A stretch of DNA of 64,000 bases, taken from the sequence record PV037725.1; one strand, written 5' to 3'. The position numbers were made by a program, and so were the translations under genes. Positions 1 to 64,000 of this stretch are shown here, one piece after another (within the stretch, counting starts at the first letter, position 1; each line of letters begins with the position of its first letter). The notes beneath the pieces were generated by a model. That model made no database searches and was not told the DNA's origin. It saw nothing but the letters and a program-made list of their open reading frames with translations.

Positions 1-13
1 GTTAGGAGCAAAC

Positions 14-430
14 ATGTTAGATTTGGCAAAAGTAAAACAGTGGTTGAAGGACAACGATATCCCAGATCAGTATTCCGTTAATAGCGGGATGTGTGAGGAG
101 TTTGCACAACACTTCAAGCAGTATATCCCCAACTCGGAGATGTATGGTGCAGAGGAGTTTGATGGTCCCGATACTGACCTCGCAGGGCATCTTTGGTTAT
201 ACGACGGTTCGCTGCATTATGATAGCGAATGCCTTGAGGGTGTAGCCGACTGGAAAGATCTTCCGTACTACAAGCGCCGCGTCATGTGGGAAATTCTGCG
301 TGAAGCAAATGCCGCCAACCCAACCAAACATACCGTGGTAGTGGCAAGTATGCCACGAGACTGCGATGGCTCAAGTTCGGTAATGCGTGGACACTGTGAT
401 GGTATCTACCCAATTCGTCAAGGAATCTAA
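14..430 (+). CDS. hypothetical protein with possible Cys-His-Asp (transglutaminase/papain-like) triad
   Basis: AGGAG RBS; motifs GMCEEFA, GHLW, HYD. Confidence 0.6.
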   Translation: MLDLAKVKQWLKDNDIPDQYSVNSGMCEEFAQHFKQYIPNSEMYGAEEFDGPDTDLAGHLWLYDGSLHYDSECLEGVADWKDLPYYKRRVMWEILREANAANPTKHTVVVASMPRDCDGSSSVMRGHCDGIYPIRQGI

Positions 431-432
431 TC

Positions 433-855
433 ATGAAAAAGCATAACCCCACTATCGTTTCTGTAACTGCCTCCAAAATCGACCCACGTGAAACCGATGC
501 CCGTAATCAGATCATGTGGTTGAAGACCCTGCCGGTCAATGCCGTACATAACAAAACCGCCTTCCTACAGATCCTGGGTGAAGACCAGCGGCGAGCTGTA
601 GACCGCTTGAAGACTTTGGCTGAAATGACACTGGGTGTTACAGTACCTGGTGTAACCAAAGACTTCCTGCGCGTGCGGGCCACTGAGGACGGTGTAGCTG
701 TTTCCTATATGGAGCACTTCCCTAAGGTCGAAGAGGATGAGGAGGAGCACTACAGTTCTATGTGTACCCAGAATTATCCACATGTAGTGGATGCTTTCCG
801 TTGCTTCCAAATGCGCATCGAGTCTGATCGACCGTCTCAGTCAGTACGGGTGTAA
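433..855 (+). CDS. hypothetical protein
   Basis: 140-aa ORF, AAGGA RBS, in operon. Confidence 0.7.
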   Translation: MKKHNPTIVSVTASKIDPRETDARNQIMWLKTLPVNAVHNKTAFLQILGEDQRRAVDRLKTLAEMTLGVTVPGVTKDFLRVRATEDGVAVSYMEHFPKVEEDEEEHYSSMCTQNYPHVVDAFRCFQMRIESDRPSQSVRV

Positions 856-856
856 T

Positions 857-1039
857 ATGAAAGACGTCATTCTGGTGATGTTGGTACTGATCACACTGTG
901 TGGTTGGGGTGTATGGGTATGTTCGTTGTTTACAACTAAATACGAATGGGATACCAGTAAAAAGGGTCTATGGTTATTTTTAGTTGCTGTGGGTCTTACA
1001 GCAACTACAATGACATGGTCGATTATCTACGGAGCTTAA
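857..1039 (+). CDS. small membrane protein (2 TM)
   Basis: ATG at 857 (MKDVIL); two hydrophobic segments. Confidence 0.6.
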   Translation: MKDVILVMLVLITLCGWGVWVCSLFTTKYEWDTSKKGLWLFLVAVGLTATTMTWSIIYGA

Positions 1040-1040
1040 A

Positions 1041-1268
1041 ATGATCAAGAACCCAGGAGATGGTATCTATCAATCGCGGTGTACTCATGGACCTAAGACG
1101 TTCTTTGAGCACCGCAACATCTATATCCAAGGGAATACCGTAAGGTTGGTTAACTCTGAACCTAAGGGTAGCCACATGTACAACTTCAGCTTTTGGTTTG
1201 AAGTAAATCAACTAGGTGAACGCCTGGGTGATCTTCCAGCCAACTTCGATATCCACAAGGACGCCTAA
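1041..1268 (+). CDS. hypothetical protein
   Basis: GGAG RBS; tightly packed ORF. Confidence 0.6.
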   Translation: MIKNPGDGIYQSRCTHGPKTFFEHRNIYIQGNTVRLVNSEPKGSHMYNFSFWFEVNQLGERLGDLPANFDIHKDA

Positions 1269-1726
1269 TGAGTTTCTTCCTTAAGATTAATGATGACAAG
1301 ATGGCCTTTGGTGGGATTCAGTCCATCCCTCAGGACTACGGTTTCATCTCTCAGACGCGCGGAAGAGTGTTTGTAGGTGACGATGGGGAGATCACTTCAC
1401 CAATAGGTATCTGGTCTATCGGATCGTCTGTACGGGCCAATCACGCGCTTGGTTACCTTCGACCGTTGAGTGTTATCCATGAGGATAAACTACTCTATCT
1501 TGCTGATAGTCGTGCAGATCTTCAGATCCTTGTAGCAACTGAAACTAAGTTGCATATTTACCAAGGTGGCAATCATACATGGTTACCTATTGAAGATGGG
1601 TTTCTTTACTTCGGGTTGAACGTACCGCGTGTAGACGCTGAGCAGTACATTGCCAGTATCGAGTGTGGTTGCTGCACACCAAAAGGACCTTGGTCTGTTA
1701 CTACCACCTACATCGAGCGTTACTGA
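1268..1726 (+). CDS. hypothetical protein
   Basis: TAATG stop/start overlap; 152 aa. Confidence 0.7.
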   Translation: MSFFLKINDDKMAFGGIQSIPQDYGFISQTRGRVFVGDDGEITSPIGIWSIGSSVRANHALGYLRPLSVIHEDKLLYLADSRADLQILVATETKLHIYQGGNHTWLPIEDGFLYFGLNVPRVDAEQYIASIECGCCTPKGPWSVTTTYIERY

Positions 1727-1733
1727 GGTGACT

Positions 1734-1910
1734 ATGCATCCACTTGTGATACTGTTCTGGGGTATTTGTATAGCTTGTTGGTTGACATGGTTAGGGTTAG
1801 CGTTTAAGTCTAACCTTCAAGGTAATGTACGTCGTGATGTACTATTGGCAGCCTTATGTTCAACAGGTGTGGCTACGTATGTTACATTAATCAGTCGACT
1901 ACCAACTTAA
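1734..1910 (+). CDS. small membrane protein (2 TM)
   Basis: GAGGTG RBS, ATG at 1734; hydrophobic. Confidence 0.6.
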   Translation: MHPLVILFWGICIACWLTWLGLAFKSNLQGNVRRDVLLAALCSTGVATYVTLISRLPT

Positions 1911-1986
1911 TTCTACTGGGTAGGTAGATCTAATGAGGGAGGGATGCTTTCCCTTCTTTATTCTTCTTTAATTAGGAATAGGACTA

Positions 1987-2217
1987 ATGCAACTACCACC
2001 AGACCAGACATTCTTTGATGTCGACAGGAGTGGGTACTGTTATCTACTGAGAGTGAAGTTCACCTTTAACAAGAAAGGAGAACTCGTAGAGACAATCATG
2101 CAGGTAACCCATCTGGGTAAACTTACCAAAAGAGAATACCTACTCAACTACGTAGGTTATGTAGTATGGCATCGTTGCTTCGAATCACAAGACATCAATA
2201 AACTAGGAACCGTATAA
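1987..2217 (+). CDS. hypothetical protein
   Basis: AAGGA RBS; 76 aa. Confidence 0.55.
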   Translation: MQLPPDQTFFDVDRSGYCYLLRVKFTFNKKGELVETIMQVTHLGKLTKREYLLNYVGYVVWHRCFESQDINKLGTV

Positions 2218-3122
2218 TGCTATCGTTCAAGACCTCTAAACGTCATAACACCGTCGAAGTAGCTATCGTCTATAAGAACATTAACGATCGTCATGCTTTC
2301 GAAGCTGAACTGAACCTTGTTCAAGAACTGAGTGTGCTTATGTCCACCAGTCGACGCATTCACAAATGGGCTGATGATCCAATCGTTCGACCTAATGTTT
2401 ATCTGGCCAATCCAGATAACTACTTCTCCAACATCATTCTGAAGTTCCCTATTCGCACTCGTGAAGAAGCCGAAGGCGATGTGTGGTGCTACAGCTATGC
2501 CGGTCTGCATGCGGTACTGTCTGAGATTGCAGCCATCTGCAAAAAGCATCGCAGTAACTTTGTCGAGTTCTCAGCTAAGCTGAACCTCGAGGCGATGAAG
2601 GCTCCGTGGGTACTGCCAGTTCATGGTAAAGGCGTCATCCTGCGTGAAGGTGCCCGCCAACTGAACTATCACGATATTCACTTACCACGTGTCGCTGTTA
2701 TTGGTGCATGTGAAGCCGAAGTTGTTCAACTGCTGGTATTGGGTGAAGATCGAGCAGTCAGTGACTTTAACAAGGTGTGGTGTCGCATGGCTGACTTCCA
2801 TCATACTTGGTTGACTAAGCAACACCCGTCACATCCTTACTTGGGTCGTGGTCCTAAATTGGATGTTTGTGAGTTGAAAAAGACCCACCCTAAGTTGAAC
2901 TGGCAGAACCTTGGGGTGTTTGCTTACCTGAAAGACATTGCTGGCAATTACCACTGGGAACAGTTGGGTGATATGCACAATGCCAAGTCGGTGGAGTACA
3001 TCCTTGATGTAGGTAATCACATGTTGAATACACCGATGCCTTTCGATAACACCAAACCGCTGACTGGTAACAATGTGTTCTTGAATGACCACTCTTACTA
3101 CAGTTTCGAATCGGCGATTTAA
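2217..3122 (+). CDS. hypothetical protein (distant paralogue of 3197..4087)
   Basis: 301-aa ORF, TAATG overlap; shared V-x-x-x-V-x-GE..A...RM segment. Confidence 0.75.
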   Translation: MLSFKTSKRHNTVEVAIVYKNINDRHAFEAELNLVQELSVLMSTSRRIHKWADDPIVRPNVYLANPDNYFSNIILKFPIRTREEAEGDVWCYSYAGLHAVLSEIAAICKKHRSNFVEFSAKLNLEAMKAPWVLPVHGKGVILREGARQLNYHDIHLPRVAVIGACEAEVVQLLVLGEDRAVSDFNKVWCRMADFHHTWLTKQHPSHPYLGRGPKLDVCELKKTHPKLNWQNLGVFAYLKDIAGNYHWEQLGDMHNAKSVEYILDVGNHMLNTPMPFDNTKPLTGNNVFLNDHSYYSFESAI

Positions 3123-3131
3123 GGCATAACT

Positions 3132-3155
3132 GGGGTTGTTAATACAACCCCTTTT
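3132..3155 (+). terminator. intrinsic terminator
   Basis: GGGGTTGT-TAAT-ACAACCCC followed by TTTT. Confidence 0.65.
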
Positions 3156-3160
3156 AAAGA

Positions 3161-3168
3161 TATATCAC
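3161..3168 (+). promoter_or_regulatory. early-type phage promoter variant (TATATCAC)
   Basis: TTTTAAAGATATATCAC matches the TTTAAAG.NTATATTAC context of the other early promoters. Confidence 0.5.
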
Positions 3169-3196
3169 ACTAAAGAATAACCACAGGAGCTGCACC

Positions 3197-4087
3197 ATGT
3201 CCAAGAACAAAACGTTTCACCACGTCTACCTGACCTTTGAAAACGATGAGCACCCACTCGTCGCAGAATGGTTTGCGAGCAAGGTCAATGACGCCTTTAA
3301 GCATGCTCGGGCTGGGTTGGCCGCTGGTGGTCTACGCAACCATACATTCGATATTGAAACCTTCGGCGCCAACACGATGTTGAAGTTGAGCTTCGTCACA
3401 AACTTCCTCGGTGACCAGCAGCTCTATACCTCGTTCATGGGTCACGTATTGAAGTTGATTGAATTCGCGTCTAAGTACGTTGAAATCAAAATGCACTTCG
3501 AATCGTCAGACACTCGACGTAACCGATTCATGTTGACTCATGACTTGGGTTTGCTGATCAACGGCGAAGCTCCAATCGAACTGCGTGGTGTCGGGAAGTC
3601 GGCCAAACTGTTGGATGCGTCGATCGTGGATATGTGGGTTGCTGGTGAACCCAATGCATGTCGTAAAGAAGTCGGTCGTATTCGTCGAATGATTCGCGAA
3701 GAGAACAACCATATCCGCGGGTTGGAATGGTTCGTTGAGAAGGTTCGCGTTTATATGCCAAAGGACGTTGCATTGTTTATCCGCACAGTGGATCAACCAT
3801 GTGGTCAAGCGGTATACGCTGATCGGACCTATTCGGTCAGTAGCTATAGTGACGAGCAACATGTCGTTTACCTCGATGCTGTAAAGGCAGGTAAGGTACC
3901 TGACGTATTCAACCTGCTACCGTCTAAAGACTGGAACTTCGATTTCATCGCGTTCATGGTTACCATGCTCGAAATCATCGATAACCGTCGTGAGGTGTTC
4001 AAGACTTATGGTGGTGCCGAAGTCGTTCCATATGAATTCATTCGGACTACGCTCGAAGATATCATCGATCGTGAAGCTATGGCATAA
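3197..4087 (+). CDS. hypothetical protein
   Basis: AGGAG RBS; 296 aa. Confidence 0.75.
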   Translation: MSKNKTFHHVYLTFENDEHPLVAEWFASKVNDAFKHARAGLAAGGLRNHTFDIETFGANTMLKLSFVTNFLGDQQLYTSFMGHVLKLIEFASKYVEIKMHFESSDTRRNRFMLTHDLGLLINGEAPIELRGVGKSAKLLDASIVDMWVAGEPNACRKEVGRIRRMIREENNHIRGLEWFVEKVRVYMPKDVALFIRTVDQPCGQAVYADRTYSVSSYSDEQHVVYLDAVKAGKVPDVFNLLPSKDWNFDFIAFMVTMLEIIDNRREVFKTYGGAEVVPYEFIRTTLEDIIDREAMA

Positions 4088-4124
4088 TAACAAAGAACAA
4101 TTTTGATTAAAGGACTTCCAGGCA

Positions 4125-4793
4125 ATGTATCAAGAATTAACGAATAATCACATCTTCATGCGTAAACTGTTGCTGCGTTATATGGCAGATTACACTAACT
4201 GCACGTCGGCACCGCCGACTGTGAAGTCTGGGTTCTTTGCTATCCACATGACTGATACTAATCAGGTGTGGTTGGGGGAAACGCAAAACTTTGCTGATGT
4301 GATTCGTCGGTTTCGTGCAAAGGGGTCTTTCGCGGATTGTGTTGAACAAGCCCGCGAACGAGGAGCTGGGCTGGAACTATGGTTGTTGACTCAACCACAA
4401 CGGTTCTCGGCCCAAAAGCTGGAAGATGAACTCTGGAAACTTGACCGTTTGGCCGAGCGTAAAGAGCGTGATCTGTCTGGTCCGGGTAAACTGTACTGTG
4501 TACGTCATGACGCGTCTCATGATTACTTTATCGTGTCAGAACGGACTGGCTCACCACCGAGTACTTTGCTCGGTAACTTCATGATTCGTCTGACTAACAT
4601 GCGTGGCACTACCCGCAACCAGATGCTCGACAAGTTCATTAATGAACAAGCTGAGGACATCCTGCGTGGACGTGGTTTCACCATTGCTGAGATCGACTCT
4701 TTTGATGATCGTGAAGACGAATGGTTGAAGCGTCAATGCTACATCGATAACTGCAAATACGGTCGCAACCTCAATTGGAACAACGTGGACTAA
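4125..4793 (+). CDS. degenerate tandem GIY-YIG-like protein
   Basis: KSGFFAIHMTDTNQVWLGETQNF resembles the GIY-YIG N-terminus; second GKLYCVRH repeat; ends in RNLN. Confidence 0.45.
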   Translation: MYQELTNNHIFMRKLLLRYMADYTNCTSAPPTVKSGFFAIHMTDTNQVWLGETQNFADVIRRFRAKGSFADCVEQARERGAGLELWLLTQPQRFSAQKLEDELWKLDRLAERKERDLSGPGKLYCVRHDASHDYFIVSERTGSPPSTLLGNFMIRLTNMRGTTRNQMLDKFINEQAEDILRGRGFTIAEIDSFDDREDEWLKRQCYIDNCKYGRNLNWNNVD

Positions 4794-4822
4794 TCCACCA
4801 ACTTTAATCTAGGAATACTACA

Positions 4823-5494
4823 ATGACTTCTAAAATCGTTAGCTTCCCTATCGTAGGGATGACCATGGTAATCAACCGTCTGACCGACTACACGGTTCAG
4901 CACTATTCTGGTTTGGCCGATGTTCCCCATTTGTGTGTGAAGGTACGTCACCACAATGGCTTTGCGTGGTTCGGTATCAGTATCATCGCCACTCAATGGG
5001 GTCGCCCACAGCAATGGAACGCCGCGACTGTGCGTGAAGTCAAGACTCAGTTCCTTGAGGCTATGGCACAGATCATCGATCTGGCTGAGATGGATTCCGA
5101 TGTGGATCTGTTGATGCGCAGTGTGCAAGATATCTGCTCGGCACGTAAGCGTCCTGTGATGTTCGGTGCAGGTAGCAACGAGTTTATCCAGATCAGTTCG
5201 ACCAACAACATGCAAATCGAACTGTATCGTGATGAGGTCAAGCCTGAGTCAGCTACTTACGGTGGTTACTTCCTGACTATCGAGTATGACGGTCAGACGT
5301 TCCCAGCCATGGTTTACCATCGCGGTATCATTGCTTACAACTACATCACCAAGGAAGCTGCTCTGGAACTGGTTCGTGCTGAACTGCTGATCAAGTTTCC
5401 AGAGTTCTTCCGTGACGTGGAGAAGTTGACGATCGCATACGACGAAATCATGCAGATCCCTCGTAACCGTAACAAGTGGGCTAAAGTGCGATGA
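4823..5494 (+). CDS. hypothetical protein
   Basis: 223-aa ORF with AGGA RBS. Confidence 0.75.
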   Translation: MTSKIVSFPIVGMTMVINRLTDYTVQHYSGLADVPHLCVKVRHHNGFAWFGISIIATQWGRPQQWNAATVREVKTQFLEAMAQIIDLAEMDSDVDLLMRSVQDICSARKRPVMFGAGSNEFIQISSTNNMQIELYRDEVKPESATYGGYFLTIEYDGQTFPAMVYHRGIIAYNYITKEAALELVRAELLIKFPEFFRDVEKLTIAYDEIMQIPRNRNKWAKVR

Positions 5495-5868
5495 AATCTC
5501 AGACGCTGGTAATCGACACTGTTCGTAACTGGCTTCCGAATTCACGTAGTCCTGAATGGGAGAAGCATTCCCTGGAAGGCTTTGATGTCATCACAGTTCT
5601 CTCTGACCCCGAATACCCTGGAATGGAAAAGATCCAGGGTAAGGTGATCTGGAATGAACTGGGTAAGATCGATGACGTGGACAATGCAGGGCGTAACCAA
5701 TTGATTAACACGGTCGCTCGTAAGTTTGCCAAAGCCACAGGTACTAAGTTCACTGGGGTCAAACACATCGACCAAATGACTTACCTTGATTTTAAAGGTG
5801 AGACTATCAATAACGTTGAAGGATTCGACTGGCTTGATATTGAGCTGGAAGTTGAAATCTTCGTTTAG
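5491..5868 (+). CDS. hypothetical protein
   Basis: ATGA overlap; 125 aa. Confidence 0.7.
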   Translation: MKSQTLVIDTVRNWLPNSRSPEWEKHSLEGFDVITVLSDPEYPGMEKIQGKVIWNELGKIDDVDNAGRNQLINTVARKFAKATGTKFTGVKHIDQMTYLDFKGETINNVEGFDWLDIELEVEIFV

Positions 5869-5878
5869 GAGTTACGGC

Positions 5879-6127
5879 ATGAAACTGATTAAAGCGCTCT
5901 TCATCTGTATAAATGGCCTATTGACCTTTCTGATCTTTGGTTCGATGTGGTTAACCCTGACGGCAGCGACCAACATGTATCGCGCTGGTGTTTGCTTCTC
6001 ATACCAGTGCACGCCTACGTTTGGTGGTACGGTTATGATGTTGATCGCAACTGGTGTTGTGTTTGCCATGCAGATCGGTGGTATCTGTTTGCTGGTTAGC
6101 AACATCAAGAAGATCTACAAGCATTAA
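5879..6127 (+). CDS. membrane protein (2 TM)
   Basis: AGGAG RBS, ATG at 5879; two hydrophobic helices. Confidence 0.7.
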   Translation: MKLIKALFICINGLLTFLIFGSMWLTLTAATNMYRAGVCFSYQCTPTFGGTVMMLIATGVVFAMQIGGICLLVSNIKKIYKH

Positions 6128-6144
6128 CGTAAAAGAATACGCGT

Positions 6145-6160
6145 TGTGCAATAGTATAGG
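6145..6160 (+). promoter_or_regulatory. putative late-type promoter
   Basis: TGTGCAATAGTATAGG resembles TGTGTAATACTATGTA upstream of the tRNA units. Confidence 0.45.
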
Positions 6161-6605
6161 ACACACGTGTTCTCCCATGATCGTTCGTCTTCTCTGACAC
6201 CCCACCCAATGATCATGGGCTCCCTATTCAGGATCATTGCTCAGGCAGTGAACCTAAAAGAACAGGGGTTCGCAGGGGCTATCTCTCTAACCAGGGTCCC
6301 CGTCACCATAAGCAGTAGGTTAGATGCCCTGCTCGAACCCCGCCTAAGCATAATGAACTTTCGGTATAGTGAAGCGTTCCCCCTTATTGACGGGAACGGC
6401 AAACCCATTAGGGTAGTAGGGGTCAACCAAGCCTCTGAACCGAAGCGCTGTGCCTCTGACTGGTACTCATTGGGATGGCGAAGTTATTGACGAAATACGG
6501 TGACTCCAGATCGAGCGCCCTATTAGAAGATAGCGACTGACAAAGTGATACCTCCTGAACTACGGGTGGTTGAGCTGGCCAGCACACAGTTGTCAGATTA
6601 AACCC
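6158..6605 (+). ncRNA. candidate large structured ncRNA A (~450 nt)
   Basis: No credible ORF; many perfect helices (6174-82/6211-19, 6265-72/6334-41, 6375-81/6392-98, 6537-43/6590-96) and loop-to-distal complementarities; flanked by promoter-like motif and terminator. Confidence 0.65.
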
Positions 6606-6607
6606 CA

Positions 6608-6638
6608 AGTCCCCTGCCGATGGCGGGGGGCTTTATTT
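6608..6638 (+). terminator. intrinsic terminator
   Basis: AGTCCCCTGCC-GAT-GGCGGGGGGCT followed by TTATTT. Confidence 0.7.
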
Positions 6639-6655
6639 CGTCTCAAGGAGTTTGT

Positions 6656-7102
6656 ATGAAAGTAATTAAAGAAGGTTCAGTGTATCTGGTTCATTCCGCG
6701 AGTGAGGTAGTAGCTGCCTGTCGTGCGTCTGTGCCGAGTCACGCATTGGATTATACCAATGACCAAATGTTCATGGAAGAAGCCGTATACGGTGACAAGG
6801 AGCTTCCTAAGACGTATCCGTACGTATTGGTCTGTAACTTTATCGACGATTCATGCTTTGCGCATATCGATGTCTACGGTATCTCCGCCGAACACTTCGA
6901 GAACCGTGGTGAAGGGGCTAAGGAACATTTGTTCCATTTCAATATTCGTCGAACTCAAAGCGCCTCACCTTATGCCGTCAGAGATTCCGCCTACCAAATG
7001 CCTGGTCGTGATATCCTCGAAGCCACGCTTAAAGTAGGTCAAACCTTCCATCGTGATGAAGAGTACGATCTGGAAATCCTCAACTGGAAACTGGTGCACT
7101 AA
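6656..7102 (+). CDS. hypothetical protein
   Basis: AAGGAG RBS, ATG at 6656; PKTYPY motif shared with next gene. Confidence 0.75.
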   Translation: MKVIKEGSVYLVHSASEVVAACRASVPSHALDYTNDQMFMEEAVYGDKELPKTYPYVLVCNFIDDSCFAHIDVYGISAEHFENRGEGAKEHLFHFNIRRTQSASPYAVRDSAYQMPGRDILEATLKVGQTFHRDEEYDLEILNWKLVH

Positions 7103-7103
7103 C

Positions 7104-7604
7104 ATGAAACGTCTTCCACAGTACAACGGCGGCATGCGGTCTAACATTTACAAATACCTCATCGAAAATGATGTTGAATTAAAGCTAGCTGTCGAAGAAG
7201 CCTGCATCGATATCGGTATGACGGTTACGGACCATGGGTATGGATTGGATGATGTACCTACAGACTATCCATACATCGCTCTGATCCACCCGGATGGAGA
7301 ATACAATCGAATAGACTACGCCTTTGTGGCAATGTCTGACTTCACTGAAAATAGCGAAGCTGGTAAATTGACTACCCTACTGGCATCGCTTTACAACGAT
7401 GACACCATGGCCCCGTGGATCGAGCGTCTTCATGATGCGCAACGTTCACGTGAACGCGAGGTAACATTCAGAGATCTGGACGATGGAAGTAATCCGGATA
7501 ATCAATATGCCGTCAACGATCATCAGATCCAGTATATCCGGGATAAAGGCTATAAGGTTCAATGGGAGAAGTACCCACGGTCTTACATAGTCTCGGGCTG
7601 GTAA
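7104..7604 (+). CDS. hypothetical protein
   Basis: ATG at 7104; PTDYPY motif. Confidence 0.7.
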   Translation: MKRLPQYNGGMRSNIYKYLIENDVELKLAVEEACIDIGMTVTDHGYGLDDVPTDYPYIALIHPDGEYNRIDYAFVAMSDFTENSEAGKLTTLLASLYNDDTMAPWIERLHDAQRSREREVTFRDLDDGSNPDNQYAVNDHQIQYIRDKGYKVQWEKYPRSYIVSGW

Positions 7605-7623
7605 ATTAATCAAAGGAGTATGC

Positions 7624-8322
7624 ATGACCATTTTTATTTGTGACGGTGAACACCTGTTAATGGATAAAGTCACCTTGCTTGAATATAAGCCTGGTGACTA
7701 TAACCTCAAGGCTCCCCCGAAAGGGGAGTTAGGTGGGCACTATGAGAACAAATCCAAGCTGACGCTGTTGGACCCTGAAAAGAGCGCTATGTCTTGGGGC
7801 GTGGGTATCAAGTTGTTTACCGGTGTGGGTACGATCGACCCTACGTGGGATAAGATCATGTACACCACTGGCGTCGACCTTCAGCATATTTTCACTGCCG
7901 ATATTTATTGGAAGTTCCTGAATCGAGATATGCGTTTAATCTGGCTAGATGCCGAGGATACCCTAAACCAGATTTACTTCGATGATACTGCACAGGTAAT
8001 GCGTGCCACTGAAGCTAAACAGGCCAAATATAAAGCAGGTCATCTGACCATCGAGGGTTATAACGCTGATGAGATTGTCGCATTCCAGCAAACGAACAAC
8101 GTTAAGTTGACGGCATTGGAAGCGATGGTATTCTCACAAACCCTTACCAATCGATTGGGGCGTCGTTTCGACTACTACCATATCCCTACTGGGAAGATCA
8201 AGTATGACTGCGACCTCAGTGATCGGCAGCGTGACATGATCATGGACAAAATCGAAGGGCGCATGAAGTTGGCTCGGCGTTATGAGTCGGTGTACTTACT
8301 GAATACCGCCGACGGAAAATAA
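7624..8322 (+). CDS. Ntn-hydrolase/HslV-like protein (divergent)
   Basis: AAGGAG RBS; begins M-T-I-F-I-C-D-G-x-x-L-x-x-D, like T-I-x-x-DG-x-x-LAAD Ntn proteins. Confidence 0.4.
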   Translation: MTIFICDGEHLLMDKVTLLEYKPGDYNLKAPPKGELGGHYENKSKLTLLDPEKSAMSWGVGIKLFTGVGTIDPTWDKIMYTTGVDLQHIFTADIYWKFLNRDMRLIWLDAEDTLNQIYFDDTAQVMRATEAKQAKYKAGHLTIEGYNADEIVAFQQTNNVKLTALEAMVFSQTLTNRLGRRFDYYHIPTGKIKYDCDLSDRQRDMIMDKIEGRMKLARRYESVYLLNTADGK

Positions 8323-8341
8323 ATAACTAAAGGAGTAGCTC

Positions 8342-8482
8342 ATGAAAGACATCGTTGGAGATCGACTCAAGAAACAGATTCAATCGCGACGCCGTGATCG
8401 CATGCATTATTTTCTGCTTTATGGCTTTCTTGCCATAAACGCAATTTACATCAGTAGCCAACTTATCAAGCATTTTATCTAA
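8342..8482 (+). CDS. small single-TM protein (46 aa, not in ORF track)
   Basis: AAGGAG RBS; MKDIVGDRLKKQIQSRRRDRMHYFLLYGFLAINAIYISSQLIKHFI. Confidence 0.6.
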   Translation: MKDIVGDRLKKQIQSRRRDRMHYFLLYGFLAINAIYISSQLIKHFI

Positions 8483-8490
8483 GGACGAAC

Positions 8491-8934
8491 ATGAGTACAC
8501 TGAATCCGATTCGAGTAGAGCACGAGGCTATCTACGGTTACTTTGTAGATCGTCAAGAGAATGGTCAATTCGATCGTTATAACCCGGACATGCAATCGTT
8601 CATCAACCGCGTATGGAACCAGAATCTCGGTACGGTAGCTGCTATGTCACATAGTGGTATTGGTGCCGACCTGACTAATGGTTTCGTTCAGTTCGTAGCT
8701 GGTGACCCCACAATGATGGTTCGTCTGCAATCGTGGCTGAGCGATGTCCGTGATGCGTTGCCGCGTAAAGATCAACCCACAATCGAGATCCGTAGTAAGA
8801 CCGTTCCTAAGAACGTACTTACTGGGGAAAATCCAGCTACTCATCATCTGACGGTTATGTTTCGATCCCCACGGTTCCATTCCAAGGATCAAGCTAATGC
8901 ATGGTGGAGTAATCTGGTCCAATCTTATAACTAA
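8491..8934 (+). CDS. hypothetical protein
   Basis: AAGGA RBS; 147 aa. Confidence 0.7.
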   Translation: MSTLNPIRVEHEAIYGYFVDRQENGQFDRYNPDMQSFINRVWNQNLGTVAAMSHSGIGADLTNGFVQFVAGDPTMMVRLQSWLSDVRDALPRKDQPTIEIRSKTVPKNVLTGENPATHHLTVMFRSPRFHSKDQANAWWSNLVQSYN

Positions 8935-8949
8935 GCATTGGAGCCTGCC

Positions 8950-9396
8950 ATGAAAGCAGTTTTGATTAAAGGCAATCCCCGGTTTACCCGTGTGGAAGAA
9001 GCCAAAGAGTATTACCGAGAGATCGCTGAGTTCATGGAAGGATTAAGCGTAGAAGTAATTGAAGACGAAGGTAAGCCTGAGACGTGTCCACCTAAGGCAG
9101 ACTTCTACGTAGCTCATTCACGTGGTTGCGATAGACGAATCTGTTTTGAAGGGCGGGGTAGTCCTGAGCTTTCTAGGTTCATCGAGTTTGGCGTACCTGG
9201 TGGAATAATTCATCCGGTGGATCAGGCATGGTGGGACGACGGTCGTAAAGGGATTCCACCACGTGAGCATTTCGTATTTACGGCTGACCAAAAACTGGCT
9301 ATCCAGAATATGGTTGATTTCATCCGTAAGGCTACCACCCCAGTACCGATTCAGCAATCTCGCCAGTCTGCATCACGTAGACCAGGTGTAAGGTAA
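8950..9396 (+). CDS. minimal alpha/beta-hydrolase-like protein
   Basis: GGAG RBS, ATG at 8950; nucleophile-elbow-like AHSRG motif. Confidence 0.45.
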   Translation: MKAVLIKGNPRFTRVEEAKEYYREIAEFMEGLSVEVIEDEGKPETCPPKADFYVAHSRGCDRRICFEGRGSPELSRFIEFGVPGGIIHPVDQAWWDDGRKGIPPREHFVFTADQKLAIQNMVDFIRKATTPVPIQQSRQSASRRPGVR

Positions 9397-9400
9397 CACG

Positions 9401-9434
9401 GCATAAAGCCCCTCCGCAAGGAGGGGCAATATGT
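9401..9434. terminator. bidirectional terminator, GCCCCTCC hairpin family
   Basis: GCATA-AA-GCCCCTCC-GCAA-GGAGGGGC-AA-TATGT between convergent genes. Confidence 0.8.
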
Positions 9435-9446
9435 TGTATTTCTTTT

Positions 9447-9869
9447 TTAGATCTGTTTGTCACGCTGAAGTTGTGAAGCCTTAGCCCACACCTTTTGCCA
9501 TAGGTCAACTCGCTCGCGAACTACCATTCCACCACCACGCACTACGTTTACATGTGGGTTGAGATCTGGGGAGTCTACACCTTCCAGTCGAAGGTTCTCT
9601 ATAAGCTCATCACAGCGTGATTGACCGAATGGGGTCAGTGACGGATAGAGGCGTTCCCAAAAGTCTTTGTAGAAGTCCACAGGTACCGACCAGCGCCACC
9701 CACGGTTACGCCAGTCAATTCGGAAGTAACGACGATAACCATGGAACCCACCGCCAGCGCGCCACATCTCATTACCGGGTTCGTTTACCAAACGTTCCAG
9801 TTGGATGGTGCCCAAAACTGGGAAGAAATAGAACAGGATATTACGGAAGCTTTCGATCAGTTGTTTCAT
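9447..9869 (-). CDS. hypothetical protein
   Basis: 140-aa ORF directly downstream of the radical SAM gene. Confidence 0.65.
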   Translation of the reverse strand: MKQLIESFRNILFYFFPVLGTIQLERLVNEPGNEMWRAGGGFHGYRRYFRIDWRNRGWRWSVPVDFYKDFWERLYPSLTPFGQSRCDELIENLRLEGVDSPDLNPHVNVVRGGGMVVRERVDLWQKVWAKASQLQRDKQI

Positions 9870-9876
9870 ATAGAAC

Positions 9877-10800
9877 TCACTTAAGGAATGTACCGCAGGA
9901 AGCCTTGACGTCGGTTCCTACGCGTGGTATCAGTTTTACCCTAGCATCGGGTAGGTGTCGTTGGATGAAGCCTTGTAGGTACTTTATATGCCCCTCTACA
10001 GGTTCTTTGGAGTAGTGACCTTCCGGTGGATTATACCGAACGATATTCCAGTTGACTGTAAGACGGAACTTTCGAATAGCTACGATTATTTCCAATACGT
10101 CAGCCATGGAATCATTCTCACCATCAATAAATGCATAGTGGATCTTTGGCGTCTTACCGGTGGTTAGCTGCCAGTTACGCAGTTGTCCCAAAGCATGCAA
10201 TGGGTGATCAGCTTTTGGTAACCATCGCTTACGGAACGTTGGGTTGAAACTATACGCCGAGTAATAGATCTCAGGATAAACTTCTGGATCATTGAAAATC
10301 TCAGTTAGGCTATAACCTTGCATCTCTTTAGGGAAGATAGTCGAGATCAAGAACTTAGCTTCCAAACCCCATTTTTCAGCCATACGTTTAAGACCACGAA
10401 GGATCTCGTCAGCATTCTCAAGGAAGTGCTTGTTAGCAAACGGTTCGCCACGGGCCATGAAATTGAAGTGTACCTTAGTAGCTGAACTACCTTGCTGGTT
10501 ATTACGAACTAGTTCGGCGTAATGGTCAAATACGCGTTCAGCTTGTTCGAAGTATTCCTGTACGGTAACGTCACGTAAATCAGTCTGACCAGTTGCCGTC
10601 AACCAGCACATCCTGCAAGCCTGCTTACAGCCCGTCTGAGAGCTTAGATAAACAATAAAGTAATCGTCTACCCTTTGCACGAAACGGGCCTCTAATCGCC
10701 CAGCATGGTCTTCAAACCGACGTTCGAAGTTAACAGACCGATCCAGCTCAGATCGATGTGTGGTATAGATCAAAGATGACTTATCCATTAGCAGCTTCAC
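9877..10800 (-). CDS. RlmN/Cfr-family radical SAM enzyme (atypical)
   Basis: SSQTGCKQACRMC (CX3CX2C), FMARGEP (cf. MGMGEP), C-terminal DVKASCGTF (cf. DIDAACGQL); alternative ATG at 10788. Confidence 0.85.
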   Translation of the reverse strand: MKLLMDKSSLIYTTHRSELDRSVNFERRFEDHAGRLEARFVQRVDDYFIVYLSSQTGCKQACRMCWLTATGQTDLRDVTVQEYFEQAERVFDHYAELVRNNQQGSSATKVHFNFMARGEPFANKHFLENADEILRGLKRMAEKWGLEAKFLISTIFPKEMQGYSLTEIFNDPEVYPEIYYSAYSFNPTFRKRWLPKADHPLHALGQLRNWQLTTGKTPKIHYAFIDGENDSMADVLEIIVAIRKFRLTVNWNIVRYNPPEGHYSKEPVEGHIKYLQGFIQRHLPDARVKLIPRVGTDVKASCGTFLK

Positions 10801-11050
10801 TCGACTTTAAGGTAAGGTTGTAACTGAATCCGGGTACTTCTTTGATCTCGATCAAGATCTCATGTGGACCCTTAGAATAAAAGTTAATGACTGGTTTGTA
10901 TGGGCTGAACCATTGATCGTAAACCATTTCGTCTAATGCTCTAACCAGATGGTAACCACGTTCGCAGAATAAAACACCGGCGAAATCATCACCGGTGTAA
11001 TAGTTTACCAATCGATCGATAGCATCATTTATCTCACTGATGCTTCTCAT
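10781..11050 (-). CDS. hypothetical protein
   Basis: 89 aa, in minus-strand operon. Confidence 0.65.
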   Translation of the reverse strand: MRSISEINDAIDRLVNYYTGDDFAGVLFCERGYHLVRALDEMVYDQWFSPYKPVINFYSKGPHEILIEIKEVPGFSYNLTLKSSEAANG

Positions 11051-11055
11051 AGGCT

Positions 11056-11370
11056 TTATCCATGGACTACCTCTGCATTAAGGATTGGTACTTTGAACCG
11101 TGGTTTGATTTTGATGTATGGACTGGAGCCCAATTCATCCAGAGTAAGGATCACCTGAATCTCTTTATCGCCTTTCGGGTTAACGCGAATACCGTTCCAC
11201 CCTGGGTAAGACTCGAACAAGCCTACTAACTCGCCCTTGATAATTCGGCAAGCTTGCAGTTGTGTCAGTTCAGGGTCTTCACGAAAGATACGATCTACTT
11301 CAGTAGTGATAGTAGCTGTCCACTTAGCTTCAGTCTCAGCCTTAAGTGCGACGATCTGTTCAATACTCAT
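11056..11370 (-). CDS. hypothetical protein
   Basis: GGAG RBS; 104 aa. Confidence 0.7.
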   Translation of the reverse strand: MSIEQIVALKAETEAKWTATITTEVDRIFREDPELTQLQACRIIKGELVGLFESYPGWNGIRVNPKGDKEIQVILTLDELGSSPYIKIKPRFKVPILNAEVVHG

Positions 11371-11381
11371 TTTTAACTCCG

Positions 11382-11885
11382 TTATTTAATCAAGATCACA
11401 AATGTATCAGGATGGAAGGTTTCAGCAACCCACTTATTAAATTCACCACGTTTCAGGTAACCTGAGCCTATGGTGAATTGTGCATCGTCAACTACCACGA
11501 AGCGCACATTCTTTTTGACGTCTTCGGGTAACTGTTCATTCCATTTCTCAATTGTACCTGCTGAAGATGGTACAAGTGGAAAATAATCAATTTCTTCACG
11601 ATTGGTGATTTCAATATACTTCTGATTCAAGGCGGCACGCATCTTCGTGTCCTTGGATATCAGAATACACTCATCTGGATGATTGGACATCCACTTGAGT
11701 GCACCTTGGGTAATACCGCATTGACGACCGGCCATCAAACCAATAGTTTTACAATCATTAACTTCCCAAGCTGGATCACTACTGCGCCATTCTTTACCCC
11801 AGCGGTTCCAGCGATCACGGGTAATGACTTCTAAAGCATCGATCATACCGACAATGTCAGCATAAGGTGTAATGTATTGACTCAT
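11382..11885 (-). CDS. degenerate P-loop/terminase-ATPase-like protein
   Basis: AGRQCGIT (Walker A-like, no Lys) and FVVVDD (Walker B-like). Confidence 0.5.
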   Translation of the reverse strand: MSQYITPYADIVGMIDALEVITRDRWNRWGKEWRSSDPAWEVNDCKTIGLMAGRQCGITQGALKWMSNHPDECILISKDTKMRAALNQKYIEITNREEIDYFPLVPSSAGTIEKWNEQLPEDVKKNVRFVVVDDAQFTIGSGYLKRGEFNKWVAETFHPDTFVILIK

Positions 11886-11955
11886 ATTTCATACTCTTTA
11901 GTTAAGTGTTTCAATCTAGGTGGCTTCACCTACACTATCATACCAGTGAGTATTT

Positions 11956-11995
11956 ATTAGAACCCATTTAACCACTATATTACATTGGTGAATCT
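11956..11995 (+). promoter_or_regulatory. early phage promoter (TATATTAC at 11976-83)
   Basis: ATTAGAACCCATTTAACCACTATATTACATTGGTGAAT; matches phiKZ early consensus and the other copies here. Confidence 0.8.
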
Positions 11996-12012
11996 AACCA
12001 AAGGAGTTTGTA

Positions 12013-12492
12013 ATGCGTAATGTAATCATGCTGGTTCTGGCTGTATTCGGTTTTACTAATATGGCTATGGCCACCACGACGAGTGATCCACAATATGTGT
12101 ATCAGTTTGATCTGAACGCTCCACGTGTTGAAACGTACATCACCAAGGAAGTATGCAACCAAGTGGGTCAAGCTGCCGGTTACATTCGAGATATGGTGGA
12201 TAAGGATCAATCTGATCGTCAGATTAAGTCTGTACTTTATAAATCGGTGATGTCGAATCTAGATGATAAAACAGGTGTAACGGTTTATCATCTGTTGCTG
12301 TCAGCTGGCTTCATTGACCAAGTACGTGAGATAAAGACCACCTCTTTCTATCGTGATATCCACGCAGCTGAGAAGTCGTTGAGTGTTAGAACCATTACTG
12401 ATGTCTGGGCTAATGCAACCTGCCAGACTTTGATTGGCACTACCATTAAAGAAATCCGCGTACTCCGTGTTAAGAAGGGTACACCCCTGTAA
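12013..12492 (+). CDS. secreted/periplasmic hypothetical protein
   Basis: AAGGAG RBS; signal-peptide-like N-terminus ending AMA. Confidence 0.7.
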   Translation: MRNVIMLVLAVFGFTNMAMATTTSDPQYVYQFDLNAPRVETYITKEVCNQVGQAAGYIRDMVDKDQSDRQIKSVLYKSVMSNLDDKTGVTVYHLLLSAGFIDQVREIKTTSFYRDIHAAEKSLSVRTITDVWANATCQTLIGTTIKEIRVLRVKKGTPL

Positions 12493-12493
12493 C

Positions 12494-12528
12494 GCAATAA
12501 AGCCCCTCCGCAAGGAGGGGCTTTATGC
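12494..12528. terminator. bidirectional terminator, GCCCCTCC family
   Basis: TAAAGCCCCTCC-GCAA-GGAGGGGCTTTA, U-tract downstream. Confidence 0.8.
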
Positions 12529-12544
12529 TGTTTCTTTTTTTTTG

Positions 12545-13066
12545 TTAAGCGGCTTCATTACAGATAACGAAACCGTCGAAGTTGATTACATCGGCAAGCC
12601 AATCATAAAACTTCGCCCTACGTACCAACTTAAAGAAAGCGTTGGTGTTCTGAATGTAGACTCTACTAATCGGGGAACCAAAGATATCGTAACCTGAACC
12701 GATATAATTAGCTAGTTCATTATGGGTGATTATCCGGCGAACAACACTCCGTGGTAAACTCGTGTCATCGCAGGTCTCACCTGTCATAATGTAGCGCCGG
12801 TTAAAGTTGTAACTACTCCGCAGGCTTTCCCTTACTGTTTGGTTAGGTACTACCAGAATAGCATCGTCGTACTTTAGGAAGTCTGAGTGTGTCCAGAAAG
12901 TAGCACCGCATTGTCGTGGGGCTTTAAAGGCTATAGTCTTGAAGTCACGCAACCATTTTGCTAGATCATCACGTAACCCGCAATCATCACGCATCTGTGG
13001 ACGTTTGTTGATCTGTTCAATCATGCCATCAACGAATCCCTGTATGGATTCAATATGTGGATACAT
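12545..13066 (-). CDS. degenerate P-loop/terminase-ATPase-like protein
   Basis: APRQCGAT motif; paralogue of 11382..11885. Confidence 0.5.
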   Translation of the reverse strand: MYPHIESIQGFVDGMIEQINKRPQMRDDCGLRDDLAKWLRDFKTIAFKAPRQCGATFWTHSDFLKYDDAILVVPNQTVRESLRSSYNFNRRYIMTGETCDDTSLPRSVVRRIITHNELANYIGSGYDIFGSPISRVYIQNTNAFFKLVRRAKFYDWLADVINFDGFVICNEAA

Positions 13067-13085
13067 TGTTATTACCTCTCATGCG

Positions 13086-13112
13086 AAATAAAACCCTCCC
13101 GAAGGAGGGCTT
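13086..13112 (-). terminator. terminator of the tRNA-Leu transcript
   Basis: Minus strand GCCCTCC-TTCG-GGAGGGT-TTTATTT. Confidence 0.75.
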
Positions 13113-13119
13113 AGGAATA

Positions 13120-13204
13120 TGGTGCCGGGAGCGGGGGTCGAACCCGCATGACCTTCGTCGGCGGATTTTAAGTCCGCTGCGTCTACCACTTTCACCATCC
13201 CGGC
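13120..13204 (-). tRNA. trnL: tRNA-Leu (TAA)
   Basis: Cloverleaf with long variable arm, anticodon arm GCGGA-CTTAAAA-TCCGC, GTTCGAC T-loop, encoded CCA. Confidence 0.95.
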
Positions 13205-13488
13205 GTTGTGTGCTGAGCGAACTCAGCACGACGGACTACACTGGTCCGTTGCAGCCCATGATACCTTGGGGAAGGGTGCTCTAAGATCATCAAGCGGATG
13301 GACCTAGAACCTGCATCGTCAGGCGTTCAGTCTATCAGGGTGCGGGTCAGCGATTTCCTCTAGGCTACTCTATTCCGATGTGTCGAGTAGATTCAACAAG
13401 GTCTATAGTTTAATCCACTATTCTGCAATCTTCGACCCAAGTTTGGGGGATTGGGGACAGGTTTCATGGACGAGTGTATTTCTACACA
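13205..13488 (-). ncRNA. candidate structured ncRNA B (~285 nt) upstream of tRNA-Leu
   Basis: GTGTA-GAAA-TACAC 5' hairpin; GTGCTGAG-TTCG-CTCAGCAC 3' hairpin; long-range 5'/3' helices; TATG at start; no credible ORF. Confidence 0.65.
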
Positions 13489-13507
13489 TACTATCTACAT
13501 CTGGGTA

Positions 13508-14083
13508 TTACTTTACCAAGTCGCCCCAGCGTGGATCGAATCCAATCAATTCTTCCCGTGTGAGTTCTCGGAGGCGCCATGCTTGAACTGTATCGTGCTT
13601 AATGGTGTCATCATATCCGGAGAACATGTAACCACCACGTCGATGTACAGCTTTGTCAATACCGATTTCAGCTTCTTCACCTGTTTGAATCAACACTGCG
13701 GACCGTTGAGTCTGACGGAAGCTACTGCGTTTAAGCCCCATTACCCGAAGTGGTGCGGATTCATAGTGTTTATGAATCTCAATAGCCGCAGGTAGTAACC
13801 GACGCAGCTCAAAAATGTAGCTATCGATTACATCCATCTTGTCAAGTTCGGCCAGCAATTCTTCTGGAAATGCGTAGAAGCCTTCATATGGGTGGCCACC
13901 TACATCGACTAGAAATCCAGTGGGTTCCAATCGAGCGTAAAAGTCATCATACGTAATACACTCTTTAAAGTGGTAGTCTGTAACACTATCAGGGTGCGCT
14001 GTGACTGTGATAGTCAGATCACCTTTGGTGAGTGTAATTGGGCCATTTTTATCAATGTAGCGACGTACAGTTATATGTTGCAT
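13508..14083 (-). CDS. hypothetical protein
   Basis: AAGG RBS; 191 aa. Confidence 0.7.
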   Translation of the reverse strand: MQHITVRRYIDKNGPITLTKGDLTITVTAHPDSVTDYHFKECITYDDFYARLEPTGFLVDVGGHPYEGFYAFPEELLAELDKMDVIDSYIFELRRLLPAAIEIHKHYESAPLRVMGLKRSSFRQTQRSAVLIQTGEEAEIGIDKAVHRRGGYMFSGYDDTIKHDTVQAWRLRELTREELIGFDPRWGDLVK

Positions 14084-14152
14084 GGTATTACCTTTTGGGA
14101 AGTGGCTTCGTCTTGGTGACGTGCCTTCAATAAATAACCTATGCGAGTATTA

Positions 14153-14749
14153 TTAACCTACAAACTTACGTGCATCTTTTTCGTTGTCATAGAAAGTACA
14201 GCTATAGTCGGACCATAGATTAGAAGAAGGATCATGTTTCCAACCTTTAGCTTTGTCACCCAACTGTTCTTTTAGGTTTGCTACAGCCTCTGAGAAACTA
14301 TAACCAACACCCTTACCCAGCAATCGTGCTTTCTCATGGTTCCCGTTGTCTTGCCAGCCTTCCATCCATACTTCAAACTCCCGTAGTTTCAATACGGTGG
14401 TTCGCTGTTCTTGCAGGACTTGTATGACTTGGTCAAAATCAGTGTAACCCAAAGAAGTTAGAGTGCGAATCAAAGCGCGTTGGGCTTCACCGTCTTTAAG
14501 GAGTTCCACTAGAGGTTCGTCAACAATCATCAGACCACCTAGAGCAATGATGTTGGCTAACTGCTGGACCTTCATCCATTCGCCTTTAGGATCGATTACA
14601 GGCTCTCCTGTAGGTGGTGGAGCATGTCGGTCAAGGATGATACCAGGTGGTTTGATGGTGTAGCGGGTCAAACGTTTAAATACGTTAGTATGGTCCAAGT
14701 TAACTTCGGTAGTAAAGTCTTGGTCCATGGGTGTAAAAGTCTGTGTCAT
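14153..14749 (-). CDS. hypothetical protein
   Basis: 198 aa; C-terminal WMEG...F.EA...YDNEKDAR module. Confidence 0.7.
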   Translation of the reverse strand: MTQTFTPMDQDFTTEVNLDHTNVFKRLTRYTIKPPGIILDRHAPPPTGEPVIDPKGEWMKVQQLANIIALGGLMIVDEPLVELLKDGEAQRALIRTLTSLGYTDFDQVIQVLQEQRTTVLKLREFEVWMEGWQDNGNHEKARLLGKGVGYSFSEAVANLKEQLGDKAKGWKHDPSSNLWSDYSCTFYDNEKDARKFVG

Positions 14750-14952
14750 ACTAAAAGGCCCTTTGGAATTATTTCTATAGTGGTGTCAGTTGCATCAATC
14801 CAAACGTCTTTACTGTTATGGATATCGGCGAAGCAAACCTTACCACAGCTACATTGATACAGGTTATAGTTGTAATCGGGTTCGATCTGCTGGTTGCGAT
14901 CGTCGCATCCAACATAGTCCATGGTTTCGCCACATCTACAAATTTTACTCAT
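14746..14952 (-). CDS. small zinc-ribbon-like protein
   Basis: CRC..C and CSC..C clusters; ATGA overlap. Confidence 0.6.
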   Translation of the reverse strand: MSKICRCGETMDYVGCDDRNQQIEPDYNYNLYQCSCGKVCFADIHNSKDVWIDATDTTIEIIPKGLLV

Positions 14953-15140
14953 GGGTTTCTGATCCCGTAATCAATTACACGATTGAGTTGTTCCTGGGTT
15001 GGAATACGTTGGCGATGACGTTCAGCGCATTCTTCATCGAATTTCTTTATGCGTAATCGCTGAGCTTCGATTTGTTCAGGTGTCATGGGTGGAGGTGTCC
15101 AACCACTACGACTTAACTCAATTAGTTTTTTAATAGTCAT
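14949..15140 (-). CDS. small paralogue array member 6
   Basis: MTIKKLIE...PTQEQLNRVI; ATGA coupling. Confidence 0.7.
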   Translation of the reverse strand: MTIKKLIELSRSGWTPPPMTPEQIEAQRLRIKKFDEECAERHRQRIPTQEQLNRVIDYGIRNP

Positions 15141-15310
15141 AGGCTGATCACCTTATTCAATAACTCTTCAGTGACGATCGAGTCATTGAATTCTTTAGAC
15201 AAACGTTTGTTGAGTTCTTGCATATTGTGTCGACGAATCTCTTCGAATGCAGCTTGTTCTTCTGGGGTATATTTGCTACGGGCTTGTTCGATCAGTTGCT
15301 CTAGTGTCAT
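15137..15310 (-). CDS. small paralogue array member 5 (57 aa, not in ORF track)
   Basis: MTLEQLIEQARSKYTPEEQ...VTEELLNKVISL; ATGA coupling. Confidence 0.7.
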   Translation of the reverse strand: MTLEQLIEQARSKYTPEEQAAFEEIRRHNMQELNKRLSKEFNDSIVTEELLNKVISL

Positions 15311-15471
15311 AGATCAATCACTCGATTTAACATCTCAGGTGTTACACGTTGGCGTTCAGCTTGCCGTTTTAATATTAAGGTCATCAGTCTAGTCCGAGCA
15401 CGTGTCTTACGTAGGAACTCTTCATGCGAACTATAACCCATAACTTTCCAACAGGTGGGTTCTCTAGTCAT
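15307..15471 (-). CDS. small paralogue array member 4 (54 aa, not in ORF track)
   Basis: MTREPTCWK...VTPEMLNRVIDL; ATGA coupling. Confidence 0.65.
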   Translation of the reverse strand: MTREPTCWKVMGYSSHEEFLRKTRARTRLMTLILKRQAERQRVTPEMLNRVIDL

Positions 15472-15647
15472 AGACTACAACTCCTATTTAATAGCTCATT
15501 TGAGGGTTGCTTCAATTGAGCTTTGCGTTCAAGCTCTTTATCAAACACATGTTGTCGTTCACGGACTGAGTCGATTCGAGCTTTTACTTCTGGGTCATTC
15601 ATATCAACTGACGTATCGGCAAGTTTGATGAGCGCGCTTAATGTCAT
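15468..15647 (-). CDS. small paralogue array member 3
   Basis: MTLSALIK...PSNELLNRSCSL; ATGA coupling. Confidence 0.7.
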   Translation of the reverse strand: MTLSALIKLADTSVDMNDPEVKARIDSVRERQHVFDKELERKAQLKQPSNELLNRSCSL

Positions 15648-15826
15648 AGTGTACACCTTCGATTAAGTAGTTCTTCATTTGGCACCAACCCACGTTCCAG
15701 TTCGACATAACGTCGATCCAGCTCGTCTAAACGAACCTGTGTTTCACGTAGCCGTTCCATACGTGCTGCGCGTGTCTCTTTTGAACGACGGTATTCGGTA
15801 AGATCCTGTATTGCCTTTAGGGTCAT
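15644..15826 (-). CDS. small paralogue array member 2
   Basis: MTLKAIQD...PNEELLNRRCTL; ATGA coupling. Confidence 0.7.
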   Translation of the reverse strand: MTLKAIQDLTEYRRSKETRAARMERLRETQVRLDELDRRYVELERGLVPNEELLNRRCTL

Positions 15827-15993
15827 AGAGTGCACCTCTTATTCAATACTTCTTCGGTCATTCGTTGGGCTACTTGCTGACGCAGTAATCTTAGGTTTAA
15901 AGCCTGCATGCGTTCACGGGCAATGTCATTACGCTTAACTGGATCGGGAGATACACGGTTCATAATTCGCTCAAGTAAGTTTTCTGATAACAT
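15823..15993 (-). CDS. small paralogue array member 1 (56 aa, not in ORF track)
   Basis: GAGG RBS; MLSENLLE...MTEEVLNKRCTL. Confidence 0.7.
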   Translation of the reverse strand: MLSENLLERIMNRVSPDPVKRNDIARERMQALNLRLLRQQVAQRMTEEVLNKRCTL

Positions 15994-16000
15994 TTTAACC

Positions 16001-16261
16001 TCAGTGCATCATCATGCTACCTACACAGTGACAATTGCATAGACAGATATCGTGGATATTACCATCTGGGTCGACGGCTTTCTCTGGTGCAGGAAATTCA
16101 CCCGACTGTTTAAATCGGCGCTTAGCCCAGTCCGAAGTAGAGTCTTGAATCTTAACTAACTTAGTGCCCGGCGGATAATGCTTCTCCAGGAACCCCTCAT
16201 GGAGTTTGCCGTCTTCAGTCATATACGGAGCACTACTATTATAGTTACAACATGCGATCAT
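16001..16261 (-). CDS. Cys-rich hypothetical protein
   Basis: GAGGG RBS; N-terminal CC and C-terminal CLCNCHC. Confidence 0.6.
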   Translation of the reverse strand: MIACCNYNSSAPYMTEDGKLHEGFLEKHYPPGTKLVKIQDSTSDWAKRRFKQSGEFPAPEKAVDPDGNIHDICLCNCHCVGSMMMH

Positions 16262-16312
16262 GATTAAACCCTCTGTTAGATATAGTAGTTGCATTGTAGT
16301 AAATCTTAGACG

Positions 16313-16340
16313 GCATAAAGAAACCCCGAAGGGTTTCTAA
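16313..16340 (-). terminator. terminator of the tRNA-Ser/ncRNA C transcript
   Basis: Minus strand AGAAACCC-TTCG-GGGTTTCT-TTATG. Confidence 0.75.
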
Positions 16341-16702
16341 ATACCACACGGCCCAACGAGCAGCTTCAGGATGCGATGGAGGACCTTCAAGTGTATAGTG
16401 GGGATCAGTGCGATCTTATCAATCACCGTATACCCCGAATTTGGGTGGGTTTTATTATAGTGAGCTAACCGCTATCCTCACTCCCAATCGTCGAAGGCTG
16501 GGGACCTCCGACTTACGCTAGGTCGAGCAGACATTCGTCCACCCTTCACTGGTCTAACTAGACCAATGTAAATACACTACAACACACTCTCCGGCGACTA
16601 CGGGTCTTTTCCCTCATCCTAAGGCCCAGGGTCTTCTCACGCTTACGAGGCGCTGGCACTATCGTAATTCGCATGTGTGTTGTATTCCCGTGCACAGGAA
16701 TA
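16341..16702 (-). ncRNA. candidate structured ncRNA C (~360 nt) downstream of tRNA-Ser
   Basis: No credible ORF; helices 16683-702, 16675-82/16580-87 (8 bp perfect), 16550-65, 16460-81, 16400-36. Confidence 0.6.
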
Positions 16703-16790
16703 TGGAGGTAAGAAAGAGATTTGAACTCTTGGGGCTATTACACCCTCTGGTTTTCAAGACCAGCGCATTAAGCCACTCTGCCACCTTACC
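16703..16790 (-). tRNA. trnS: tRNA-Ser (TGA)
   Basis: Anticodon arm CTGGT-CTTGAAA-ACCAG, long variable arm, encoded CCA. Confidence 0.95.
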
Positions 16791-16796
16791 GTAATT

Positions 16797-16882
16797 TGGA
16801 GCACACGACAGGATTCGAACCTGTAACCTCCTGCGATGATCTTTCACATCGTAGGACTCTATCCAATTGAGATTACGCCTGC
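16797..16882 (-). ncRNA. tRNA-like RNA with extended anticodon arm
   Basis: Acceptor stem, D-loop AATTGGATAGAG, T-arm ACAGG-TTCGAAT-CCTGT and CCA present; anticodon arm is 26 nt rather than 17. Confidence 0.8.
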
Positions 16883-16884
16883 TT

Positions 16885-16900
16885 TACATAGTATTACACA
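16885..16900 (-). promoter_or_regulatory. late-type promoter (TATG) of the tRNA-like/tRNA-Ser unit
   Basis: TGTGTAATACTATGTA, identical 16-mer to 17984-17999. Confidence 0.7.
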
Positions 16901-16953
16901 CTCGGTAATCTTTCGCATTCATTGATCTTGCTTCAGTTATATGGTCAATTACT

Positions 16954-17715
16954 ATGAAACTAAACGAGGACACGCCAGTGTTAGATATTTTATTAGCCGT
17001 ATCAGTAACTAAGTCCAGTGACGACTATCCACTGTCAGGGCCGGGTCCAAAATCATTAGTATTTGGAGATACCACACTCGGCTACTTTGGTGAGGTTAGT
17101 TCGGCAGACTTGATCACATTAGCCGATCTCCGAACTCAATTGAATTTTACAACAGGTACCAATTTCGGGAGCTGGAATGGGCAATGGATTAAGATGTATG
17201 TTGATCAAAAGGTCATATTCTTCCCCACAGCTAAGGTAGCCACTGACATCACATGGAATGACCTCTATAATAAAGGGTTGATCTATGGCATCGATGGAAA
17301 TGGTGCATACCCGAGTTCCACACCTACTAACCAACTCAAAGTGGTAACAGCTAAAGGTAGCAACTTTAAGGTCAGGTGTTTCAAAGCTTGTTCATCCGAC
17401 CCGTCAGGAATGGGTGGTATTGAAAACCTCGGTAATACAACAAATCCACTACTTTTAAATGGTGAATGGTATCGTGTTATTGCGTCAATCACTACACCTA
17501 AACTAACCTCGTATACCGGCATCTATCGACCGATATATACTCAAACAACTAGTATCTTACCAGTTGGTACGACACCCTATGCTTGGGCGCAGGAAACACG
17601 AAATCAAACATTTGTAACCAACGGTCTGACTGTTAACAATACTCAGGTTGCTCCATCTAACGTAAAAGCATCCGCTCTACTTGCTTGGTTACCGGTTCTA
17701 GAATTGGTTACTTAA
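16954..17715 (+). CDS. putative virion structural protein (phiKZ-like paralogue family)
   Basis: GPGPK.L..G....GYFGEV, W.K....K..F.P, C-terminal W.PVLEL; paralogue of 18012..18689. Confidence 0.6.
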   Translation: MKLNEDTPVLDILLAVSVTKSSDDYPLSGPGPKSLVFGDTTLGYFGEVSSADLITLADLRTQLNFTTGTNFGSWNGQWIKMYVDQKVIFFPTAKVATDITWNDLYNKGLIYGIDGNGAYPSSTPTNQLKVVTAKGSNFKVRCFKACSSDPSGMGGIENLGNTTNPLLLNGEWYRVIASITTPKLTSYTGIYRPIYTQTTSILPVGTTPYAWAQETRNQTFVTNGLTVNNTQVAPSNVKASALLAWLPVLELVT

Positions 17716-17717
17716 CA

Positions 17718-17751
17718 CCATAAAGCCCCTCCGTAATGGAGGGGCAATATT
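17718..17751 (+). terminator. terminator, GCCCCTCC family
   Basis: CATA-AA-GCCCCTCC-GTAAT-GGAGGGGC-AA-TAT. Confidence 0.75.
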
Positions 17752-17762
17752 TCGTTTTAGAT

Positions 17763-17793
17763 GGCATAAGAGAAAGCCGAAGCTCTCTCTTAG
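17763..17793 (-). terminator. terminator of the tRNA-Tyr/Asn transcript
   Basis: Minus strand AGAGAGAGC-TTCG-GCTTTCTCT-TATG. Confidence 0.7.
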
Positions 17794-17796
17794 TAT

Positions 17797-17872
17797 TGGC
17801 TCCAGGACCGTGACTCGAACACGGGACAAACACGTTAACAGCGTGCTGCTCTACCAACTGAGCTATCCTGGA
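17797..17872 (-). tRNA. trnN: tRNA-Asn (GTT)
   Basis: 76-nt cloverleaf, GCACG-CTGTTAA-CGTGT, encoded CCA. Confidence 0.95.
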
Positions 17873-17878
17873 ATAATT

Positions 17879-17962
17879 TGGTGGTTGGAGAAGGATTCGA
17901 ACCTTCGAAGAATCAACAAGGGATTTACAGTCCCCCGGCTTTGACCACTTACCTACCCAACC
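17879..17962 (-). tRNA. trnY: tRNA-Tyr (GTA)
   Basis: GGGGA-CTGTAAA-TCCCT, long variable arm, encoded CCA. Confidence 0.95.
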
Positions 17963-17983
17963 AGACGTAGGGCAATAGAGTCC

Positions 17984-17999
17984 TACATAGTATTACACA
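17984..17999 (-). promoter_or_regulatory. late-type promoter (TATG) of the tRNA-Tyr/Asn unit
   Basis: TGTGTAATACTATGTA. Confidence 0.7.
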
Positions 18000-18011
18000 T
18001 TAAGTATACTT

Positions 18012-18689
18012 TTACGCAAGTTCTATAACTGGGCGCCATCCACGATTCGTTGCAAAGCTCGACGCTGGGGAATGGGCGGTACTAATATTGTTGGCCCCGT
18101 TTCCTCGACACAGTACACCCACAGGTTCACCTGTGCTTGGCGCAGCTACTTCTTGACAGAGCTGTACTCCACCGGTCGTATACATACCAAGTTCTTCTGG
18201 AGTGAAGGCTACAAAATTAGGTAACGTTTGACTTGGCGGATCTACTGAACATACACGATACATTAAACGGTTGTATTCACTGCTCCATGTTTGTTCAGGG
18301 TCAGCTGCGTTGTTTACCCCTGTATATGGGTCAGTGTTGGAACCGTGCATAAGTCGAACTTTATACAGTCTACCCTTGATGGCTAACTTAGCTGTACCGA
18401 ATACCGCCCCAGTAGAATTTATACTGTCCCAACTTAGGTTGTAACGCAATGGTAATTTTGGAACAAACGTTGTTTTCCCACCATAAGAAAACTTTAACCA
18501 GTCCGTGGTGCTGTTAATAGATGTACCAGCCGAAAGTCCTATGGTGGCGGCTAGTACGTCACCCGTAATAAAATCTGTACCCGGTAAAGTACCATAGTAA
18601 CCGGCAGCTGAGTTACCAGCAACTAGTTGCTTAGGTCCAGGTAGGGTATCAATATACTCAGCCTGGGTTGTTAAAAGTGCCTCTATCAT
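18012..18689 (-). CDS. putative virion structural protein (phiKZ-like paralogue family)
   Basis: PGPKQL..G....GYYG, WLKF...GK..FVP, C-terminal GWRPVIEL. Confidence 0.6.
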   Translation of the reverse strand: MIEALLTTQAEYIDTLPGPKQLVAGNSAAGYYGTLPGTDFITGDVLAATIGLSAGTSINSTTDWLKFSYGGKTTFVPKLPLRYNLSWDSINSTGAVFGTAKLAIKGRLYKVRLMHGSNTDPYTGVNNAADPEQTWSSEYNRLMYRVCSVDPPSQTLPNFVAFTPEELGMYTTGGVQLCQEVAAPSTGEPVGVLCRGNGANNISTAHSPASSFATNRGWRPVIELA

Positions 18690-18733
18690 TGTAACACCCA
18701 TTTAATTTAATATGAACATATTATTGCATTGCG

Positions 18734-18767
18734 GCATAAACCTCTCCATTACGGAGAGGCTATATGT
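18734..18767 (-). terminator. terminator, GCCCCTCC family variant
   Basis: GCATA-AA-CCTCTCC-ATTAC-GGAGAGG-C-TATATG. Confidence 0.65.
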
Positions 18768-18771
18768 TTGC

Positions 18772-18984
18772 TTAGCGACAATGAAACGCCATTGGGTGTC
18801 TAACTGCTGCAACACATGGGACGTAGGGAATACCCTTCTCCTCACAGATCCGACGGTATTCCTTATCTGACGCGATAGCCGCTTGGAGCAGTTCTTCCAT
18901 ACGAATGCGTTTTTGCTTACGCTCTTCTGGGGTCTGGTTATCCATGGCTTCACGAATGCGTTGGAGATTGAGTACAGGTACCAT
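18772..18984 (-). CDS. hypothetical protein
   Basis: GAGGA RBS; TPEE..RMEEL segment loosely like the 15-kb array. Confidence 0.6.
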   Translation of the reverse strand: MVPVLNLQRIREAMDNQTPEERKQKRIRMEELLQAAIASDKEYRRICEEKGIPYVPCVAAVRHPMAFHCR

Positions 18985-18995
18985 GATGTTTCCTC

Positions 18996-19805
18996 TTAAC
19001 CCAAGAATACAAAGCGGGTATTGATACGACCAAGTCTGGCGAAGAGTCGATAGAGACTGTTCAGGTTGATCTGATCACTGTGGATATAACGAGCCACACC
19101 TTTAATGACTACCAAATTGAAGTTCTGCTGGAACTCTGGGATGTCTATTAAAGCATTTGCCAAGATACGTCCTTCTGCCAACCACTTAGTATCGCCGTAT
19201 GCATCACCTTCGATTTCTTCGTATTGAGCCGCATTAAGGAATTGCATTGCAGCACGAGTGTCGTTTGGAAAGAGGTTAATCACACCTTCCTCAATTACAC
19301 GACGTTGATTGTTAGCGATATCCATGAGTTGATTGAAGGCTGGTACGGGACTACCCTTCGCAGTGTCTTCATGATACTGGCTACCGTCAATTACAACCAT
19401 GTCATCACCATGGTGGTAATAAAGCCAACTCACAATGGAATGTTCAGCATCGCCGATAATGTCACCGCTGATAAATGTCGAGTCATCACGGAACTTAGTC
19501 CAGGCTGGCGCTTCACATCGTGTGACCGTATTGTCCAGATAAATTCCAGAATGGAACTTACGTGCAATTAGTTTTGCGATGGCTTCACCATGGGACAGAT
19601 CACGGTCGTCATTCGCTGCAACGCAGCTACCGTCATCATCGTTGATAAAGTAGTGGAAAAGGGCATCTACCCCTACTCGGTACTTATGTGCTACGCTGTC
19701 CACATCGGTTTCTAAGGCCTGTGCACCGTTACGGGTTTTACGTAAATATACTGGTTGATAGCTGGCTTCTTCTACTAATGTGCTTACTTCGGTTTTATTT
19801 GACAT
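18996..19805 (-). CDS. hypothetical protein
   Basis: AGGA RBS; 269 aa. Confidence 0.75.
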   Translation of the reverse strand: MSNKTEVSTLVEEASYQPVYLRKTRNGAQALETDVDSVAHKYRVGVDALFHYFINDDDGSCVAANDDRDLSHGEAIAKLIARKFHSGIYLDNTVTRCEAPAWTKFRDDSTFISGDIIGDAEHSIVSWLYYHHGDDMVVIDGSQYHEDTAKGSPVPAFNQLMDIANNQRRVIEEGVINLFPNDTRAAMQFLNAAQYEEIEGDAYGDTKWLAEGRILANALIDIPEFQQNFNLVVIKGVARYIHSDQINLNSLYRLFARLGRINTRFVFLG

Positions 19806-19900
19806 TTCTGTATCCTATTCCCCATTGGGATGTGGTATCAGTTTATAGTAGCGTGATTGCTACGTACCATTAACCTAACCAGTATACTTTCAGACGTCAT

Positions 19901-19937
19901 AAAACCCACAACCTAGTTAGACTAAGCCGTGGGTTTT
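19901..19937 (-). terminator. hairpin/terminator
   Basis: AAAACCCAC...GTGGGTTTT inverted repeat downstream of 19989..21479. Confidence 0.5.
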
Positions 19938-19988
19938 AAGAGGACTTACCAGAAAAATCAAGTAATTCAAGGTGTTACATATAATTGA

Positions 19989-21479
19989 CTATTTTGCAGA
20001 CGCTTCCATAATCATCAATGTACCACGTACAATACCATCAATGTTGTCCCAAGCATTTGAGAAACTACGATAGAACGATTCTTCAATGTTCTCAATACTC
20101 TCACCAATCTTCAGCGATAGTTCACGAGCACTACCCTGTAACTTAGCCGTCTCAGTTCCTTCTCGACCATAACGCAGTTTATCTGAATCGGTATACGCCA
20201 AACGATAAAGTCCGAAGGTGAATGGCGCGTCAGTTTGACGGCGATACTTAACTGCTTCCTCAAAGACAACCGCGGTAGTAAGTAGCGCCTTACCATCTAG
20301 AGCTTTTACATCACCTGGACCCCCCAGATTGAGTTCTTGAGCTTGATCGAATGTAGTTACCTTACGCACCTCAAACATATCCAGCAAAGCTTTTATCTTA
20401 GCTTCGTCACCACTGGACAATGCCTTGGTAAATTTACTAAGGTATTCAACTTCTTCTTTTACATACTGACTCAAAGATTTAAAAGAATTGGCATTGGTTT
20501 GTTTTACTTTATCAAACATAGCCTGGGGGTTTTTGGCAACGTCTATAAAGCTTTTAACTTTTACTTGAGTGTTGTCATTGAGTCGACGAGCCTTCACCCA
20601 CTCTGGATTACCGTACGTCGATTTAACTGCATCTACGGCTTCGTCGTATGCAGCGTTGATCTTAGGTAAGTCCTCGTAGTTACCACCGAACAGGTAACGA
20701 ATGGCACCCCAGATACCTTCGTTACTTGCTTGTAGTTTACTCACATGGCTTAGCGCCCCATCCACAACATCTTCCAGTGCCTGAGTTGCGTTTACCGGTT
20801 GATCGTCAATGGACTCTGTGGATACCTTAGTGGTGTAGCCCATCGACTCTAGGCCCACAGTCATGATACCGCGTGCAACTGGATCTAAGCCATCTGCACC
20901 TGCGGTGGTGATCTGCTCTTTATATTTTTCCAAGGTAACTTGGTTAGGTGTTGCGATTTTAATAGTCATGGTATTTCTAAATGCCTGTATTAGTAGTAGA
21001 CGACGATAGCCCTCTGGATTGTACTGCTCCATTCCGGGCTTAATCGTGATGGTACCTTTATAGTTACGCCCTGCATAGTTAGGTCCTACTATTCGGGTAA
21101 TGTAGGAGTTCAACCCTTTACCCGCCATAGCTAGTCTACGCATGTAATCTAGTGTTTGTTGGTCTGTAGACTTGAGGGTGTACAGATACCGTGACCCATC
21201 TGAGAACATCACGACTAACCAGTCTTCCCCGTGGTCATAACCACGTACGCTGGAGTTACCTCCAACGTTAGCATAGTCGAAAGTATGTCGATGAACTTCT
21301 AACAGTTCGGCCAATGCTGTTGGCGTTACGCCTAACTCATCGGCCAGTTCTTCGTCAGTGTCTTGCCAATAGCCTGAGGTTACATCTTCCCAGTATTGCT
21401 TGACTGTATCGAACGCATCTTCGTTGGAAATACCCCTAGGGCAAGTCAGTCGATCGATCAGTCTTTTCAGTGAGTCCAT
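19989..21479 (-). CDS. putative internal head protein with KTSC-like domain
   Basis: Repeated S/A/G-x-E motifs (SNE, GLE, STE, ALE, SNE) typical of phiKZ prohead-protease substrates; YANVGGNSSV..Y..G.D...V.F.DG..Y.Y...GLNSYI KTSC-like segment. Confidence 0.6.
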   Translation of the reverse strand: MDSLKRLIDRLTCPRGISNEDAFDTVKQYWEDVTSGYWQDTDEELADELGVTPTALAELLEVHRHTFDYANVGGNSSVRGYDHGEDWLVVMFSDGSRYLYTLKSTDQQTLDYMRRLAMAGKGLNSYITRIVGPNYAGRNYKGTITIKPGMEQYNPEGYRRLLLIQAFRNTMTIKIATPNQVTLEKYKEQITTAGADGLDPVARGIMTVGLESMGYTTKVSTESIDDQPVNATQALEDVVDGALSHVSKLQASNEGIWGAIRYLFGGNYEDLPKINAAYDEAVDAVKSTYGNPEWVKARRLNDNTQVKVKSFIDVAKNPQAMFDKVKQTNANSFKSLSQYVKEEVEYLSKFTKALSSGDEAKIKALLDMFEVRKVTTFDQAQELNLGGPGDVKALDGKALLTTAVVFEEAVKYRRQTDAPFTFGLYRLAYTDSDKLRYGREGTETAKLQGSARELSLKIGESIENIEESFYRSFSNAWDNIDGIVRGTLMIMEASAK

Positions 21480-21548
21480 AGCTGCACACCATTATAAATT
21501 AAACATATCATTAGGCGTCCTGTAAACCTAGCTTTTAAGTAAATGCGA

Positions 21549-21578
21549 AATAAAGCCCCTCCCGAAGGAGGGACGATA
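21549..21578 (-). terminator. terminator, GCCCCTCC family
   Basis: Minus strand TCCCTCC-TTCG-GGAGGGG-CTTTATTT. Confidence 0.75.
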
Positions 21579-21656
21579 TCGACCAACCAACACTAAAGGA
21601 GAGACCAAATCATGCAACACCAAGCACTCAATTGGGTAGTTAAGCAATCACTACAT
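21550..21656 (-). ncRNA. candidate ~105-nt sRNA
   Basis: TGCAATACTATGTA promoter (21652-65) followed by a UUCG terminator with no minus-strand ORF; contains CTCCTT. Confidence 0.4.
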
Positions 21657-21676
21657 AGTATTGCATAATTTATCTC

Positions 21677-21973
21677 TTAGACTTCCTTAGTGGCAAGTTC
21701 AGCAATGTAGTCTTTAATGATAGCTTCTAGTTCAGCTTCAGGTCGCCCATCTGCCCACCACTGATAATCATTAAAATGATTTACACAGCTATCGGTTATC
21801 ACCGTCTCGACGAACCATGCGCCAAACTTATGTCGGGTAACTAAGGTTACCCGTTTATCGTCAGGGTATAGGCTTTTGATGAATCGTGCCAGCTCATTAA
21901 TAACCTCACGGTTAGATGCAACTGGACCATTTGATCGTTGTGTCATCCATTGGGGTATCAGTTCATATAGCAT
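21677..21973 (-). CDS. hypothetical protein
   Basis: 98 aa, downstream of nrdB. Confidence 0.65.
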   Translation of the reverse strand: MLYELIPQWMTQRSNGPVASNREVINELARFIKSLYPDDKRVTLVTRHKFGAWFVETVITDSCVNHFNDYQWWADGRPEAELEAIIKDYIAELATKEV

Positions 21974-21986
21974 GTTAGTCTACCTG

Positions 21987-23147
21987 TTAGAAATCAACTG
22001 CGAATGTGGGTTGCTCATTCTTGGTATTGATCACGTTGACTTGGTATTGATTGTTGTCAACCTCTTGTGGGGACGTCTGGTTCTTCGACAAGTCCAAGTA
22101 TTCAGTCATGTAAGGGAGTGGATTCTTATCAGGCCATTCCAAGTCAAAGCCAGCTACTTCCAAGAACTCGGCACGCATCTCATCGGTGACGCCACCTTTA
22201 TGTCCAGTGAAGGTACCCGCAGCATTACCGTTAAACAGAACCCATTGGATCATCTTCTTCAGTGTAACGCCCGGCAATTCACGGCCTTCAGAGAACAGGT
22301 AGATCAACCAACGCACTTCGGACATGAGGATTTCCCAGAACATCTGAGAACATTCTTCTTTGGTTTGATCATAGGCAAGGCGCCCACGTTCAGTTTTCAA
22401 CAGAGCCTTGATTACTTCCTGACCGTACTGTGCATGGATCTCGAATTCGTCGATAGCGATCTTCTGAACACCCATCACGATCGGTTGGAACATACCCAAC
22501 TTACCGAGTGCGAAGGTTACAGCAAACGATGCCATGAACTGAACGCGTTCAAGGTAGTACAGAGCCATGAAGAACTTGAAGATCTTGTTGTACAGAGCTT
22601 GGTCATTAGGGATCTGACGAAGAGCATATGCATGAGATGCATCGTGAGCTTCACCCATGATCTTAGCAACGGTCACCAAACGCTCTTGTGCTTCTTCTAC
22701 ACGCAAGATCTCATCCAAGATAACCTGAGGGTCCTTGAAAGAGTTACGAACGATCTCGGAGTACGTCAGAGCGTGCAAGTCTTCGTTGTCGTTGATACGT
22801 ACGTAGCCAGCCCACACACGGGAGTCAGTTACTACTGGACCAAGGATGTTTACGATTGCACGCGAAGCAGTCGCGTCAGCTTCCCACTGCCATGCCAGAG
22901 TCTTGATCATCATGTCGTAGAACTGTTTATCACAGGTCTCGAATTCATGCAGGCAGTCGCCGTAAGGGAATTCGTTTTCATCCCAGTCCATACTACGTAG
23001 ACGTTTGTACAGATCGAACAGCGCAGGGTGATGGTTGTGAATCGAGTCAAACAGACCAGGTTCTTGACCCAGAATAATTTCCGGAGAATCGTAGTCGGTT
23101 TTGTTGTTGTTAAAGATCTTGATCGGTAGGTCTACTTTCTTGGACAT
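21987..23147 (-). CDS. nrdB: ribonucleotide reductase class Ia beta subunit
   Basis: Di-iron motifs EDLHALTY (with radical Tyr), LERVQF, DEFEIH; C-terminal QETE-like PQEVD. Confidence 0.93.
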   Translation of the reverse strand: MSKKVDLPIKIFNNNKTDYDSPEIILGQEPGLFDSIHNHHPALFDLYKRLRSMDWDENEFPYGDCLHEFETCDKQFYDMMIKTLAWQWEADATASRAIVNILGPVVTDSRVWAGYVRINDNEDLHALTYSEIVRNSFKDPQVILDEILRVEEAQERLVTVAKIMGEAHDASHAYALRQIPNDQALYNKIFKFFMALYYLERVQFMASFAVTFALGKLGMFQPIVMGVQKIAIDEFEIHAQYGQEVIKALLKTERGRLAYDQTKEECSQMFWEILMSEVRWLIYLFSEGRELPGVTLKKMIQWVLFNGNAAGTFTGHKGGVTDEMRAEFLEVAGFDLEWPDKNPLPYMTEYLDLSKNQTSPQEVDNNQYQVNVINTKNEQPTFAVDF

Positions 23148-23204
23148 TACTGGGCCTTTTGATTAAACGTGTTTGTCTGTATTAGATACAGCATCTGAGT
23201 AGAT

Positions 23205-23243
23205 TATTGAAAGTGTTTTAAAGAGTATATTACTACTGTGTAA
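23205..23243 (+). promoter_or_regulatory. early phage promoter (TATATTAC at 23226-33)
   Basis: TTATTGAAAGTGTTTTAAAGAGTATATTACTACTGTG. Confidence 0.7.
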
Positions 23244-23336
23244 TACCGTAGTACTCTTTATCACATCCCCGCTATGTGATGGTCTAAACTTTCAGAGGAT
23301 TCATTATGATCCATAATACAGCTTAAGGTAACAACT

Positions 23337-23669
23337 ATGTTTGCAAGACTTTGTACCACTGGTAAAGCAATAATTCCAACGGCCTCGTTGCAACACGACA
23401 TAAAGTGCATAGTGAACGGAATTACAGTTCCGTTCACTATGGCTAACGACGAGGTTCATTGCTTTGGACTATTCGACTCGTGTAATCGATTAATAGGCTA
23501 CTTCGGAAATCAAGGACTAGTCTCTGATTTACGTGATGCTACTTATATCGACGGGTTTATGGAACCGATGGCGACAGGCGTTCCAATAGGAAGCTATGTT
23601 AAATCGGTGTCCAAATATTACAAGTCTACTGACTGTAATATGTACTACAAAGTACGCACGTTACATTAA
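23337..23669 (+). CDS. hypothetical protein
   Basis: 110-aa ORF after the early promoter; weak RBS (AAGGT). Confidence 0.45.
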   Translation: MFARLCTTGKAIIPTASLQHDIKCIVNGITVPFTMANDEVHCFGLFDSCNRLIGYFGNQGLVSDLRDATYIDGFMEPMATGVPIGSYVKSVSKYYKSTDCNMYYKVRTLH

Positions 23670-23745
23670 CACGTAGTAAAAACTGTGGTGTACTGTTAGC
23701 GCAGTATACCACTCTACATATTATTGCAGTCCGAGTATTTCTTTT

Positions 23746-24342
23746 ATGTCTGAGCAATATTACCGTGTGAAGGTCGAGTGGCCTATACCGTACTGTGTTC
23801 GTGACTTGTTCGGTGTAACCGATCAGGTCCACACCATCTTCGACAGTCGTTTCTATACTACGGCAACTACACTTCGAGATGTCCATCTCGATATTCAGGC
23901 ACACCTTGCCAAGCATTACGCTGAGAAAGGCTTGAACGAGGCAGAAGACCTTGATGACCTTCAGTTGGATTTACCCGCCGACGAAGTACTTCAAATGTAT
24001 AATCGTACGTGCCAACCACACAGTTTCGAAGTTGAGGTGATCAACGATCCTGAGCAGGTCGATTTGATCACACGGGCAATCGAACAACGTGACATGGTTA
24101 GGCCTATCAGTCAGCTGATGACCCTGGGTCTCATACCTAAGCCCAGTAGTTGGAAGGCCCCAATGTTTGAGTTGGGTGAACACCATTACAATTTGGATCG
24201 TGCTGTTGGTAGAATACTACGTCCGTTCCAGCAGGATGATACTTTCGATATACTGAAAGAGCTGGTGGAAAAGGGTGATGCTTTAATCCGTGAACTGCAA
24301 ACCCATGCGCATTCCGTAATCAAACAAGTTAAAGGCGCCTAA
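23746..24342 (+). CDS. hypothetical protein
   Basis: 198-aa ORF. Confidence 0.7.
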   Translation: MSEQYYRVKVEWPIPYCVRDLFGVTDQVHTIFDSRFYTTATTLRDVHLDIQAHLAKHYAEKGLNEAEDLDDLQLDLPADEVLQMYNRTCQPHSFEVEVINDPEQVDLITRAIEQRDMVRPISQLMTLGLIPKPSSWKAPMFELGEHHYNLDRAVGRILRPFQQDDTFDILKELVEKGDALIRELQTHAHSVIKQVKGA

Positions 24343-24343
24343 C

Positions 24344-24742
24344 GTGACTAAGATAAAACAACTTCCGCTCGATGTTCTCAAGCGTGAACAGTTTGAAGAC
24401 AAGCGTAGTTATGAAAACGCTGTCTGGTACCTCACGCATCTGAACGACCTCGTGATGCTACACAATAGCGGGTACGTTCTGTTTGACGATGGCCGTCAGT
24501 TCGTCCCCGAGTTGCACGTAAGTTATTACACCGCGCAAGACGGGTTGCATGACGCGGATGAAGGTGAATTTGACAAAACTGGTGAAGTCAAATTCATCGG
24601 TTTCGGCACCTGGGGTGTTATCGGGTGTGCTCGCTGCCTGAAGAAAGGTCGCATCTATGTTTCCAAACGTGAAGCAAAGGGTGTACTCAAGGCAATAACT
24701 GTCGTACATAAGTCCGACTTCCATAAATTTCTGGATCTGTAA
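24344..24742 (+). CDS. hypothetical protein (paralogue of 24745..25152)
   Basis: EQF...RSY..A.W motif. Confidence 0.7.
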   Translation: MTKIKQLPLDVLKREQFEDKRSYENAVWYLTHLNDLVMLHNSGYVLFDDGRQFVPELHVSYYTAQDGLHDADEGEFDKTGEVKFIGFGTWGVIGCARCLKKGRIYVSKREAKGVLKAITVVHKSDFHKFLDL

Positions 24743-24744
24743 TA

Positions 24745-25152
24745 ATGGCTAAGCTCAAACTAATTAGTACTAAAGGTGTCACGGCCGAACAATTCGACGG
24801 TGTTCGCAGCTATGGCGCAGCTCTCTGGGCAATCGACATCTGCAACAAACTGATCGAACGTGCCAATCGTGGCGATATCATTTTCTCTTATGAGAATCTA
24901 GTGAAGCCTGAGTTCGAACTGCGTTGGGATAAAGACCTATTCCTGGGGCTCTATCTGAAAGATGATGAAGACGCTTGGGTTCATATCGTCGGTGACGTGC
25001 GTAACGCTGGGATACCGATTATACATGAGGGGATGGTAATTGATATGTCCCCAGGTAAGATCCACTGCACCAAGAAAGACATTCGTGAATTCTTCAAGCT
25101 GTGGCGCACTGCGAAAATTGTTGACGTCACGCGGGCAATTGATTTAGTATAA
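24745..25152 (+). CDS. hypothetical protein (paralogue of 24344..24742)
   Basis: EQFDGVRSYGAALW. Confidence 0.7.
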   Translation: MAKLKLISTKGVTAEQFDGVRSYGAALWAIDICNKLIERANRGDIIFSYENLVKPEFELRWDKDLFLGLYLKDDEDAWVHIVGDVRNAGIPIIHEGMVIDMSPGKIHCTKKDIREFFKLWRTAKIVDVTRAIDLV

Positions 25153-25164
25153 GTCCTGCCACAA

Positions 25165-25205
25165 CATTAGAAACCGTTTTAACGCTATATTACATTTGTG
25201 AATTA
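25165..25205 (+). promoter_or_regulatory. early phage promoter (TATATTAC at 25186-93)
   Basis: ATTAGAAACCGTTTTAACGCTATATTACATTTGTGAAT. Confidence 0.8.
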
Positions 25206-25229
25206 AACATCATCCCTAGGAGATACACC

Positions 25230-25733
25230 ATGGAACAAGTACAAACCCCAGAAGTTGCAGCTTTCGGTGAACTGAACAAGCGCATGAGTGTGCTGATCAG
25301 CAATACCGTACAACAAAAATTCGGTACTCCAGAAGAACGTAAGTTCATGACGGCCCTGACTGACGCCGGTCTCGAATCGGCTGAAGAGATGATCGTTCTG
25401 ATCAACGAAGGTCTGACTTACGAGATCTGGAAGGAATTCCTCGATCGTAAGAACAACCTCGAAGGTCCACTGGGTCTGTTCGAAAACGAAGCTGGTGACA
25501 TGGCTGCGATCATCGAAGAGTTCCGTGCTGGTGATTACCGTGCAGTCTACGAACAGTTCAAAACCGAAGGTGTGTTCACCGTCGAGACTGTCGAAAAAGA
25601 CATCCAGCTGCTGAAGGGTCGTAAAGAATGGGCTGAGCAAATGTGGGGTCGTGAAGACGAACACGCTAAAGCTGCTGAAGTCCTGGCTCAAGTAGCAAAA
25701 GAATCGGTTGACGCCCCAGGCGCCGACCAGTAA
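25230..25733 (+). CDS. acidic hypothetical protein
   Basis: AGGAG RBS; strong phage codon bias; Glu-rich. Confidence 0.8.
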   Translation: MEQVQTPEVAAFGELNKRMSVLISNTVQQKFGTPEERKFMTALTDAGLESAEEMIVLINEGLTYEIWKEFLDRKNNLEGPLGLFENEAGDMAAIIEEFRAGDYRAVYEQFKTEGVFTVETVEKDIQLLKGRKEWAEQMWGREDEHAKAAEVLAQVAKESVDAPGADQ

Positions 25734-25792
25734 TATCACTTAACACATCGGGGGTGTGAGTCCCCCACCTCAACTTAAACCAAAGGTGCTCT

Positions 25793-26317
25793 ATGACTAA
25801 TTCAACTACCAACACTCCGATCTTTGCTGACCTTGTCCAGAGCGCTATGCGCCTGGGTGTCAATCTCGCGACGGCCGCTTTCGAGAAACGCGACATTGGT
25901 TTCTTTGAAGCTGCGATCGCTGAGCAAGGGCGCCTGGTCAAACTGGCTAAGTACAACGTAGCCAACCGCCCAAGTTTCGATGAGTGGACTGTCAGCGCGT
26001 TGAAGGCCGATAGTGAATCCTTCATCCATGCCTACGACACCTCTGGTGAGATTGCTCGCCTGAACAATATCCTGTTCGGTGAACATGGCCGCGAATACTA
26101 CGAGCAATACGTAGTGCCTGCGTTCGATACCACCCCTGAAGAACTGGACGCTCATTTCAATACTCAGGTGACAGCGCTCACCGGTCTGGTCGAATTCATC
26201 AAAAATGATGACATCACTCAAGATGATGATAATGCAATGAGCGATATCGGTCAGCATCTGAATAAGATGTTGGATGAAGCCACACCCGAAGAGCTGGTTG
26301 CAATCCTGAAGAAGTAA
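25793..26317 (+). CDS. hypothetical protein
   Basis: AAGGTG RBS; 174 aa. Confidence 0.8.
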   Translation: MTNSTTNTPIFADLVQSAMRLGVNLATAAFEKRDIGFFEAAIAEQGRLVKLAKYNVANRPSFDEWTVSALKADSESFIHAYDTSGEIARLNNILFGEHGREYYEQYVVPAFDTTPEELDAHFNTQVTALTGLVEFIKNDDITQDDDNAMSDIGQHLNKMLDEATPEELVAILKK

Positions 26318-26325
26318 CTGTTACG

Positions 26326-26359
26326 GCATAAAGCCCCTCCGCAAGGAGGGGCACTATGT
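26326..26359. terminator. bidirectional terminator, GCCCCTCC family
   Basis: GCATA-AA-GCCCCTCC-GCAA-GGAGGGGC-AC-TATGT. Confidence 0.8.
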
Positions 26360-26373
26360 TGTTTCTTTTTTGC

Positions 26374-28668
26374 TTAGAGCGTGCAACCATCTGCGCCGCA
26401 GCTAGCTTGGTTACCCGAGTTATCAATTGCCGATTCCATAGCTTCCAAAGAAAGGTTAGCTGTGGTTTCAGTGTTGAAGTAGTAACGGGTTTTCATACCC
26501 ATCTTCACCATGTAGAAGTAGTCTTTAAAGAGTTCGTTAGAATCGATCTCTTCAGTACCTACGATACGACGATAAAGGTCAGCGGAGATACCTTGGTCTG
26601 TGAACTTCTGGAAGATCGCATAGCAATCGATCAGGTCCTTGGTTGGGATATCCCATGCAAACTGATACTTAACGGCAGGATCGTCACCATACGGGGCAGC
26701 CCAGTACAGGTGATTGTTCTGATCGTTCTTAGACAGAGTCAGTCGACGGATTGGATAGATACTGTTAGCACCACCCAAAGCTTTCGAGCTGGATTCACCA
26801 GGCATGTAGGCAACCAGTACCGAGTGAGCAATACCGCCGTTAGCGATTACTTCAGCACGCAGTTTCTCCCACGGGTAGGTGTAGTCGAAGCTGTTACCTT
26901 CTGGATCGATAATCGAATCAACGTTACGCTGATAGGTATCGATTGGCAACCAACCAGCAGGCCATTTGGTTTTGTGCATCCATGGGGCTAGGCCACGTTC
27001 TTTAGAGATCTCAATCGATGCTTTGATCAGGAAGTACATGTGGCGTTCAGCAATCCAGTGGATCTCACGCTTACCGGCATTGGAAGTGTAGTCCAAACCA
27101 GCTTTAGCCAGGTGAGTAGCCAGACCCATCATGCCAACACCGGCACTCATACGTTGCTTAGCTGTGAACTCCAAGTGTGGGATAGCGTAGGCTGAGTTCA
27201 GGATGCAGTAGTCGATCATCTTCAGCGCGTAGTAGCATACCTTGGCATACTCTTTATCGTTCTCAATGTTCTCAACGGACACAGCAGCCAGAGAGCAGGT
27301 AGCGATCTCACCACGACCATGGTCTTCTTGACTGATCAAGTCTTCCAAGTTGTAGTAAGGGGCAGTCGGTTCAGCGATTTCCATGCACAGGTTGGAACTG
27401 TGGATTGTATCTAGGAACGGAGTATGACGGTTCATCTCATCAATTTGACCAACGTAAGCTACGCCGGTTTCTTGTGCTTCTTTCAGTGAGCGGCGCAGAA
27501 TGTCACGTGCAGACATCCAGTGTTTGGTGAAGGACTCGTCTTGTTCATATTTCTCATAGAGTGCAATGAAGGCTTCCAGGTCTTTACCGTAGAACGCAGC
27601 GTGCAGGTCTGGAGCGGTGAATGGGTTGAATGCAAAGATTGGTTGGTCCAATGCCGCTTTCTTAGCAAAGAACTTGTTGGTCAGCATTGCAAAGTGCATA
27701 TCACGGTTGCGACGGTCTGGGGTAGACAGTGGGTTACGCAGACCTTGGATCATTTCGACTTCTTGGTCGAACGATTCAAAGAAGCAAGTTACTGCACCAC
27801 CACGACCAGCTTGTACGTTAGCCACAATGGATTTACCCATTGCATCGTAATACTTCTTCTTGCCATGGTGAGCAAACAAACCACCACGAACAGCATCACC
27901 TACAGCACGGGTCATGATGTTAACACCGATGCCCGCAGCCATCTGTGTCATTTTGTCGCCAATGTAGTTCCCCATAGCCAGCGAAGTACCATTATCACCG
28001 ACAGCAAAAAGGCAACAGCTAGCAAAACCACGGAGGCGAGTACCAAGGTTAATGTAGTTAGGAGTAGGCGCCGAAAGCTTCTTATAAGCAAACAGCTCAT
28101 AGAAATCACGAACGACTTGAAGACGCGTAGCTTTAGGCTCATTTTCAGCGAGCGCCATGGCCATACGCATGTACGTAAATTGTGGAGATTCATATTCAGC
28201 ACCAGTCACACGGTTGCCCAGAGCGTATTTCTTACGGATCTGATGCAGAGCAAAGTGAGGTTGTTCAAAGTCGAGTTCGTGTTTGATGAACTTCTCAAGC
28301 TTGAGGTAGTCTTGAGTGGTATACTTCAGTTTGACCATCAGGCCATCTTTCTGCATACGCGTGTGCAAAGCTTTAACTGTAGGGATACCATCAGTACCGT
28401 ACAGGTTCTTATGAATCCACACAGCGTACAGCCGACCAGCAAACAGGTAATGTGACCAAGTACGGTGACTCAGGGTGTTCTCGATCAACGCCATCTGGAA
28501 GTCTTGTGACCTTACAGTCTCAGGTAGCGCTTGAATGGTTTCCATCACAATGGAGGACCAATCCACTTTATCCTTGAGGTTCTCAGTACCCCACTCACAC
28601 CAACGGTTAGCTTTCGCCGGGTTGAAAGGTTCTTGAGTTCCATCTAGTTTAATAATGTTCTTGATCAT
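26374..28668 (-). CDS. nrdA: ribonucleotide reductase class Ia alpha subunit
   Basis: ASCCL, SNLCMEI (catalytic N-C-E), ATCSL, TRYY, C-terminal CGADGC. Confidence 0.95.
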   Translation of the reverse strand: MIKNIIKLDGTQEPFNPAKANRWCEWGTENLKDKVDWSSIVMETIQALPETVRSQDFQMALIENTLSHRTWSHYLFAGRLYAVWIHKNLYGTDGIPTVKALHTRMQKDGLMVKLKYTTQDYLKLEKFIKHELDFEQPHFALHQIRKKYALGNRVTGAEYESPQFTYMRMAMALAENEPKATRLQVVRDFYELFAYKKLSAPTPNYINLGTRLRGFASCCLFAVGDNGTSLAMGNYIGDKMTQMAAGIGVNIMTRAVGDAVRGGLFAHHGKKKYYDAMGKSIVANVQAGRGGAVTCFFESFDQEVEMIQGLRNPLSTPDRRNRDMHFAMLTNKFFAKKAALDQPIFAFNPFTAPDLHAAFYGKDLEAFIALYEKYEQDESFTKHWMSARDILRRSLKEAQETGVAYVGQIDEMNRHTPFLDTIHSSNLCMEIAEPTAPYYNLEDLISQEDHGRGEIATCSLAAVSVENIENDKEYAKVCYYALKMIDYCILNSAYAIPHLEFTAKQRMSAGVGMMGLATHLAKAGLDYTSNAGKREIHWIAERHMYFLIKASIEISKERGLAPWMHKTKWPAGWLPIDTYQRNVDSIIDPEGNSFDYTYPWEKLRAEVIANGGIAHSVLVAYMPGESSSKALGGANSIYPIRRLTLSKNDQNNHLYWAAPYGDDPAVKYQFAWDIPTKDLIDCYAIFQKFTDQGISADLYRRIVGTEEIDSNELFKDYFYMVKMGMKTRYYFNTETTANLSLEAMESAIDNSGNQASCGADGCTL

Positions 28669-28775
28669 TCGGGTATTTCCAGTTGAGTGTTTGGTATTGG
28701 TGGCAAAATAGATTCTAACATAAGGTGTATTGCTGAGTAGAATTAAAATCTAGAGTTTGGTTACCGCATATGGTT

Positions 28776-28803
28776 AACTCAATTTGTTTGAGATTTATAT
28801 TAC
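28776..28803 (+). promoter_or_regulatory. early promoter (TATATTAC at 28796-803) with CTCAA-N5-TTGAG inverted repeat
   Basis: AACTCAATTTGTTTGAGATTTATATTAC; near-identical to 57459-57486. Confidence 0.7.
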
Positions 28804-28842
28804 TATAGTGAACCAATCCTAACTATGGCGAAGAGGTGTAAG

Positions 28843-29346
28843 ATGGAAGCTAGTTTGTTCAAACGTCTTAAAGACAGTATGGTGCAATTCAACGTTGGTG
28901 ATATGCTCGATATTCCCCTTGGGCAATACATTGCGGCTAATGGAGATCCCACACAATTTGATCCACCTCCAGTATATCCAAGTAAGACTGGTCCTAACTA
29001 CACACTCATCTCTAAGTGGATGGTAGAGTTGGAGAAACTTAAACCCAATACACCTGAGCGCTGGCTTGCTGCTGGTAGGCTCTTGCAATACATGGGTTAC
29101 TCAGTTACTTGGAAAGGTGATGAACGCCCTGACGTTCACTGGATTAACACTGAGGGTAACGCTGAAGACGAAGCTAAGATGATTGATGATTTCTTCAATC
29201 GTGATTACCTTAGTGAACCGCGCCTTGATCTCTCCCACCTAAGTGGTGATGTGGCTTATGCCAAGATGCAGGAAATGTTGAATTGCTGGACTAACCCAGT
29301 CATCATCTGTGATTCCATTTCTCAAGATTCTACCGAGAAGTCCTAA
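28843..29346 (+). CDS. hypothetical protein
   Basis: GAGGT RBS before ATG 28843 (alternative start 28825). Confidence 0.7.
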   Translation: MEASLFKRLKDSMVQFNVGDMLDIPLGQYIAANGDPTQFDPPPVYPSKTGPNYTLISKWMVELEKLKPNTPERWLAAGRLLQYMGYSVTWKGDERPDVHWINTEGNAEDEAKMIDDFFNRDYLSEPRLDLSHLSGDVAYAKMQEMLNCWTNPVIICDSISQDSTEKS

Positions 29347-29377
29347 ATATGTAATGGTATTTCGTGAGGAACACTAG

Positions 29378-29707
29378 GTGGCTCTTTATTCTGCTTTACA
29401 GCCTCAAGTAGAGGCTAACCAATGGTTCATGAATGGTGATCACCCAGATGATCACACCATCAACCGTATCAACACAGGGCGCGTTGTAAAACGACATACC
29501 TGGTACAAGACAGACAGAGGCACATCTAAATGTAACTTCTGTGACGTACCCCTTAATGATCACGGTCTACTGGGTGATGCTACGGTATGTCCTGGTGACT
29601 ACGTAGTAACCAACCGTAATGAGAAAGGTCGTAAGATAAGCTACACCTTGCTCAAGAAAGAACTCTTCGAATACATGTATGGACCATACAAGGAACCTAA
29701 AGAATGA
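29378..29707 (+). CDS. conserved phage protein with CxxC and CPGDY motifs
   Basis: WFMNGDHP, CNFC...H, VCPGDYVV. Confidence 0.65.
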   Translation: MALYSALQPQVEANQWFMNGDHPDDHTINRINTGRVVKRHTWYKTDRGTSKCNFCDVPLNDHGLLGDATVCPGDYVVTNRNEKGRKISYTLLKKELFEYMYGPYKEPKE

Positions 29708-30240
29708 CATTCATCGCTAAACCTGCTGTACCAGATACCGAAGTACTGAACCACATTGGTCGTGATCTACTCGTCAAAGATGGCGATCAATTCAAATTGC
29801 AACGTAGTGTCAAATGGGTAACCTCTGAAGGCATGGTGCATGACATCACCTTCTCTCAGGCCGATGGTCTGTTGAACATCCTAGACTCGACTCGTGAGAC
29901 GCCACCTTGCTCACCGCTACAGTACCTGATTACCCACTATGGCATCACTGACCTGATTGAACATGGTAAGGATGAATGGGTTGTCCCTGAATACACTGTT
30001 GTCGTAATGCACAATAACAAGACTGTACGCTTTGAAGGGCTGTTGACTCGTACTGGTTACGTAGACAAAGAGTTCACCTTTGCCTTGGGTGGCTTTGACT
30101 TCATTCAACAACTCAGCCTGGCTCGCTGTATTGCTAGCCTGAGCAAAGAGTTCGAACCGATCATTGGTACCTTTGACTGTACGTACAAGTTCAGCTTTGG
30201 TCCTAAAGGCATTAACGTAACTACTGACATTGGTGTATAA
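29704..30240 (+). CDS. hypothetical protein
   Basis: ATGA overlap; 178 aa. Confidence 0.75.
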   Translation: MTFIAKPAVPDTEVLNHIGRDLLVKDGDQFKLQRSVKWVTSEGMVHDITFSQADGLLNILDSTRETPPCSPLQYLITHYGITDLIEHGKDEWVVPEYTVVVMHNNKTVRFEGLLTRTGYVDKEFTFALGGFDFIQQLSLARCIASLSKEFEPIIGTFDCTYKFSFGPKGINVTTDIGV

Positions 30241-30792
30241 ATGAAAATCAGCATGATTCTGGCTCGTGACATCGTAGGTGTAATCGGTGTAGGTAATACT
30301 CTACCATGGGACGTACCTGCGGATATGGCTATCTTTAAGATGGTTACAAAGGGTAAGACTGTGGTTATGGGTCGTAAGACTTGGGACTCCCTACCTAAGA
30401 AGCCACTACCAGGTCGAACTAACATCATTATCTCATCTGAATCAAAATTTAGTGAGGTTGTTGACGTTGACACCCTTAACCAATCGGCTAACGCCAAAGT
30501 TATCCTCACGGGTACAGTTGAAGATGCTATCAGCATAGCTAGAGCTGACGGCGCAGAAGAGGTTGTATTCATTGGCGGTAAGTCGATCTACGAACAAGTG
30601 GTTGGTATCGTTGACGAGATCCACCTGTCTGAACTGAATCTGTTTGCGGATATTGCAGCCAAAGGTAGTGTTGTTTACTACGAACAAGATTTTGAAGAGC
30701 TGGGCTTTAACGAGATCAGTTACGAGGAAGTATTTGATGATGGTGTTAACGTACTGGATTACATCCGCTACGCCCGACCACTGAATCGCTAA
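30241..30792 (+). CDS. folA: dihydrofolate reductase
   Basis: IG.GNTLPW, VVMGRKTWDS, PLPGRTNIIIS, FIGG..IY. Confidence 0.95.
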   Translation: MKISMILARDIVGVIGVGNTLPWDVPADMAIFKMVTKGKTVVMGRKTWDSLPKKPLPGRTNIIISSESKFSEVVDVDTLNQSANAKVILTGTVEDAISIARADGAEEVVFIGGKSIYEQVVGIVDEIHLSELNLFADIAAKGSVVYYEQDFEELGFNEISYEEVFDDGVNVLDYIRYARPLNR

Positions 30793-30796
30793 GACG

Positions 30797-30831
30797 ACAT
30801 ATTGCCCCTCCGTAATGGAGGGGCTTTATGC
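30797..30831. terminator. bidirectional terminator, GCCCCTCC family
   Basis: ACATA-TT-GCCCCTCC-GTAAT-GGAGGGGC-TT-TATGC. Confidence 0.8.
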
Positions 30832-30834
30832 TGT

Positions 30835-31293
30835 TTATTTTTTGTTGTATTCCGCAGTGAATACAGCTTTAAGTGCAGCCGGTGATGGCTTGGTAGGCTT
30901 AGAGTACAAGCGATAGGCGGTTACACCTATTTCAATAGCCTTGCGTCTGAACACGTTTACCTTAGACACACGCATTGCATCAAAGAAAATCTCGTCGACT
31001 TCCTTACGATTCAACTTACGTTTGTTAGTAGTCCAAGTCTCACACAGCTTATCGTGCAGTACAGCACACTGACCGTGTTTACCCCAAGCTGGAATCAACC
31101 ATTGTAGGAACTTAGGTACGCTCGCACCATCAGATAAATAACCGCGTTCAATTTCTACAATCTCATCATGGTCATGACTTGAGTAGAATGTGAAGCCTGG
31201 ATCAATCCAGTAGTATTTACCATTTAAAGCCTTAGATTCCTCTTTAGCTGGTGTGGTATGAAGTTCGGCTGAGAACGACGTAAATGTAGACAT
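30835..31293 (-). CDS. DUF1353-family protein
   Basis: GYLSDGASVP...AVLHD motif; follows the terminase. Confidence 0.75.
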   Translation of the reverse strand: MSTFTSFSAELHTTPAKEESKALNGKYYWIDPGFTFYSSHDHDEIVEIERGYLSDGASVPKFLQWLIPAWGKHGQCAVLHDKLCETWTTNKRKLNRKEVDEIFFDAMRVSKVNVFRRKAIEIGVTAYRLYSKPTKPSPAALKAVFTAEYNKK

Positions 31294-31307
31294 CTGAGTT
31301 ACCTTAA

Positions 31308-33500
31308 TTAAACAATGGCCCTTTGGCCAACAAACCTTGCTGGAGCATGGCGACTAGAATCACCAAACCGGTTACTGCGGATCTTACGAACGCGCTCATC
31401 GTGCACTTGCTGGATCATCGCGTCGATACCCATACCATGAGCCTCGTCAACATCGATCCAACGCGAGATGGCCCTTAGGCGCATTTCTAGCTTGGTTGCC
31501 AGCATGCGGTTAGGTTCACCTTTAAGGCGATCGATCAAGTCATCGAATTCTTTACGGTATTTAGCGTTCTGATTGTCACGGAACACTTCAACATTAGTCG
31601 GTTCAACATCTCGGGTCTTAGCCTTAATGAAGATCGTCTTAGGATTGATACCGTAGTAGTCAAGGTTCTGACCACGAATACAAGTCCAGTGCGCCAACAA
31701 CATAGATACCACCATGTCATCGTGTTCGTCTGAAGTATGGTCAATACGACCGTTCTTCAATACGAGTGCGAGCATCTCAGTAATGAGCTGTTTGTCGTTC
31801 ATGTTACGACCACCGATTGCAACCGAGTTACTCAGGGAATCCTTATACAAGGCATTACGAGAATAACGGCCACCACCGGAAGTGTTGAAACCGAAGTGAC
31901 GTTTGTAACGATCGTAGAACTGTGGAGTACGTTGTGATACAGGTGTAGTACGAACGATCTCGTATTCAGTCTCAAGGATGTTAGACTCATCCACAACCCG
32001 GTTAAAGATCCTGCGGAATGGATCAATCCCTTTAGAGTGCAAGATCAGGATAACGATGTCGATCAAACTGATACCAGTAGACTTACGTTCTGGAACCCAA
32101 GTGATGCCAGGGTATTTAATCAGTAGATCAGCAATGAAGGTTGCGAGTAAAGAAACCGAAGTCTCATTGAATCGACCAGCGAACAATACTTCATGTGTCT
32201 CAGCATCAATACCTACTAAGCCAGTGGCGTCAGTATCAGGGCCAAGCAATTCACTAGGGTCACAACCCATTACGACATGACACCTAGCCATACGGTCAGC
32301 AATCTCGTGCTTAGGAATGTACCAGCGAATCATGTAACCGTTTTCAGTGTGTTCGTTGTATTCAGAATCACGCATTGCTTCTTTAAGGATCTTCTTCTCA
32401 CCGTCAGTCAAAGGAGAACCCTCACCACCGACGGTCCAGATATTAAAGAAGTCTCGGTCAGCAATCTCACCACTCGATGCAGACTCACGTAGAGTACGAT
32501 ACAGCCACAAGTCATCACGACCTAATTGACGATGGTTAAACGAACCGTAGATCAGTGGGGTTTTACCTGTAGTCCCTTTCTCTACTACCAGCTCAACGGC
32601 CGCTTGGTTAGCCAGGTCAAAGTAAGACTCAGTCCAAATCGCCCCACCTGTCATGAACTTGTGGGCAAAGGCTCCGTCCCGTGTGGTTACGTTACCCGCA
32701 GTCGTTGTGAAGATGTTACCAAAGAACTGTCCTTGCCGTCGTGCAGCATCACGTGCTGCGGATGCACCCGCCATTGCTACCGGAAGACTTTCGAACATCC
32801 GACTAAGGTATGCAAATTCGTCGAACTGGATAATAGGTACAGTAAGACCACGACCCAGTCGGTCAGCGGCCATCTTGTCGTTACGTGCAACAGCAGTTTT
32901 GTAACGGTTATCCAGACGTACGCAAGTCAGGGTTTCGGAGTTGTCTGTGTCGTTCTTATCGATCATGTCGATATAGTCCGGCAAGAGTTCTCTCATTTGT
33001 TTTAGTCGCTCGATGTTAGCATCGCGCAACTTGGCATCTTTTGTGATCAAGTTGATTACAGTCTTGAAGCCCCAGATGAACATCAAGCCAACCATCAGGA
33101 CGTCCGTTGATACTGACTTACCGGTCTGACGTGGTTGGAGTAATCCAAAGTTAATGTGATTGAAGAAACTCCAGTACAGTGCAATGTTGCCACGATTAGC
33201 CAAGAACGGTGATGGTACCGGACCAGACTGTGGAATACGAGCAACTTCCCTAAAGTAATACCACGGGTTAAATTTACATTCGTAGGCGATTTTCGCCTTA
33301 GTCGTAAGATCCAAATTATCAGCGTATGGATCAACACCCGAAAGCTCTGGTTGTAATAAGGCCAGATGGAACTTCCAGTTTTTAACTTTGAGTTCATCGC
33401 GGTACAAGTGAGCTAACTTAAGGAAGGTGTCGTTTCTGGTATTAAAATCGGCATAGACTCGGAAGCGTTTCCAGTCAGACTCGAATAGAACAATATCCAT
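31308..33500 (-). CDS. terL: terminase large subunit (phiKZ gp25-like)
   Basis: Walker A QPRQTGKS, Walker B IIQFDE, nuclease GCDPS...DATG and HDDMVVS. Confidence 0.9.
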   Translation of the reverse strand: MDIVLFESDWKRFRVYADFNTRNDTFLKLAHLYRDELKVKNWKFHLALLQPELSGVDPYADNLDLTTKAKIAYECKFNPWYYFREVARIPQSGPVPSPFLANRGNIALYWSFFNHINFGLLQPRQTGKSVSTDVLMVGLMFIWGFKTVINLITKDAKLRDANIERLKQMRELLPDYIDMIDKNDTDNSETLTCVRLDNRYKTAVARNDKMAADRLGRGLTVPIIQFDEFAYLSRMFESLPVAMAGASAARDAARRQGQFFGNIFTTTAGNVTTRDGAFAHKFMTGGAIWTESYFDLANQAAVELVVEKGTTGKTPLIYGSFNHRQLGRDDLWLYRTLRESASSGEIADRDFFNIWTVGGEGSPLTDGEKKILKEAMRDSEYNEHTENGYMIRWYIPKHEIADRMARCHVVMGCDPSELLGPDTDATGLVGIDAETHEVLFAGRFNETSVSLLATFIADLLIKYPGITWVPERKSTGISLIDIVILILHSKGIDPFRRIFNRVVDESNILETEYEIVRTTPVSQRTPQFYDRYKRHFGFNTSGGGRYSRNALYKDSLSNSVAIGGRNMNDKQLITEMLALVLKNGRIDHTSDEHDDMVVSMLLAHWTCIRGQNLDYYGINPKTIFIKAKTRDVEPTNVEVFRDNQNAKYRKEFDDLIDRLKGEPNRMLATKLEMRLRAISRWIDVDEAHGMGIDAMIQQVHDERVRKIRSNRFGDSSRHAPARFVGQRAIV

Positions 33501-33538
33501 AACGGACCTCGGTTTTAAAGGTTATAGTACATATGATC

Positions 33539-33579
33539 ACATTAGAAGCCGTTTAAAGCCTATATTACTTTTGTGAATT
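33539..33579 (+). promoter_or_regulatory. early phage promoter (TATATTAC at 33561-68)
   Basis: ATTAGAAGCCGTTTAAAGCCTATATTACTTTTGTGAAT. Confidence 0.8.
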
Positions 33580-33602
33580 AATCACTTTGATAGGAGATCA
33601 AA

Positions 33603-33722
33603 ATGTACTATAACGAAGAATTGGGTCGTGAACAATCTGCAACCGAGGTTGTTTGTGGCATTGTTTTGGCGGTAGTTGTAGTGGGTACTGCTTGGGCATT
33701 CCTTGAATGGGCTTGTGAATAA
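33603..33722 (+). CDS. small single-TM protein (39 aa, not in ORF track)
   Basis: AGGAG RBS; MYYNEELGREQSATEVVCGIVLAVVVVGTAWAFLEWACE. Confidence 0.65.
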   Translation: MYYNEELGREQSATEVVCGIVLAVVVVGTAWAFLEWACE

Positions 33723-33736
33723 TAAAGGGGTTGTTG

Positions 33737-34345
33737 ATGGCTAAGTGTTACGAAGTCCCACCTCTGAAATCAAAGAAAGAGTGGGCGGAGTATCTGGACA
33801 GTCCTGCGGCATGGGCTTACTCCTATGCACCGAGAAAGAACTACATCAAGAAACATTCGTGGAGTATTCTTACCACTGAGGTTGCTCACCACCTAGGTAA
33901 GTTCCTAAGTATGTTTGACTTGGTGATTGAACCATTTGCTGGTACCGGTTATCTGGCACACCACCTGCGTGAAGCAAGTGGCCTCGGTAAACGCTATCGC
34001 GCGTATGATGCATGCTTGTCCCACTGGGATGAGGCAGAACGTCCGAACTATGGTTTCACGAAGTCAGGTGTATTCAACACCAATATCAAGAAAGCTGGTT
34101 GTGTGGTTATGTCTTGGCCTAACTACAATCAGAACTTGGCTTACCGTATTGCACGGAAGATGGTTTCTGGACAGTATCTAGTGTACCAAGGTGAAGGTTG
34201 GTCTGGTTGCACTGCCAACGATGAGTTCCATCAACACCTTGATGAGGCTTTCGAGGTTGTAAGTGGGCGTAGTTTTCTGGTCGACCAACATGGTCACCGC
34301 TGGCCAGGTATGTATGATACCTGGACAATCTATCGTAAAATTTAA
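33737..34345 (+). CDS. class I SAM-dependent methyltransferase
   Basis: Motif I EPFAGTG, AYD at end of beta2, SWPNY, GEG..GCT. Confidence 0.7.
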   Translation: MAKCYEVPPLKSKKEWAEYLDSPAAWAYSYAPRKNYIKKHSWSILTTEVAHHLGKFLSMFDLVIEPFAGTGYLAHHLREASGLGKRYRAYDACLSHWDEAERPNYGFTKSGVFNTNIKKAGCVVMSWPNYNQNLAYRIARKMVSGQYLVYQGEGWSGCTANDEFHQHLDEAFEVVSGRSFLVDQHGHRWPGMYDTWTIYRKI

Positions 34346-34355
34346 GGAGTTACAC

Positions 34356-34742
34356 ATGACTAAAGAACAGCGTGTTTCGCGGGAAAAAGCTGACATTCGT
34401 GATCGTTTGATCAAAGCGGTATTCGAGCCTTTGGCGCATACCCACGAAGATGCCATGGAATCGCAGATCGGTAAAACCTTCGAACATCTCGGACATCGGT
34501 GGTCTATTGATCGTACTTGCAGTATCTGGACTATCGCCTGCGCTGGCGCAAGTAACTGGAATGTCAGCTTTGATATCGATTGGCGTACTGATTCGTGTGG
34601 CCTGCTTTATAAAGCTATTGATACTTTTACGGTGGACTACGATATCATCGAAGATACCGCAATGCATCTCAAACAGGCTATTCAGTTTGTAGCTGACTTC
34701 CTGGCCACCTATAACCCGGACGGTACCCTTAAAGAGGATTGA
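34356..34742 (+). CDS. hypothetical protein
   Basis: AAGGAG RBS, ATG 34356. Confidence 0.7.
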   Translation: MTKEQRVSREKADIRDRLIKAVFEPLAHTHEDAMESQIGKTFEHLGHRWSIDRTCSIWTIACAGASNWNVSFDIDWRTDSCGLLYKAIDTFTVDYDIIEDTAMHLKQAIQFVADFLATYNPDGTLKED

Positions 34743-34744
34743 TC

Positions 34745-34849
34745 ATGAAACGTAAGAGCAGAGTACCTCAAGGAGAAACTAAATGGATTGCCCTGTTCTT
34801 ACTGGTCGATCTATTAGCCTTAGCGGTTATGCCGCTCGCATTTGTCTAG
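34745..34849 (+). CDS. small single-TM protein (34 aa, not in ORF track)
   Basis: GAGGA RBS; MKRKSRVPQGETKWIALFLLVDLLALAVMPLAFV. Confidence 0.5.
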   Translation: MKRKSRVPQGETKWIALFLLVDLLALAVMPLAFV

Positions 34850-34857
34850 GAGTTAAC

Positions 34858-35349
34858 ATGCACATTCAATACAACACCCCTGCACACCGGAAGCTGTTCA
34901 AAGAATTCATCAAGCGTTATGACGATTGTGATAAAGTTGAGAACATTGAACCACGTGTTCGTCAACTGAGTCAAATCGTTCGCGAGTCTGGATTGGGTGT
35001 TAGCGTCTGGAGTTGTGAAGGTCACGACGACGATATGTTCTGTCCATACACTGGTTACGTGATGTTTATGGCACGTAATCGGGATGCAGCTACTAAGCTG
35101 GTTGATGTATTCCAGCGCTGCTCCGCTTCAGTGGTGGATGTCCTTGGTTGGGAAGGACTACCTGAGATCGAGACCCCGTTGGCTTTCTTGGAAGAGGACA
35201 CCAGCTACCCGATTGTCGTCATCCGTAGTCCGTCTTTCACTACTGCTGAACAGGCCGATCAGTTCTGGGACATCGTTACACGTCGTACTTACAACCACCT
35301 CGTACATTACATGTCGGTTAACCCTGAATTTCAAAAGGAGTCTGCTTGA
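34858..35349 (+). CDS. hypothetical protein with TYW3/Taw3-like N-terminal motif
   Basis: AGGAG RBS; IEPRVRQLSQIVRESG..SVWSCEGH. Confidence 0.45.
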   Translation: MHIQYNTPAHRKLFKEFIKRYDDCDKVENIEPRVRQLSQIVRESGLGVSVWSCEGHDDDMFCPYTGYVMFMARNRDAATKLVDVFQRCSASVVDVLGWEGLPEIETPLAFLEEDTSYPIVVIRSPSFTTAEQADQFWDIVTRRTYNHLVHYMSVNPEFQKESA

Positions 35350-36047
35350 TGCGTGCACCTAAAATCATTGCTCTGGTAAAAGCTATTGCCTTGTCTCACG
35401 GTGTTAAAGTTGACAAGCTTCACGTAGGCTACGATGCAGCCATGGTAATGCATGGTCTGTTGACAGAGTGTGACAGCATCGAGCTGTTTGTCGATCAAGA
35501 TACCTGGTCAGAATTGGCCAAGTGGCACAAGCCATTGTTTGATTCGTTAGGTGGTCGATTGCAACTACCCAACAATGTTACAGTGGCAACCATAAGCGTT
35601 CTTGAAGTGGAGCACACGTGGGACACACGTTCTGAAGTACGGGTGGCCACACCTGAATCCCTGGAACTGGCGTACACGCGTTTCGTTGACAAGATGTACT
35701 CTTATCGCAACGGTCGCTTCGCGCTCGATAAGCAGTATGCTGAGCTGGCTGGTGTACATATTAATCGCAATCGACGTCTGCGCCATGACGCTAAATGCGC
35801 AGAGCTGAAAGGTCACGCTCAGTTCATCCTGGGTATCCCTAATTTGATGGGTGTTGTCAAACTGGGTATGGGTCTGACTGGGGATGAGACGATCGAAACT
35901 GAAATCAAAGATTCGAATCATCGCCGATGGCAGATCAAGCTGACTGCGCAAAGCTTGTCGGTACGTGAAGAAGTATTGTCTACCGCACGGGTTGGCGCAC
36001 ATTACATCTATAGTCTGGATAACATCCATCAGTTAGTACAGGCGTAA
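35349..36047 (+). CDS. degenerate nucleotidyltransferase-like protein
   Basis: GYDAAMVMHG....CDSIEL resembles the G-x-A...HG..T-x-DID Pol-beta-fold motif. Confidence 0.4.
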   Translation: MRAPKIIALVKAIALSHGVKVDKLHVGYDAAMVMHGLLTECDSIELFVDQDTWSELAKWHKPLFDSLGGRLQLPNNVTVATISVLEVEHTWDTRSEVRVATPESLELAYTRFVDKMYSYRNGRFALDKQYAELAGVHINRNRRLRHDAKCAELKGHAQFILGIPNLMGVVKLGMGLTGDETIETEIKDSNHRRWQIKLTAQSLSVREEVLSTARVGAHYIYSLDNIHQLVQA

Positions 36048-36050
36048 GTC

Positions 36051-36305
36051 ATGGGTTTGATGTACGTATTAAGTATGCTGACAACCTTCTCGGCCGCGTT
36101 CGTAAAAACGTTTCAACAACGTAATATCGTTCAAGGTCGGATGAAGTCAGCTTTCTTTATGTCCTGGTTAGTTACTGGTCTAGAGATCACAACGATTGGC
36201 ATTGTGGTTAAAGAAGGTTGGTACGTTTTATTCAGTGCAGGTCTAGGTGGCGCCATCGGAGTTGTAGGCGCTATGAAGATGCACTCAAAATTATTCAAGG
36301 AGTAA
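36051..36305 (+). CDS. membrane protein (3 TM)
   Basis: Hydrophobic; GLGGAIG motif; UPF0316-like. Confidence 0.65.
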   Translation: MGLMYVLSMLTTFSAAFVKTFQQRNIVQGRMKSAFFMSWLVTGLEITTIGIVVKEGWYVLFSAGLGGAIGVVGAMKMHSKLFKE

Positions 36306-36308
36306 GTT

Positions 36309-36812
36309 ATGACTAACAATGAACGCAAGATGGCACCTGGCCCAGTTCTGTCTGAATTGAGCTATTTGGAATTCCATCGCGAAAAAGGTGTGTTGGCAAA
36401 CGGTACCTATCGCGTTATCGAGCACGATGGTGAGATCAATTACGCCGTGCTCGGCGACTGTCGCGGGTTGTTGATGTTTGACATCGACTGGTATACTGAG
36501 GACGAGTATATTGGTTATCGCGAAAGTGATTCTCGTCTGAACTCCATCATGGATTTTGATCCTGACCTCGACGAAGATCTGATGGATTCCTGGGATATCG
36601 CGATGCACCAACCAATTGGAGTTAGCTTCCCACCCGACCAACACAACACTCGTGACCACAGCGACTACGCTATTAAAGGTAGTGACACTAAAACCCTCGG
36701 TGAGATACTACGTGAGTTCAAAGGTACTGACATTCGTCAGATGAATGAAGCCCAGTATGCCGAGCACTGTGAATCAGTTGAACAAAACCGTCGTGATGGA
36801 GTAACAATGTAA
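36309..36812 (+). CDS. acidic hypothetical protein
   Basis: AAGGAG RBS; 167 aa. Confidence 0.75.
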   Translation: MTNNERKMAPGPVLSELSYLEFHREKGVLANGTYRVIEHDGEINYAVLGDCRGLLMFDIDWYTEDEYIGYRESDSRLNSIMDFDPDLDEDLMDSWDIAMHQPIGVSFPPDQHNTRDHSDYAIKGSDTKTLGEILREFKGTDIRQMNEAQYAEHCESVEQNRRDGVTM

Positions 36813-37039
36813 TGCTGGTTGTCCCTAATATGCAAGTAGAAGTAACTCGTGGTTCGATCGAAAGCGTGTTGCTGGCTGGTGGTTGTGTTGGCTATCTCGG
36901 TACGGGTAACCCTCGTACCGTTTATGCCGTTGGTAAGCCAGATCACTTGGCTCAAATGGTTCAGCGTAAGGGCGTCACAGTAGTTGGCGAAATCCACAAA
37001 ACCCCTAAACTCTACGGTGTTACTAATGAATTGGTTTAA
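36812..37039 (+). CDS. hypothetical protein
   Basis: TAATG overlap; 75 aa. Confidence 0.65.
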   Translation: MLVVPNMQVEVTRGSIESVLLAGGCVGYLGTGNPRTVYAVGKPDHLAQMVQRKGVTVVGEIHKTPKLYGVTNELV

Positions 37040-37280
37040 GAAGTGGTTCCTTCGTCCGATCTACGTAACACTAAACGCGATCTCGTTGTTCCTGATGGCA
37101 GCTATGCTTGCTACCATTCTGGGGTGCTGGTACGTCGGTGTATCATGGGGTGAAACCTATACCATCATCAGGCCGTTCTGCACGCTTTACAGTTTACTGT
37201 TCCTTGGGGCATATTACCTTAAATGGGAATACGTCTATGGACCTCAAAAGAAACAGGAGTTGAAAGATGGTACTACCTAG
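37026..37280 (+). CDS. membrane protein (2 TM)
   Basis: ATG 37026; hydrophobic helices. Confidence 0.65.
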   Translation: MNWFKKWFLRPIYVTLNAISLFLMAAMLATILGCWYVGVSWGETYTIIRPFCTLYSLLFLGAYYLKWEYVYGPQKKQELKDGTT

Positions 37281-37569
37281 AAACGAACATCCGATGGGCA
37301 AAACTGAAATCGCAGCGAAGGTTGCTGCGCGTAAGGCTAAGTCCGAAGCATGGACCTTCATCGGTCACATTTTGAAGTTGATCGCCTGGTGGCCGCTGCT
37401 GATGATTATTACAGTGTCGATCGTAAGTTCGGCGTCACAGATCCTTTTACAGGACCTGACGGTGGATCAAAAGACGCTGTGGATTCTTACTCAAAACTGG
37501 CCAAGTCTCCTAATATGGATTGTTGCATACTACGGTATCCGTCGATCCGCAAAATATCTCGGATGGTGA
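37267..37569 (+). CDS. membrane protein (2 TM)
   Basis: AGGAG RBS; hydrophobic helices. Confidence 0.65.
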   Translation: MVLPRNEHPMGKTEIAAKVAARKAKSEAWTFIGHILKLIAWWPLLMIITVSIVSSASQILLQDLTVDQKTLWILTQNWPSLLIWIVAYYGIRRSAKYLGW

Positions 37570-37572
37570 AAC

Positions 37573-37764
37573 ATGAAATGGTTAAAATACAATTGGTTGA
37601 TGATCCTCCTTGACATCCGCTACGCTCGTAAGCTGGCGCATGTAAACCGTAATCGTTTCAAGTACGACAAGTATGGTCTTCAAGTAGCTCAACGTAAGGT
37701 AGTCCACCAATGGGCTAACGCTGAGCGTGATCGCATCTATCATTCCATCTATGGAGAAATGTAA
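37573..37764 (+). CDS. hypothetical protein
   Basis: 63 aa, in operon. Confidence 0.55.
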   Translation: MKWLKYNWLMILLDIRYARKLAHVNRNRFKYDKYGLQVAQRKVVHQWANAERDRIYHSIYGEM

Positions 37765-37955
37765 TGGACTTTAATTATCGCGTTAAAACACTGGGCTATA
37801 CCACCGACCAACTGCTGGCGATGGGCTTCAGTGTTAACACCTACGAGTGCCAACCCGGTGAACTCTGGGCTATCGCTTGTTCGGGTAGTTCGATGCGTAG
37901 TCTGATCAAGCGTCACAACCTGACCATCATCGGTCAACCAGAAGCAGTTCGCTGA
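37764..37955 (+). CDS. hypothetical protein
   Basis: GGAG RBS, TAATG overlap. Confidence 0.6.
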   Translation: MDFNYRVKTLGYTTDQLLAMGFSVNTYECQPGELWAIACSGSSMRSLIKRHNLTIIGQPEAVR

Positions 37956-38326
37956 TGGCGGGTAATTGGCGTGATATCGACTTCAACCTCCCTGCGGGTG
38001 AAGCTTTTGTAAAAGCCATTCGTGAGAAAGTAATGACCTGTCACCAAAACAAGTTACAGGTCATGAATATCCACCTCGGCTTCGAAGCTAATTACGTCGG
38101 CTATGGTCGTGTAGGTATTGATGACGTCGTAGCTAATGGTGGTATCGTTGCTTGGGGTGAAGGATTCACTGTCATCTGGTCTAACGAGTTCTGGGATGAT
38201 CGTAGTTTACCGATCAAGAAGATTCCAGTCTACAAGTTGGATGAGGAACAACGGGCGATGTACGACCAGAGGCTTGAAAAAGCACAACGCTGGATCATCT
38301 ACCCAACTAACTGGAAGTCGACATGA
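37955..38326 (+). CDS. hypothetical protein
   Basis: TGATG overlap; 123 aa. Confidence 0.65.
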   Translation: MAGNWRDIDFNLPAGEAFVKAIREKVMTCHQNKLQVMNIHLGFEANYVGYGRVGIDDVVANGGIVAWGEGFTVIWSNEFWDDRSLPIKKIPVYKLDEEQRAMYDQRLEKAQRWIIYPTNWKST

Positions 38327-38577
38327 TCACTACACGTACAGAAAAGCTGGAACAGTTGCTGACTGAAAACTGCCGTAAAGCCTTGGCTGAAATCGACGAG
38401 GTTATCCAAGCTCGCAGTGTCTACGAAACCGATTTAGTGGATGGAGATTTCGGATTTCCATTCCAGCTTAAAACGGAACTGGCTGCGGGTGAGGAAGTTC
38501 TGGTTAAAGAGGTATTGACTCTTGCCGGTTGGAAGGATGTCGAGCTAAGTAAATCCTGTGGTCACTTTTATTTCTAA
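38323..38577 (+). CDS. small protein, L-x-x-x-GW family
   Basis: EVLTLAGWKDV. Confidence 0.65.
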   Translation: MITTRTEKLEQLLTENCRKALAEIDEVIQARSVYETDLVDGDFGFPFQLKTELAAGEEVLVKEVLTLAGWKDVELSKSCGHFYF

Positions 38578-38587
38578 GGGGTAATGT

Positions 38588-38854
38588 ATGACAGATGTAT
38601 TTATGATGGTTGCAACTGTAGCCGTTCTCGCGATTGGTGGTCAAAGCACCTCCATCGAACCTAACTCCATCACGAGTGAAAAGATCCAGGTAGGTGGTGG
38701 GTTTGACCCCGAGGGTAAGTGCCGTATAGTGGAAGAAGCTTTCCATGAAGGTAATGGCCCTGTGATAACTCGTGGTAACAAACATATCAGTCGCGTGCAA
38801 TCACCGGGTGGTCGACACGTCATCGAAACCACAACTTTCTGCGTGGAGATCTAA
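38588..38854 (+). CDS. small secreted protein
   Basis: Signal-peptide-like N-terminus; two Cys. Confidence 0.6.
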   Translation: MTDVFMMVATVAVLAIGGQSTSIEPNSITSEKIQVGGGFDPEGKCRIVEEAFHEGNGPVITRGNKHISRVQSPGGRHVIETTTFCVEI

Positions 38855-38855
38855 C

Positions 38856-38996
38856 ATGTCTTGGGAAATCATCTGCTACAATGGCGATCGTTACAAATCG
38901 GATCGTAATGAATTGTTGACCACCTTCGTCGAACGTTGGAAGGTCGAACACAATCAGGTTGAAATTAACATCCGACAAGTCATTAACCACCATTAA
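38856..38996 (+). CDS. small hypothetical protein
   Basis: GGAG RBS, ATG 38856; 46 aa. Confidence 0.55.
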   Translation: MSWEIICYNGDRYKSDRNELLTTFVERWKVEHNQVEINIRQVINHH

Positions 38997-39006
38997 GGAT
39001 CTAATC

Positions 39007-39279
39007 ATGAGTACAACGGCATATCAAGTAATCCAGTACACTCGCTCACCGCTGGCACAACTGGCCCTACGTCGGGTACAGGGTGAGCTGGACCGGCTGA
39101 TTGAAGGTGGACCGGGTGAAACGTTCTACGATCTTCCAGTTGTTGTTAAGATGCCCGATGGGTTCACTGATAACGACATCTATGCGATCGTAGCCACGCT
39201 TGAGCACGATGGTTGGACTTCCGTCTATGTTTGTGGGGGTATTCTGTATTTCAACTTCCCACCAGTGAAGGGCGCTTAA
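39007..39279 (+). CDS. small protein, L-x-x-x-GW family
   Basis: AAGGA RBS; ATLEHDGWTSV. Confidence 0.65.
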   Translation: MSTTAYQVIQYTRSPLAQLALRRVQGELDRLIEGGPGETFYDLPVVVKMPDGFTDNDIYAIVATLEHDGWTSVYVCGGILYFNFPPVKGA

Positions 39280-39284
39280 GCAAC

Positions 39285-39491
39285 ATGGCTATCTCGATTC
39301 CAAAGAGCACGTTTTACCGCTTCACGTTTGACGATACACTGGGAACTCGCTACGGTCAGCAGTTCTATGATTACATGGGTTTGGAAAAGATCACTGACCC
39401 ATTCAACAAACTGTGGTGTGATCAGATGTATAATGCGTCTCATCACATCGCTAGACAAATGATTCTTACCGCGCTTGACCACGATAACTAA
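39285..39491 (+). CDS. hypothetical protein
   Basis: ATG 39285; 68 aa. Confidence 0.6.
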   Translation: MAISIPKSTFYRFTFDDTLGTRYGQQFYDYMGLEKITDPFNKLWCDQMYNASHHIARQMILTALDHDN

Positions 39492-39504
39492 TAGGTGTTA
39501 AACG

Positions 39505-39834
39505 ATGTACGAAAATCGAGACGATACCCTACCCCGCGCTAATGACGTAATGGGTCACTTCAAGCGTAACGTCAGGCTAGCTGCGCTGAATAAACTGCGT
39601 GACGCCTTCAAAGCTGGTTGGAGTTCACCCATTAAAATCACCAACCCGCTGGATTTCAAGATTGAGGTTTCTTTTGGAAGAACGCTACCTCTTGATGTAG
39701 TCGAGGCGGTCGAAGCCGAGTTGAAAGAACACGGCTGGACAAATTACACTATGGTTATTAAGAGCGTAGACGGGGTGGCGACACACAACCTAACTGTGCT
39801 GCTTAATCAAGAAGAGGCAGCTAAGTATGCCTAG
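39505..39834 (+). CDS. small protein, L-x-x-x-GW family
   Basis: AELKEHGWTNY. Confidence 0.7.
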   Translation: MYENRDDTLPRANDVMGHFKRNVRLAALNKLRDAFKAGWSSPIKITNPLDFKIEVSFGRTLPLDVVEAVEAELKEHGWTNYTMVIKSVDGVATHNLTVLLNQEEAAKYA

Positions 39835-40108
39835 TACTGACATTCCTGAATTGGTGCGGTTGATTAAGATCACCATGTCTAAGCCGCCACACCAGGATGT
39901 ATTCGATCCAGCGATTAAGCCGTACTGGCGAGTGGCCATGCCACGACATATGTCACCTGAAGATCAGATCGCATTGACGACAGGTCTTGGGTTGGTCGTT
40001 GGTCAATATCAGTTCTGTGGTAATACTGATAACAACGGTAAAACCCAAGTGCTTAAAATCCACGAAACACCACCCGAAGGTTACTACGATGGCAAAGAAA
40101 CTCAGTAA
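39827..40108 (+). CDS. hypothetical protein
   Basis: GAGG RBS; 93 aa. Confidence 0.65.
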   Translation: MPSTDIPELVRLIKITMSKPPHQDVFDPAIKPYWRVAMPRHMSPEDQIALTTGLGLVVGQYQFCGNTDNNGKTQVLKIHETPPEGYYDGKETQ

Positions 40109-40244
40109 AGCAAAACGTACCAACTTGGTTGCGATGGTGGCACAAGCCGCCTGGGAGCAAGGGCGTGACGAGCGCGCCCGGTTGTACTCGCAGGGTTTGA
40201 TGCGCGACTATCGCGGTCGTACCCGTCACCAAGTTATTTGGTGA
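40089..40244 (+). CDS. small basic protein (51 aa)
   Basis: MAKKLSKAKRTNL... Confidence 0.6.
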   Translation: MAKKLSKAKRTNLVAMVAQAAWEQGRDERARLYSQGLMRDYRGRTRHQVIW

Positions 40245-40247
40245 GTC

Positions 40248-40385
40248 ATGGCCAAGAAGTTAAGTAAGGCTAAACGTCGTAATCTCAGAACTTTGATCAG
40301 CGAGTCGTTGCAACGTAAAATCGAAAAGCAATGGCAAGCTTTTGAAGAGCGTCAAAACCGAGCCTACATGGCAATCTATTGTTAA
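40248..40385 (+). CDS. small basic protein (45 aa, not in ORF track)
   Basis: MAKKLSKAKRRNL...RAYMAIYC. Confidence 0.6.
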   Translation: MAKKLSKAKRRNLRTLISESLQRKIEKQWQAFEERQNRAYMAIYC

Positions 40386-40400
40386 CCTAGGAGAACTGTA

Positions 40401-40670
40401 ATGCTCCCTAAGAAAATGGATGTAATCCGTCAGTCATATGACGACTGGATGAAAGCTTTGGTCGTCACGTTGGGTGATCATTTGGCAAAGGCCGACTTCA
40501 GCAATGCAGCCAATGCCGATTGGTCAATGGTGTTCCATGTGGGTAAAGTACTCACTAGTCTGGAGCAATTCCAGATTCGCCATGAATTGGAAGCCGCTGG
40601 CTGGGGTTGCTCTGTGCGAACCCGAAACGTGTCCGAAGATTCCCTGGTCGTCTACATTCGTCTCAACTAA
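40401..40670 (+). CDS. small protein, L-x-x-x-GW family
   Basis: AGGAG RBS; HELEAAGWGCSV. Confidence 0.7.
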   Translation: MLPKKMDVIRQSYDDWMKALVVTLGDHLAKADFSNAANADWSMVFHVGKVLTSLEQFQIRHELEAAGWGCSVRTRNVSEDSLVVYIRLN

Positions 40671-40679
40671 GGACACACT

Positions 40680-41024
40680 GTGATTAATTACACCTTGATC
40701 GGCTGGACAGCTATCTGCATTGTTTCAATGCTGTTGGTTATCAGATTCTGGAAAGTGGGTATAGTCAGCAATAGTATTCCAGTCAAACGGTTGGAGTACT
40801 ATTACAAACGCTTCGCCCTGCGTCGGAAGTTTAAGAAGGCCGAGAGTATGTTGATGTGGCATACTTTCGGGTTAAGTTTCTTTGACATGGCTGGCGCACG
40901 CAAGCTGGGTATTCGGCAGTACGGATGTTTGGTTGAGCAGCACTTCAGTGAGCATAAGTGGCTGAACGCGCAGTATCAACCTTACTTCAGTGACCGCCTT
41001 GACATCGCCTCTCCGGTGACGTGA
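40680..41024 (+). CDS. N-terminally anchored membrane protein
   Basis: AAGGA RBS, GTG start; N-terminal TM. Confidence 0.65.
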   Translation: MINYTLIGWTAICIVSMLLVIRFWKVGIVSNSIPVKRLEYYYKRFALRRKFKKAESMLMWHTFGLSFFDMAGARKLGIRQYGCLVEQHFSEHKWLNAQYQPYFSDRLDIASPVT

Positions 41025-41057
41025 CATAAAGCCCCTCCGCAAGGAGGGGCGATATGC
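41024..41057. terminator. bidirectional terminator, GCCCCTCC family
   Basis: ACATA-AA-GCCCCTCC-GCAA-GGAGGGGC-GA-TATGC. Confidence 0.8.
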
Positions 41058-41073
41058 TGTTATTTTTTTTTCG

Positions 41074-42735
41074 TTACGGACCGCTACGAACGAAGATAGG
41101 TACGCCAGTCATTGCAAGCTGTAGATCAGTGTCGTACATCTCTTTGATCCACTGGATGCTCAACAGCTCACCCATGTTCAAATCATTGTTAACCGTCAAC
41201 ACTTGGTTCCACTGTTGTACACTGAACTTGTAATCCCCGTGAAGGAAGTGCAAGATAAAGTGAGTAGGTTCAGGAGCAAACTCTTCCACTTCAGTGTTGA
41301 TCAATGGTTCAGCATTGTAGTACATCTGTTGTAACCAACTAGTCAGACTGTTAGCCCCATTTTGCAGACGTAAGTTCCAGTTGTTAGCTGCCACGTATTC
41401 CAAGTCGGCTCGAAGACCACGTCCGTAAGACGAATCAACGTCTGGTCGTGGATACACGGCCCAGTTAGCATCGTTAGGACCAGCATTCAACAGAGCGATC
41501 TGGAATGTGGATACGTAACGGAATGGCGCAAAGCGACCATCTACTTCATTGAGGTTCACAGCGTAAGTCAATGTCTGCACTTCACCGTAAGCTCGTGGAC
41601 GATAAGGAGCCGAGTTAACCCCGAGTTCTACGTACGGTGTGACGTTATAGAAACGTGCACGATCCATGTTGTACAACCAGAACTCAAGGCGATAACCGAT
41701 AGCTGCGTTAACCCAAGTAGGGTATACGAACAGGCGGCAACTATAAGCACCGTCAGCAGCTACAGTACGAGCGATGTAGTTCTCAGTAATAGCTCGATCC
41801 GCAGAAGGGACCAACTGATAACTAATCTCATCATCAGCCAACTGATAACGTGCAGCCAGAGGGAACTCTTGACCTTCAGCGGTGGCGACGTAGTTCTCCA
41901 AGCCCAGAATGGTGAATGGCGCAGGGCCAACATCATAGCGAGCCTGTTGACCGCCACGATACTTCACCAGACCTTGCATCGGCAACGACTTAACCATGAC
42001 GTTGAGTGGGAACTCAATCACCTTAGGATCAGACGCAGAGATGAACGGGGAGGCCAGTTGGATACCTTCAACGTAACGTTTAGATTGGTCAGTCTGACGG
42101 AGTACTTCCGTATTCATAACCAACAACTGCGCGTAGGAGATCACACCTTCTTTGTCATCGTAAGCTACCAGGGTAACCCGCTCAGAGTCTTCAAGGTCTT
42201 CAGTCGAGAAACCAACCATTGGGATCTTAATGGTCGAAACCTTAGATCCAACGATAGTAGCTGACTCAACTGGAATGTATGGTCCCAAGAAGTCACCTGA
42301 CGAGTTGTAGAAGGCCGAGATCATCTTACCCGTTTCTTTATTGATATCACTACCTTTAAAGACAGCGTAAGACGAAACCATCGAGCCATAGAAGTGCAGT
42401 CGTGCATCGGGGGCCAGTACGTACGGCGTTACCGATGTATCAATGAAGCAACGATACGATTCAGAACTATAGCCTGGGCCAACACCAACCAGAACGTTTT
42501 CTTCACCATCGGGGTCGGTATGGGCTGGCCACTCAATTAATTCGAGCGTGGGAATCCAGGTACCTTGCTCAACGTCCGTAACACGTAGTTGTCCACGACC
42601 ATAGTCGATAACCATGTCATTGACGTTAACTACGTATTTATTTGTCTGGCCTGCGACCAAGACGATCTCATCGATATACCAAACCCGAAAGCCACGGTTC
42701 GGGTTATAGAAATCTGAGTTTTGATAATCAGCCAT
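41074..42735 (-). CDS. virion structural protein (phiKZ gp26-like)
   Basis: 553 aa; size and position in the conserved block divergent from the sheath gene. Confidence 0.65.
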   Translation of the reverse strand: MADYQNSDFYNPNRGFRVWYIDEIVLVAGQTNKYVVNVNDMVIDYGRGQLRVTDVEQGTWIPTLELIEWPAHTDPDGEENVLVGVGPGYSSESYRCFIDTSVTPYVLAPDARLHFYGSMVSSYAVFKGSDINKETGKMISAFYNSSGDFLGPYIPVESATIVGSKVSTIKIPMVGFSTEDLEDSERVTLVAYDDKEGVISYAQLLVMNTEVLRQTDQSKRYVEGIQLASPFISASDPKVIEFPLNVMVKSLPMQGLVKYRGGQQARYDVGPAPFTILGLENYVATAEGQEFPLAARYQLADDEISYQLVPSADRAITENYIARTVAADGAYSCRLFVYPTWVNAAIGYRLEFWLYNMDRARFYNVTPYVELGVNSAPYRPRAYGEVQTLTYAVNLNEVDGRFAPFRYVSTFQIALLNAGPNDANWAVYPRPDVDSSYGRGLRADLEYVAANNWNLRLQNGANSLTSWLQQMYYNAEPLINTEVEEFAPEPTHFILHFLHGDYKFSVQQWNQVLTVNNDLNMGELLSIQWIKEMYDTDLQLAMTGVPIFVRSGP

Positions 42736-42738
42736 CGA

Positions 42739-45390
42739 TTAAGTCCTCGTGATGTAAATAAATGGAGACAACTCCATCGGTTGCCGGAGATAAAGCTTCA
42801 GTACTCGAGTGTAGAATGTGTACTGATCATCGGTTAGGCCGATTGGGAGTGTGTTCCAATGTGGATAAACTCTCACATGGTTGGTATTGTATTCCCGGTT
42901 GAGGATATCAAACGGTTGCATCCACTCATACCCACGCATGTAATTCACGATGTCTTGATCTGAATACTGACCATTAATGAACGGTGGCTTCAAGGTACCT
43001 TTCACTAAATCGTAAAGCACTTTGTTAGAGAATATCGAGTAAACCAAGTAGGGTCTTTCGATGACGTCTACAAGCTCTCTGTCGCGTTTAGGGAAGTAGT
43101 AAGTCATAGCCTCACTAGTCCACTGATCGCGTTGATCATCGGCTACACGGGCCTCATAGTCGTTCTCAAACACGGTCTTGAGTACCACTTGCGGAGTTTG
43201 GATCTGATATGGTGCACCATTGCGGACATTGTCCATTACACGGCCACCAGCATCTTCCTCAAACACTACATCGTGATAATCCATGTATCGACCATCTACT
43301 ACAATCCGTTGCACTTTATGGGTGTGGATTTGATAGATCGAATCATTAGACAATACGTCGTATTCTACGAAGCCTAGTTCACCTGGTGGATAACGTTTCA
43401 TCTCAGGTGAGCAGAACCCAGTACCACGAGTCAGGATCGTTTGAATACCCGAGGTACTACGTGCCTCAAGGTTACTCACGGCAATCATCTTACCGTCATC
43501 CCAAAAGTCTAATCCGTAGATCATCGACTTGCGGTTCATGAACAGATCCAGTTCCCCGAAAGGAATCTCGAATGTCTTATTAACCATCGTACCGTTCTGG
43601 TTCTCAACTCCCGCGATTGCAAAGCGAATGATACCGGGGTTATCACCAAAGGTGAGTTCCTTCAGGTAGAAGTATTCATCTGTGCGAAGGTAACCTTGAT
43701 ACTGCGTGCTTGGTACGACCCAGTTCCAGACAGGGGCGTCTAGGTTGGTAGTGTCCAAGAAACCATACGTGTTACGATCTGGGGCATCAGTGATGTCAAC
43801 CCATTCACCCGTTGGAATGCCACCCCACACCTTACAGACATAAACTCTGAAGTTGTAATATGGATTAAGTTCAACGGGTTCATTACCATAGACGCCGTGA
43901 AGGTCATCTGAACCTTTACCTGTGATAGCCTCAACGTACTCACAGTCCGCGTTCACCACGTTGTAGATCTGGCCACCTTCTTGATAGTAATGACCCAACA
44001 GATAACCTGTGGAGTCATACTCAAACAACGTGACGTTACGCCAGAAGTAATACGCCAAGTCTACACGTCGTAACCCAGTGCCCGGATCTACATAAACCTT
44101 AGCTGGGTTATCATTCATCAACTTAGCACATTCGTGATAGCCGAAGACCTCCCCTGCAAAGTTCTGTGCATCGATCTTAGCCTGTGTGGTTAAGGCTGGT
44201 TCGTTGTACGTGATCGGGTAGATCTGCTTAGCTGGAGCTGCCATGAATTCAACGTAAGCTGCTCGCTCAAGGTTCTCTGCTCGCCAGATTGGGTTGTTAG
44301 CACCCGTGCCAGTCATGCACTGAAGAATGTTTGTATCCGACAGCTTATAGAGTTCCCAAATACGTGAAGAATCAGCTACCAGTGGACGAGCATACGCACC
44401 ATGACGGATGTACAGTTTAACGTACGTGTCACCAATGCCATCCCAACCTGGGTTCTCGGCGATGAGTTCCTGTACTCGTGTAACAGGCATGCTGTAATCA
44501 CGGTGGGTCAGTTGGCGTAACCAGATACCTTGGTTCTGATGGTAAGTCAGACCAGTGTAGTTACCTGGAGCGGTACCGTACTTAATGAGGTGCACAGTTA
44601 GGTCATCGAAGTAATCGATAACGTCGTCACTAGGACCTGGGTAGTGTAAGATGTACTTACGTTGCGTGTCTAACGTGGAGTTGAATACCGCTAGGTCTTC
44701 AATCTTTAGTTCAACTACTTTCTTAATGGACGCATCCAGAACGAAGTCGTAGTAGTCACCGGGTTGACACGTCACAATGGAGATCTCATTAACGGGTTTA
44801 CCGTTTACGAAATACATTGGGAATCCACCTTTAGCTGTAACCAGATCCATTAATTGAATCTGTAGCTGTCGAATAGCTGCGGCGCTAGCTGCACTACCGG
44901 AACGGGTTTCAATCCAATGCTTGCCTGCATCAACACTACGTGGAGAGTTAAAGTAGCCATTGTGGTAGAAGTGGATATAGAGGTTGTTATCGTCCAAGGC
45001 TGGGAAACGATCATTCAGTTTAACCGCAACCAACAGGTTGGATTTACTGGTAACCATCACGTAGGTTTCAGACATGCTATAACGAATACCGTTAGTTTGG
45101 TATACGTCGATCAACGTCAAGTCCTGCTGTGCCAAAGTAGCCAAGTTAATCCATACGTCCCGCTTACCGGGATAGCCTAAGTTGGCTGGGATCACTTGAC
45201 CAATTTGATAGATGTGATAGTAGTCTCGATTGTTGTTCGTCGGTAAGTAATACCGAGTCTGCTCAACAACGTAGTTACCCCGTACGCCGTAACGTGGGGT
45301 AACTTGTTGGAGTTTATACGAGTACTGTCGATCTACAGCAGGGTTTTGCCAGACGTTATCAATTGCATAGCGCAAGAGATAGTTATCCAT
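42739..45390 (-). CDS. virion structural/baseplate protein (phiKZ gp27-like)
   Basis: 883 aa; YAIDNVW.NP..DRQ N-terminus; synteny. Confidence 0.65.
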   Translation of the reverse strand: MDNYLLRYAIDNVWQNPAVDRQYSYKLQQVTPRYGVRGNYVVEQTRYYLPTNNNRDYYHIYQIGQVIPANLGYPGKRDVWINLATLAQQDLTLIDVYQTNGIRYSMSETYVMVTSKSNLLVAVKLNDRFPALDDNNLYIHFYHNGYFNSPRSVDAGKHWIETRSGSAASAAAIRQLQIQLMDLVTAKGGFPMYFVNGKPVNEISIVTCQPGDYYDFVLDASIKKVVELKIEDLAVFNSTLDTQRKYILHYPGPSDDVIDYFDDLTVHLIKYGTAPGNYTGLTYHQNQGIWLRQLTHRDYSMPVTRVQELIAENPGWDGIGDTYVKLYIRHGAYARPLVADSSRIWELYKLSDTNILQCMTGTGANNPIWRAENLERAAYVEFMAAPAKQIYPITYNEPALTTQAKIDAQNFAGEVFGYHECAKLMNDNPAKVYVDPGTGLRRVDLAYYFWRNVTLFEYDSTGYLLGHYYQEGGQIYNVVNADCEYVEAITGKGSDDLHGVYGNEPVELNPYYNFRVYVCKVWGGIPTGEWVDITDAPDRNTYGFLDTTNLDAPVWNWVVPSTQYQGYLRTDEYFYLKELTFGDNPGIIRFAIAGVENQNGTMVNKTFEIPFGELDLFMNRKSMIYGLDFWDDGKMIAVSNLEARSTSGIQTILTRGTGFCSPEMKRYPPGELGFVEYDVLSNDSIYQIHTHKVQRIVVDGRYMDYHDVVFEEDAGGRVMDNVRNGAPYQIQTPQVVLKTVFENDYEARVADDQRDQWTSEAMTYYFPKRDRELVDVIERPYLVYSIFSNKVLYDLVKGTLKPPFINGQYSDQDIVNYMRGYEWMQPFDILNREYNTNHVRVYPHWNTLPIGLTDDQYTFYTRVLKLYLRQPMELSPFIYITRT

Positions 45391-45402
45391 TGGACAGCAC
45401 CC

Positions 45403-46338
45403 TTAATCATAGTTGAGGTATTGTTGGGCAACCAGACCGAACGTCAGATCGGCGAACGACTTGAGTTCGTGTGGTCGGGCTACTTGTTCAGCGCGTTGCA
45501 TGATCTGCGTCTTACGATAGCTACGATCACCTACGGCCATGTACAGCATTGCGATGTAAGTCGGCAAGTGCTCCAAGGCTACACCTACGTTTTCACGTTG
45601 GGCAAAGAAGCTGTTGGATACGAGTAAGTAAAGGTCTTTGAACTTAAGTTCACCTGTACGTTCTTGACGAGACTTAGTGGACATCGCATGAATCAAGTCA
45701 TCGACGTTATTGAGTGGACCTACTTCAGAGATTACATCAACAACGAAGTCAGGTGGTACCCCAGTAATACGAGACACAACTGGCGAGAACTGTGTGCGAG
45801 TTTCAGGATTAGCTTCACCGAGTTCTGGCATCAGCATTGCGTAGTAATAGAATGCAGTAATCACATAAAGTGCTTGCATTGATTCTGGCGGTAGCTGATA
45901 ACGAGTAATCAAGGGACCACTCAACCAACGGTTAAACACTTTAGCTGGGAGGTCACCCAATCGACTGAATGCAGTTTCGTCACCCGTTAAGGTGGTAATG
46001 TTCAGGCTCAAACGAATGCATTCAAAACTCCAATCGTTGTTTGCAACCAAACGATATGTGCCGGACCGTGGTTCCATCTTGTAGTAACGTCGACCGTCAA
46101 TTAACAGCCTTGGTTTTCCAGGCTGTCCAAGATCGATATATTGTGTGAACAGCGGGATGTCCTCATGCTCCGAAGATGGAGTCACAAAGTAGCAGTCCTT
46201 AATGGTTACACCGTTAGGAGTTTTGACCGGAGGGAATGGCAGACTCAACTCAGCCTTAAGTGCCTCCTTCCGTAATTTATCCAGAAACGTCTGGGTATAG
46301 GTGCTACAGATTTTTGTTTGATACGGTAGTAAGATCAT
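45403..46338 (-). CDS. virion structural protein (phiKZ gp28-like)
   Basis: 311 aa; divergent from the sheath gene; ALEH.PT motif; synteny. Confidence 0.6.
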   Translation of the reverse strand: MILLPYQTKICSTYTQTFLDKLRKEALKAELSLPFPPVKTPNGVTIKDCYFVTPSSEHEDIPLFTQYIDLGQPGKPRLLIDGRRYYKMEPRSGTYRLVANNDWSFECIRLSLNITTLTGDETAFSRLGDLPAKVFNRWLSGPLITRYQLPPESMQALYVITAFYYYAMLMPELGEANPETRTQFSPVVSRITGVPPDFVVDVISEVGPLNNVDDLIHAMSTKSRQERTGELKFKDLYLLVSNSFFAQRENVGVALEHLPTYIAMLYMAVGDRSYRKTQIMQRAEQVARPHELKSFADLTFGLVAQQYLNYD

Positions 46339-46469
46339 TACCGCCTCTCCTTCTTTAGGTAGTAAAATTAAACTAGTGTGCTCAATCTGTTTAATAAATA
46401 TGATTGACTGTTAGTAAAACACTCATAACATCGAGTTTTAAAAGCTCCATACTTGGGAGAACCAAATAG

Positions 46470-48569
46470 ATGGCAACTTTCACTAACGCAACACCACGGG
46501 TTGTTTTCAGTGGTATTCGCGACCGTAGCCGTCGGGCTCTGATTCGTCCAGACGAAACTTACGCTCAACACACCCCTTTGCTTCGTCTCTTCACCGAGAC
46601 TGGTCCAGAAGCCACCACTTATGTTGGTGACACTGATGACGGTTTTGCCGGTATCTATGGTCAGCTCTCGCTTGACCCACGGAGCAAATTCTTTAACCAG
46701 CAATCTCTGCTTGCTCTGAACCTGTTAGGTCAGGGTAACGGTTTTTATGTAAAGCGTCTGCGTCCTGAAGATGCCGGTAACCCAGCACGTATCATTGTTG
46801 CTATCGACATGGTTCGTGATATGGTCCCACAACAAATCACTCGCTTGAGTGGGTTTGTATATCCAACTACGACTACCCTTGCTGGCGCCTCCTCGGCGGT
46901 GACCTTGGCTGACGTATTGGTTGAAGGCTTCAAAGCCCGGATCACTCTGATTCTGGACAATGATGCTGAAGTAGGTACCCAGCGCGTTCTGCCTGGTAAC
47001 ATGACCTCCTCGATCGATGGTACACAATCCACTATGTATCCGCTGTTTGAGCTGCCAGCCAGCTTCTTCGGTACACTGGGTAATAACCTCGGTGCTCGCG
47101 TATGGTGCCCTACCTCCGCTGACATCGAAGGCTATGATGAAGCCACTACCGATAAGTTCGATACTCGTCTGTTCAACTTCCAGTTCGTAGAGCTGATGGA
47201 AGGTTCTAATACCCCAACCGTCGTTAAGACTGCTCTGGGTGAAGACTACGTTCAAGTGTCGTTCAATCAGGGTGTTTGGTCTGAGGCTAGCGATCGTGAC
47301 CTGTACGCAGGTGATGTATTGATTCAGTCGTACGAAGACGATGGTATCAGTTCGGGTCAAACCCCACTGTATTCCCCATTCAGCCAGATCTACATCTACG
47401 AAGACGAAATCGCTCGTGTTCAACAACTGATCTTCGATTCGGAAATGTTGGCTAACCCAGCCTTCGTCAATCTGATCAAAGGTCCAGGTCAAATTGACTT
47501 CCTGACTATGTTGAATCTGGATGGTGATCCGTACATGACTATCCAACTCGAAGGGGCTCTGGATGGCGGTGTACTGCTTGGTAAGAATGCTACTGTATTC
47601 GCTTCTGGTGGTCTTGACGGTACTACCGATTTCGACGAGTACGTAAAACTGGTTGATATTCAGAACACCAACTTCGGTCAACTGGATGATCAGTACGAAG
47701 ACGTTGCGCGTTATCAGTTCGGTTTCCTCTACGACACTGGTCTGCCGATGGCTTCGAAGTACAAGATGATGCAAACTCTGGCTAAACGTCAGGATCTCAT
47801 CTGTATGTTCACGACCTACATCGAGACTGATACTCGTGCTCTGTCCACTGGTGACGAAGTATCGCGTACTATCGCTCTGATGACCCGTCTGAAGGCATTC
47901 CCTGAATCGACTCTGTACGGTACTCCGGTAGCTCGTGCACAGATCGTTCTGCAATCTGGTAAGTTGATGGCTGGTGGTTACTCTAAACGAGTTCCTCAGT
48001 TGCTCGACACTGCGATGAAGTGGGCTATCTACGCTGGTGCTGGTAACGGTATCCTGCGACCTGGTTTCGAAATGGACGTAAGTCCTAACAACCAAGTGAC
48101 CTTCATTAAAGGCCTGAACGTACCGTTCTTCAACGCACGTACTGCTAGCAACATCTGGCAGAACGGTGGTACTTATTCGTCTACCTACGATAAGCGTCGT
48201 CAGTACTATCCTTGCCAACGTTCGGTATACCTGGACGATACATCGGTATTGCTGTCTCCACTGACTGTAAACATCTGCTGTGTGATCATGCGTTTGATTC
48301 ACCGGATTCACGCCAAGTTCTCTGGTAACGCCACGCTGACTAAAGAACAGCTGGTAGCTCGTTGCGACCAAGAGATCCTTGACCAAACTCGTGACTTGTT
48401 CGGTGCCCGTGTGGACATTACTCCGCAAACGGAAATCACTGCGGCCGACGACCAGAATGGCTTCAGCTGGACCTGTACTGTAACTGTTGCGGCTAATAAC
48501 CCACGTACAGTAATGGACTTCAAGCTTGAGACGGTTCGTCGTGAGACTGTCACCGCTGCAACGGTTTAA
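46470..48569 (+). CDS. tail sheath protein (phiKZ gp29-like)
   Basis: 699 aa; [15 protein letters not shown] start, GG.DG motif, YDTG.P, sheath-like C-terminus. Confidence 0.85.
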
Positions 48570-48607
48570 CGCCGTTGCATCACGGATAATCCACTAGAGG
48601 AAAAAAT

Positions 48608-49483
48608 ATGAAACGCTATTCTGATCCAATGGCTCCCGTAACTGGCTATGGTGCTGGTGGTTCCAAGAACACCATCAACTTGGCGCAAGCTGGTACAGAT
48701 GTATTCCGTCCAGACTTGGCTAACCTGGCTAGTAACACTCCGTACGTGAGTCGTAACGTTGTTCCGTTCCTGCTGGAGGCGCCTCGGTTCTTCCAGTACG
48801 CCAAAGACCCTAACCAACTGGTTCGCTCGTTGAAGGCTTTGGTTGAGAACCATGTTCGGACTATTGACGGTCTGCAACAAACCATTCAGGTTGATACCGC
48901 TGACGCCCCTTGGGGTGGTTCGGGTGAAGCAATCCAAGTGGGTACTAACGTAACTCGTGCTCGGTCTAACCCTTCGCTGGGTTGCTGGGAACTGCAAGGC
49001 CGTGCCATCCAACGTTTCCTGAAATGGTGGATCACTTACGGTATTGCTGACGAGAACACCAAGGTTCCACGTATCGTTGCTGAAGGTAACGTACCGGTTG
49101 AGAAATACGATGCTACCTTCTACGGTGCAACCATTCTCTTCGTTGAACCAGACCCGACTTTCCAAGACGTGGTAAGTGCATACCTGTGTACTAACATGTT
49201 CCCACTGTCGACTGGTCCTTGGGAATCCCGTAAGGATGCTGCTCAGATTGGCCAGAACCTTGATCTCTCGATTGAGTTCGCTGCCATGACCGACGTATCT
49301 GAAGGTGTAATCTCTTACGCTCGTGAACTGTTCCAACGCTTGAACATCCGTGGTATGAACCCTAACTCCCAGCGTACCTGGACTGAAGGTATCTCCGCTG
49401 ACGTACAGCGTGCTACTAATGGTCTGCGTCAACAACTCGAGACTTCGGCTTCGAACCGTGTAACTTACAACGGGGTTGACTAA
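48608..49483 (+). CDS. tail tube protein (phiKZ gp30-like)
   Basis: 291 aa directly after the sheath; LLEAP.FF, FVEPDP, LCTNMFP motifs. Confidence 0.8.
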
Positions 49484-49725
49484 TGGCCAATTCGTATCCG
49501 CTGAAACCTATTGAAGCTACACAGTACCTTGGTAAGTCACCTTCGGCGGTTACGGATGAGTCTGCCAAGTACAAAGCCATGCTTGGTTTCCAAGCAGCTT
49601 CCGCTGATGTTGGATTGTTCTATCAGTTAAACCAATCGGCCACAGCAGTCTCTGAATCAGAAGCTGCTAATGGTAATACGGTTAACGGACAGACTCCAAT
49701 CGAAGCAAACGCGATGTACGCTTAA
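49483..49725 (+). CDS. small hypothetical protein, co-transcribed with the tube gene
   Basis: TAATG overlap; 80 aa. Confidence 0.65.
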   Translation: MANSYPLKPIEATQYLGKSPSAVTDESAKYKAMLGFQAASADVGLFYQLNQSATAVSESEAANGNTVNGQTPIEANAMYA

Positions 49726-49729
49726 GACA

Positions 49730-49765
49730 GCATAAGACCCCGACCGTAAGGCCGGGGCTTTATGT
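49730..49765. terminator. bidirectional terminator, family variant
   Basis: GCATA-AG-ACCCCGACC-GTAA-GGCCGGGGC-TT-TATGT. Confidence 0.7.
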
Positions 49766-49767
49766 CG

Positions 49768-50331
49768 TTACACTGCTTGTGTGAGGTACCAGGAGTTTTC
49801 CATAGCGATGTCTTGTGGAATACCTTGTGACATCAGTGAAGCCACGCGTGCACGATAGTGTTTACCGCGAGCTACTTCATTGCTCATTACATTCAACTTA
49901 GGTTCACTAAGAATCATGAGCTGCATGTTGGTCAGACCTCGGTCACGGTACTTAGTAGTCATCTCATAGAGGCTGTTACCCGTTTTTTCCATGACCATGG
50001 CCTGGATATTAGCGATCGTATTTTCTGGATCTGGGTCATTAGCATCAACATCTATTTTGAGAGTCTTGTATTCTTCCCAGAGTGAGCGTGCCCAGAAACT
50101 TGCAATAGTCTTACCTGAATCAGACAACACGTAAGCGTTGCCCGTTACTGGATAAGTGATGCAAGTATGTTCGCCATCGCGATAACCTGTTACAGTGACT
50201 TGTGGTAGCCCTGTGTGTGGATCATGGCCGAACTCAAAGGTATCCCCTGCGTCCACCACGATCATCTTAAAACCTTTGCCGACGTCCGAATCGGCTTTAT
50301 CTTCACCGGACATGATTTTGATTGCGTACAT
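49768..50331 (-). CDS. hypothetical protein
   Basis: AAGG RBS; N-terminal ...GNAYVLSDSGKTI domain. Confidence 0.7.
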   Translation of the reverse strand: MYAIKIMSGEDKADSDVGKGFKMIVVDAGDTFEFGHDPHTGLPQVTVTGYRDGEHTCITYPVTGNAYVLSDSGKTIASFWARSLWEEYKTLKIDVDANDPDPENTIANIQAMVMEKTGNSLYEMTTKYRDRGLTNMQLMILSEPKLNVMSNEVARGKHYRARVASLMSQGIPQDIAMENSWYLTQAV

Positions 50332-50394
50332 CGTTATTACCTTTCTAGTAGTAGTAGTGTAGCGACGTTGCTACAAATCATGTCCAGCTAAGTA

Positions 50395-51639
50395 TTATTT
50401 CGTGTAATAGTTTTTCGTTAAAGCTCTCAGCATAATGTAAAGCATAAGCCCGGTCCGTGTAGACGCTATCTGCCCCGCATGGCGTGAGTTAGTTGCATTC
50501 TTCACGATGGCATCGCCCATGTCACGAATCGTCAGGACGCGCACGTCAGACGTCTTAGGAGCCATTACCAGTAACCGTACACGAGTAATGAGATCTTTAA
50601 GGTCATTCTGGCGTTGAACCGATGCCTTAATAGACTGCATGTATTCGAATGTGTACAACAAGCATTCGTCTACGAACTTAGTCAAGTCTTTAGATCTTGG
50701 TTGGCTAAAGTTACGAGCTAAGAACTCTAGGGACGTAACCAACATCTGGGAAGGCATGGTGTGCATAGCTGATTCAATGATCGGTAACAACTCAGGTTTA
50801 ATCAAGTTGTCCTTGTTCGTACAGACCCCGTGCATGTAAGTGAGGTAGGTACGATAACCGTTTACCTTATCGCGCAATGCCATTTCACCGTCAGTGTTAA
50901 CCATCATGTCAGACGTGGTCCGAATGGTTACACCTGAGTTCAACACAGTGATGTACATACCGTAGTATTTGTTGATAAGTTCACGAATACGAGTTTGAGT
51001 GTCCGTTACAACTCGACGCATCCAATACTCTTCATCAACACCCGGCTTGTCATGCAACAATGGTCCATAGATCGAATGTGGATCAATGATACCCTCAGCA
51101 CGATCCTTTACCAACTTACCCCAACTACCGATCGTCTTAATGTCGAACTTGTAGTTGAGCTGTGCAAAGGTCGCCTCCATTACTTCACGGCGTGCTGGGT
51201 ATTTAAACCGGCGTACTAACAACGAGGTAATGTATTTGTAGTGCAGGACTTGGAATGCATGTCGACATGCTTCATGGACAGTCCTGAGTGGGATACCGGT
51301 AGCTTTCATCAGACGTTGGGTAATGTAACCTGGAGTGTAGTTCATCACGTCTGATGCTACCTTCTGGTTCTTAGGATCAACACCCTCAGCCCGTTGGAAA
51401 TCGTACTGGAGCATATCTTCATCAATACCCAATACGTCTTCAAACCAAAGCTCACGGTCAGTGTCATAGAAGTACACTGGGTTAACGCCCATCAACACAC
51501 CACCGAAGAAGGCGGAGTGGTCTTCGTTACGATTCATGAATCGGATCGAGTACTCGACGATTCTTTTGCATAGAGCTGCGTCGAACTTAACATCTTTGAA
51601 ATGTTCATCTAGCACCTCCATCATTGTTTGCTTAGCCAT
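50395..51639 (-). CDS. conserved phiKZ-like core protein (gp32-like)
   Basis: 414 aa; N.N.DH..FFGG...GV motif; synteny. Confidence 0.7.
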   Translation of the reverse strand: MAKQTMMEVLDEHFKDVKFDAALCKRIVEYSIRFMNRNEDHSAFFGGVLMGVNPVYFYDTDRELWFEDVLGIDEDMLQYDFQRAEGVDPKNQKVASDVMNYTPGYITQRLMKATGIPLRTVHEACRHAFQVLHYKYITSLLVRRFKYPARREVMEATFAQLNYKFDIKTIGSWGKLVKDRAEGIIDPHSIYGPLLHDKPGVDEEYWMRRVVTDTQTRIRELINKYYGMYITVLNSGVTIRTTSDMMVNTDGEMALRDKVNGYRTYLTYMHGVCTNKDNLIKPELLPIIESAMHTMPSQMLVTSLEFLARNFSQPRSKDLTKFVDECLLYTFEYMQSIKASVQRQNDLKDLITRVRLLVMAPKTSDVRVLTIRDMGDAIVKNATNSRHAGQIASTRTGLMLYIMLRALTKNYYTK

Positions 51640-51683
51640 GACTATAGTCTCGTTTGATTAATCAGATGATTAGGCTTTGTAGT

Positions 51684-51724
51684 TATTAGAACCCGTTTAA
51701 AGCGTATATTACATTTGTGAATCA
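51684..51724 (+). promoter_or_regulatory. early phage promoter (TATATTAC at 51705-12)
   Basis: ATTAGAACCCGTTTAAAGCGTATATTACATTTGTGAAT. Confidence 0.8.
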
Positions 51725-51757
51725 AGCACAATCAATCTTATCTAAAGGAGCTTTACC

Positions 51758-52084
51758 ATGGAATATGTTTTTGATACTATCGACGAATTGGAAGCCGAAG
51801 TCATTCGTCGCGCACGCATTGAGTTGGTCAATCAGAACGTTCCTCGGCATGAGGAAGTGCGTCTGGATCTGACCTGCCTCGGTCTGCTGCGTTCGGTACG
51901 TATCACTGACGAGCGTTTGAACAGCTACAGCAATCGTATTGTCGAAGGTACTACTTTCTGGTCCATCTCCCATGAGGGTGATGCGAACCACGAGTATTGC
52001 CCGTCGTGCAATTCCGCTGGGATGTTCGATCTCAAAGGTGTGTACACTAAGAGCTGCAATTCCTGCGGCTTTCGGCATTCTTAA
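51758..52084 (+). CDS. IRRAR-family protein with C-terminal zinc ribbon
   Basis: AAGGAG RBS; EVIRRAR; CPSC...CNSC. Confidence 0.7.
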   Translation: MEYVFDTIDELEAEVIRRARIELVNQNVPRHEEVRLDLTCLGLLRSVRITDERLNSYSNRIVEGTTFWSISHEGDANHEYCPSCNSAGMFDLKGVYTKSCNSCGFRHS

Positions 52085-52099
52085 CTAGAGGATCTAAAA

Positions 52100-52396
52100 A
52101 TGTTTGAGCACGAGTACGTTACCGATTACCTTGATGCACCCGTAGTAGAAAAGCGGTTCACTAAGGGTGAAAACGAAATCAAGACTTTTGAGTCGAAGGC
52201 TTTGATGGAGAAGGAAATTATCCGTCGCGCACGGGCTGTCATCGGTTTCCGTGGCATCAAGAATCCAGATCGGGTGAAGATCAATTGCACTATGTTTAAT
52301 ATGATTCGTTCGCTAACCGCGAGCGATGACGACCTGGCGGCGTGGGGCCGTATGGTGGCGGAAGATACGTTGTACTGGGATATTGAGTATTTCTGA
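52100..52396 (+). CDS. IRRAR-family protein
   Basis: GAGGA RBS; EIIRRAR. Confidence 0.7.
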   Translation: MFEHEYVTDYLDAPVVEKRFTKGENEIKTFESKALMEKEIIRRARAVIGFRGIKNPDRVKINCTMFNMIRSLTASDDDLAAWGRMVAEDTLYWDIEYF

Positions 52397-52408
52397 TTAG
52401 GAGGCGTA

Positions 52409-52708
52409 ATGTTGAAGCGTTCTAAAAATAGCATATTGGAAATGTTCGTCGCTATCAATCACCTGTATGTTAACTTGCAGAGTGACGCGGACAAAGAACT
52501 TGGCATCGAGATAGTTGGTCATGCGTTGACCCTTCAGGACATCCCTGAGACTATATGCCTGTTATTCCAAGTGGATAACAATGGCGGTGTGGTCATCCAG
52601 AAGTACGATTACGTTGATGACGTTGAACGGCTGGTGGAAAAGGAGTGGTTCAGCATGCGTGATATGCCAGGTATCGAAGACTACATCATTAAATCTTTTG
52701 AACTGTAA
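52409..52708 (+). CDS. hypothetical protein
   Basis: AGGAGG RBS. Confidence 0.7.
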   Translation: MLKRSKNSILEMFVAINHLYVNLQSDADKELGIEIVGHALTLQDIPETICLLFQVDNNGGVVIQKYDYVDDVERLVEKEWFSMRDMPGIEDYIIKSFEL

Positions 52709-52722
52709 CTAAAGGAATTAAA

Positions 52723-52926
52723 ATGCAAGACTCTGAGTATCTGGCAGGATTAGACATCGATAACATCGTCATGCCTGAAACCCATGAAGATGTACCGGTG
52801 TTCCGCACTAGGCGTCAATGGAAACGACACATGGTTAACGTGCATAACGCTCAGTACCTTGATCGCAAAGGTGAGTCTCTCGAAGAGAAGCTTGCTTCCG
52901 TCCACGCCTTAATCAATCAGTTGTAA
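52723..52926 (+). CDS. hypothetical protein
   Basis: AAGGA RBS; 67 aa. Confidence 0.65.
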   Translation: MQDSEYLAGLDIDNIVMPETHEDVPVFRTRRQWKRHMVNVHNAQYLDRKGESLEEKLASVHALINQL

Positions 52927-52936
52927 GGGGATTACC

Positions 52937-53176
52937 ATGGGTCCATTTATCAATGGTGACGAACGTATTCACTTTAATAGTGAACTGGTGAACCCACCAA
53001 TGTCTAACGGTGAGCGGAAGAAAATGATTGCACGGGAGCATAACCGGGCTTATAATGCCGGTGAACCAACCCATGAAGTCGAGTCTCTGGAACAATCGGT
53101 GCGCCGTACTGTTCTGGGGTTCCAGGAAGCTCTGGGTAGCGGTAAACCCAAAAAAGCTAAGCGGTGGGGAAAATGA
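52937..53176 (+). CDS. hypothetical protein
   Basis: AGGGG RBS; 79 aa. Confidence 0.6.
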   Translation: MGPFINGDERIHFNSELVNPPMSNGERKKMIAREHNRAYNAGEPTHEVESLEQSVRRTVLGFQEALGSGKPKKAKRWGK

Positions 53177-53466
53177 TCGGTAACCCAGGATTGGTACGTT
53201 TTGTAGAACTCGTTGCATTCCTTAATCAAAACACCGAGTATGAAGAACTCGAGCTGGTTAAGCATGCGTTCCTACCAAACCGCTGGTGCATCGGTATTGC
53301 CGATAAAAGTCGGTGGGTGCAAGCAGCCGTAATCAATGACGGTTATGTACTCGAAATTGATTACATGCTTGAGGGTACCGGTCATCGTACCATCGCGGTA
53401 TTTGATGAGGGGTCAATCGCCAAGAGAGTACTGTCGTACCTGCGTAAAGAAGTCGAATCGATTTAA
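53173..53466 (+). CDS. hypothetical protein
   Basis: ATGA overlap at 53173. Confidence 0.65.
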   Translation: MIGNPGLVRFVELVAFLNQNTEYEELELVKHAFLPNRWCIGIADKSRWVQAAVINDGYVLEIDYMLEGTGHRTIAVFDEGSIAKRVLSYLRKEVESI

Positions 53467-53493
53467 ATATTTCTAGTTACAGGAGTAGCTAAC

Positions 53494-54069
53494 ATGGGTA
53501 ACGCAACTATCTTCGCCAAGGCATTCCGTGAGTGTGGTATCGGCGGTCGCTTCAGTAAGTTTCAAATCGTTCAATCGCATGATTGGTTTGAAATGATCAA
53601 TGTCGATCGTATTGAAGACTCTCGGTTTTGCTTTAAGTCTTACGATCGTTTGGATAATCGTAAGTACCGCCTAGTGTCGGCGGGCGCAGCAGGGTTACTC
53701 CATAAGGATGATCCACAGTGGGTAACGCATTTCCAGACTGCCCAAAAGGTAATAGCGAAAATCGTAAGCCGTGATAACAATCGCGGTGAGAATCGTTATT
53801 ACATCGATGACGTGCACCACTCGGTCTTTGTGGTTAACAGGATGTTCGTCATTGAGGTTACGCCCGTATTACGTCATGCTCCGGAAGTATCGAGCTATGG
53901 CGTGTACGACTTCCTGGCCGATTACTACCAGCATGAGTTGAATGACACATCGGTGGTAACTGTGTGGTGCAAATATGGGAAAGTGGTTGTCAATGTTGAT
54001 GGAGCGTTTGTATTCAACTCCCTACTCACCGTTGACGAATTCAATGAACAATATGGAGTATGCGTATGA
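53494..54069 (+). CDS. hypothetical protein
   Basis: AGGAG RBS; 191 aa. Confidence 0.75.
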   Translation: MGNATIFAKAFRECGIGGRFSKFQIVQSHDWFEMINVDRIEDSRFCFKSYDRLDNRKYRLVSAGAAGLLHKDDPQWVTHFQTAQKVIAKIVSRDNNRGENRYYIDDVHHSVFVVNRMFVIEVTPVLRHAPEVSSYGVYDFLADYYQHELNDTSVVTVWCKYGKVVVNVDGAFVFNSLLTVDEFNEQYGVCV

Positions 54070-54443
54070 ACCTCTACATTAAGCGTGACCCGCTCGTTCT
54101 CCAAGCCGATGAGTTCTTGCAAGTACTGGAGAACAGTCTTCGTGATATCGGTGAAGGTGTTGCTCGTGATTTCATCCACATGGACCGTACTCACTGCGGT
54201 ATGAAATTCACTTATGCTGTGCGTACGGTTGAGTTCGAACAACGTGGTACCGCTGATGAGTTTTGGCTCATCATGTCTCGTGGTACTAAGGGTACGATTT
54301 CATCGTCGTTTCTGGCCAAGGATGAAGAACTCATCGAAGCTATCAATGTAACACTGAACTGGTTGATTCATCAGGAGTTCAGTACCACCAACCACGTCGA
54401 GCTTACAGCTGCTCTGGCCAAGGAAGCGAGTAAATATGAATAA
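54066..54443 (+). CDS. hypothetical protein
   Basis: GGAG RBS, ATGA overlap. Confidence 0.7.
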   Translation: MNLYIKRDPLVLQADEFLQVLENSLRDIGEGVARDFIHMDRTHCGMKFTYAVRTVEFEQRGTADEFWLIMSRGTKGTISSSFLAKDEELIEAINVTLNWLIHQEFSTTNHVELTAALAKEASKYE

Positions 54444-54774
54444 GCCAAAGCTGGTGATGTCCGCAGATATGGCTGCCGAGTATGCGTTGGTTCAAGCAGT
54501 TGAATATGAGCTGGGTCAGATGCCATGCACTGGTCCAGTTGAGGTACAACTGCTGAACCTCAGTCGGTTGACCTTTCGCCATGGTGATCGTGAAGTCGGG
54601 GTGAACGTACCAAACAACGGTAGCTATCACCTGTACTCGACGGCACCAGGCCATGGTTTGATCGGTGTGGTATTCGACAGCACTAAGGTAGAAGCGGCTG
54701 CTGAATACATCTGCCGTTTCGTACTCTTCGGTTTTACAGAAGCAGTACCCCAGGAGAAAAGTAAACATGATTGA
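54436..54774 (+). CDS. hypothetical protein, REV.V-N family
   Basis: REVGVNVPNNGSY. Confidence 0.7.
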   Translation: MNKPKLVMSADMAAEYALVQAVEYELGQMPCTGPVEVQLLNLSRLTFRHGDREVGVNVPNNGSYHLYSTAPGHGLIGVVFDSTKVEAAAEYICRFVLFGFTEAVPQEKSKHD

Positions 54775-55117
54775 TACCTGTCTGGAAATGTCGAACCCCA
54801 TGAAGAGTGGGTTCTTACTCACCCGTGAGGTGGAATCACAGTTGTATGGTCTACGCTGCTCCAAAAACGGTGTGGGTTTTGAGATCCGTTTCAGCCTGGG
54901 TGACGGTTATCAATCGTACCGTTCGGGTAACCGTGAAGTTTCAGTGGAGGTATCCCATAATGGGAACTACTCCATTGACTTTCTCGAGGATGGTGCGCTC
55001 CATCCAAAAGAAGGTTACTTCACCAAAGTGAATCTACTCGGTGAAGCCCATCAGGTAGCGCGCCAAATCATCGAGTTCCTCTATCCGGTACATCTTGCCA
55101 AAACACAAGGAGTATAG
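54767..55117 (+). CDS. hypothetical protein, REV.V-N family
   Basis: AGGAG RBS; REVSVEVSHNGNY. Confidence 0.7.
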   Translation: MIDTCLEMSNPMKSGFLLTREVESQLYGLRCSKNGVGFEIRFSLGDGYQSYRSGNREVSVEVSHNGNYSIDFLEDGALHPKEGYFTKVNLLGEAHQVARQIIEFLYPVHLAKTQGV

Positions 55118-55118
55118 A

Positions 55119-55436
55119 ATGTCCCGTTTTCTGTTTAGCTCGACCTTTTCATTTATTGCCCAGTTGGTTGATTGGTTCATCCATAATGAACCGGCCAGTC
55201 AGCGTGTTGGTGAGAAGCGTGTGTTGGTACATGTTATCACCGATGGTGTCCGATTCAATAACCTGGCCAAGGATCGTGAGATCCACGTAACCGTTTCAAA
55301 TAAAGACGTGCGTATTTGTTTTTATTTGGATGGTGTATGGCATGCAGGTTTGGACGTCTATGTCACTACAGTTGATATCGACCAGATCGGTAAAGCTGTA
55401 GTTGACTTCTTCAATCAACCCGAGGTGGCGCAATAA
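55119..55436 (+). CDS. hypothetical protein, REV.V-N family
   Basis: AAGGAG RBS, ATG 55119; REIHVTVSNKDV. Confidence 0.7.
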   Translation: MSRFLFSSTFSFIAQLVDWFIHNEPASQRVGEKRVLVHVITDGVRFNNLAKDREIHVTVSNKDVRICFYLDGVWHAGLDVYVTTVDIDQIGKAVVDFFNQPEVAQ

Positions 55437-56179
55437 TGGCACACGTACATATCCGCACTGTAACATCCCATGCCGAGCTGGTCCGTGCAATGGTCCCACA
55501 GTTCATCGATACTGTTGAAGGTATGGGTGAAGATCTGTTCATCAATAACGTTAAAGACGGTATTGAGTTCGCAACTGGTGACCGTCGTCGGGTGGCAATG
55601 GTAACTGGACACAACATCTCAGATAACTGTGTTCGCATTACCTGGATCGAAACGTTTGAGGGTGACACAAAAAGCTGGGAAGAGGACATCACCACTCATA
55701 GTCTCGAATCACTGTTTGGTGTGGTTGAAGCCATGGTGCGCTTTGTCTGTGACGGTGTGTGGCCAGGCTTCTGCACACGTCATCGTAAATCTAAACCTCG
55801 GGTGACGCAGTTTAAAGACGACAAGCCTTACGGTACGGTTGACCTGGTGGTACTGATCAGTTCCAGTATGGAAACCATGACACTCTATCAAGAGTACATG
55901 GATCGGAAGTGGAGTTACGTCCAAGACATGGGTGGCTACATGCACACGATCGGTCACATCAATGATCGACCTATCTGCATTTCGCCAATGATCCACAAGG
56001 TCGCTGGCCTGAACGTGTTGTACGTCGAAGCTAACACCTCATTGATTGACTGGGAAATGATTGAAGATTGGGTTCGTGAGGTAACTGGGAAACCGGACAT
56101 TCGAATCCAGAACTCCCCTACCAATTTTTGCGGCGATATCTTAAGTAAGCTTCGTGAGTGTGCCCAAGAGCGTAAGTAA
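55436..56179 (+). CDS. two-domain hypothetical protein
   Basis: TAATG overlap; N-terminal half resembles the preceding family. Confidence 0.7.
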   Translation: MAHVHIRTVTSHAELVRAMVPQFIDTVEGMGEDLFINNVKDGIEFATGDRRRVAMVTGHNISDNCVRITWIETFEGDTKSWEEDITTHSLESLFGVVEAMVRFVCDGVWPGFCTRHRKSKPRVTQFKDDKPYGTVDLVVLISSSMETMTLYQEYMDRKWSYVQDMGGYMHTIGHINDRPICISPMIHKVAGLNVLYVEANTSLIDWEMIEDWVREVTGKPDIRIQNSPTNFCGDILSKLRECAQERK

Positions 56180-56191
56180 CGGTGTTTAATT

Positions 56192-56235
56192 GAGTACCTC
56201 CACCTTCGGGTGGGGGTTACTCCTTTTCTTTTTTT
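56192..56235 (+). terminator. intrinsic terminator
   Basis: GAGTA-CCTCCACC-TTCG-GGTGGGGG-T-TACTC followed by U-tract. Confidence 0.8.
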
Positions 56236-56272
56236 GCCGTATCATGTGTACTCTCAATACCTAGAGGTCATC

Positions 56273-57094
56273 ATGAGCTGCTGTACTCCTAGAGATAAAC
56301 CTGATTCTACTATCCCATTTGAACAGATGGGTTGTCCTTGTGACACTTGGGCGCACTTGAAAGATATGTTTGTATATCTTAAAGATGAACGCGCTGGCGT
56401 GGTACCATGTGTACCCACTCAATTTACCGTACAGTGGAGTTTCATTGATGCGATGACTTATATGTATTCGGTCACTGATGTTTTGACTGGTGAAGTAATT
56501 GAATACAGTGTTGCTAAGGACTATGTTCGAGAAACCGCCCTGGACGCATTTGAGCGCGATTGGCGTACAAGGGAACTCATGTATAATCGTGGAGTTGTTT
56601 GTGCCCTGAACGATCTCCTAGAGGCCATGGAAGACCTTAACCCAGCTATACACTACAAGTTAGAACGAAAGGTTGACGAAGGTTACATTATTCATAAACC
56701 CATCGAACGTGAGTTGGGGGTTGTGGTATTCAAAGTTGAGTACCATGTTGTCCATCTTAATGAACCGGTTAAGGATAAGTTGGAATTCCAACTACGCTAT
56801 CCAGACAACAAGATCGAATTCCCTCAAGAGCTGATCAGTGATGTTGCATACGGCACGAATGTACTCGTTCGGAGATTCCGTAAGATCGGTGTGCGCTTTG
56901 AAGGGATTGTCAGCGAAAGGGTAAAAGACTTTGAGCGCTTTTCAGTAATCGGTTTTAGTTATCGTGATCATGATACTGCTAACGTAATTAAGATCAGTTA
57001 TCAAGACATGGACCTCAATGACCCGACCCTTCGAACCTATCACGAATACTACACTAAACAAGGTCCACAAAATGGCTATTACCACTGCAAGTAA
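56273..57094 (+). CDS. hypothetical protein
   Basis: GAGG RBS, ATG 56273. Confidence 0.7.
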   Translation: MSCCTPRDKPDSTIPFEQMGCPCDTWAHLKDMFVYLKDERAGVVPCVPTQFTVQWSFIDAMTYMYSVTDVLTGEVIEYSVAKDYVRETALDAFERDWRTRELMYNRGVVCALNDLLEAMEDLNPAIHYKLERKVDEGYIIHKPIERELGVVVFKVEYHVVHLNEPVKDKLEFQLRYPDNKIEFPQELISDVAYGTNVLVRRFRKIGVRFEGIVSERVKDFERFSVIGFSYRDHDTANVIKISYQDMDLNDPTLRTYHEYYTKQGPQNGYYHCK

Positions 57095-57419
57095 ATATGA
57101 GTTTGATATCGTGGCTACGGCTACTACGCTCAAGATCCCACCTAACGTACTCAAGCAAATCATTCAAAAGTTGTTTGGTATGGAAGGTTGGCGTTTGATC
57201 CCAGACACCATTAGCTTCGTAGAAGTAGCTAAGGCTTTCACGGGCACAGCTGCACCAGTAGGTCCTGTGATCATTAACGGCGAAGACACACTCACCATTG
57301 GTGTCCGCCAAGGTCAAGGTACAGACGTTGCCACAACCCAAGCTTACATCTGTAAGGCAGCTAAGACTGTATTTGATCTCAGTCCCTGGGCTTCCCAGAT
57401 GGATGCAAGTTTGAAATGA
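57072..57419 (+). CDS. hypothetical (possibly structural) protein
   Basis: ATG 57072; 115 aa. Confidence 0.65.
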   Translation: MAITTASKYEFDIVATATTLKIPPNVLKQIIQKLFGMEGWRLIPDTISFVEVAKAFTGTAAPVGPVIINGEDTLTIGVRQGQGTDVATTQAYICKAAKTVFDLSPWASQMDASLK

Positions 57420-57454
57420 CATATTGCCCCTCCCGTAAAGGAGGGGCTTTATGC
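57419..57454 (+). terminator. terminator, GCCCCTCC family
   Basis: ACATA-TT-GCCCCTCC-CGTAAA-GGAGGGGC-TT-TATGC. Confidence 0.75.
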
Positions 57455-57458
57455 CGTC

Positions 57459-57486
57459 AACTCAATTTATTTGAGATTTATATCAT
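57459..57486 (+). promoter_or_regulatory. early-type promoter with CTCAA-N5-TTGAG inverted repeat
   Basis: AACTCAATTTATTTGAGATTTATATCAT; near-identical to 28776-28803. Confidence 0.6.
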
Positions 57487-57518
57487 GTTTGTGTAATCCA
57501 ACCAATGAGACTGTAAAG

Positions 57519-57800
57519 ATGACAACTATCGCTAAGATCATTCGTAAAGCAAATAAGAAAGCTGCCCGTCAAGCCGATAAAAAGGCTCGCGCTCAGATTG
57601 TAGCCGAACACAACTTGGCTTTTGACTATAAGAAAGTGGTTGAAGCTGAAAAGAAACCAGCATTCGTGGCAATTGATGCTGAGTCGTGGAACAGTCCTTT
57701 CCGTGGTGACATCAATATCCCCACACCTTCGTTGGGTGAGATGTTTATGGTAACTGATCGTCGTCGTAAAGAAACAGTTGTAGTACCAAAAGGGGTTTAA
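57519..57800 (+). CDS. basic hypothetical protein
   Basis: ATG 57519; Lys/Arg-rich N-terminus. Confidence 0.65.
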   Translation: MTTIAKIIRKANKKAARQADKKARAQIVAEHNLAFDYKKVVEAEKKPAFVAIDAESWNSPFRGDINIPTPSLGEMFMVTDRRRKETVVVPKGV

Positions 57801-57801
57801 G

Positions 57802-58017
57802 ATGGTAAGGGCTTGGAACAAACAACGCAAGTTTACTGAAACAGCGCCACATCGTAAAGCGTTGGCTAAGCGGTATAACCCACCTAAGTTCCATCGCAAG
57901 ACGTGGTATTGCAAAGATAGTGACTTCGGCTATCAGATGGCAAAAGGTATCTACTGGTCGGAAAGATTTCATCCTCGTCCAGTTATCGAATATTCCAGTT
58001 GGTCTTTACAGGGGTAA
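57802..58017 (+). CDS. basic hypothetical protein
   Basis: AAGGGG RBS; 71 aa. Confidence 0.55.
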   Translation: MVRAWNKQRKFTETAPHRKALAKRYNPPKFHRKTWYCKDSDFGYQMAKGIYWSERFHPRPVIEYSSWSLQG

Positions 58018-58021
58018 GGTT

Positions 58022-58477
58022 GTGAGCATTAAAGATCATTTGTATACACCAGAAGAAGCTACTCGACAACATAACGCCGGTACTGATATCGGTCGGGGTA
58101 GTGAACTCAGTTTTGGGTTCCGTGCATGGATGCCAGCAGTTACCATTCAAGGTAATGATTACAGTCTGGCTTACGAGAACATCACTGAAGACCACATCAA
58201 GGGTATTCCTGTAAAGCGGGATGACCGAGTGATCGGATACATTGAGTCCCTTAAGGATGGTTTGGCTACACTAAAACTAAATGAGGGTGAGACGCTAGAA
58301 CTCTCACCAGAACCTTCCGTTAGTATATCGGTGGGTAAGGTTGGGTTTATCGGTGAAGGACTCGAGGGAGCAATGCTGGAGTCTTTGGATCGTACTGTGG
58401 GTAGAGCACTGCGACCTATTGAACCGTTTGTAAAAGAAATGGCCCAAGGTGGCAACTATGAAGGAGTTAAGCAATGA
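58022..58477 (+). CDS. hypothetical protein
   Basis: AAGG RBS before GTG 58022 (ORF open from 57920). Confidence 0.6.
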   Translation: MSIKDHLYTPEEATRQHNAGTDIGRGSELSFGFRAWMPAVTIQGNDYSLAYENITEDHIKGIPVKRDDRVIGYIESLKDGLATLKLNEGETLELSPEPSVSISVGKVGFIGEGLEGAMLESLDRTVGRALRPIEPFVKEMAQGGNYEGVKQ

Positions 58478-58632
58478 GTCGAGTCAGTAAAGGTAAAGTA
58501 CGATACCTCAAAGGTCTGTACTGGGTCCGCTGTAAGGTGACATTCACGATCACTGACCTTTCGGATGTCTTACTAGACCCGATTGACCAACTACCAATGC
58601 GTATGCTGTTTACAGAGAAGGGTCCAGTATGA
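58474..58632 (+). CDS. small hypothetical protein (52 aa, not in ORF track)
   Basis: AAGGAG RBS, ATGA overlaps at both ends; MSRVSKGKVRYLKGLYWV... Confidence 0.6.
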   Translation: MSRVSKGKVRYLKGLYWVRCKVTFTITDLSDVLLDPIDQLPMRMLFTEKGPV

Positions 58633-58955
58633 ATAAGCCTGCTACTGAAGACGCCATGTCGTGGATGAGTCGGCATATGACTCCAAAGCTTTTTGAACGT
58701 GCCCGTGCATTAAGTGCTCGGTTGCGTGATGCCATCTTGTTACGGGATTCTCAACCGAAGCCCGAGCCTGGATACTGGGATGGAGTGCGTAAGCTAGACA
58801 GTGATGCGGATCTTGAGATCATGATCAACATTCAAGAAGTGGCACCCAATGCCAGGTATCTAACCATGCATCGTAATAAGCCACGTCCAGCTAGTACTGA
58901 AAACCTCTACTACATGGTTGACCTTCCAAAATTGCCGGCCGCGCCCGTCAGTTAA
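58629..58955 (+). CDS. hypothetical protein
   Basis: ATGA overlap; 108 aa. Confidence 0.65.
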   Translation: MNKPATEDAMSWMSRHMTPKLFERARALSARLRDAILLRDSQPKPEPGYWDGVRKLDSDADLEIMINIQEVAPNARYLTMHRNKPRPASTENLYYMVDLPKLPAAPVS

Positions 58956-59137
58956 TCTTGGTTAAAAGCAATTAGCTTCAATCGATTAGATTTATCTAAT
59001 CTTAATTTGTTATTTCTAAAGTTATTTAGTATAATAAATAGTATATTATGAGGGGGGTGCCTTGGTGGCCCCCGAATAATATTCCTTATTCTTAGTATAG
59101 CGTTAAGCTATACGAAATATGCCCTCAAGAGGTCTGT
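58956..59137. other. AT-rich intergenic region with several inverted repeats
   Basis: GATTAGA-TTTA-TCTAATC, GGGGG..CCCCC, GTATAGC-GTTAA-GCTATAC, CCTC-AA-GAGG. Confidence 0.6.
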
Positions 59138-60490
59138 ATGGCTTATTACCGTGTGAGAACCGGAAACCGTGAAAGTATCGTTGAATACGATCAACCGATG
59201 TCCTTCGTAGGGGAGATCTACAAAGATCGACTCGTAGGGGAGTGTGACGAATACGGTAACCTTCGTGATGTCTACATCAGTCCAGAACTAGAAGCAGCCT
59301 TAGCTAAAGCCGGAGAGGAGTTTATTCGACTCTATCCAGAATATGCTAATTCAGCTCAACGTGCAGAAGAGTTCACTAAAATGTTGGAACCTCAAAAGGT
59401 ACTCCATCCTGAAGAGTGTGGTATCACTCAAGTGCTACCTTACATTGCGGTGATGAAAGAAGTTCATGGTCGTGTAGCCAAACCTCTACCAGCTACTCAT
59501 ACCCTCAAAGAACTACTTGAGTGTCTACCTAGCTCACAGGTACGGTGGAGTGATATTAAACCATTACCTGAGTTCTATCCTGGCTTAAAGCGAGATCTTA
59601 CCGTAGAGGGTGATGTTGTAGAGACTCCAATTACCGTAGAGGAACCAGTAGTGACTAAACTATCTCCAATTGAAACTATCCTAGCCAGAGCAGTTAATAG
59701 TGTCCCAATGCGTCACCTGACTGATTTTGGTGCTACCGAAGCAGTTAAGTATCTATTTGACAAAGTGGGGCCACAAGGGTTTAATGGACTGAACTATTCC
59801 AAGTGGATCATGGATCACGGTAATAGTAATACTTACGATCTGCTGGAAGCCCTGCAAACCACTACCACAATCCCATTGGAGAAAGCTTACCCTCTTAGTG
59901 ATGCTGAACACGCACGTTTGGTAGCGTATATTGGTAAGATCAATTCCACTATGATTGCCAATGGTTTCGACCCACACTTCGTAACACCCCCTGAAGTATG
60001 GCAGTCACAGAACGTATTCACTCCTGGATACAAGAGTGCATTTGAAATAGCTCAAGAACAAAACCCAGGACTTACCTACGACGAGTGGACTGAATCAATG
60101 CGCCCACCCAAAGTGGTAATGGACCCGAATGATCCTAATCCATTGAACCTCACTTTTGATCCGGAACAAGTACTCAAAGACTTGCGGAGGAGTCTACTCG
60201 TTGCATTGGATGACTTCCAGGCTAAGGTGAATAAGTCCTATGGCTGGTTTGATCATCTGGGTGAAGCCCGGATTAGGTTGATTGATAAACAATTCAAACA
60301 TGCCCGCAAGTATGTTAAGCAACTCGTCAATCGTTTGACTGCACCTGGTGACAACGCCGACATGGTGTTCCTCGACGGTACGGCGACTGACGAATTAGGG
60401 TTCCTGTTCCGTAGTCAAAATGACTCCGACTGGAAACGTCATTTCGCTGTTAAGTTTGTAAATGACAACTGGATTGTCGTGGAGCATTGA
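59138..60490 (+). CDS. hypothetical protein
   Basis: GAGG RBS; 450 aa. Confidence 0.8.
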   Translation: MAYYRVRTGNRESIVEYDQPMSFVGEIYKDRLVGECDEYGNLRDVYISPELEAALAKAGEEFIRLYPEYANSAQRAEEFTKMLEPQKVLHPEECGITQVLPYIAVMKEVHGRVAKPLPATHTLKELLECLPSSQVRWSDIKPLPEFYPGLKRDLTVEGDVVETPITVEEPVVTKLSPIETILARAVNSVPMRHLTDFGATEAVKYLFDKVGPQGFNGLNYSKWIMDHGNSNTYDLLEALQTTTTIPLEKAYPLSDAEHARLVAYIGKINSTMIANGFDPHFVTPPEVWQSQNVFTPGYKSAFEIAQEQNPGLTYDEWTESMRPPKVVMDPNDPNPLNLTFDPEQVLKDLRRSLLVALDDFQAKVNKSYGWFDHLGEARIRLIDKQFKHARKYVKQLVNRLTAPGDNADMVFLDGTATDELGFLFRSQNDSDWKRHFAVKFVNDNWIVVEH

Positions 60491-60491
60491 T

Positions 60492-60758
60492 ATGATGTCA
60501 ATGAAGTGCGGTACCTGTTACCAAATGCCTTGTGTATGTTACCGTATCGGAAGGCCAGGTCGGTTGTCTGAATACGAACTGCAACAACTCAGCAATGATG
60601 AACTGACTGAACTACTGGTATCGGTTAGTAAGATCGTCAAAGAACGTTTAACGGTCGTGCGTACGTCCAGCTCTACTACCACCACTCCAATCTCCATGCA
60701 TAACCTCCGACCCAACTTGGGTGAGTTTGCAGCACCTGAGGAAACAAAGAATGCCTAA
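60492..60758 (+). CDS. hypothetical protein with N-terminal CxxC/CxC
   Basis: GGAG RBS; CGTC..MPCVC. Confidence 0.6.
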   Translation: MMSMKCGTCYQMPCVCYRIGRPGRLSEYELQQLSNDELTELLVSVSKIVKERLTVVRTSSSTTTTPISMHNLRPNLGEFAAPEETKNA

Positions 60759-60924
60759 TCACAATGTCGGTCGAGTTGTAAATGTAAACGCTTGGATGCA
60801 AGACCATCTGTCTCTGGGTGGGCGATTGGAATTGGTGATCCAACGTGATGGGAAAGCTGTACTTGACTTCCTACCTAGTGAAGCACAAATCGCTGAAATC
60901 AAATCGAAACTAGAAGGAAAGTAA
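60751..60924 (+). CDS. small hypothetical protein
   Basis: GAGGA RBS, ATG 60751. Confidence 0.6.
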   Translation: MPNHNVGRVVNVNAWMQDHLSLGGRLELVIQRDGKAVLDFLPSEAQIAEIKSKLEGK

Positions 60925-60925
60925 C

Positions 60926-61435
60926 ATGGGTGTATTGAAAGCCACTGAACAGACCATCTCCGATACGTTGTCTGCATGCCGTGAACCCTTCACTGCTGAT
61001 GAACTGTTCCAGAACTGCGCAGCTGATAAGATTCCAGTGCCGTACCATCAGTGCAAGGTGTTGGCTGAGATCTCTCGGGAAACTATCAGTCGTGGTGGTT
61101 TCTACAATATCCTTACCCGTAAGGATGGCGGTAATGTACTGACGTTCTTTAACAGTCAAGGTGAACTGTTGAATGCTGTAGCGTTGAACAAACCTGAGAT
61201 CGCTAAGGATCGTAAGATTCCTAAGTTGAACTGGCTGAAGCGCTATTTCGGTAACATCGGTTATGCACCTGATCGAATTGAGATCAAGTACATCCAACGA
61301 ATCATCGAGTCACACATCCGTGATGGTGGTAGTTGGACAACCGCGTTGAACGACAACACTGTGATCTTCGTGTTGAAAATACACGGTCAAGTGAAGTCGC
61401 ACATGGAATTCCATCGGGAGGCTCGCGGTGAGTGA
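60926..61435 (+). CDS. hypothetical protein
   Basis: AAGGA RBS; 169 aa. Confidence 0.7.
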   Translation: MGVLKATEQTISDTLSACREPFTADELFQNCAADKIPVPYHQCKVLAEISRETISRGGFYNILTRKDGGNVLTFFNSQGELLNAVALNKPEIAKDRKIPKLNWLKRYFGNIGYAPDRIEIKYIQRIIESHIRDGGSWTTALNDNTVIFVLKIHGQVKSHMEFHREARGE

Positions 61436-61757
61436 ATCTGGTATTGCGATCGATCCAGTTTCTAAAACAGTGGTGTTGATTGGCGTAGACTTGATTCAAA
61501 GGCTGCTAACCTATTCAACCGGTGTCTATACCCTGTCGGACTTCAATCGTATCGCTACCACCATTGTGCGCCACTCCGGCGCACATTATGGCGCAAGCCT
61601 CGATGGAGTGACCGACGATGAATGGTGCCTGGCTACAATGACGGTAGAAGACAGTAGGTTGCTTGCGAGTTATCTCAAAGATCCTGCTGCTGAAGTATCC
61701 ATGATGGACTTCAGTTATCCTGTCAAACCAACTGCGGTTAAGAAACAACTGCACTAA
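61428..61757 (+). CDS. hypothetical protein
   Basis: GGAGG RBS, GTG start. Confidence 0.65.
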   Translation: MSESGIAIDPVSKTVVLIGVDLIQRLLTYSTGVYTLSDFNRIATTIVRHSGAHYGASLDGVTDDEWCLATMTVEDSRLLASYLKDPAAEVSMMDFSYPVKPTAVKKQLH

Positions 61758-61825
61758 CCCTATGTGATTAATTTACCCGAGGTACGTATACTGTGTTGAA
61801 ACCGTATAATTTTGAGGAACCAAAG

Positions 61826-62773
61826 ATGCCTACTAAAGTTTGTCTGATCTTCGCTGGTGGTGCAGGTCTGAACATCGCCACCAAGCTGGTTGATCTGGGT
61901 GATATCGTACATTGCTTCGATACTGGCGACAAGAACGTTGTTGACGAGCACCGTGCAGTCAATGTTACTCTGACTAAAGGCACTCGTGGTGCAGGCGGTA
62001 ACCGTAAGGTAATCCTGCCGTTGGTCCGTCCACAGATCCCTGCTCTGATGGATACCCTCCCTGAAGCTGACTTCTACATTTTGGCTTATAGCCTGGGTGG
62101 TGGTTCTGGTTCAGTATTGGGTCCGCTGATTACTGCTCAACTGGCTGATCGCAAAGCGGCGTTCGTTAGCTTCGTAGTCGGCGCAATGCAATCGACCGAT
62201 GTGCTGGGTAACGATATCGATACCATGAAGACCCTCGAGTCTATCGCGGTTAAGAAAGGTACGCCAGTCGTAGTCAACTACACTGCTAACGCCCAAGGTC
62301 GCACCTTCGATTCAATCAACAATGAAATTGCTGAGAAGATCCGCAAGGTAGTATTCCTGGTTAATCAAAACCATGGTCGCCTGGACGTGCACGACGTAAC
62401 CAACTGGGTTCGGTTCAATGACAAGCATGACTATCTGATCCCACAAGTATGTGAACTGCACATCGAAACCGCTCGTAAAGATGCAGAGAACGTACCTGAG
62501 GCCATCTCGACGATCAGTCTGTATCTCGATGCAGCTAAAGAAGTTGCGTTCGGTACCCCGATCTATCGTAAGGCTGGTATCATCAAAGCTGATGATCTCG
62601 ATGCCACCGATGAGCAGATCCACTTCGTCATTAACTCCGTGGGCGTGACCGAGATCATGAAAACGATCACTGACACCAAACTGGAGATGACTCGTCAACA
62701 GTCTAAGTTCGCACAACGTAGCCCAATCCTCGACGCTGATGATAACGTCGATGAAGACTGCATGGTAGTTTGA
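61826..62773 (+). CDS. phuZ: phage tubulin PhuZ
   Basis: MPTKVCLIFAGGAG, GAGG, tubulin signature SLGGGSGS, T7 loop LDVHD, acidic C-terminal tail; GAGGA RBS. Confidence 0.95.
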   Translation: MPTKVCLIFAGGAGLNIATKLVDLGDIVHCFDTGDKNVVDEHRAVNVTLTKGTRGAGGNRKVILPLVRPQIPALMDTLPEADFYILAYSLGGGSGSVLGPLITAQLADRKAAFVSFVVGAMQSTDVLGNDIDTMKTLESIAVKKGTPVVVNYTANAQGRTFDSINNEIAEKIRKVVFLVNQNHGRLDVHDVTNWVRFNDKHDYLIPQVCELHIETARKDAENVPEAISTISLYLDAAKEVAFGTPIYRKAGIIKADDLDATDEQIHFVINSVGVTEIMKTITDTKLEMTRQQSKFAQRSPILDADDNVDEDCMVV

Positions 62774-62777
62774 TTAA

Positions 62778-62805
62778 TAGCCCCTCCTTCGGGAGGGGTT
62801 TTATT
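62778..62805 (+). terminator. terminator, GCCCCTCC family
   Basis: GCCCCTCC-TTCG-GGAGGGGT-TTTATTT. Confidence 0.8.
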
Positions 62806-62821
62806 TCGCTTAGGAGTTAAC

Positions 62822-63103
62822 ATGAACGACAATGATGATATCTTCAATGAAAGTTTCGCTCCACCTCCATCGTGGAAACCTAAAAGTAAATTCGAATTCT
62901 GGCAGGGCGATAAGATCCACTTCAATGGCACAACGTTTCATATCTACCGGGCCACAGTAGACTATGTAACGATCATGATCCGCAAGATGGATGTTGATGC
63001 AAACCTGATGCAGTTCATGGATACGCAATACGATGCCGTTTATATTGGTCCAATGATTGAATGGACTGACGGTGTACACGTTACCTTTAAAAGGAAAGCC
63101 TAA
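62822..63103 (+). CDS. hypothetical protein
   Basis: AGGAG RBS; 93 aa. Confidence 0.7.
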
Positions 63104-63104
63104 G

Positions 63105-63413
63105 ATGGCGTTGTTCCGCGTAGATAACACCGAGTTTGACGTTGGTGAGTATTCCCATGAGCGTATACTCTGGCTCGACGTATTAGTCCGTGGGGAACGG
63201 ATGTTTAGCGAACCGGTTCAATTGACAAATCAACCCTACGGTAAAAAGCTGGTGGAGTTGATCCGTAAATCAGAAACTACAGTTGAAGTCGTGTTCAATT
63301 CACAATTACACACCCCTGGTCATCGATACGATCATACTGTCGATTTGATCTTGCGTGATGAGGGTACTAAAGCAATTGCTTCGGCATTCAGTGTGAATAT
63401 TTTCAAAGAGTGA
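63105..63413 (+). CDS. hypothetical protein (paralogue of 63410..63796)
   Basis: AAGGA RBS, ATG 63105. Confidence 0.65.
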   Translation: MALFRVDNTEFDVGEYSHERILWLDVLVRGERMFSEPVQLTNQPYGKKLVELIRKSETTVEVVFNSQLHTPGHRYDHTVDLILRDEGTKAIASAFSVNIFKE

Positions 63414-63796
63414 GGTGCAGTGTGTTTGCATGGATTAAGAACTGGCTTAACCCTACGGTTCCAGAAGTTGTGCCTGAACCACCGCCAGTTAAAATCTGGC
63501 GCTTTATGCCAATGCATATCCTCCTACCCCAGACACTTGAATTGGGTGAAGGTTATTCGATCTTTGTTTCGGTCAACAACCAACCGATAGCCAAGTATTT
63601 TGATATAGTTGCACTGGGTGCCAACTTCACTCGAACCTGTAACTTGCTGAACTACGGTAGCGATACAACTGTGTTGAACTTCAATAAGCCGTTGAATCTA
63701 CGTTGTGATCCAGGTGTGGTGGACATTGATATTGTCCAAGATAATGCAATCGTAGCCAGCTTTAAAAACATCGAAATTGACCACGACTTTAAATGA
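63410..63796 (+). CDS. hypothetical protein (paralogue of 63105..63413)
   Basis: GTGA overlap; SDTTV..FN..L and VD...Q..AI.AS shared. Confidence 0.6.
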   Translation: MRCSVFAWIKNWLNPTVPEVVPEPPPVKIWRFMPMHILLPQTLELGEGYSIFVSVNNQPIAKYFDIVALGANFTRTCNLLNYGSDTTVLNFNKPLNLRCDPGVVDIDIVQDNAIVASFKNIEIDHDFK

Positions 63797-63804
63797 GGTG
63801 ATCT

Positions 63805-64000
63805 ATGAGTAACTGTAAAGAAGGCGAAGGCCGTACCAAATTTGCACCTATTATCTTTACCAGTGCTGCCTTGGCAACCCATCGGGATTGGCAGGTATTG
63901 CTCATTGGTGATAATGACGTACTGATCGCCGAGATTGGCCGTGTAGGTGAGTGCAGTCCAGGTCAAGATGTTGAAATTGAAAAGTGGGCTAGACATGGCC
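63805..64000 (+). CDS. hypothetical protein, truncated by window end
   Basis: GAGGTG RBS; MSNCKEGEGRTKFAPII..., open to the window edge. Confidence 0.6.
   Translation, partial: MSNCKEGEGRTKFAPIIFTSAALATHRDWQVLLIGDNDVLIAEIGRVGECSPGQDVEIEKWARHG

Follow-up and report, generated by a model that had tools for sequence, protein, structure and literature searches.

An apparently uncatalogued structured RNA family at a shared locus of phiKZ-like Pseudomonas jumbo phages

The Locus and Its Transcription Unit

The DNA analysed here, a stretch of 64,000 nucleotides from record PV037725.1 that we call the window, comes from Pseudomonas phage Viktualia, a 201phi2-1-like nucleus-forming jumbo phage. On its + strand, positions 6129-6640 are taken up by a promoter and an intrinsic terminator, both of phage type, with an RNA of about 480 nt between them (Table 1). 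A preliminary description of this DNA had bracketed the RNA between a promoter-like sequence and an intrinsic terminator, and both are indeed there. The promoter-like TGTGCAATAGTATAGG occupies 6145-6160 with GTAAAAGAATAC upstream of it, in the layout of an A-rich block, TAC(T/G), 13 nt and TAT(A/G), and all three promoter blocks are kept, with the TAC-N13-TAT spacing, 5' of every homologue. The pattern AATAC-N14-TATR occurs three times in the window against 1.08 expected, and a stricter form of the motif twice against 0.05 expected; the same motif also lies about 280 nt upstream of the tRNA-Leu of the Viktualia window, and the tRNA-Leu of 201phi2-1 is given as a middle-promoter gene in PMC11512511. 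The published verbal descriptions of phiKZ-type early and middle promoters both match the promoter of the Viktualia RNA, which the preliminary description had placed in an early operon. Transcription would start at about 6158-6159, because of the T(-3)ATG(+1) rule published for phiKZ nvRNAP promoters (PMC7598289).

The terminator has a stem of 12 bp with 8 G-C pairs and belongs to a phage-wide class whose motif, GGCUUUAUKYYGY, the window contains 10 times where 0.07 copies would be expected; the phiKZ terminator consensus published in PMC10914365 agrees with it. At the level of sequence, then, the RNA has a promoter and a terminator of its own, and both are kept along with it. As an idea rather than a finding, the core motifs CCCGUC and AUCUC described below may be set beside the post-terminator motif UUAUKCCGUCUC, with which they have only about 4 bases in common.

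Table 1. Features of the Viktualia RNA unit (window coordinates)
Feature	Position	Strand	Remarks
Phage-specific promoter	6129..6158	+	GTAAAAGAATAC 6129-6140, TGTGCAAT 6145-6152, TATAGG 6155-6160
H1, 5'-terminal hairpin GGACA/TGTTC	6159..6172	+	91% paired, 2 compensatory pairs
H2, long hairpin CCCATGAT/ATCATGGG, variable loop	6174..6219	+	95.7% paired, 2 compensatory pairs
H3, hairpin CATTGC-TCAG-GCAGTG	6235..6250	+	100% paired; U:A<->A:U and wobble exchanges
Universal core P1-P2-P3-P4	6263..6346	+	covariance model R1, 111.5 bits
P1	6265-6271/6335-6341	+	part of core
P2	6272-6277/6327-6332	+	UC bulge 6333-6334
Internal loop with invariant AUCUC	6281-6285	+	core
P3, TCTAACC/GGTTAGA	6286-6292/6318-6324	+	core
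P4, GGU/ACC	6295-6297/6305-6307	+	covaries across 8 stem variants
Terminal loop CCCCGUC	6298-6304	+	core; family form YNCCCGUC
3' tail CGCCUA	6341-6346	+	core
Multi-helix junction	6359..6445	+	H7 encloses H8, small hairpin and H9
H7, TTTCGGT/ACCGAAG	6359-6445	+	nearly invariant; closes junction
H8, CGTTCCC/GGGAACG	6375-6398	+	sequence-variable region; hairpin in same place in 7/7 homologues folded independently
Small junction hairpin	~6403-6414	+	inside H7
H9	6417-6437	+	6/7 pairs compensatory
H10, hairpin CGCTGT/ATGGCG	6446..6480	+	95% paired, 4/6 pairs compensatory
H11, GTTATT/GATAGC	6483..6534	+	94-98% paired; encloses lineage-variable hairpin
H12, CTGAC/GTCAG	6537..6596	+	encloses H13, H14 and H15
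H13	6545-6547/6585-6587	+	inside H12
H14	6550-6557/6563-6570	+	inside H12
H15, hairpin with invariant palindrome GCTGGCCAGC	6574-6583	+	inside H12
Intrinsic terminator, class GGCUUUAUKYYGY	6607..6641	+	6607-6633 and T-rich tail

Comparative Evidence for the Fold

Folded as a single sequence, the RNA gains only modestly over its shuffles (-169.7 against -154.4 +/- 6.5 kcal/mol; z = -2.36; none of 100 shuffles equal to it), and the decisive evidence for its structure is comparative. In a structure-blind MAFFT alignment of 7 homologues, the 85 pairs of the full-length fold, arranged in 13 helices, are 95.0% paired with 31 compensatory pairs, against 35-42% paired and at most 7 compensatory pairs when the structure is slid along the same alignment. 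The core (18 sequences) is 97.8% paired with 17 of its 20 pairs compensatory, and the 3' domain (9 sequences) is 91.7% paired with 18 of 27 compensatory, in alignments that were fitted to covariance models, the full-length alignment being free of any model. Over all alignments the slid controls are 27-58% paired, and they are the fairer comparison, given that shuffle controls overstate significance for related sequences. Two U-G pairs are invariant (columns 225:316 and 356:405 of alignment A2, in 7/7 sequences each), and these argue that the + strand is the folded one, because on the other strand they would be C-A mismatches.

The eight nested helices first proposed from the Viktualia letters are all present and backed by the homologues, among them the core helix GGGGTTCGCAGGG/CCCTGC..CGAACCCC at 6265-6341, and the RNA, first taken to be a self-contained structure of about 450 nt, is better described as a discrete non-coding unit of about 480 nt in which covariation among phiKZ-like homologues is abundant. 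What did not survive is the label “multi-pseudoknotted”. The three distal complements on which it was based do exist in Viktualia, but none of the three long-range pairings is conserved; together they are 60.3% paired, a value that 70 of 500 shuffles reach, and they show no excess covariation. The third of them, between AGATAGC (6528) and a GCTATCT loop, is explained away by H11, in which AGATAGC pairs instead with GTTATT at 6483-6488 and one pair covaries between U:A and C:G over 7/7 sequences. As for the supposed GTCACC loop, the surrounding GGU and ACC form the local 3-bp helix P4.

Outside the core, the counterpart of H1 in relatives is GGAGUG-AAUG-CUCC, H2 belongs to a 5' domain limited to the 201phi2-1/Viktualia lineage, and the loop of H10 is conserved and contains UGACUGGUAC. 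The topology of the junction is seen in the minimum-energy folds of 7 homologues, each folded independently, all of which place H7 around the same hairpins even with hairpin sequences that are unrelated. The bases of the palindrome are also able to form a hairpin of 3-4 bp. H3 resembles, over 10 nt, the reverse complement of the Pseudomonas type I-F CRISPR repeat; this likeness was rejected, the match being on the wrong strand and H3 itself varying among homologues. The string CUCUCUAACCA in the Viktualia RNA looks like a boxA, a coincidence since it makes up the 5' strand of P3, which covaries.

A Universal Core and Its Size Variants

The part of the RNA found throughout the family is a coaxial hairpin of 75-85 nt with three invariant pyrimidine-rich single-stranded elements, AUCUC, YNCCCGUC and a CCUA tail, whose letters are fixed across the family while the stems drift freely. 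Covariance model R1 finds a single core copy in the Viktualia window, with no further copies in its 64 kb, and one copy in each of the 22 related loci searched, which take in phiKZ, PhiPA3, PA1C, HPP-Temi, Phabio, 201phi2-1, D6, RVTF4, IMG/VR contigs and one metagenome contig. Every locus gathered by way of the neighbouring gp287-family protein contains the core, and where the flanks are covered the distance from the gp287-family gene to the core downstream of it is 1.7-3.2 kb. The core was found upstream of gp289-family genes too. The phiKZ copy is of about 120 nt and sits between PHIKZ288 and PHIKZ289 (NC_004629, about 263,160-263,290); the 201phi2-1 copy is at about 287,056-287,529 and that of PhiPA3 at about 291,098-291,488 of their genomes. 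No relative of the gp287-family neighbour gene was found in bacterial genome contigs, and a pattern scan of metagenomes gave one true core copy among 9 matches. Judged by these sequences, the family is one of phiKZ-like (nucleus-forming) Pseudomonas jumbo phages and occupies the same locus in every Pseudomonas member examined.

The commonest form is a mini RNA of about 120 nt that consists of promoter, core and terminator, the last following the core by 10-14 nt. PhiPA3 and PA1C carry the core with a 3' domain, and Viktualia and 201phi2-1 the core with both 5' and 3' domains and an invariant palindrome, GCUGGCCAGC, so that the natural sizes are about 120, 370 and 480 nt (about 470 nt in 201phi2-1). 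In Viktualia about 260 nt separate the core from the terminator, and in the large forms generally this interval holds at least 250 nt of conserved, covarying structure. Covariance model R2 recovers the 3' domain (H12-H15) in PA1C and HPP-Temi; with default filters it did not recover that of PhiPA3, which the MAFFT cross-lineage alignment also misplaced, and the PhiPA3 domain is therefore assigned by inspection only. The palindrome has counterparts in PhiPA3 (CACUGGCCAGUG) and HPP-Temi (AGCUGGCCGGCU), and the mini forms are entirely without it.

The preliminary description had been unable to assign the RNA to a family, and Rfam 15 bears this out: at gathering scores the window contains only 4 tRNAs, all of them elsewhere, and at E <= 10 no family was found for the Viktualia, phiKZ and L162 copies. 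The best match within the RNA, DUF2693-FD, reaches 19.3 bits against a threshold of 44.5 and falls in a variable hairpin, and the remaining weak matches owe their scores to the terminator. This comparison covers GOLLD, ROOL, HEARO, OLE, 6S, group I/II introns and the self-cleaving ribozyme classes. ARAGORN finds no tRNA or tmRNA gene in 6000-6800, and a self-splicing intron was rejected, the flanks being separate complete genes with their own homologues and no intron model matching. The main texts of the phiKZ and 201phi2-1 transcript papers do not mention the locus; Table S7 of the phiKZ work lists 17 ncRNA candidates, and the 201phi2-1 screen took transcripts of <250 nt only, a size below that of the 201phi2-1 copy. 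Absent from Rfam 15 and from these main texts, the family thus appears to be previously uncatalogued.

What the RNA May Do

We suggest, with a probability of roughly one half, that 6129-6640 (+) is the gene of a structured, stand-alone non-coding RNA which belongs to this family, accumulates and acts in trans. As the sequence would have it, a discrete and stable transcript would build up, and its action in trans is our best guess. The invariant core loops would be the docking site for a putative partner, which we would expect to be a protein rather than a purine-rich RNA, since the stems drift while the loops are fixed and since no conserved complementary RNA was found among the rRNA and the window. 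In the large forms, the accessory domains may stabilise or scaffold the RNA, and we conjecture that the palindromic hairpin might let two molecules pair. Two features favour action in trans over gene-specific action in cis, namely that the first gene downstream differs among lineages (gp425-like, gp426-like, a small membrane protein or gp289-like) and that the large forms carry more than 250 nt of conserved structure between core and terminator. Against it, the RNA of every genome follows directly on a promoter and precedes a terminator and the operon's first gene, an arrangement that would suit a cis-acting leader just as well.

Such a leader is the main rival, and we regard it as possible, if on balance doubtful. 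A promoter-proximal core would control read-through of its own or later terminators into the operon, either as a protein- or ligand-responsive attenuator or by put/EAR-like processive antitermination on the phage RNA polymerase. In all genomes a promoter is followed by the core, the terminator, a ribosome-binding site and then the operon's first gene, and no further promoter motif can be seen; in the mini forms a sensor-like domain lies directly 5' of the terminator; the gp289-family gene is in the operon of phiKZ, PhiPA3, PA1C, D6, RVTF4 and several IMG/VR contigs. PMC10914365 reports many “5'UTR-derived” short RNAs that arise by premature termination in phiKZ-type phages, and PMC11512511 suggests antitermination for 201phi2-1. 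However, no conserved alternative (antiterminator) pairing between core and terminator was found by inspection of the mini sequences, the terminator is of the generic phage-wide type, and there is no single class of downstream gene for such a leader to control, the gp289-family gene having no tblastn match in 201phi2-1 or Phabio. The structure and palindrome that the large forms insert before the terminator would be needless for a simple attenuator, whose layout is in fact absent in Viktualia itself. A pairing of the core loop with the G-rich strand of the RNA's own terminator was tried and rejected: it amounts to 6-7 bp in Viktualia and several relatives, is absent by inspection in L018, phiKZ, D6 and RVTF4, and is accounted for by the fact that terminators are generically G-rich.

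A bolder form of the trans-acting reading, which we consider unlikely, would make the core the RNA subunit of an unrecognised RNP shared by Pseudomonas nucleus-forming jumbo phages. With its AUCUC and CCCGUC loops it would capture a protein of the host or of the phage, as a decoy or as a regulator, the 201phi2-1/Viktualia form having grown into a scaffold of about 480 nt that pairs with itself through GCUGGCCAGC.

It is very improbable that the partner is nascent ribosomal RNA, in which the terminal-loop region GGGUCCCCGUCA would pair with the 5' strand of 16S helix 28 (921-932) and disturb 30S assembly. With the rRNA of E. coli, which was compared rather than that of Pseudomonas, the loops of the Viktualia type and of Phabio could make an unbroken 12-bp duplex at 16S 921-932 that includes one G-U pair; its energy is -27 to -29 kcal/mol, and no other site of the rRNA operon gives these loops a better duplex. 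But shuffled loops match its length in 21 of 200 cases and its energy in 12 of 200, the loops of phiKZ, PhiPA3, PA1C and L126 have their best sites elsewhere, and GGU and ACC are taken by the covarying P4, which leaves only 7-8 nt unpaired. Within the 64-kb window, no site complementary to the core loops was found.

There is similarly little chance that the RNA is a ribozyme, self-cleaving or other, as the term “ribozyme-like” had once implied. In favour of it, the fold is well defined and some of its unpaired nucleotides are invariant, and the RNA is large and elaborate in Viktualia. But no Rfam 15 ribozyme model matches even at E <= 10, what is conserved comes down to a simple nested hairpin in which no pseudoknot has support, and the ornate structure is mostly lineage-specific, most relatives being hairpin and terminator.

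Coding Potential and Annotation

That the locus is instead a protein-coding gene is hardly credible: a 107-aa ORF (6167-6490) is open in Viktualia, where the depositors called CDS0139 (record 68209-68490 = window 6209-6490) and CDS0140 in GenBank, but it is broken by stops and frameshifts in all homologues, with 46 codons as the longest stop-free run of 201phi2-1 in any + frame, its tblastn matches hop between frames, the pairwise alignment over it contains indels of 1, 10 and 14 nt, it has no Pfam or PHROG match, and substitutions over it keep base pairs and not codons. The initial judgement that there is no credible ORF here therefore holds. CDS0139 and CDS0140 of Viktualia overlap the RNA or its terminator and are probably spurious calls, and the same is true of three small CDSs of HPP-Temi and of the N-terminal extension of gp425 of 201phi2-1.

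Significance

It is in the phiKZ-like phages that the phage nucleus, the use of two phage-encoded RNA polymerases and the evasion of DNA-targeting defences are modelled, and their RNA biology is almost unexplored. An RNA family is now defined in them, with a precise fold and three invariant loop motifs, in every Pseudomonas member examined, and its size variants amount to a ready-made deletion series. This turns short phage RNAs into a testable object, in which seven or eight loop bases can be mutated, action in cis or in trans decided, and a partner fished for. The annotation of Viktualia, of HPP-Temi and of the gp425 region of 201phi2-1 is, in all probability, corrected as well. If the RNP and scaffold reading were true, the RNA would be akin to ROOL and GOLLD, which self-assemble, but small and within easy reach of genetics.

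Comparison with Known Systems

The nearest likeness is to the “5'UTR-derived” or intergenic ncRNA candidates of phiKZ and 201phi2-1, from ONT-cappable-seq and Grad-seq, which (PMC10914365, PMC11512511, PMC8545117) are also driven by phage promoters, end in a phage-type terminator just 5' of an ORF and are conserved among related jumbo phages, as the present RNA would be. The main texts of those papers contain no description of the present locus, fold or family, and the candidates that they name sit elsewhere, upstream of PHIKZ221, PHIKZ302, gp182/gp277 and p40, and 3' of PHIKZ298. Judged by its sequence, the phiKZ copy of about 120 nt would look exactly like one of these candidates.

Among the sRNAs of Firmicutes, RsaE/RoxS have short invariant C-rich loop motifs, end in a terminator and target G-rich ribosome-binding sites. 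The present RNA shares with them the C-rich invariant loop and the terminator, with no conserved target found in E. coli rRNA or in the 64-kb window. The put RNA of HK022 and the Bacillus EAR are cis-acting RNA antiterminators, compact stem-loops that come right after the promoter and before terminators and genes. Their placement is like that of the present RNA, although no similarity of sequence or structure is apparent, and they act on the host RNA polymerase whereas phiKZ-like phages use their own polymerases. The pRNA of phi29 is a structured phage-encoded RNA with its own promoter that multimerises by intermolecular base-pairing; it has no homology to the present RNA, which has no link to packaging genes and whose mini forms lack the palindrome.

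GOLLD and ROOL are likewise large, multi-helix and often phage-borne RNAs, and recent cryo-EM work is said to show that they self-assemble into multimers. The present RNA matches neither covariance model, is smaller at about 480 nt and, unlike them, has a universal core of just 75-85 nt and occurs in one phage group only. The comparison with GOLLD and ROOL already drawn in the preliminary description is to be read as an analogy only. By that analogy, the palindromic hairpin of the large forms hints that these RNAs may pair with themselves.

Homologues and covariation

Viktualia (PV037725.1; 322,655 bp), to which megablast matches the region with 100% identity, infects P. syringae and is related to 201phi2-1, a nucleus-forming jumbo phage; subtracting 62,000 from its record coordinates gives the window coordinates used here. 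Given that the single-sequence fold of its RNA beats shuffles only modestly (z = -2.36), the case for this RNA rests on its relatives. By megablast against the phage collection, the sole other near-identical DNA was a 147-nt block (93% identity) in 201phi2-1, located in a 450-bp gap without annotation between gp424 and gp425. Scans of IMG/VR for exact matches to loop and 3'-palindrome patterns gave four more full-length relatives (loci L018, L078, L116, and L126) and also retrieved the 201phi2-1 and Phabio copies in that collection (L106 and L055), while one metagenomic contig (L133) carries a copy and blastn found a short one in Phabio. Every copy starts after the same three-block promoter and ends with a terminator.

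In a plain MAFFT alignment of seven full-length RNAs, fitted to no structure, RNAalifold found 105 pairs, 35 of them compensatory. Once the terminator pairs and a handful of uncertain ones had been taken out, 85 pairs were left, forming 13 helices; these were 95.0% paired, and 31 had changed on both sides. When the 3' partners were slid by 1-3 columns in the same alignment, 35-42% were paired, with at most 7 pairs showing double-sided change. The covariation to which the preliminary description had looked is present in the homologues, and all eight nested helices that it named were found in their places. Moreover, U-G pairs invariant in all seven sequences (e.g., alignment columns 225:316 and 356:405) indicate that the plus-strand RNA is the folded molecule, because the opposite strand would have C-A mismatches in their place; the promoter and terminator imply the same strand. 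We consider that this is a real structured ncRNA family, with a probability of about 0.9. The three long-range pseudoknots also proposed earlier are not supported, being 60.3% paired over the homologues, no different from shuffles; the bases of the second form the P4 helix described below, and the AGATAGC arm of the third is part of helix H11, where U:A and C:G switch in perfect step.

The earlier statement that 6145-6638 contains no credible ORF holds, the 107-aa ORF there being limited to Viktualia: the homologues carry 6-15 stops per plus-strand frame, and tblastn matches switch frames among them. Because this ORF is peculiar to Viktualia, broken in the homologues, and without a Pfam or PHROG match, GenBank CDS0139 and CDS0140, both inside the RNA, are likely spurious and probably reflect over-annotation. 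The same is probable for HPP-Temi CDS0041-0043, which overlap its RNA copy (L148 1018-1861), and the annotated start of 201phi2-1 gp425 (MRQIKPQAPTLVGGGFIPSQGET...) reads through the terminator (L002 4346-4414), the true start probably being MSLYD. Against Rfam 15, neither the large nor the mini forms reached any family at gathering score, and a search at E <= 10 likewise gave no assignment; a weak DUF2693-FD match (19.3 bits, threshold 44.5; E = 0.21) lies in a variable hairpin peculiar to Viktualia and is most likely a chance hit. ARAGORN found nothing at the RNA locus.

Conserved core and size classes

The Phabio copy has only ~85 nt of the RNA, with the terminator directly after, and its equivalent in Viktualia is the P1-P2-P3-P4 hairpin, or core, at 6263-6346. 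This core was 98.1% paired in eight sequences, with 9 of 20 pairs compensatory, and 97.8% paired, with 17 of 20 compensatory, in an alignment fitted to its covariance model (R1) of the 18 sequences that R1 recovers with default filters. R1 has a single match in the window, and it also matches at the syntenic positions in PhiPA3, PA1C, and phiKZ, in the last between PHIKZ288 and PHIKZ289 (E = 1e-5 to 1e-7 in these three), as well as HPP-Temi, D6, RVTF4, and all eight further IMG/VR jumbo-phage loci selected solely for a neighbouring gp287-family protein. The P4 stem occurs as GGU/ACC, GGU/GCC, GGC/GCC, GCG/CGC, GCAAG/CUUGU, GCU/AGC, UACC/GGUA, and CACC/GGUG, with no clear P4 in L161 and L159. 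P4 leaves a 7-8-nt terminal loop, and therefore the letters that never change, AUCUC, CCCGUC, and the CCUA tail 3' of P1, are all single-stranded.

Mini forms of ~120 nt, in which 10-25 nt separate the promoter from the core and 10-14 nt the core from the terminator, are carried by phiKZ, Phabio, D6, RVTF4, and most IMG/VR lineages; medium forms of ~370 nt, with core and 3' domain, by PhiPA3, PA1C, and HPP-Temi; and large forms of 457-482 nt, which add a 5' domain (H1-H3), by 201phi2-1, Viktualia, and their relatives. In a 307-kb IMG/VR jumbo-phage contig (L159 2483-2830), the core is followed by a different ~330-nt 3' extension, without the GCUGGCCAGC palindrome, and then the terminator. The 3' domain consists of an H7-closed junction, the hairpin H10, H11, and H12, the last enclosing H13, H14, and a short hairpin with the palindrome. 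H7 is nearly invariant, and seven independent minimum-energy folds agree on the junction topology with hairpin sequences that are unrelated. The 3'-domain model, R2, recovers this domain in PA1C and HPP-Temi; across nine sequences the domain is 91.7% paired, and 18 of its 27 pairs are compensatory. Invariant within the 201-like group, the palindrome is changed and still self-complementary in PhiPA3 (CACUGGCCAGUG) and HPP-Temi (AGCUGGCCGGCU).

Features of the RNA locus and of the window (window coordinates)
Feature	Position	Strand	Detail
Upstream small protein	5879-6127	+	82 aa, hydrophobic; directly upstream of promoter
Promoter blocks	6129-6160	+	GTAAAAGAATAC-N4-TGTGCAATAGTATAGG
RNA stretch	3' of promoter, ~480 nt long	+	no credible gene
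CDS0139	6209-6490		likely spurious
P1	within 6263-6346	+	GGGGUUC/GAACCCC
P2	within 6263-6346	+	GCAGGG/CCCUGC, UC bulge
Internal loop, 8-nt/2-nt	within 6263-6346	+	holds invariant AUCUC
P3 and apical region	within 6263-6346	+	distal to internal loop
P4	6295-6297/6305-6307	+	covarying short helix inside "apical loop"
Terminal loop	6298-6304	+	family form YNCCCGUC, 7-8 nt
DUF2693-FD hit	6381-6422		weak; most likely a chance hit
CDS0140	6570-6659		likely spurious
Palindrome	6574-6583	+	GCUGGCCAGC
Intrinsic terminator	6607-6633	+	strong; then TATTTCGTCT
Next gene	6656	+	ribosome-binding site, then ATG; 3' of terminator
gp289-family protein	7624-8322	+	PHROG 25842
tRNA Leu(UAA)	13120-13204	-	phage tRNA gene
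AATAC-N14-TATG	13487-13509	-	~280 nt upstream of tRNA-Leu
tRNA Ser(UGA)	16703-16790	-	phage tRNA gene
tRNA Asn(GUU)	17797-17872	-	phage tRNA gene
tRNA Tyr(GUA)	17879-17962	-	phage tRNA gene
AATAC-N14-TATG	23717-23739	-	ATAAAAGAAATACTCGGACTGCAATAATATGTAG; could head another transcript
Terminator tail motif (motif scan)	6629, 9398(-), 12519, 13083(-), 21545(-), 26323(-), 30822, 49756, 57445, 62797		GSYTTTATKYYGY

Transcription signals and genomic context

The promoter pattern is A-rich, TAC(T/G), N13, TAT(A/G), with GYAAT conserved in the spacer; the window has two sites of its stricter form vs. 0.05 expected, and three of AATAC-N14-TATR vs. 1.08. Published accounts describe, in words, middle promoters with TACT ~22 nt upstream and an A-rich repeat before it (PMC8244752), and late nvRNAP starts at T(-3)ATG(+1) (PMC7598289), while the 201phi2-1 study gives early promoters conserved at -10, -20, and -30, also in words, and lists tRNA-Leu as a middle gene (PMC11512511). 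The predicted promoter would more likely be of the middle (nvRNAP) type, and the "early operon" of the preliminary description is not established. The terminator belongs to a phage-wide class, GGCUUUAUKYYGY, in agreement with the published phiKZ consensus (PMC10914365), and its tail motif has 10 copies in the window vs. 0.07 expected.

A gp287-family gene (PHROG 15052) lies upstream of the RNA, and an operon lies downstream of it. The first gene of this operon varies: it is gp425-like in 201phi2-1 and Phabio and gp426-like in Viktualia, encodes a small membrane protein in D6, RVTF4, and their relatives, and is gp289-like in phiKZ, PhiPA3, and PA1C. A gp289-family gene follows directly or one to two genes on in most lineages, with no match in 201phi2-1 or Phabio; the N-terminus MT-[IY]-x-[IV]-x-DG of its protein is conserved. 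Upstream of the Phabio copy there is a small membrane ORF similar to the 82-aa protein of Viktualia, to which the downstream membrane ORFs of D6, RVTF4, and relatives are unrelated. No neighbour gene has an assigned function.

Possible function

Because the stems drift freely and the loop letters are frozen, on a rigid stacked hairpin, the core loops would be a docking site for a partner, either a protein or an RNA yet to be found. The RNA may thus act in trans through its loops, for which we would give roughly even odds at best; where the RNA is of the large form, its accessory domains would work as a scaffold and the palindrome may permit self-pairing. The main rival, a cis-acting leader or antitermination element, seems to us less likely. 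The position directly after a promoter and ahead of a terminator and operon is what such an element would have, but the downstream gene varies among lineages and the 3' domains are long and conserved, contrary to a simple attenuator, and inspection revealed no conserved antiterminator pairing. A 16S rRNA target, with which the Viktualia loop can make 12 pairs (E. coli 921-932), is not supported, because ~10% of shuffled loops equal this, different sites are favoured by the loops of phiKZ, PhiPA3, and PA1C, and P4 sequesters part of the pairing stretch. Since, in addition, the 64-kb window has no site complementary to the loop, we favour a putative trans-acting protein- or RNA-binding RNA.

Relation to known RNAs

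Neither this locus nor the family is described in the main texts of the transcriptome studies on phiKZ and 201phi2-1, in the Grad-seq, ChmC eCLIP, and antisense-oligomer papers, in recent reviews, or in anything that full-text searches turned up; the 201phi2-1 screen was confined to transcripts <250 nt (PMC11512511). The transcript has possibly been glimpsed before, because the 17 "5'UTR-derived" candidates that Putzeys et al. leave unnamed may include the mini copy of phiKZ. The RNA family, its fold, invariant motifs, and distribution all appear to be new, within a wider kind already known, that of phage-encoded structured RNAs without known function.

Follow-up and report, generated by a model that had tools for sequence, protein, structure and literature searches.

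An open reading frame of Pseudomonas phage Viktualia encodes a short RlmN-like radical SAM enzyme in which a tyrosine, Tyr51, stands where class A radical SAM methylases have their resolving cysteine, the residue by which they are normally released from their RNA. As judged from the alignments, this tyrosine looks like a selected, working replacement and not a lesion. We tentatively regard the protein as active and as part of a separate clade of short class A radical SAM enzymes that occurs mostly in viruses. In this clade tyrosine may take over the resolving role, and the substrate may be tRNA or another RNA. This is the account that we favor, held at somewhat less than even confidence.

RlmN and Cfr, with their two-cysteine mechanism, are a textbook case among radical SAM enzymes, and the role of the second cysteine has been debated: it may be a base, or a partner in a disulfide or radical anion. 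A natural Cys-to-Tyr exchange that is strongly selected in hundreds of lineages, with His235 and Met178 changed alongside, provides a direct experimental handle on the task of the resolving residue. The family is large and mostly viral or plasmid-borne. Literature searches returned no characterized member and no paper on the Tyr variant, on a phage RlmN homologue, or connecting AbiEii with radical SAM enzymes.

The Viktualia protein retains the RlmN scaffold without the resolving cysteine

The gene lies in the window, that is, the whole 64-kb stretch of PV037725.1 that was analyzed (Table 1). Viktualia is a jumbo Pseudomonas phage. The ORF is intact and comprises 307 aa when read from the GTG at 10800; residue numbers throughout refer to this 307-aa ORF. 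The true start is probably the ATG at 10788 (M5 of the ORF), which gives 303 aa and is the start annotated in GenBank (XYH45753.1); relatives start around ORF residues 5 to 10. Within its five-gene run the enzyme is preceded by ORFs of 167, 104, and 89 aa and followed by one of 140 aa, and a hairpin at 9408-9427 closes the run. Synteny of the upstream genes is limited to 201phi2-1-like phages, and their role with the enzyme is taken as context only. A scan of the run for sigma-70 promoters gave matches rarer than in shuffled sequences. PhiKZ-like phages transcribe with their own RNA polymerases, and this phage may use its own as well, so that the scan says little about a phage of its group.

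Table 1. Features of the enzyme gene and its surroundings in the window (PV037725.1).
Feature	Position	Strand	Remark
Short RlmN-like radical SAM enzyme ORF	9877..10800	-	Pseudomonas phage Viktualia
Glu37	10690..10692	-	RlmN Glu105; invariant in the family, the sister clade, and RlmN
Tyr51 codon (TAT)	10648..10650	-	aligned to the resolving Cys (RlmN C118 / Cfr C105)
CKQACRMC (CX3CX2C, C58/C62/C65)	10606..10629	-	[4Fe-4S] holder, by alignment
MARGEP	10441..10458	-	SAM-binding "GGE-like" motif; M115 = RlmN M176, R117 in place of M178
Tyr183	10252..10254	-	site of His235 in the RlmN "SLHA" motif
ASCG loop (Cys302)	9892..9903	-	equivalent of methyl-carrier Cys355 of RlmN
Five same-strand genes including the enzyme	9447..11885	-	other four hypothetical
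tRNA-Leu(UAA)	13120..13204	-	nearest phage tRNA gene; context, candidate substrate
tRNA-Ser(UGA)	16703-16790		context, candidate substrate
tRNA-Asn(GUU)	17797-17872		context, candidate substrate
tRNA-Tyr(GUA)	17879-17962		context, candidate substrate

Homology to RlmN is far above chance. The protein matches TIGR00048 with E = 3.7e-13, and Foldseek comparisons with RlmN structures gave E = 1e-13 to 1e-11 (TM 0.64-0.73). The best PDB and Swiss-Prot matches of its AF2 model (pLDDT 89) are all RlmN or Cfr proteins (TM 0.57-0.73), and the RlmN-type fold, with a partial TIM barrel, a beta-extension, and a C-terminal loop, is present in the model. The pLDDT is 77 and 62 in the last two blocks, which hold the Cys302 loop, a low value expected of a mobile loop.

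Residue equivalences were derived by HMMER against PDB 6fz6 and by MAFFT against E. coli RlmN (MG1655), whose reference Cys positions (118, 125, 129, 132, and 355) were checked. Of the features that mark class A methylases, CX3CX2C and the GGE-like motif are present, with C58/C62/C65 aligned to RlmN C125/C129/C132 and G118-E119-P120 to G179-E180-P181. The C-terminal methyl-carrier cysteine (RlmN C355 / Cfr C338) is present as the family-invariant C302, where ASC302G aligns with AAC355G. The resolving cysteine, seven residues before the first cluster cysteine, is absent: Y51 aligns with C118 without a gap (IVYLSSQTGC versus TLCVSSQVGC). No Pfam match was found for the N-terminal HhH2 domain (RlmN_N, PF21016); the alignment to E. 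coli RlmN, at 18% identity, opens at about residue 73-88, and RlmN residues ~1-72/88 have no counterpart. An earlier note, made from the letters of this DNA, had described the kept motifs, the exchange of Cys118 for Tyr, the change from MGMGEP to MARGEP, and the missing N-terminal helical domain, and each of these observations is reproduced by the alignments and profile searches.

Cfr and RlmN depend critically on the N-terminal domain to bind rRNA (Cfr preprint), and its loss can be read equally well as pointing to a non-RNA substrate. Another cysteine as the resolving residue was considered and ruled out, since the protein has only four (C58, C62, C65, and C302), all of them assigned. No spare cysteine is left for the C118 site, the occupant that the earlier note had asked about.

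Tyr51 is near-invariant and the active site around it is remodeled

The Tyr-type short RlmN-like family, as defined in this analysis, includes PHROG 27142 and comprises at least 420 clusters (50% identity) at E <= 1e-30; the profile search drew 2952 hits in all. Its carriers are mostly viruses or megaplasmids, and also bacteria; on the tree, the window gene falls in a "solo" phage clade. The family signature, Y-[LIV]-S-S-Q-x-G-C...C..C, M-A-R-G-E-P, Y-Y-S-x-Y-S, and A-S-C-G-x-F in ~290-300 aa, is found complete in the window protein. Longer family members contain no recognizable extra domain and no RlmN_N. A small partner protein supplying a cysteine or an RNA-binding domain was also considered; the start-overlapping ORFs of 60-110 aa found in many phages are not homologous across lineages, and this candidate was rejected.

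At the Tyr51 site, tyrosine is found in 347/348 full-length relatives and in 149 of the best 150 cluster representatives. The only relative with a cysteine there, P0249, stands by itself as a singleton, and its closest relatives all carry tyrosine. Across the loci, the Tyr51 codon is TAC in 40 cases and TAT in 28. Because the residue is near-invariant while both Tyr codons are in use, tyrosine is probably selected and not merely tolerated. The neighboring position 50 is a cysteine in 54/351 relatives and a valine in the window protein. The earlier description of the enzyme as lacking the resolving cysteine is accurate as to the cysteine, but it undersells a tyrosine kept throughout a large family.

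Two further positions have changed with Tyr51. R117 is family-invariant where RlmN has M178, and Tyr183 is a tyrosine in all 150 family members sampled. Compared with both E. coli RlmN and the Cys-retaining short sister clade, the switches C to Y51, H to Y183, and M/C to R117 are concerted, and the active site has gained invariant tyrosines at 51, 179/180, and 183. The remaining apparatus is conserved, including CX3CX2C, GE(P), E37, M115 (= M176), N257 (= N312), and G295/D297/C302/G303 (= G348/D350/C355/G356).

The sister clade, exemplified by Tunturiibacter phage Tunturi_5 gp170, is mostly metagenomic or viral and resembles the window protein in length (~290-340 aa), in the absence of the HhH2 domain, and in the Cys-loop, at 23-26% identity. 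It differs in retaining cysteine at the C118 site in ~95% of members and histidine at the H235 site in 106 of 107. Where it drops the cysteine, the substitute is valine, not tyrosine. Since this short, Cys-retaining clade also lacks the HhH2 domain, the domain was probably lost before the switch to tyrosine.

RNA-related genes recur near the enzyme gene

Genes for RNA functions stand near the enzyme gene in independent lineages. In Viktualia and Psa21, tRNA genes lie 1-2.5 kb from the enzyme gene, and Psa21 also has RtcB; in CcrColossus and Domovoi, a CCA-adding enzyme is located 2-3 kb away. Other loci carry Pnkp-like and Rnl1-like ligases (L072), a member of the CCA/polyA polymerase family with an RNA ligase and PTH2 (L074), or PTH2 (L002). 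On the plasmid of Pseudomonas sp. FeN3W, RNase II/R is immediately downstream, and on metagenomic contigs tRNA-Ser adjoins the gene. In one alphaproteobacterial lineage the gene adjoins ybeZ-ybeY-corC-lnt. An RNA-related neighbor is absent in several lineages (L073; 201phi2-1), and the "solo" genes have no neighbor conserved at operon level. These neighborhoods are loose, spanning kilobases and not operons, and the RNA category was picked after the neighbors had been viewed.

A37 is present in all four window tRNAs. As the earlier note had remarked, none of them belongs to the E. coli m2A37 set of Arg/Asp/Gln/Gln/Glu/His (PMC5130265).

A subset of bacterial homologues is linked to an AbiEii-type module

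Among 57 bacterial loci, 36 have an AbiEii-type nucleotidyltransferase near the enzyme gene. In one bacterial subclade, from Planctomycetota and Myxococcota, the enzyme gene is tightly linked to three others, which encode an AbiEii nucleotidyltransferase, an LRR protein, and a sulfotransferase-like product; the AbiEii and LRR genes are divergently adjacent to it. One such four-gene module lies at L008:2123-6870. A tblastn search of the window and of the retrieved phage loci detected none of the three partners. Members of the AbiEii family, such as the MenT toxins, modify tRNA 3' ends. When searched with the PADLOC models, AbiEii alone matched and neither the LRR nor the sulfotransferase-like protein did; the enzyme itself gave only chance-level matches to the PADLOC-DB 2.0 defence models (E > 0.02). 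The recurrent tRNA, RNA-end, and ligase neighbors, and likewise the tight linkage to the AbiEii-type module, suggest an additional layer of RNA modification in the conflict between phages and their hosts.

Proposed mechanism and alternative explanations

In the mechanism that we propose, Cys302 would first be methylated by SAM. A second SAM would then yield a 5'-dA radical and, from it, a Cys-S-CH2 radical, which would add to an sp2 carbon of a nucleobase. Tyr51, as a tyrosinate and/or an H-atom relay, perhaps tuned by Arg117, would resolve the adduct and allow the enzyme to turn over. We know of no precedent for tyrosine as the resolving base or relay in class A radical SAM enzymes. Because the Tyr ring is too large for the cysteine site, which in Cfr and RlmN lies 3 Å from the adenine carbon, the substrate would have to be bound in another pose than for A2503/A37 C2 methylation, and the substrate itself or the atom attacked would probably differ too. 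The cross-linked Cfr structure places C8 at 3.6 Å from the C-beta of residue 105 (Cfr preprint). M176 of RlmN, the counterpart of M115, has been proposed to stabilize a thiyl radical (PMC9692996). The substrate class is most likely tRNA or another RNA, within a phage gene set for tRNA maintenance and counter-defence. The earlier note had offered different chemistry or another substrate as one explanation; as a class of explanation this is supported.

Tyr51 might instead act together with Cys302 as an H-atom donor or relay in a non-methylating reaction, in which the 5'-dA radical takes a hydrogen from the substrate and a damaged or modified nucleotide might be repaired, isomerized, or reduced. 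Pairs of Cys and Tyr are known radical relays, and spore photoproduct lyase has one. The three new invariant tyrosines and the recurrence of RNA-repair enzymes nearby would suit such chemistry. We nevertheless consider it unlikely, as the loop G-x-D-x-x-A-S-C-G-x-F and Met115 are kept as in RlmN and fit a methyl carrier best.

Whether the substrate is RNA at all bears on a second unlikely alternative, C-methylation of phage DNA, a nucleotide, or a small molecule. The loss of HhH2 would then reflect the change of substrate, and it is indeed the rRNA-binding domain that is gone; moreover, an NTP_transferase gene overlaps the 3' end of the enzyme gene in L071, and nucleotide-metabolism genes are common nearby in some phages. 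However, the short Cys-retaining sister clade lacks the domain too, so its loss predates the switch to tyrosine. The residues that contact the ribose-phosphate in the region of the target nucleotide (N257 and the C-terminal loop) are retained, and the recurring neighbors are RNA-end and tRNA enzymes, not DNA-modification genes.

The earlier note had further raised a deliberate trap for host rRNA or tRNA. Radical addition without a resolving cysteine would then hold the RNA covalently, as a single-turnover poison or mark. The premise of the trap, that C118 mutants stay cross-linked to RNA, is confirmed for C118A/S RlmN (PMC9692996; PDB 5hr7), and C105A/S Cfr behaves likewise (Cfr preprint). The window protein has no other cysteine, and with bacterial relatives beside an AbiEii toxin-type gene a toxic role in conflict is conceivable. 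Yet any non-Cys residue would suffice for a trap, whereas the family keeps tyrosine with synonymous codon turnover, and those members of the sister clade that lose the cysteine have valine. The concerted changes at two further active-site positions resemble a rebuilt catalytic apparatus and argue against simple loss. An accessory protein of a phage would also be an inefficient means of inactivating abundant RNAs one for one. We therefore disfavor the trap and hold it to be quite improbable.

An ordinary RlmN orthologue making m2A2503/m2A37 with turnover is what the records of Psa21 and D6 ("ribosomal RNA large subunit methyltransferase N") and of JGI ("adenine C2-methylase RlmN") imply, and RlmN is the closest fold match. 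This is very unlikely for a protein without C118 and the N-terminal domain and only 18% identical to E. coli RlmN. Its TIGR00048 score is 49.2 bits against a curated cut-off of 290, and the Cfr profiles TIGR04432/NF000424 give 29 bits (cut-off 550) and 34.8 bits (cut-off 530); tyrosine at the site would also be sterically incompatible with the adenine pose of RlmN and Cfr. An inactive relic or pseudoenzyme, to which the missing residue essential in RlmN/Cfr might point, is hardly credible given an intact ORF, 420 clusters at E <= 1e-30, and cluster, SAM, and Cys-loop motifs invariant in over 340 sequences of phage, plasmid, and bacterial origin.

The favored reading of an active, tyrosine-resolving enzyme can be extended to a joint one, which we regard as rather unlikely in full. 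The family would then form a new mechanistic branch of class A, with Tyr/Tyr/Arg for Cys/His, and at the same time an arm of an unrecognized tRNA-centered conflict, working either by turnover through a tyrosinate/tyrosyl relay or by a programmed covalent enzyme-RNA adduct. In large phages and megaplasmids the enzyme would stand alone, close to genes for tRNAs, CCA-adding enzymes, and RNA ligases, while in Planctomycetota and Myxococcota it would be coupled with three partners: a tRNA-type nucleotidyltransferase of the AbiEii kind, a sensor-like LRR protein, and a P-loop protein resembling sulfotransferases.

Comparison with known systems

Databases now call Tyr-type genes RlmN or nothing, and annotation as rlmN or cfr is unsuitable for them. 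PHROG 27142, which the protein matches over its full length (E = 2e-160), is labeled "Fe-S-cluster redox domain-containing", the old COG0820 name, which hides the kinship with RlmN and carries no functional information. The closest solved structure is the radical SAM methyltransferase of Sphaerobacter thermophilus (PDB 6fz6; phmmer E = 5e-6; Foldseek E = 1.3e-13, TM 0.73). It has cysteine at the C118 site (TVCVSCQVGC) and MGMGEP, whereas the window protein has tyrosine and MARGEP.

Cfr (PDB 9p0p), the m8A2503 methylase that confers PhLOPSA resistance, has the class A mechanism scaffold in common with the window protein. The two-Cys logic is that of Cfr, whereas the window protein has neither a C105 equivalent nor the N-terminal domain, and there is no sign of a resistance role for its gene. 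RlmN (E. coli; PDB 3rfa, 5hr7; TIGR00048) shares the partial TIM barrel with beta-extension (TM 0.64-0.70), CX3CX2C, GEP, the equivalents of E105/M176/N312/G348/D350/C355/G356, the SSQxGC motif, and the same number of residues between the C118 site and the first cluster cysteine. RlmN is a dual-specificity m2A2503/m2A37 methyl synthase, and the substrate of the window protein is unlikely to be the same; it differs from RlmN by C118 to Tyr, H235 to Tyr, M178 to Arg, and the loss of the HhH2 domain.

Active-site residues and fold of the window protein

The short RlmN-like radical SAM protein (307-residue numbering) was aligned with E. coli RlmN of MG1655, whose Cys 118, 125, 129, 132, and 355 were verified, using MAFFT, and with the solved RlmN-like protein 6fz6 using HMMER. 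Both alignments place Y51 at the position of the resolving cysteine C118 (the C118 site) and E37 at that of RlmN E105. Between the C118 site and the first cluster cysteine there are no gaps (YLSSQTGC versus CVSSQVGC). Consistent with the earlier note, CX3CX2C (C58, C62, and C65, equivalent to C125, C129, and C132) and the methyl-carrier cysteine (C302, equivalent to C355) are kept in the alignments, the resolving cysteine is replaced by tyrosine, and MGMGEP has become MARGEP in both. The N-terminal domain is likewise missing as claimed, as the first 70-90 RlmN residues have no counterpart and Pfam RlmN_N is not matched. No other cysteine sits at the C118 site, the only four in the protein (C58, C62, C65, and C302) all lying elsewhere.

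AlphaFold models the protein with high confidence (pLDDT 89.3, pTM 0.88). In Foldseek, the model's best structural matches among the PDB and Swiss-Prot models are without exception RlmN or Cfr, with TM 0.64-0.73 against RlmN structures (E down to 1e-13) and 0.57 against Cfr; the next-best fold is PFL-activase (1e-7).

Gene start and surroundings

Over bases 9000-12000, which span the gene, the window is a 100% match to Pseudomonas phage Viktualia. Viktualia is a 201phi2-1-like jumbo phage carrying a PhuZ tubulin gene, and the window begins near position 62,000 of its 322,655-bp record (PV037725.1). GenBank starts the gene at ATG 10788 and names the product "Fe-S-cluster redox domain-containing protein". 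The real product is probably this 303-residue form, because relatives have their starts close to this residue and the stop codon of the preceding gene overlaps the ATG. The overlap with the last codons of this 89-aa gene (ATGGATAA) suggests translational coupling, and the alternative GTG overlaps the same gene by 20 nt (10781-10800). An unannotated homologue of the 89-aa gene lies between gp435 and gp434 of 201phi2-1 (L062:4745-5035; 26% identity, E = 1e-9). The hairpin listed in the table is likely a bidirectional terminator ending the five-gene run of the enzyme.

Features of the window and of loci carrying genes of the Tyr-type family
Locus	Feature	Position	Strand	Remarks
Window	Enzyme ORF	9877..10800	-	307 aa from GTG at 10800
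Window	G+C-rich hairpin, 8-bp stem	9408-9427		Between convergent genes 8938-9396 (+) and 9447-9869 (-)
Window	tRNA-Leu (UAA)	13120-13204	-	2.3 kb from enzyme gene
Window	tRNA-Ser (UGA)	16703-16790	-	At 6-7 kb
Window	tRNA-Asn (GUU)	17797-17872	-	At 6-7 kb
Window	tRNA-Tyr (GUA)	17879-17962	-	At 6-7 kb
Psa21	Four tRNA genes; RtcB	Upstream; ~1 kb downstream
CcrColossus, Domovoi	CCA-adding enzyme	2-3 kb away
L072	Pnkp-like kinase-phosphatase-ligase, Rnl1-like ligase, RNase II/R
L074	CCA/polyA-polymerase family gene, RNA ligase, PTH2
L002	PTH2, hibernation factor
Pseudomonas sp. FeN3W plasmid (L076)	RNase II/R gene	45 bp downstream
pMPPla107 (L075)	RNA ligase family gene	11 kb off		Family gene within long hypothetical-gene run
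L043, L044, L050, L052, L053	tRNA-Ser genes	Adjoining family gene		Unrelated metagenomic contigs
L008	Four-gene module	2123-6870		Sulfotransferase-like, LRR, AbiEii on one strand; Tyr-type gene divergent
L010-L012, L015, L016, L019, L024-L027, L029, L030, L034, L038, L041, L042, L046, L051, L054, and others	Four-gene module

Tyrosine at the C118 site defines a family

A word-index search of 90%-identity clusters retrieved 1919 relatives at E <= 1e-3, and 1.84 billion cluster representatives, searched exhaustively with a profile, yielded 2952 matches at the same threshold, 420 of them at E <= 1e-30. Tyrosine occupies the C118 site in 149 of the 150 best cluster representatives and in 347 of 348 full-length sequences (351 aligned in all), and C302 is equally invariant in the family alignment. 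The sole exception, P0249 (metagenomic, 293 aa), has Cys at the site (HFVVCLSSQTGC), one transition from Tyr; it is a singleton whose nearest relatives (43-44% identity) all carry Tyr. As a natural Y-to-C variant, P0249 would be a ready-made comparison protein. Of 68 loci, 40 encode the Tyr as TAC and 28 as TAT, and the use of both indicates that the residue is under selection while the codon drifts. Judged from the alignments, Tyr at the C118 site is a family hallmark rather than a lesion, and the Tyr-type proteins very probably constitute a real, distinct family. At the preceding position 50 (10651-10653), where the window protein has Val, 54 of 351 relatives carry Cys, which makes a C-Y pair with the Tyr.

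Phage homologues include 201phi2-1 gp434 (81%), those of D6, RVTF4, Psa21, and Phabio (63-67%), and those of Caulobacter CcrColossus and CcrPW and Brevundimonas jumbo phages (40-45%); in the ESM Atlas, about 75% of the family's clusters are viral. The gene also occurs on Pseudomonas megaplasmids of ~1 Mb (about 0.9-1.2 Mb), including pMPPla107, on other large plasmids, and on chromosomes of Planctomycetota and Myxococcota. In two alphaproteobacterial MAGs (L014:1301-6849, L017:1318-6843) it directly follows the phoH(ybeZ)-ybeY-corC-lnt operon, a chromosomal setting that looks like a housekeeping one and differs from the other family contexts.

A short sister clade comprises Tunturiibacter phage Tunturi_5 gp170 (L064:4950-5948) and ~118 metagenomic proteins. 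Cys is kept at the site in ~95% of members, and the few losses are to Val, never Tyr. Since this Cys-keeping clade also lacks the N-terminal domain, its sequences place the domain loss before the Tyr switch. Six members (P0351-P0463 set) have Val at the site, some with Cys one residue later. Klebsiella phage 05F01 gene_104 (L065:4863-5792) encodes a short radical SAM protein that is more distantly related, with Val at the site and Cys three residues on (LVLSCSHGC); the gene directly follows one annotated "ADP-ribosylation" and precedes the anaerobic ribonucleotide reductase gene.

A set of 150 family sequences was compared with 107 from the sister clade and with E. coli RlmN. Y51 (Cys in the others), Y183 (His235 of the SLHA motif), and R117 (Met178; mostly Cys, Val, or Ala in the sister clade) are family-invariant and differ from both, as do Y179, Y180, R39, R43, N24, and N113. 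Common to all three (RlmN numbering) are E105, M176, G179/E180, S233, R242, N286/D287, N312, G348, D350, C355, and G356. The SAM and mCys machinery is thus retained, and what surrounds the resolving residue has been rebuilt.

Genomic contexts of the family

In independent lineages, RNA-end or tRNA functions turn up repeatedly no more than a few kilobases from the gene (see table). Among "solo" genes, those without the AbiEii, LRR, and sulfotransferase-like partners, no conserved operon partner was found, and some lineages show no RNA-related neighbour. Their RNA-centred context is suggestive, at kilobase distances and for a category picked after the fact. Solo copies on Pseudomonas megaplasmids are L075, L076, L028, L032, and L061. 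The four window tRNAs all have A37 and an encoded CCA end; as the earlier note stated, none belongs to the E. coli m2A37 set (PMC5130265). Three of them (Leu, Ser, and Tyr) are class II, with a long variable arm.

The family gene is divergently adjacent to an AbiEii-type operon in 36 of 57 genome loci. These belong to Planctomycetota, Myxococcota, and a few bins whose assignment is doubtful, and at their closest the two starts are tens of bases apart. Products of the operon are an AbiEii-type nucleotidyltransferase (PF08843, E 1e-21 to 1e-23; LRGG...DxD motifs kept) and an RNI-type LRR protein of 500-700 aa, joined in 20 loci by a sulfotransferase-like P-loop protein. A PADLOC search of the module matched AbiEii only, and the literature search found no paper on the four-gene module. 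In a quick maximum-likelihood tree, module-linked genes fall together in a single clade (41 rows, SH-aLRT 97) that lies within solo genes from phages, plasmids, and metagenomes, with an unsure root on very long outgroup branches. The window gene groups with the solo genes of Pseudomonas phages, and the 64-kb window encodes none of the three partners. AbiEii/MenT-family enzymes modify tRNA 3' ends, an activity that would fit the RNA-centred context of the family.

Interpretation

The best-supported reading of these sequences is that the enzyme would be a catalytically competent variant of the class A radical SAM methylases. Non-methylating Cys/Tyr radical chemistry is unlikely, and a substrate other than RNA is improbable to a like degree. 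A deliberate covalent RNA trap, as the earlier note contemplated, is decidedly improbable, as the invariance of the Tyr speaks against it. An ordinary RlmN is very improbable, with three defining features failed and all curated cut-offs missed. That the protein is an inactive relic is scarcely credible. Homology is recognised in the database names of homologues ("RlmN", "Cfr family", "Fe-S-cluster redox"). No NCBIfam or Pfam model covers the Tyr-type family, and the literature search found no mention of the Tyr variant or its gene linkage.

The literature bears out the cited background on crosslinking: both C118A/S RlmN and C105A/S Cfr stay cross-linked to RNA, and abstraction of the adduct's C2/C8 proton is currently attributed to the second Cys (PMC9692996; Cfr cryo-EM preprint; PDB 5hr7). 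The chances are about even that Tyr51, with Tyr183 and Arg117, would take over this resolving step. The cross-linked Cfr structure has the C-beta of residue 105 at 3.6 Å from the attacked carbon (Cfr cryo-EM preprint), and at that distance a Tyr ring would be incompatible with the RlmN/Cfr adenine pose. In the best-supported reading, with odds slightly below even on this part, the substrate would be a nucleobase in tRNA or other RNA, held in a pose unlike that in RlmN and Cfr.

Follow-up and report, generated by a model that had tools for sequence, protein, structure and literature searches.

A structured RNA in the leader of a tRNA-Leu gene of Pseudomonas phage Viktualia belongs to a new and so far very small family

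Introduction

What, if anything, is encoded in the 303 nt of non-coding DNA that precede a tRNA-Leu gene of Pseudomonas phage Viktualia? Viktualia (PV037725.1; 322,655 bp) is a jumbo phage with P. syringae as its host, and the gene in question (anticodon UAA, encoded CCA, 85 nt; 13120-13204, minus strand; ARAGORN and Rfam, 51 bits) lies within a 64,000-nt stretch of the genome, here called the window, that was analysed at its full length and whose coordinates are used throughout. The gap extends from the tRNA to the stop codon, at 13508, of an upstream ORF of 191 codons (13508-14083), and a 173-codon ORF lies downstream of the tRNA, beyond a hairpin and a T-run; no informative or recognisable domains were found in the proteins encoded by these flanking ORFs. 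The 2 kb around the gap are 100% identical to the Viktualia record, and the sole clear relative of Viktualia in the phage collection is 201phi2-1, a nucleus-forming jumbo phage, and we infer that Viktualia forms a nucleus too.

A preliminary description, read from the sequence of the window, had placed a structured RNA of about 285 nt in the gap, on the minus strand, as the leader of the tRNA. Both the location and the strand are as it claimed, given the tRNA call at 13120-13204 and a gap that reaches 13508, and every sequence string that it quoted was found, by direct check, at the position given for it. To our knowledge, few phage non-coding RNAs have real tertiary structure, and the known ones (ROOL, GOLLD and the stable RNAs of T4) mostly lack a known function.

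Results

The leader and its transcription unit

Middle promoters of phage phiKZ carry the motif AAanTTACc near -24, and those with TATG start at the G (PMC4666361). Upstream of the Viktualia leader the element AAAGTAATACC (13504-13514, minus strand; -27 to -17) resembles this motif and shares positions with the stop codon of the preceding ORF. A TATG follows at 13490-13487, and by analogy with phiKZ transcription would start at G 13487, just 3' of the point at which conservation among homologues begins. The hairpin GTGTA-GAAA-TACAC, which the preliminary description had placed at the TATG, begins exactly at this G. Equivalent promoter motifs are found at the same distance in the homologous loci L019, L011, 201phi2-1 and L004 (see below), and such motifs also stand 5' of a tRNA-Tyr/Asn pair and of a tRNA-like/tRNA-Ser pair in the window; across the whole window the exact 13-mer GTGTAATACTATG is restricted to positions upstream of other tRNA genes.

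At the other end, an intrinsic-terminator-like hairpin, CCCUCC-UUCG-GGAGGG followed by UUUUAUUU (13086-13110, minus strand), can be read directly from the sequence. It was not listed by a terminator scan; the homologues retain a hairpin and T-run after the tRNA with changed stems. The unit looks self-contained, comprising a middle promoter, a 283-nt RNA (13205-13487, minus strand), the 85-nt tRNA and a terminator, and the leader would make up two-thirds of the predicted transcript. It occupies the interval between the putative start and the mature 5' end of the tRNA on the tRNA strand, which makes it a tRNA 5' leader. Its last five nucleotides are the spacer ACAAC (13205-13209, minus strand), and the 5' end of the tRNA sets the expected RNase P site between 13205 and 13204. 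As no U-run follows the last hairpin of the leader (P9), we read the 3' end of the RNA as an RNase P product and not as a terminator. Leaders of the other Viktualia tRNAs are short and contain nothing similar to the core of this one. For 201phi2-1, ONT-cappable-seq assigned the Leu-tRNA to a middle promoter and detected one small RNA derived from a 5'UTR directly upstream of a tRNA (PMC11512511).

Homologues and conservation

The leader was found at eight loci in all: five full-length copies of the Viktualia type, one truncated copy (L010, a half copy whose contig begins within the leader) and two of the 201phi2-1 type. Three of the five full-length copies, those of Viktualia, L009 and L017, are nearly identical, the others being L011 and L019. 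Mosaic recombination could inflate the near-identity of L017 to Viktualia. The 201phi2-1 type comprises a long, divergent metagenomic form of 451 nt (L004) and the deletion form of 201phi2-1 itself, with a leader of about 89-120 nt. There are only four clearly distinct full-length variants, so the statistics given below rest on few independent changes.

These loci were reached by several routes. With blastn, 201phi2-1 was the sole match, the aligned part being the last ~64 nt of the leader. L009, L010, L011 and L017 came from protein searches with the flanking ORFs combined with contig look-ups, L004 from a pattern scan of viral contigs, and L019 from a pattern scan of metagenomes that gave one true match and one by chance. 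A conserved-junction pattern gave four matches in viral contigs, all by chance, and a pattern scan of genomes gave a chance match only. Following remote homologues of the downstream protein ended at unrelated tRNA clusters that lack the leader RNA, and the tRNA-Leu leader of Viktualia has no relationship to those of phiKZ and HPP-Temi.

The leader is conserved at the level of its tRNA or above it, and far above the flanking ORFs. Between Viktualia and L017 identity is 99.3% in the leader, 100% in the tRNA, 65% in the upstream ORF and 78.5% in the downstream ORF. In L011 the corresponding values are 79%, 77.6%, 64% and 68.5%, and in L019 they are 91.5% for the leader, 80% for the tRNA and 65.8% for the upstream ORF, the downstream gene being a different one. 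This exchange of the gene 3' of the tRNA indicates that leader and tRNA move as a module, and tRNA-Leu(UAA) is physically linked to the leader in all eight loci.

201phi2-1 and L004 are 83% identical over ~1 kb, with one clean indel of 362 nt within the leader, and the extra segment of L004 is homologous to the Viktualia core. What 201phi2-1 lacks is this core, that is, P2, P3, P5, P6 and the kissing loop described below, and it has kept the tRNA. Given the homology of the L004 insert to the Viktualia core, loss of the core in the lineage of 201phi2-1 is the simplest reading. L004 has in addition a 5' domain of ~170 nt between P1 and P2. The core differs in size between loci, and at least one phage can do without it, as would be expected of an accessory function.

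Covariation and strand

Single-sequence folding exceeds shuffled controls only modestly (z = -1.8 for the 303 nt, z = -2.6 from the putative start), and a comparative test was therefore required. Ten helices, obtained with RNAalifold and by inspection, formed the basis of a covariance model (R1). Each of the five full copies reaches 276-352 bits with this model, which matches the 64-kb window at no other place. In the model-guided alignment of the Viktualia type, 99.3% of the cells are paired, and 12 of the 52 pairs show double changes, whereas shuffles give 3.7 +/- 1.5 (none of 500 attains 12) and slid controls 0-3. These counts are indicative and are not probabilities, as the alignment follows the structure by construction and its sequences are related.

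R1 also aligns the L004 insert end to end, with 52 bits: the same helices enclose the same lengths of sequence and are built largely of different bases. When L004 and 201phi2-1 are added, compensatory changes are seen in 25 of the 52 pairs and unpaired cells number 2 of 249; some strands of L004 were assigned by eye, and the count of 25 may be biased in favour of the structure. In a scan less prone to such bias, the sequences were cut at helix anchors, the pieces were realigned, and every run of at least four pairs present in all four variants was listed. The scan recovered P2, P3, P5, P6, P8, P2a and P2b, and newly found the kissing loop and P7'. The supported fold (-76.6 kcal/mol, plus -6.0 kcal/mol for the kissing loop) is energetically competitive with the unconstrained minimum of -83.9 kcal/mol.

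On the complementary strand, the G-U pairs in P2, P5, P6 and P9 would turn into A-C mismatches, which places the RNA structure on the tRNA strand. From covariation, conservation above that of the neighbours, strand-specific G-U pairs and the lack of a conserved ORF, we conclude that the leader is a selected, compact RNA fold on the tRNA strand, as had been proposed; the fold is secure.

Helices of the fold

From the 5' end (all coordinates in this section refer to the minus strand), the first element is P1 (13474-13487), the hairpin GUGUA-GAAA-UACAC, which is invariant in the Viktualia type; its counterpart in the 201phi2-1 type is GAGU/ACUC and includes one compensatory pair. The P2 domain (13413-13471) consists of P2 (13471-66/13418-13), P2a (13460-57/13426-23) and P2b (13447-44/13439-36). 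All six pairs of P2 covary across the four variants, with 47-49 nt enclosed in each, and P2a and P2b have one compensatory pair apiece. P3 (13365-13390) pairs CUACUC with GAGUAG around a loop that is 14 nt long in every variant, and four of its pairs are compensated in L004. In the next element (13301-13332), P5 (13332-29/13304-01) and P6 (13324-20/13313-09) are separated by a conserved internal loop, GAAY opposite NCUA/AUA. Three of the four pairs of P5 and four of the five of P6 covary; the P6 loop has 6 nt in every variant, and P5 encloses 23-25 nt in the Viktualia type and L004.

P6.1 (13278-13295) is a tentative hairpin (GCUUGA, 5-nt loop, UUAGAGC) whose outer GCU/AGC pairs are invariant, whereas L019 and L010 have weak pairing further in; at this site L004 has a different 6-bp hairpin, again with a 5-nt loop. 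Two overlapping helices follow (13255-13275): P7 (CCUU/AAGG), which is invariant, so that covariation neither supports nor refutes it, and P7' (CCCA 13270-67/UGGG 13258-55), which reads CUCA/UGAG in 201phi2-1 and L004 and has one compensatory pair. The UCAUGGG segment has several candidate partners (RNA positions 19-24, CCUAGA, CCCUGA and CCCA), and among the few sequences available a compensatory change is seen for P7' only.

P8 (13231-13249; ACGGAC, 7-nt loop, GUCCGU) has a G-C pair replaced by A-U in L010 and L011 and is kept in 201phi2-1 and L004. P9 (13210-13229) is an 8-bp hairpin, GTGCTGAG-TTCG-CTCAGCAC, with four covarying pairs across the variants; in L011 its UUCG loop is replaced by GAAA, and in L019 it contains a G-U pair that fits this strand alone. 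The 3' module P7'-P8-P9 stops 5 nt short of the expected cleavage site, and even 201phi2-1 retains it.

The preliminary description had already singled out P1, P3, P8 and P9, and the changes listed above bear these hairpins out. Of its wider architecture, both of the crossing helices by which it joined the 5' and 3' ends, and its internal helix CCTAGAG/TTCTAGG, lack support. The longer crossing helix (13460-69 with 13256-65) has no compensatory changes, the changes in L011 being tolerated through wobble pairs; it would take up the 5' strand of P2, whose covarying partner is 13413-18, and on its 3' side it overlaps P7 and P7'. This end-to-end helix is present in the minimum-energy fold of the single sequence and may represent an alternative conformer. 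In the shorter one (13423-28 with 13249-54) five of the six pairs are broken, in register, in L011, and CCTAGAG/TTCTAGG, which overlaps P5, is disrupted in both L010 and L011. P2, P2a, P2b, P5, P6, P7' and the covarying kissing loop were absent from that description.

Three further pairings were considered and rejected. A contact between the P2b and P8 loops has complementarity in L011 only; an RNAalifold helix, GUAGAU/AUCUAC, lies upstream of the putative start and competes with the covarying P3; and a pairing of UCCGCU in the leader with the anticodon stem of the tRNA shows no covariation in L011 or L019.

A covarying kissing loop

Positions 5-9 of the P3 loop (CAUCG, 13376-13380, minus strand) pair with positions 2-6 of the P6 loop (CGAUG, 13314-13318, minus strand). 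The pairing reads CAUCG/CGAUG in Viktualia, AGCCG/CGGCU in L011 and GACUA/UAGUC in L004, so that all five pairs covary. Within the Viktualia type the counting tool records double changes at three of the five pairs and none in slid controls, and the duplex has a calculated energy of -6.0 kcal/mol. In ROOL and GOLLD, covarying kissing loops form intermolecular bridges (PMC12286853). By analogy, the contact in the leader RNA might be intermolecular and bridge RNA copies; the covariation fits an intramolecular and an intermolecular contact alike.

Tests for known families and for coding capacity

Rfam 15 at gathering threshold yields tRNA matches only in the window, and at E values up to 10 with sensitive filters it yields nothing in 13205-13507 or in the L004 homologue. 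The Rfam scan and the homologue search that the preliminary description had suggested leave the leader without a family match and with homologues that keep covarying helices. The leader RNA is a family outside the catalogued ones tested, and a very small one so far.

Several known classes were considered individually. For a group I intron there is no match to RF00028 (E up to 10), and the helices lack the P3-P9 core topology. The sole candidate for the splice-site U-G, the end pair of P2, reads U-A in both L019 and L011; R/S-like motifs in the L004 insert correspond to the P5-P6 region of the leader RNA family. Small self-cleaving ribozymes (hammerhead, twister, HDV-like and others) give no Rfam match, and a hammerhead-like CUGAUAG varies among the homologues; neither the Rfam ribozyme models nor sequence comparison gave signs of self-cleavage in the leader. 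The expression platform of a riboswitch or attenuator was looked for and not seen: ACAAC alone, and no U-run, separates P9 from the tRNA, and the unit contains no downstream coding gene. Membership in ROOL or GOLLD was rejected, there being no Rfam match and a length of 283 nt (451 nt in L004) as against 500-800 nt or more. A miniature RNase P RNA, suggested by GAGGAAA and CCGCUUGA motifs, fails in its P4-type pairing and has no Rfam match.

GenBank annotates a CDS of 33 codons (CDS0154; 13206-13307, plus strand) within the leader. Its frame is broken by stops in L011, a minus-strand ORF of 24 codons is absent from L011, and no conserved ORF of at least 20 codons was found in any frame across the four variants. 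In the annotation, an RNA feature should replace the spurious CDS0154.

Discussion

The leader of the Viktualia tRNA-Leu gene encodes a new RNA family of a kind that is already known, that of orphan structured RNAs beside phage tRNAs. Its closest known counterpart is the small RNA that appears to lie at the same locus of 201phi2-1, to which neither a structure nor a function was assigned (PMC11512511). The two loci are homologous, lying between the gp447 and gp446 homologues and having the same type of promoter, and the promoter region and the P7'-P8-P9 module align between the two phages, with compensatory changes. The core is absent from 201phi2-1, so the body of its RNA differs from that of Viktualia.

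As to what the RNA does, we favor the possibility that it is itself a gene product, freed by RNase P and acting in trans as an accessory RNA, a proposal that we would give about an even chance of being right. On this model transcription would begin at G 13487 from the phiKZ-type middle promoter, and host RNase P would cut at the 5' end of the tRNA (13205/13204) and free the 283-nt RNA. Release by RNase P is the most likely course, judging from tRNA biology in general. The GC-rich P8 and P9 would cap the new 3' end against exonucleases, and the freed RNA would act in trans, for example as a protein-binding scaffold, a decoy or a self-associating particle; maturation of the tRNA would have no need of the leader RNA. 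Our reasoning for preferring a role in trans is that: (i) 201phi2-1 has the tRNA without the core; (ii) the leaders of the other Viktualia tRNAs are short; and (iii) the leader is conserved at or above the level of its own tRNA.

There is precedent for parts of this model. The tRNA cluster of phage T4 includes two stable RNAs of ~120-140 nt, species 1 and 2 (rnaC and rnaD), which are co-transcribed with the phage tRNAs and released by tRNA-processing enzymes, as is proposed here; they are not known to be related to the leader RNA in sequence and belong to a different phage lineage. In the leuZ 3'ETS of E. coli and in MALAT1/mascRNA, where RNase P generates the 3' end of MALAT1, a neighboring tRNA or tRNA-like element lets tRNA enzymes define the end of a functional RNA. 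The former, however, is a short, unstructured sponge and the latter a eukaryotic long non-coding RNA, whereas the RNA described here is the folded 5' leader of a genuine phage tRNA. ROOL and GOLLD are, like the leader RNA, phage-encoded, elaborately folded and often found near tRNA genes, but they are 2-3 times larger and unrelated in sequence and secondary structure. Group I introns of phiKZ-like phages resemble the leader RNA in size, compact folding and presence or absence as a block; they differ in that the leader has no match to their model, another topology and no conserved splice-site features.

The main rival to a role in trans is a cis-regulatory one, in which the leader would control the amount or timing of tRNA-Leu, either in response to a ligand, a protein or temperature or by governing the access of RNase P or RNase E, and would have no separate role once cleaved off. 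We consider this a serious possibility, albeit one more probably wrong than right. It would account for the linkage to tRNA-Leu(UAA) in 8 of 8 loci and for the position of P7'-P8-P9, 5 nt from the cleavage site and kept in 201phi2-1, and the mutually exclusive pairings near UCAUGG and at P7/P7' are of the sort that a switch needs. Against it, no expression platform is visible, there being neither a U-run after P9 nor a ribosome-binding site that could be masked; the other tRNAs of Viktualia, and that of 201phi2-1, manage without the core; and in L019 and L011 the leader is more strongly conserved than the tRNA that it would supposedly regulate.

That the leader is a catalytic RNA, either a self-cleaving ribozyme that frees the 5' end of the tRNA or a self-splicing, intron-like insert, we regard as quite improbable. 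The compact fold with its tertiary kissing loop is what one might look for in such an RNA, the clean 362-nt block that is present in L004 and absent from 201phi2-1 looks like an insert, and phiKZ-like phages do carry group I introns elsewhere. Yet neither the Viktualia leader nor the L004 insert matches any ribozyme or intron model of Rfam at E values up to 10, the topology is unlike that of the group I core, with U-A in L019 and L011 in place of the U-G at the end of P2, and the hammerhead-like CUGAUAG is not conserved.

We think it very unlikely, and slightly more so than catalysis, that the leader has no function, is degraded after cleavage by RNase P and looks conserved only through close kinship or recent exchange. 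Such an account could draw on the near-identity of L009 and L017 to Viktualia in this region, on evident mosaicism and on the lack of the core in 201phi2-1. However, compensatory changes in nine helices and a loop-loop contact could not arise by hitch-hiking, the leaders of L011 and L019 still outdo their coding flanks in conservation, and the 451-nt homologue keeps the helices despite a mostly different sequence. Lastly, a role at the level of DNA or protein (a small ORF, a promoter array, an origin or a packaging site) could appeal to the 33-codon CDS of GenBank and to the promoter at the 5' end, but is to be dismissed as highly implausible, for no ORF is conserved, substitutions track base pairing and not codons, and the G-U pairs are strand-specific.

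Returning to the favored model of an RNA that acts in trans, a bolder version, which we hold to be doubtful, is that the unit exists chiefly to make the RNA, with the tRNA serving as the signal for its 3' end, and that the RNA perhaps forms a multimer through an intermolecular kissing loop; under the same reservation it could be a ribozyme or a ligand sensor of a new type, coupled to the maturation of the tRNA. If true, this would amount to a new class of functional RNA in jumbo-phage infection, for example a counter-defence decoy or an RNA concerned with the handling of RNA between nucleus and cytoplasm. The leader RNA is small enough for structure probing, cryo-EM or crystallography and is encoded in a simple, self-contained unit, and natural variants are at hand to guide such work, namely the 283-nt form, the 451-nt form with its extra domain and the deletion in the well-studied 201phi2-1. 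Nucleus-forming jumbo phages, with their traffic and processing of RNA, are the setting that lends the leader RNA its interest, and if it does act in trans it would provide a clear case, from a bacterial virus, of a tRNA that makes the end of another functional RNA.

Variant forms of the leader RNA

The folded RNA that lies directly upstream of tRNA-Leu(UAA) exists in both a longer and a deleted form. In a metagenomic relative of 201phi2-1 (L004, 989-1439, minus strand) it is 451 nt long and carries an extra 5' domain, within which GCAACAAU and AUUGUUGC make up a long-range helix and CCUAAGC/GCUUAGG a hairpin. In 201phi2-1 itself (L002, 2473-2561) the core of the RNA, i.e. helices P2, P3, P5 and P6 together with the kissing loop, is gone through a clean 362-nt deletion.

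Mosaicism is strong between Viktualia and the Viktualia-type homologue locus L017. When L017 4001-5579 was compared with window 12545-14083, the leader and tRNA were 99-100% identical; the downstream ORF showed 78.5% identity and the upstream ORF 65% DNA identity and 49% protein identity. This unevenness suggests either recombination or very uneven constraint.

Annotation around the leader RNA

CDS0154, annotated on the plus strand at 13206-13307 (33 codons, TTG start), runs antisense to helices P5-P9 of the leader RNA. Its reading frame shows no conservation, and the annotation probably does not mark a real gene. Directly after tRNA-Leu there is a clear hairpin with a T-run (13086-13110, minus strand), which is absent from the terminator scan list. 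Two nearby minus-strand ORFs (12545-13066 and 11382-11885) both match PHROG 2586, a family common across jumbo-phage-like contigs, and are therefore paralogues.

The tRNA-Ser region

Directly upstream of tRNA-Ser we found an unannotated tRNA-like sequence (16800-16882, minus strand) with good acceptor, D and T arms and an anticodon region of 23 nt versus the 13 nt expected. The Rfam tRNA model gave it a score of 26.0 bits, short of the threshold of 29, and ARAGORN made no call for it. The GenBank numbering leaves out tRNA0003. Downstream of tRNA-Ser, approximately 200 nt of G+C-rich, non-coding sequence (16500-16700, minus strand) contains numerous inverted repeats; this stretch may be another structured RNA.

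Promoter-like motifs of the tRNA genes

The 13-mer GTGTAATACTATG occurs in two exact copies in the window (16887-16899 and 17986-17998, minus strand). In each case an AAAG(A/T)(T/A)TAC(C) motif precedes the 13-mer by approximately 20 nt, and a tRNA gene pair begins just downstream of it. Together, the 13-mer and the motif look like a phage middle-promoter class driving the tRNA genes.
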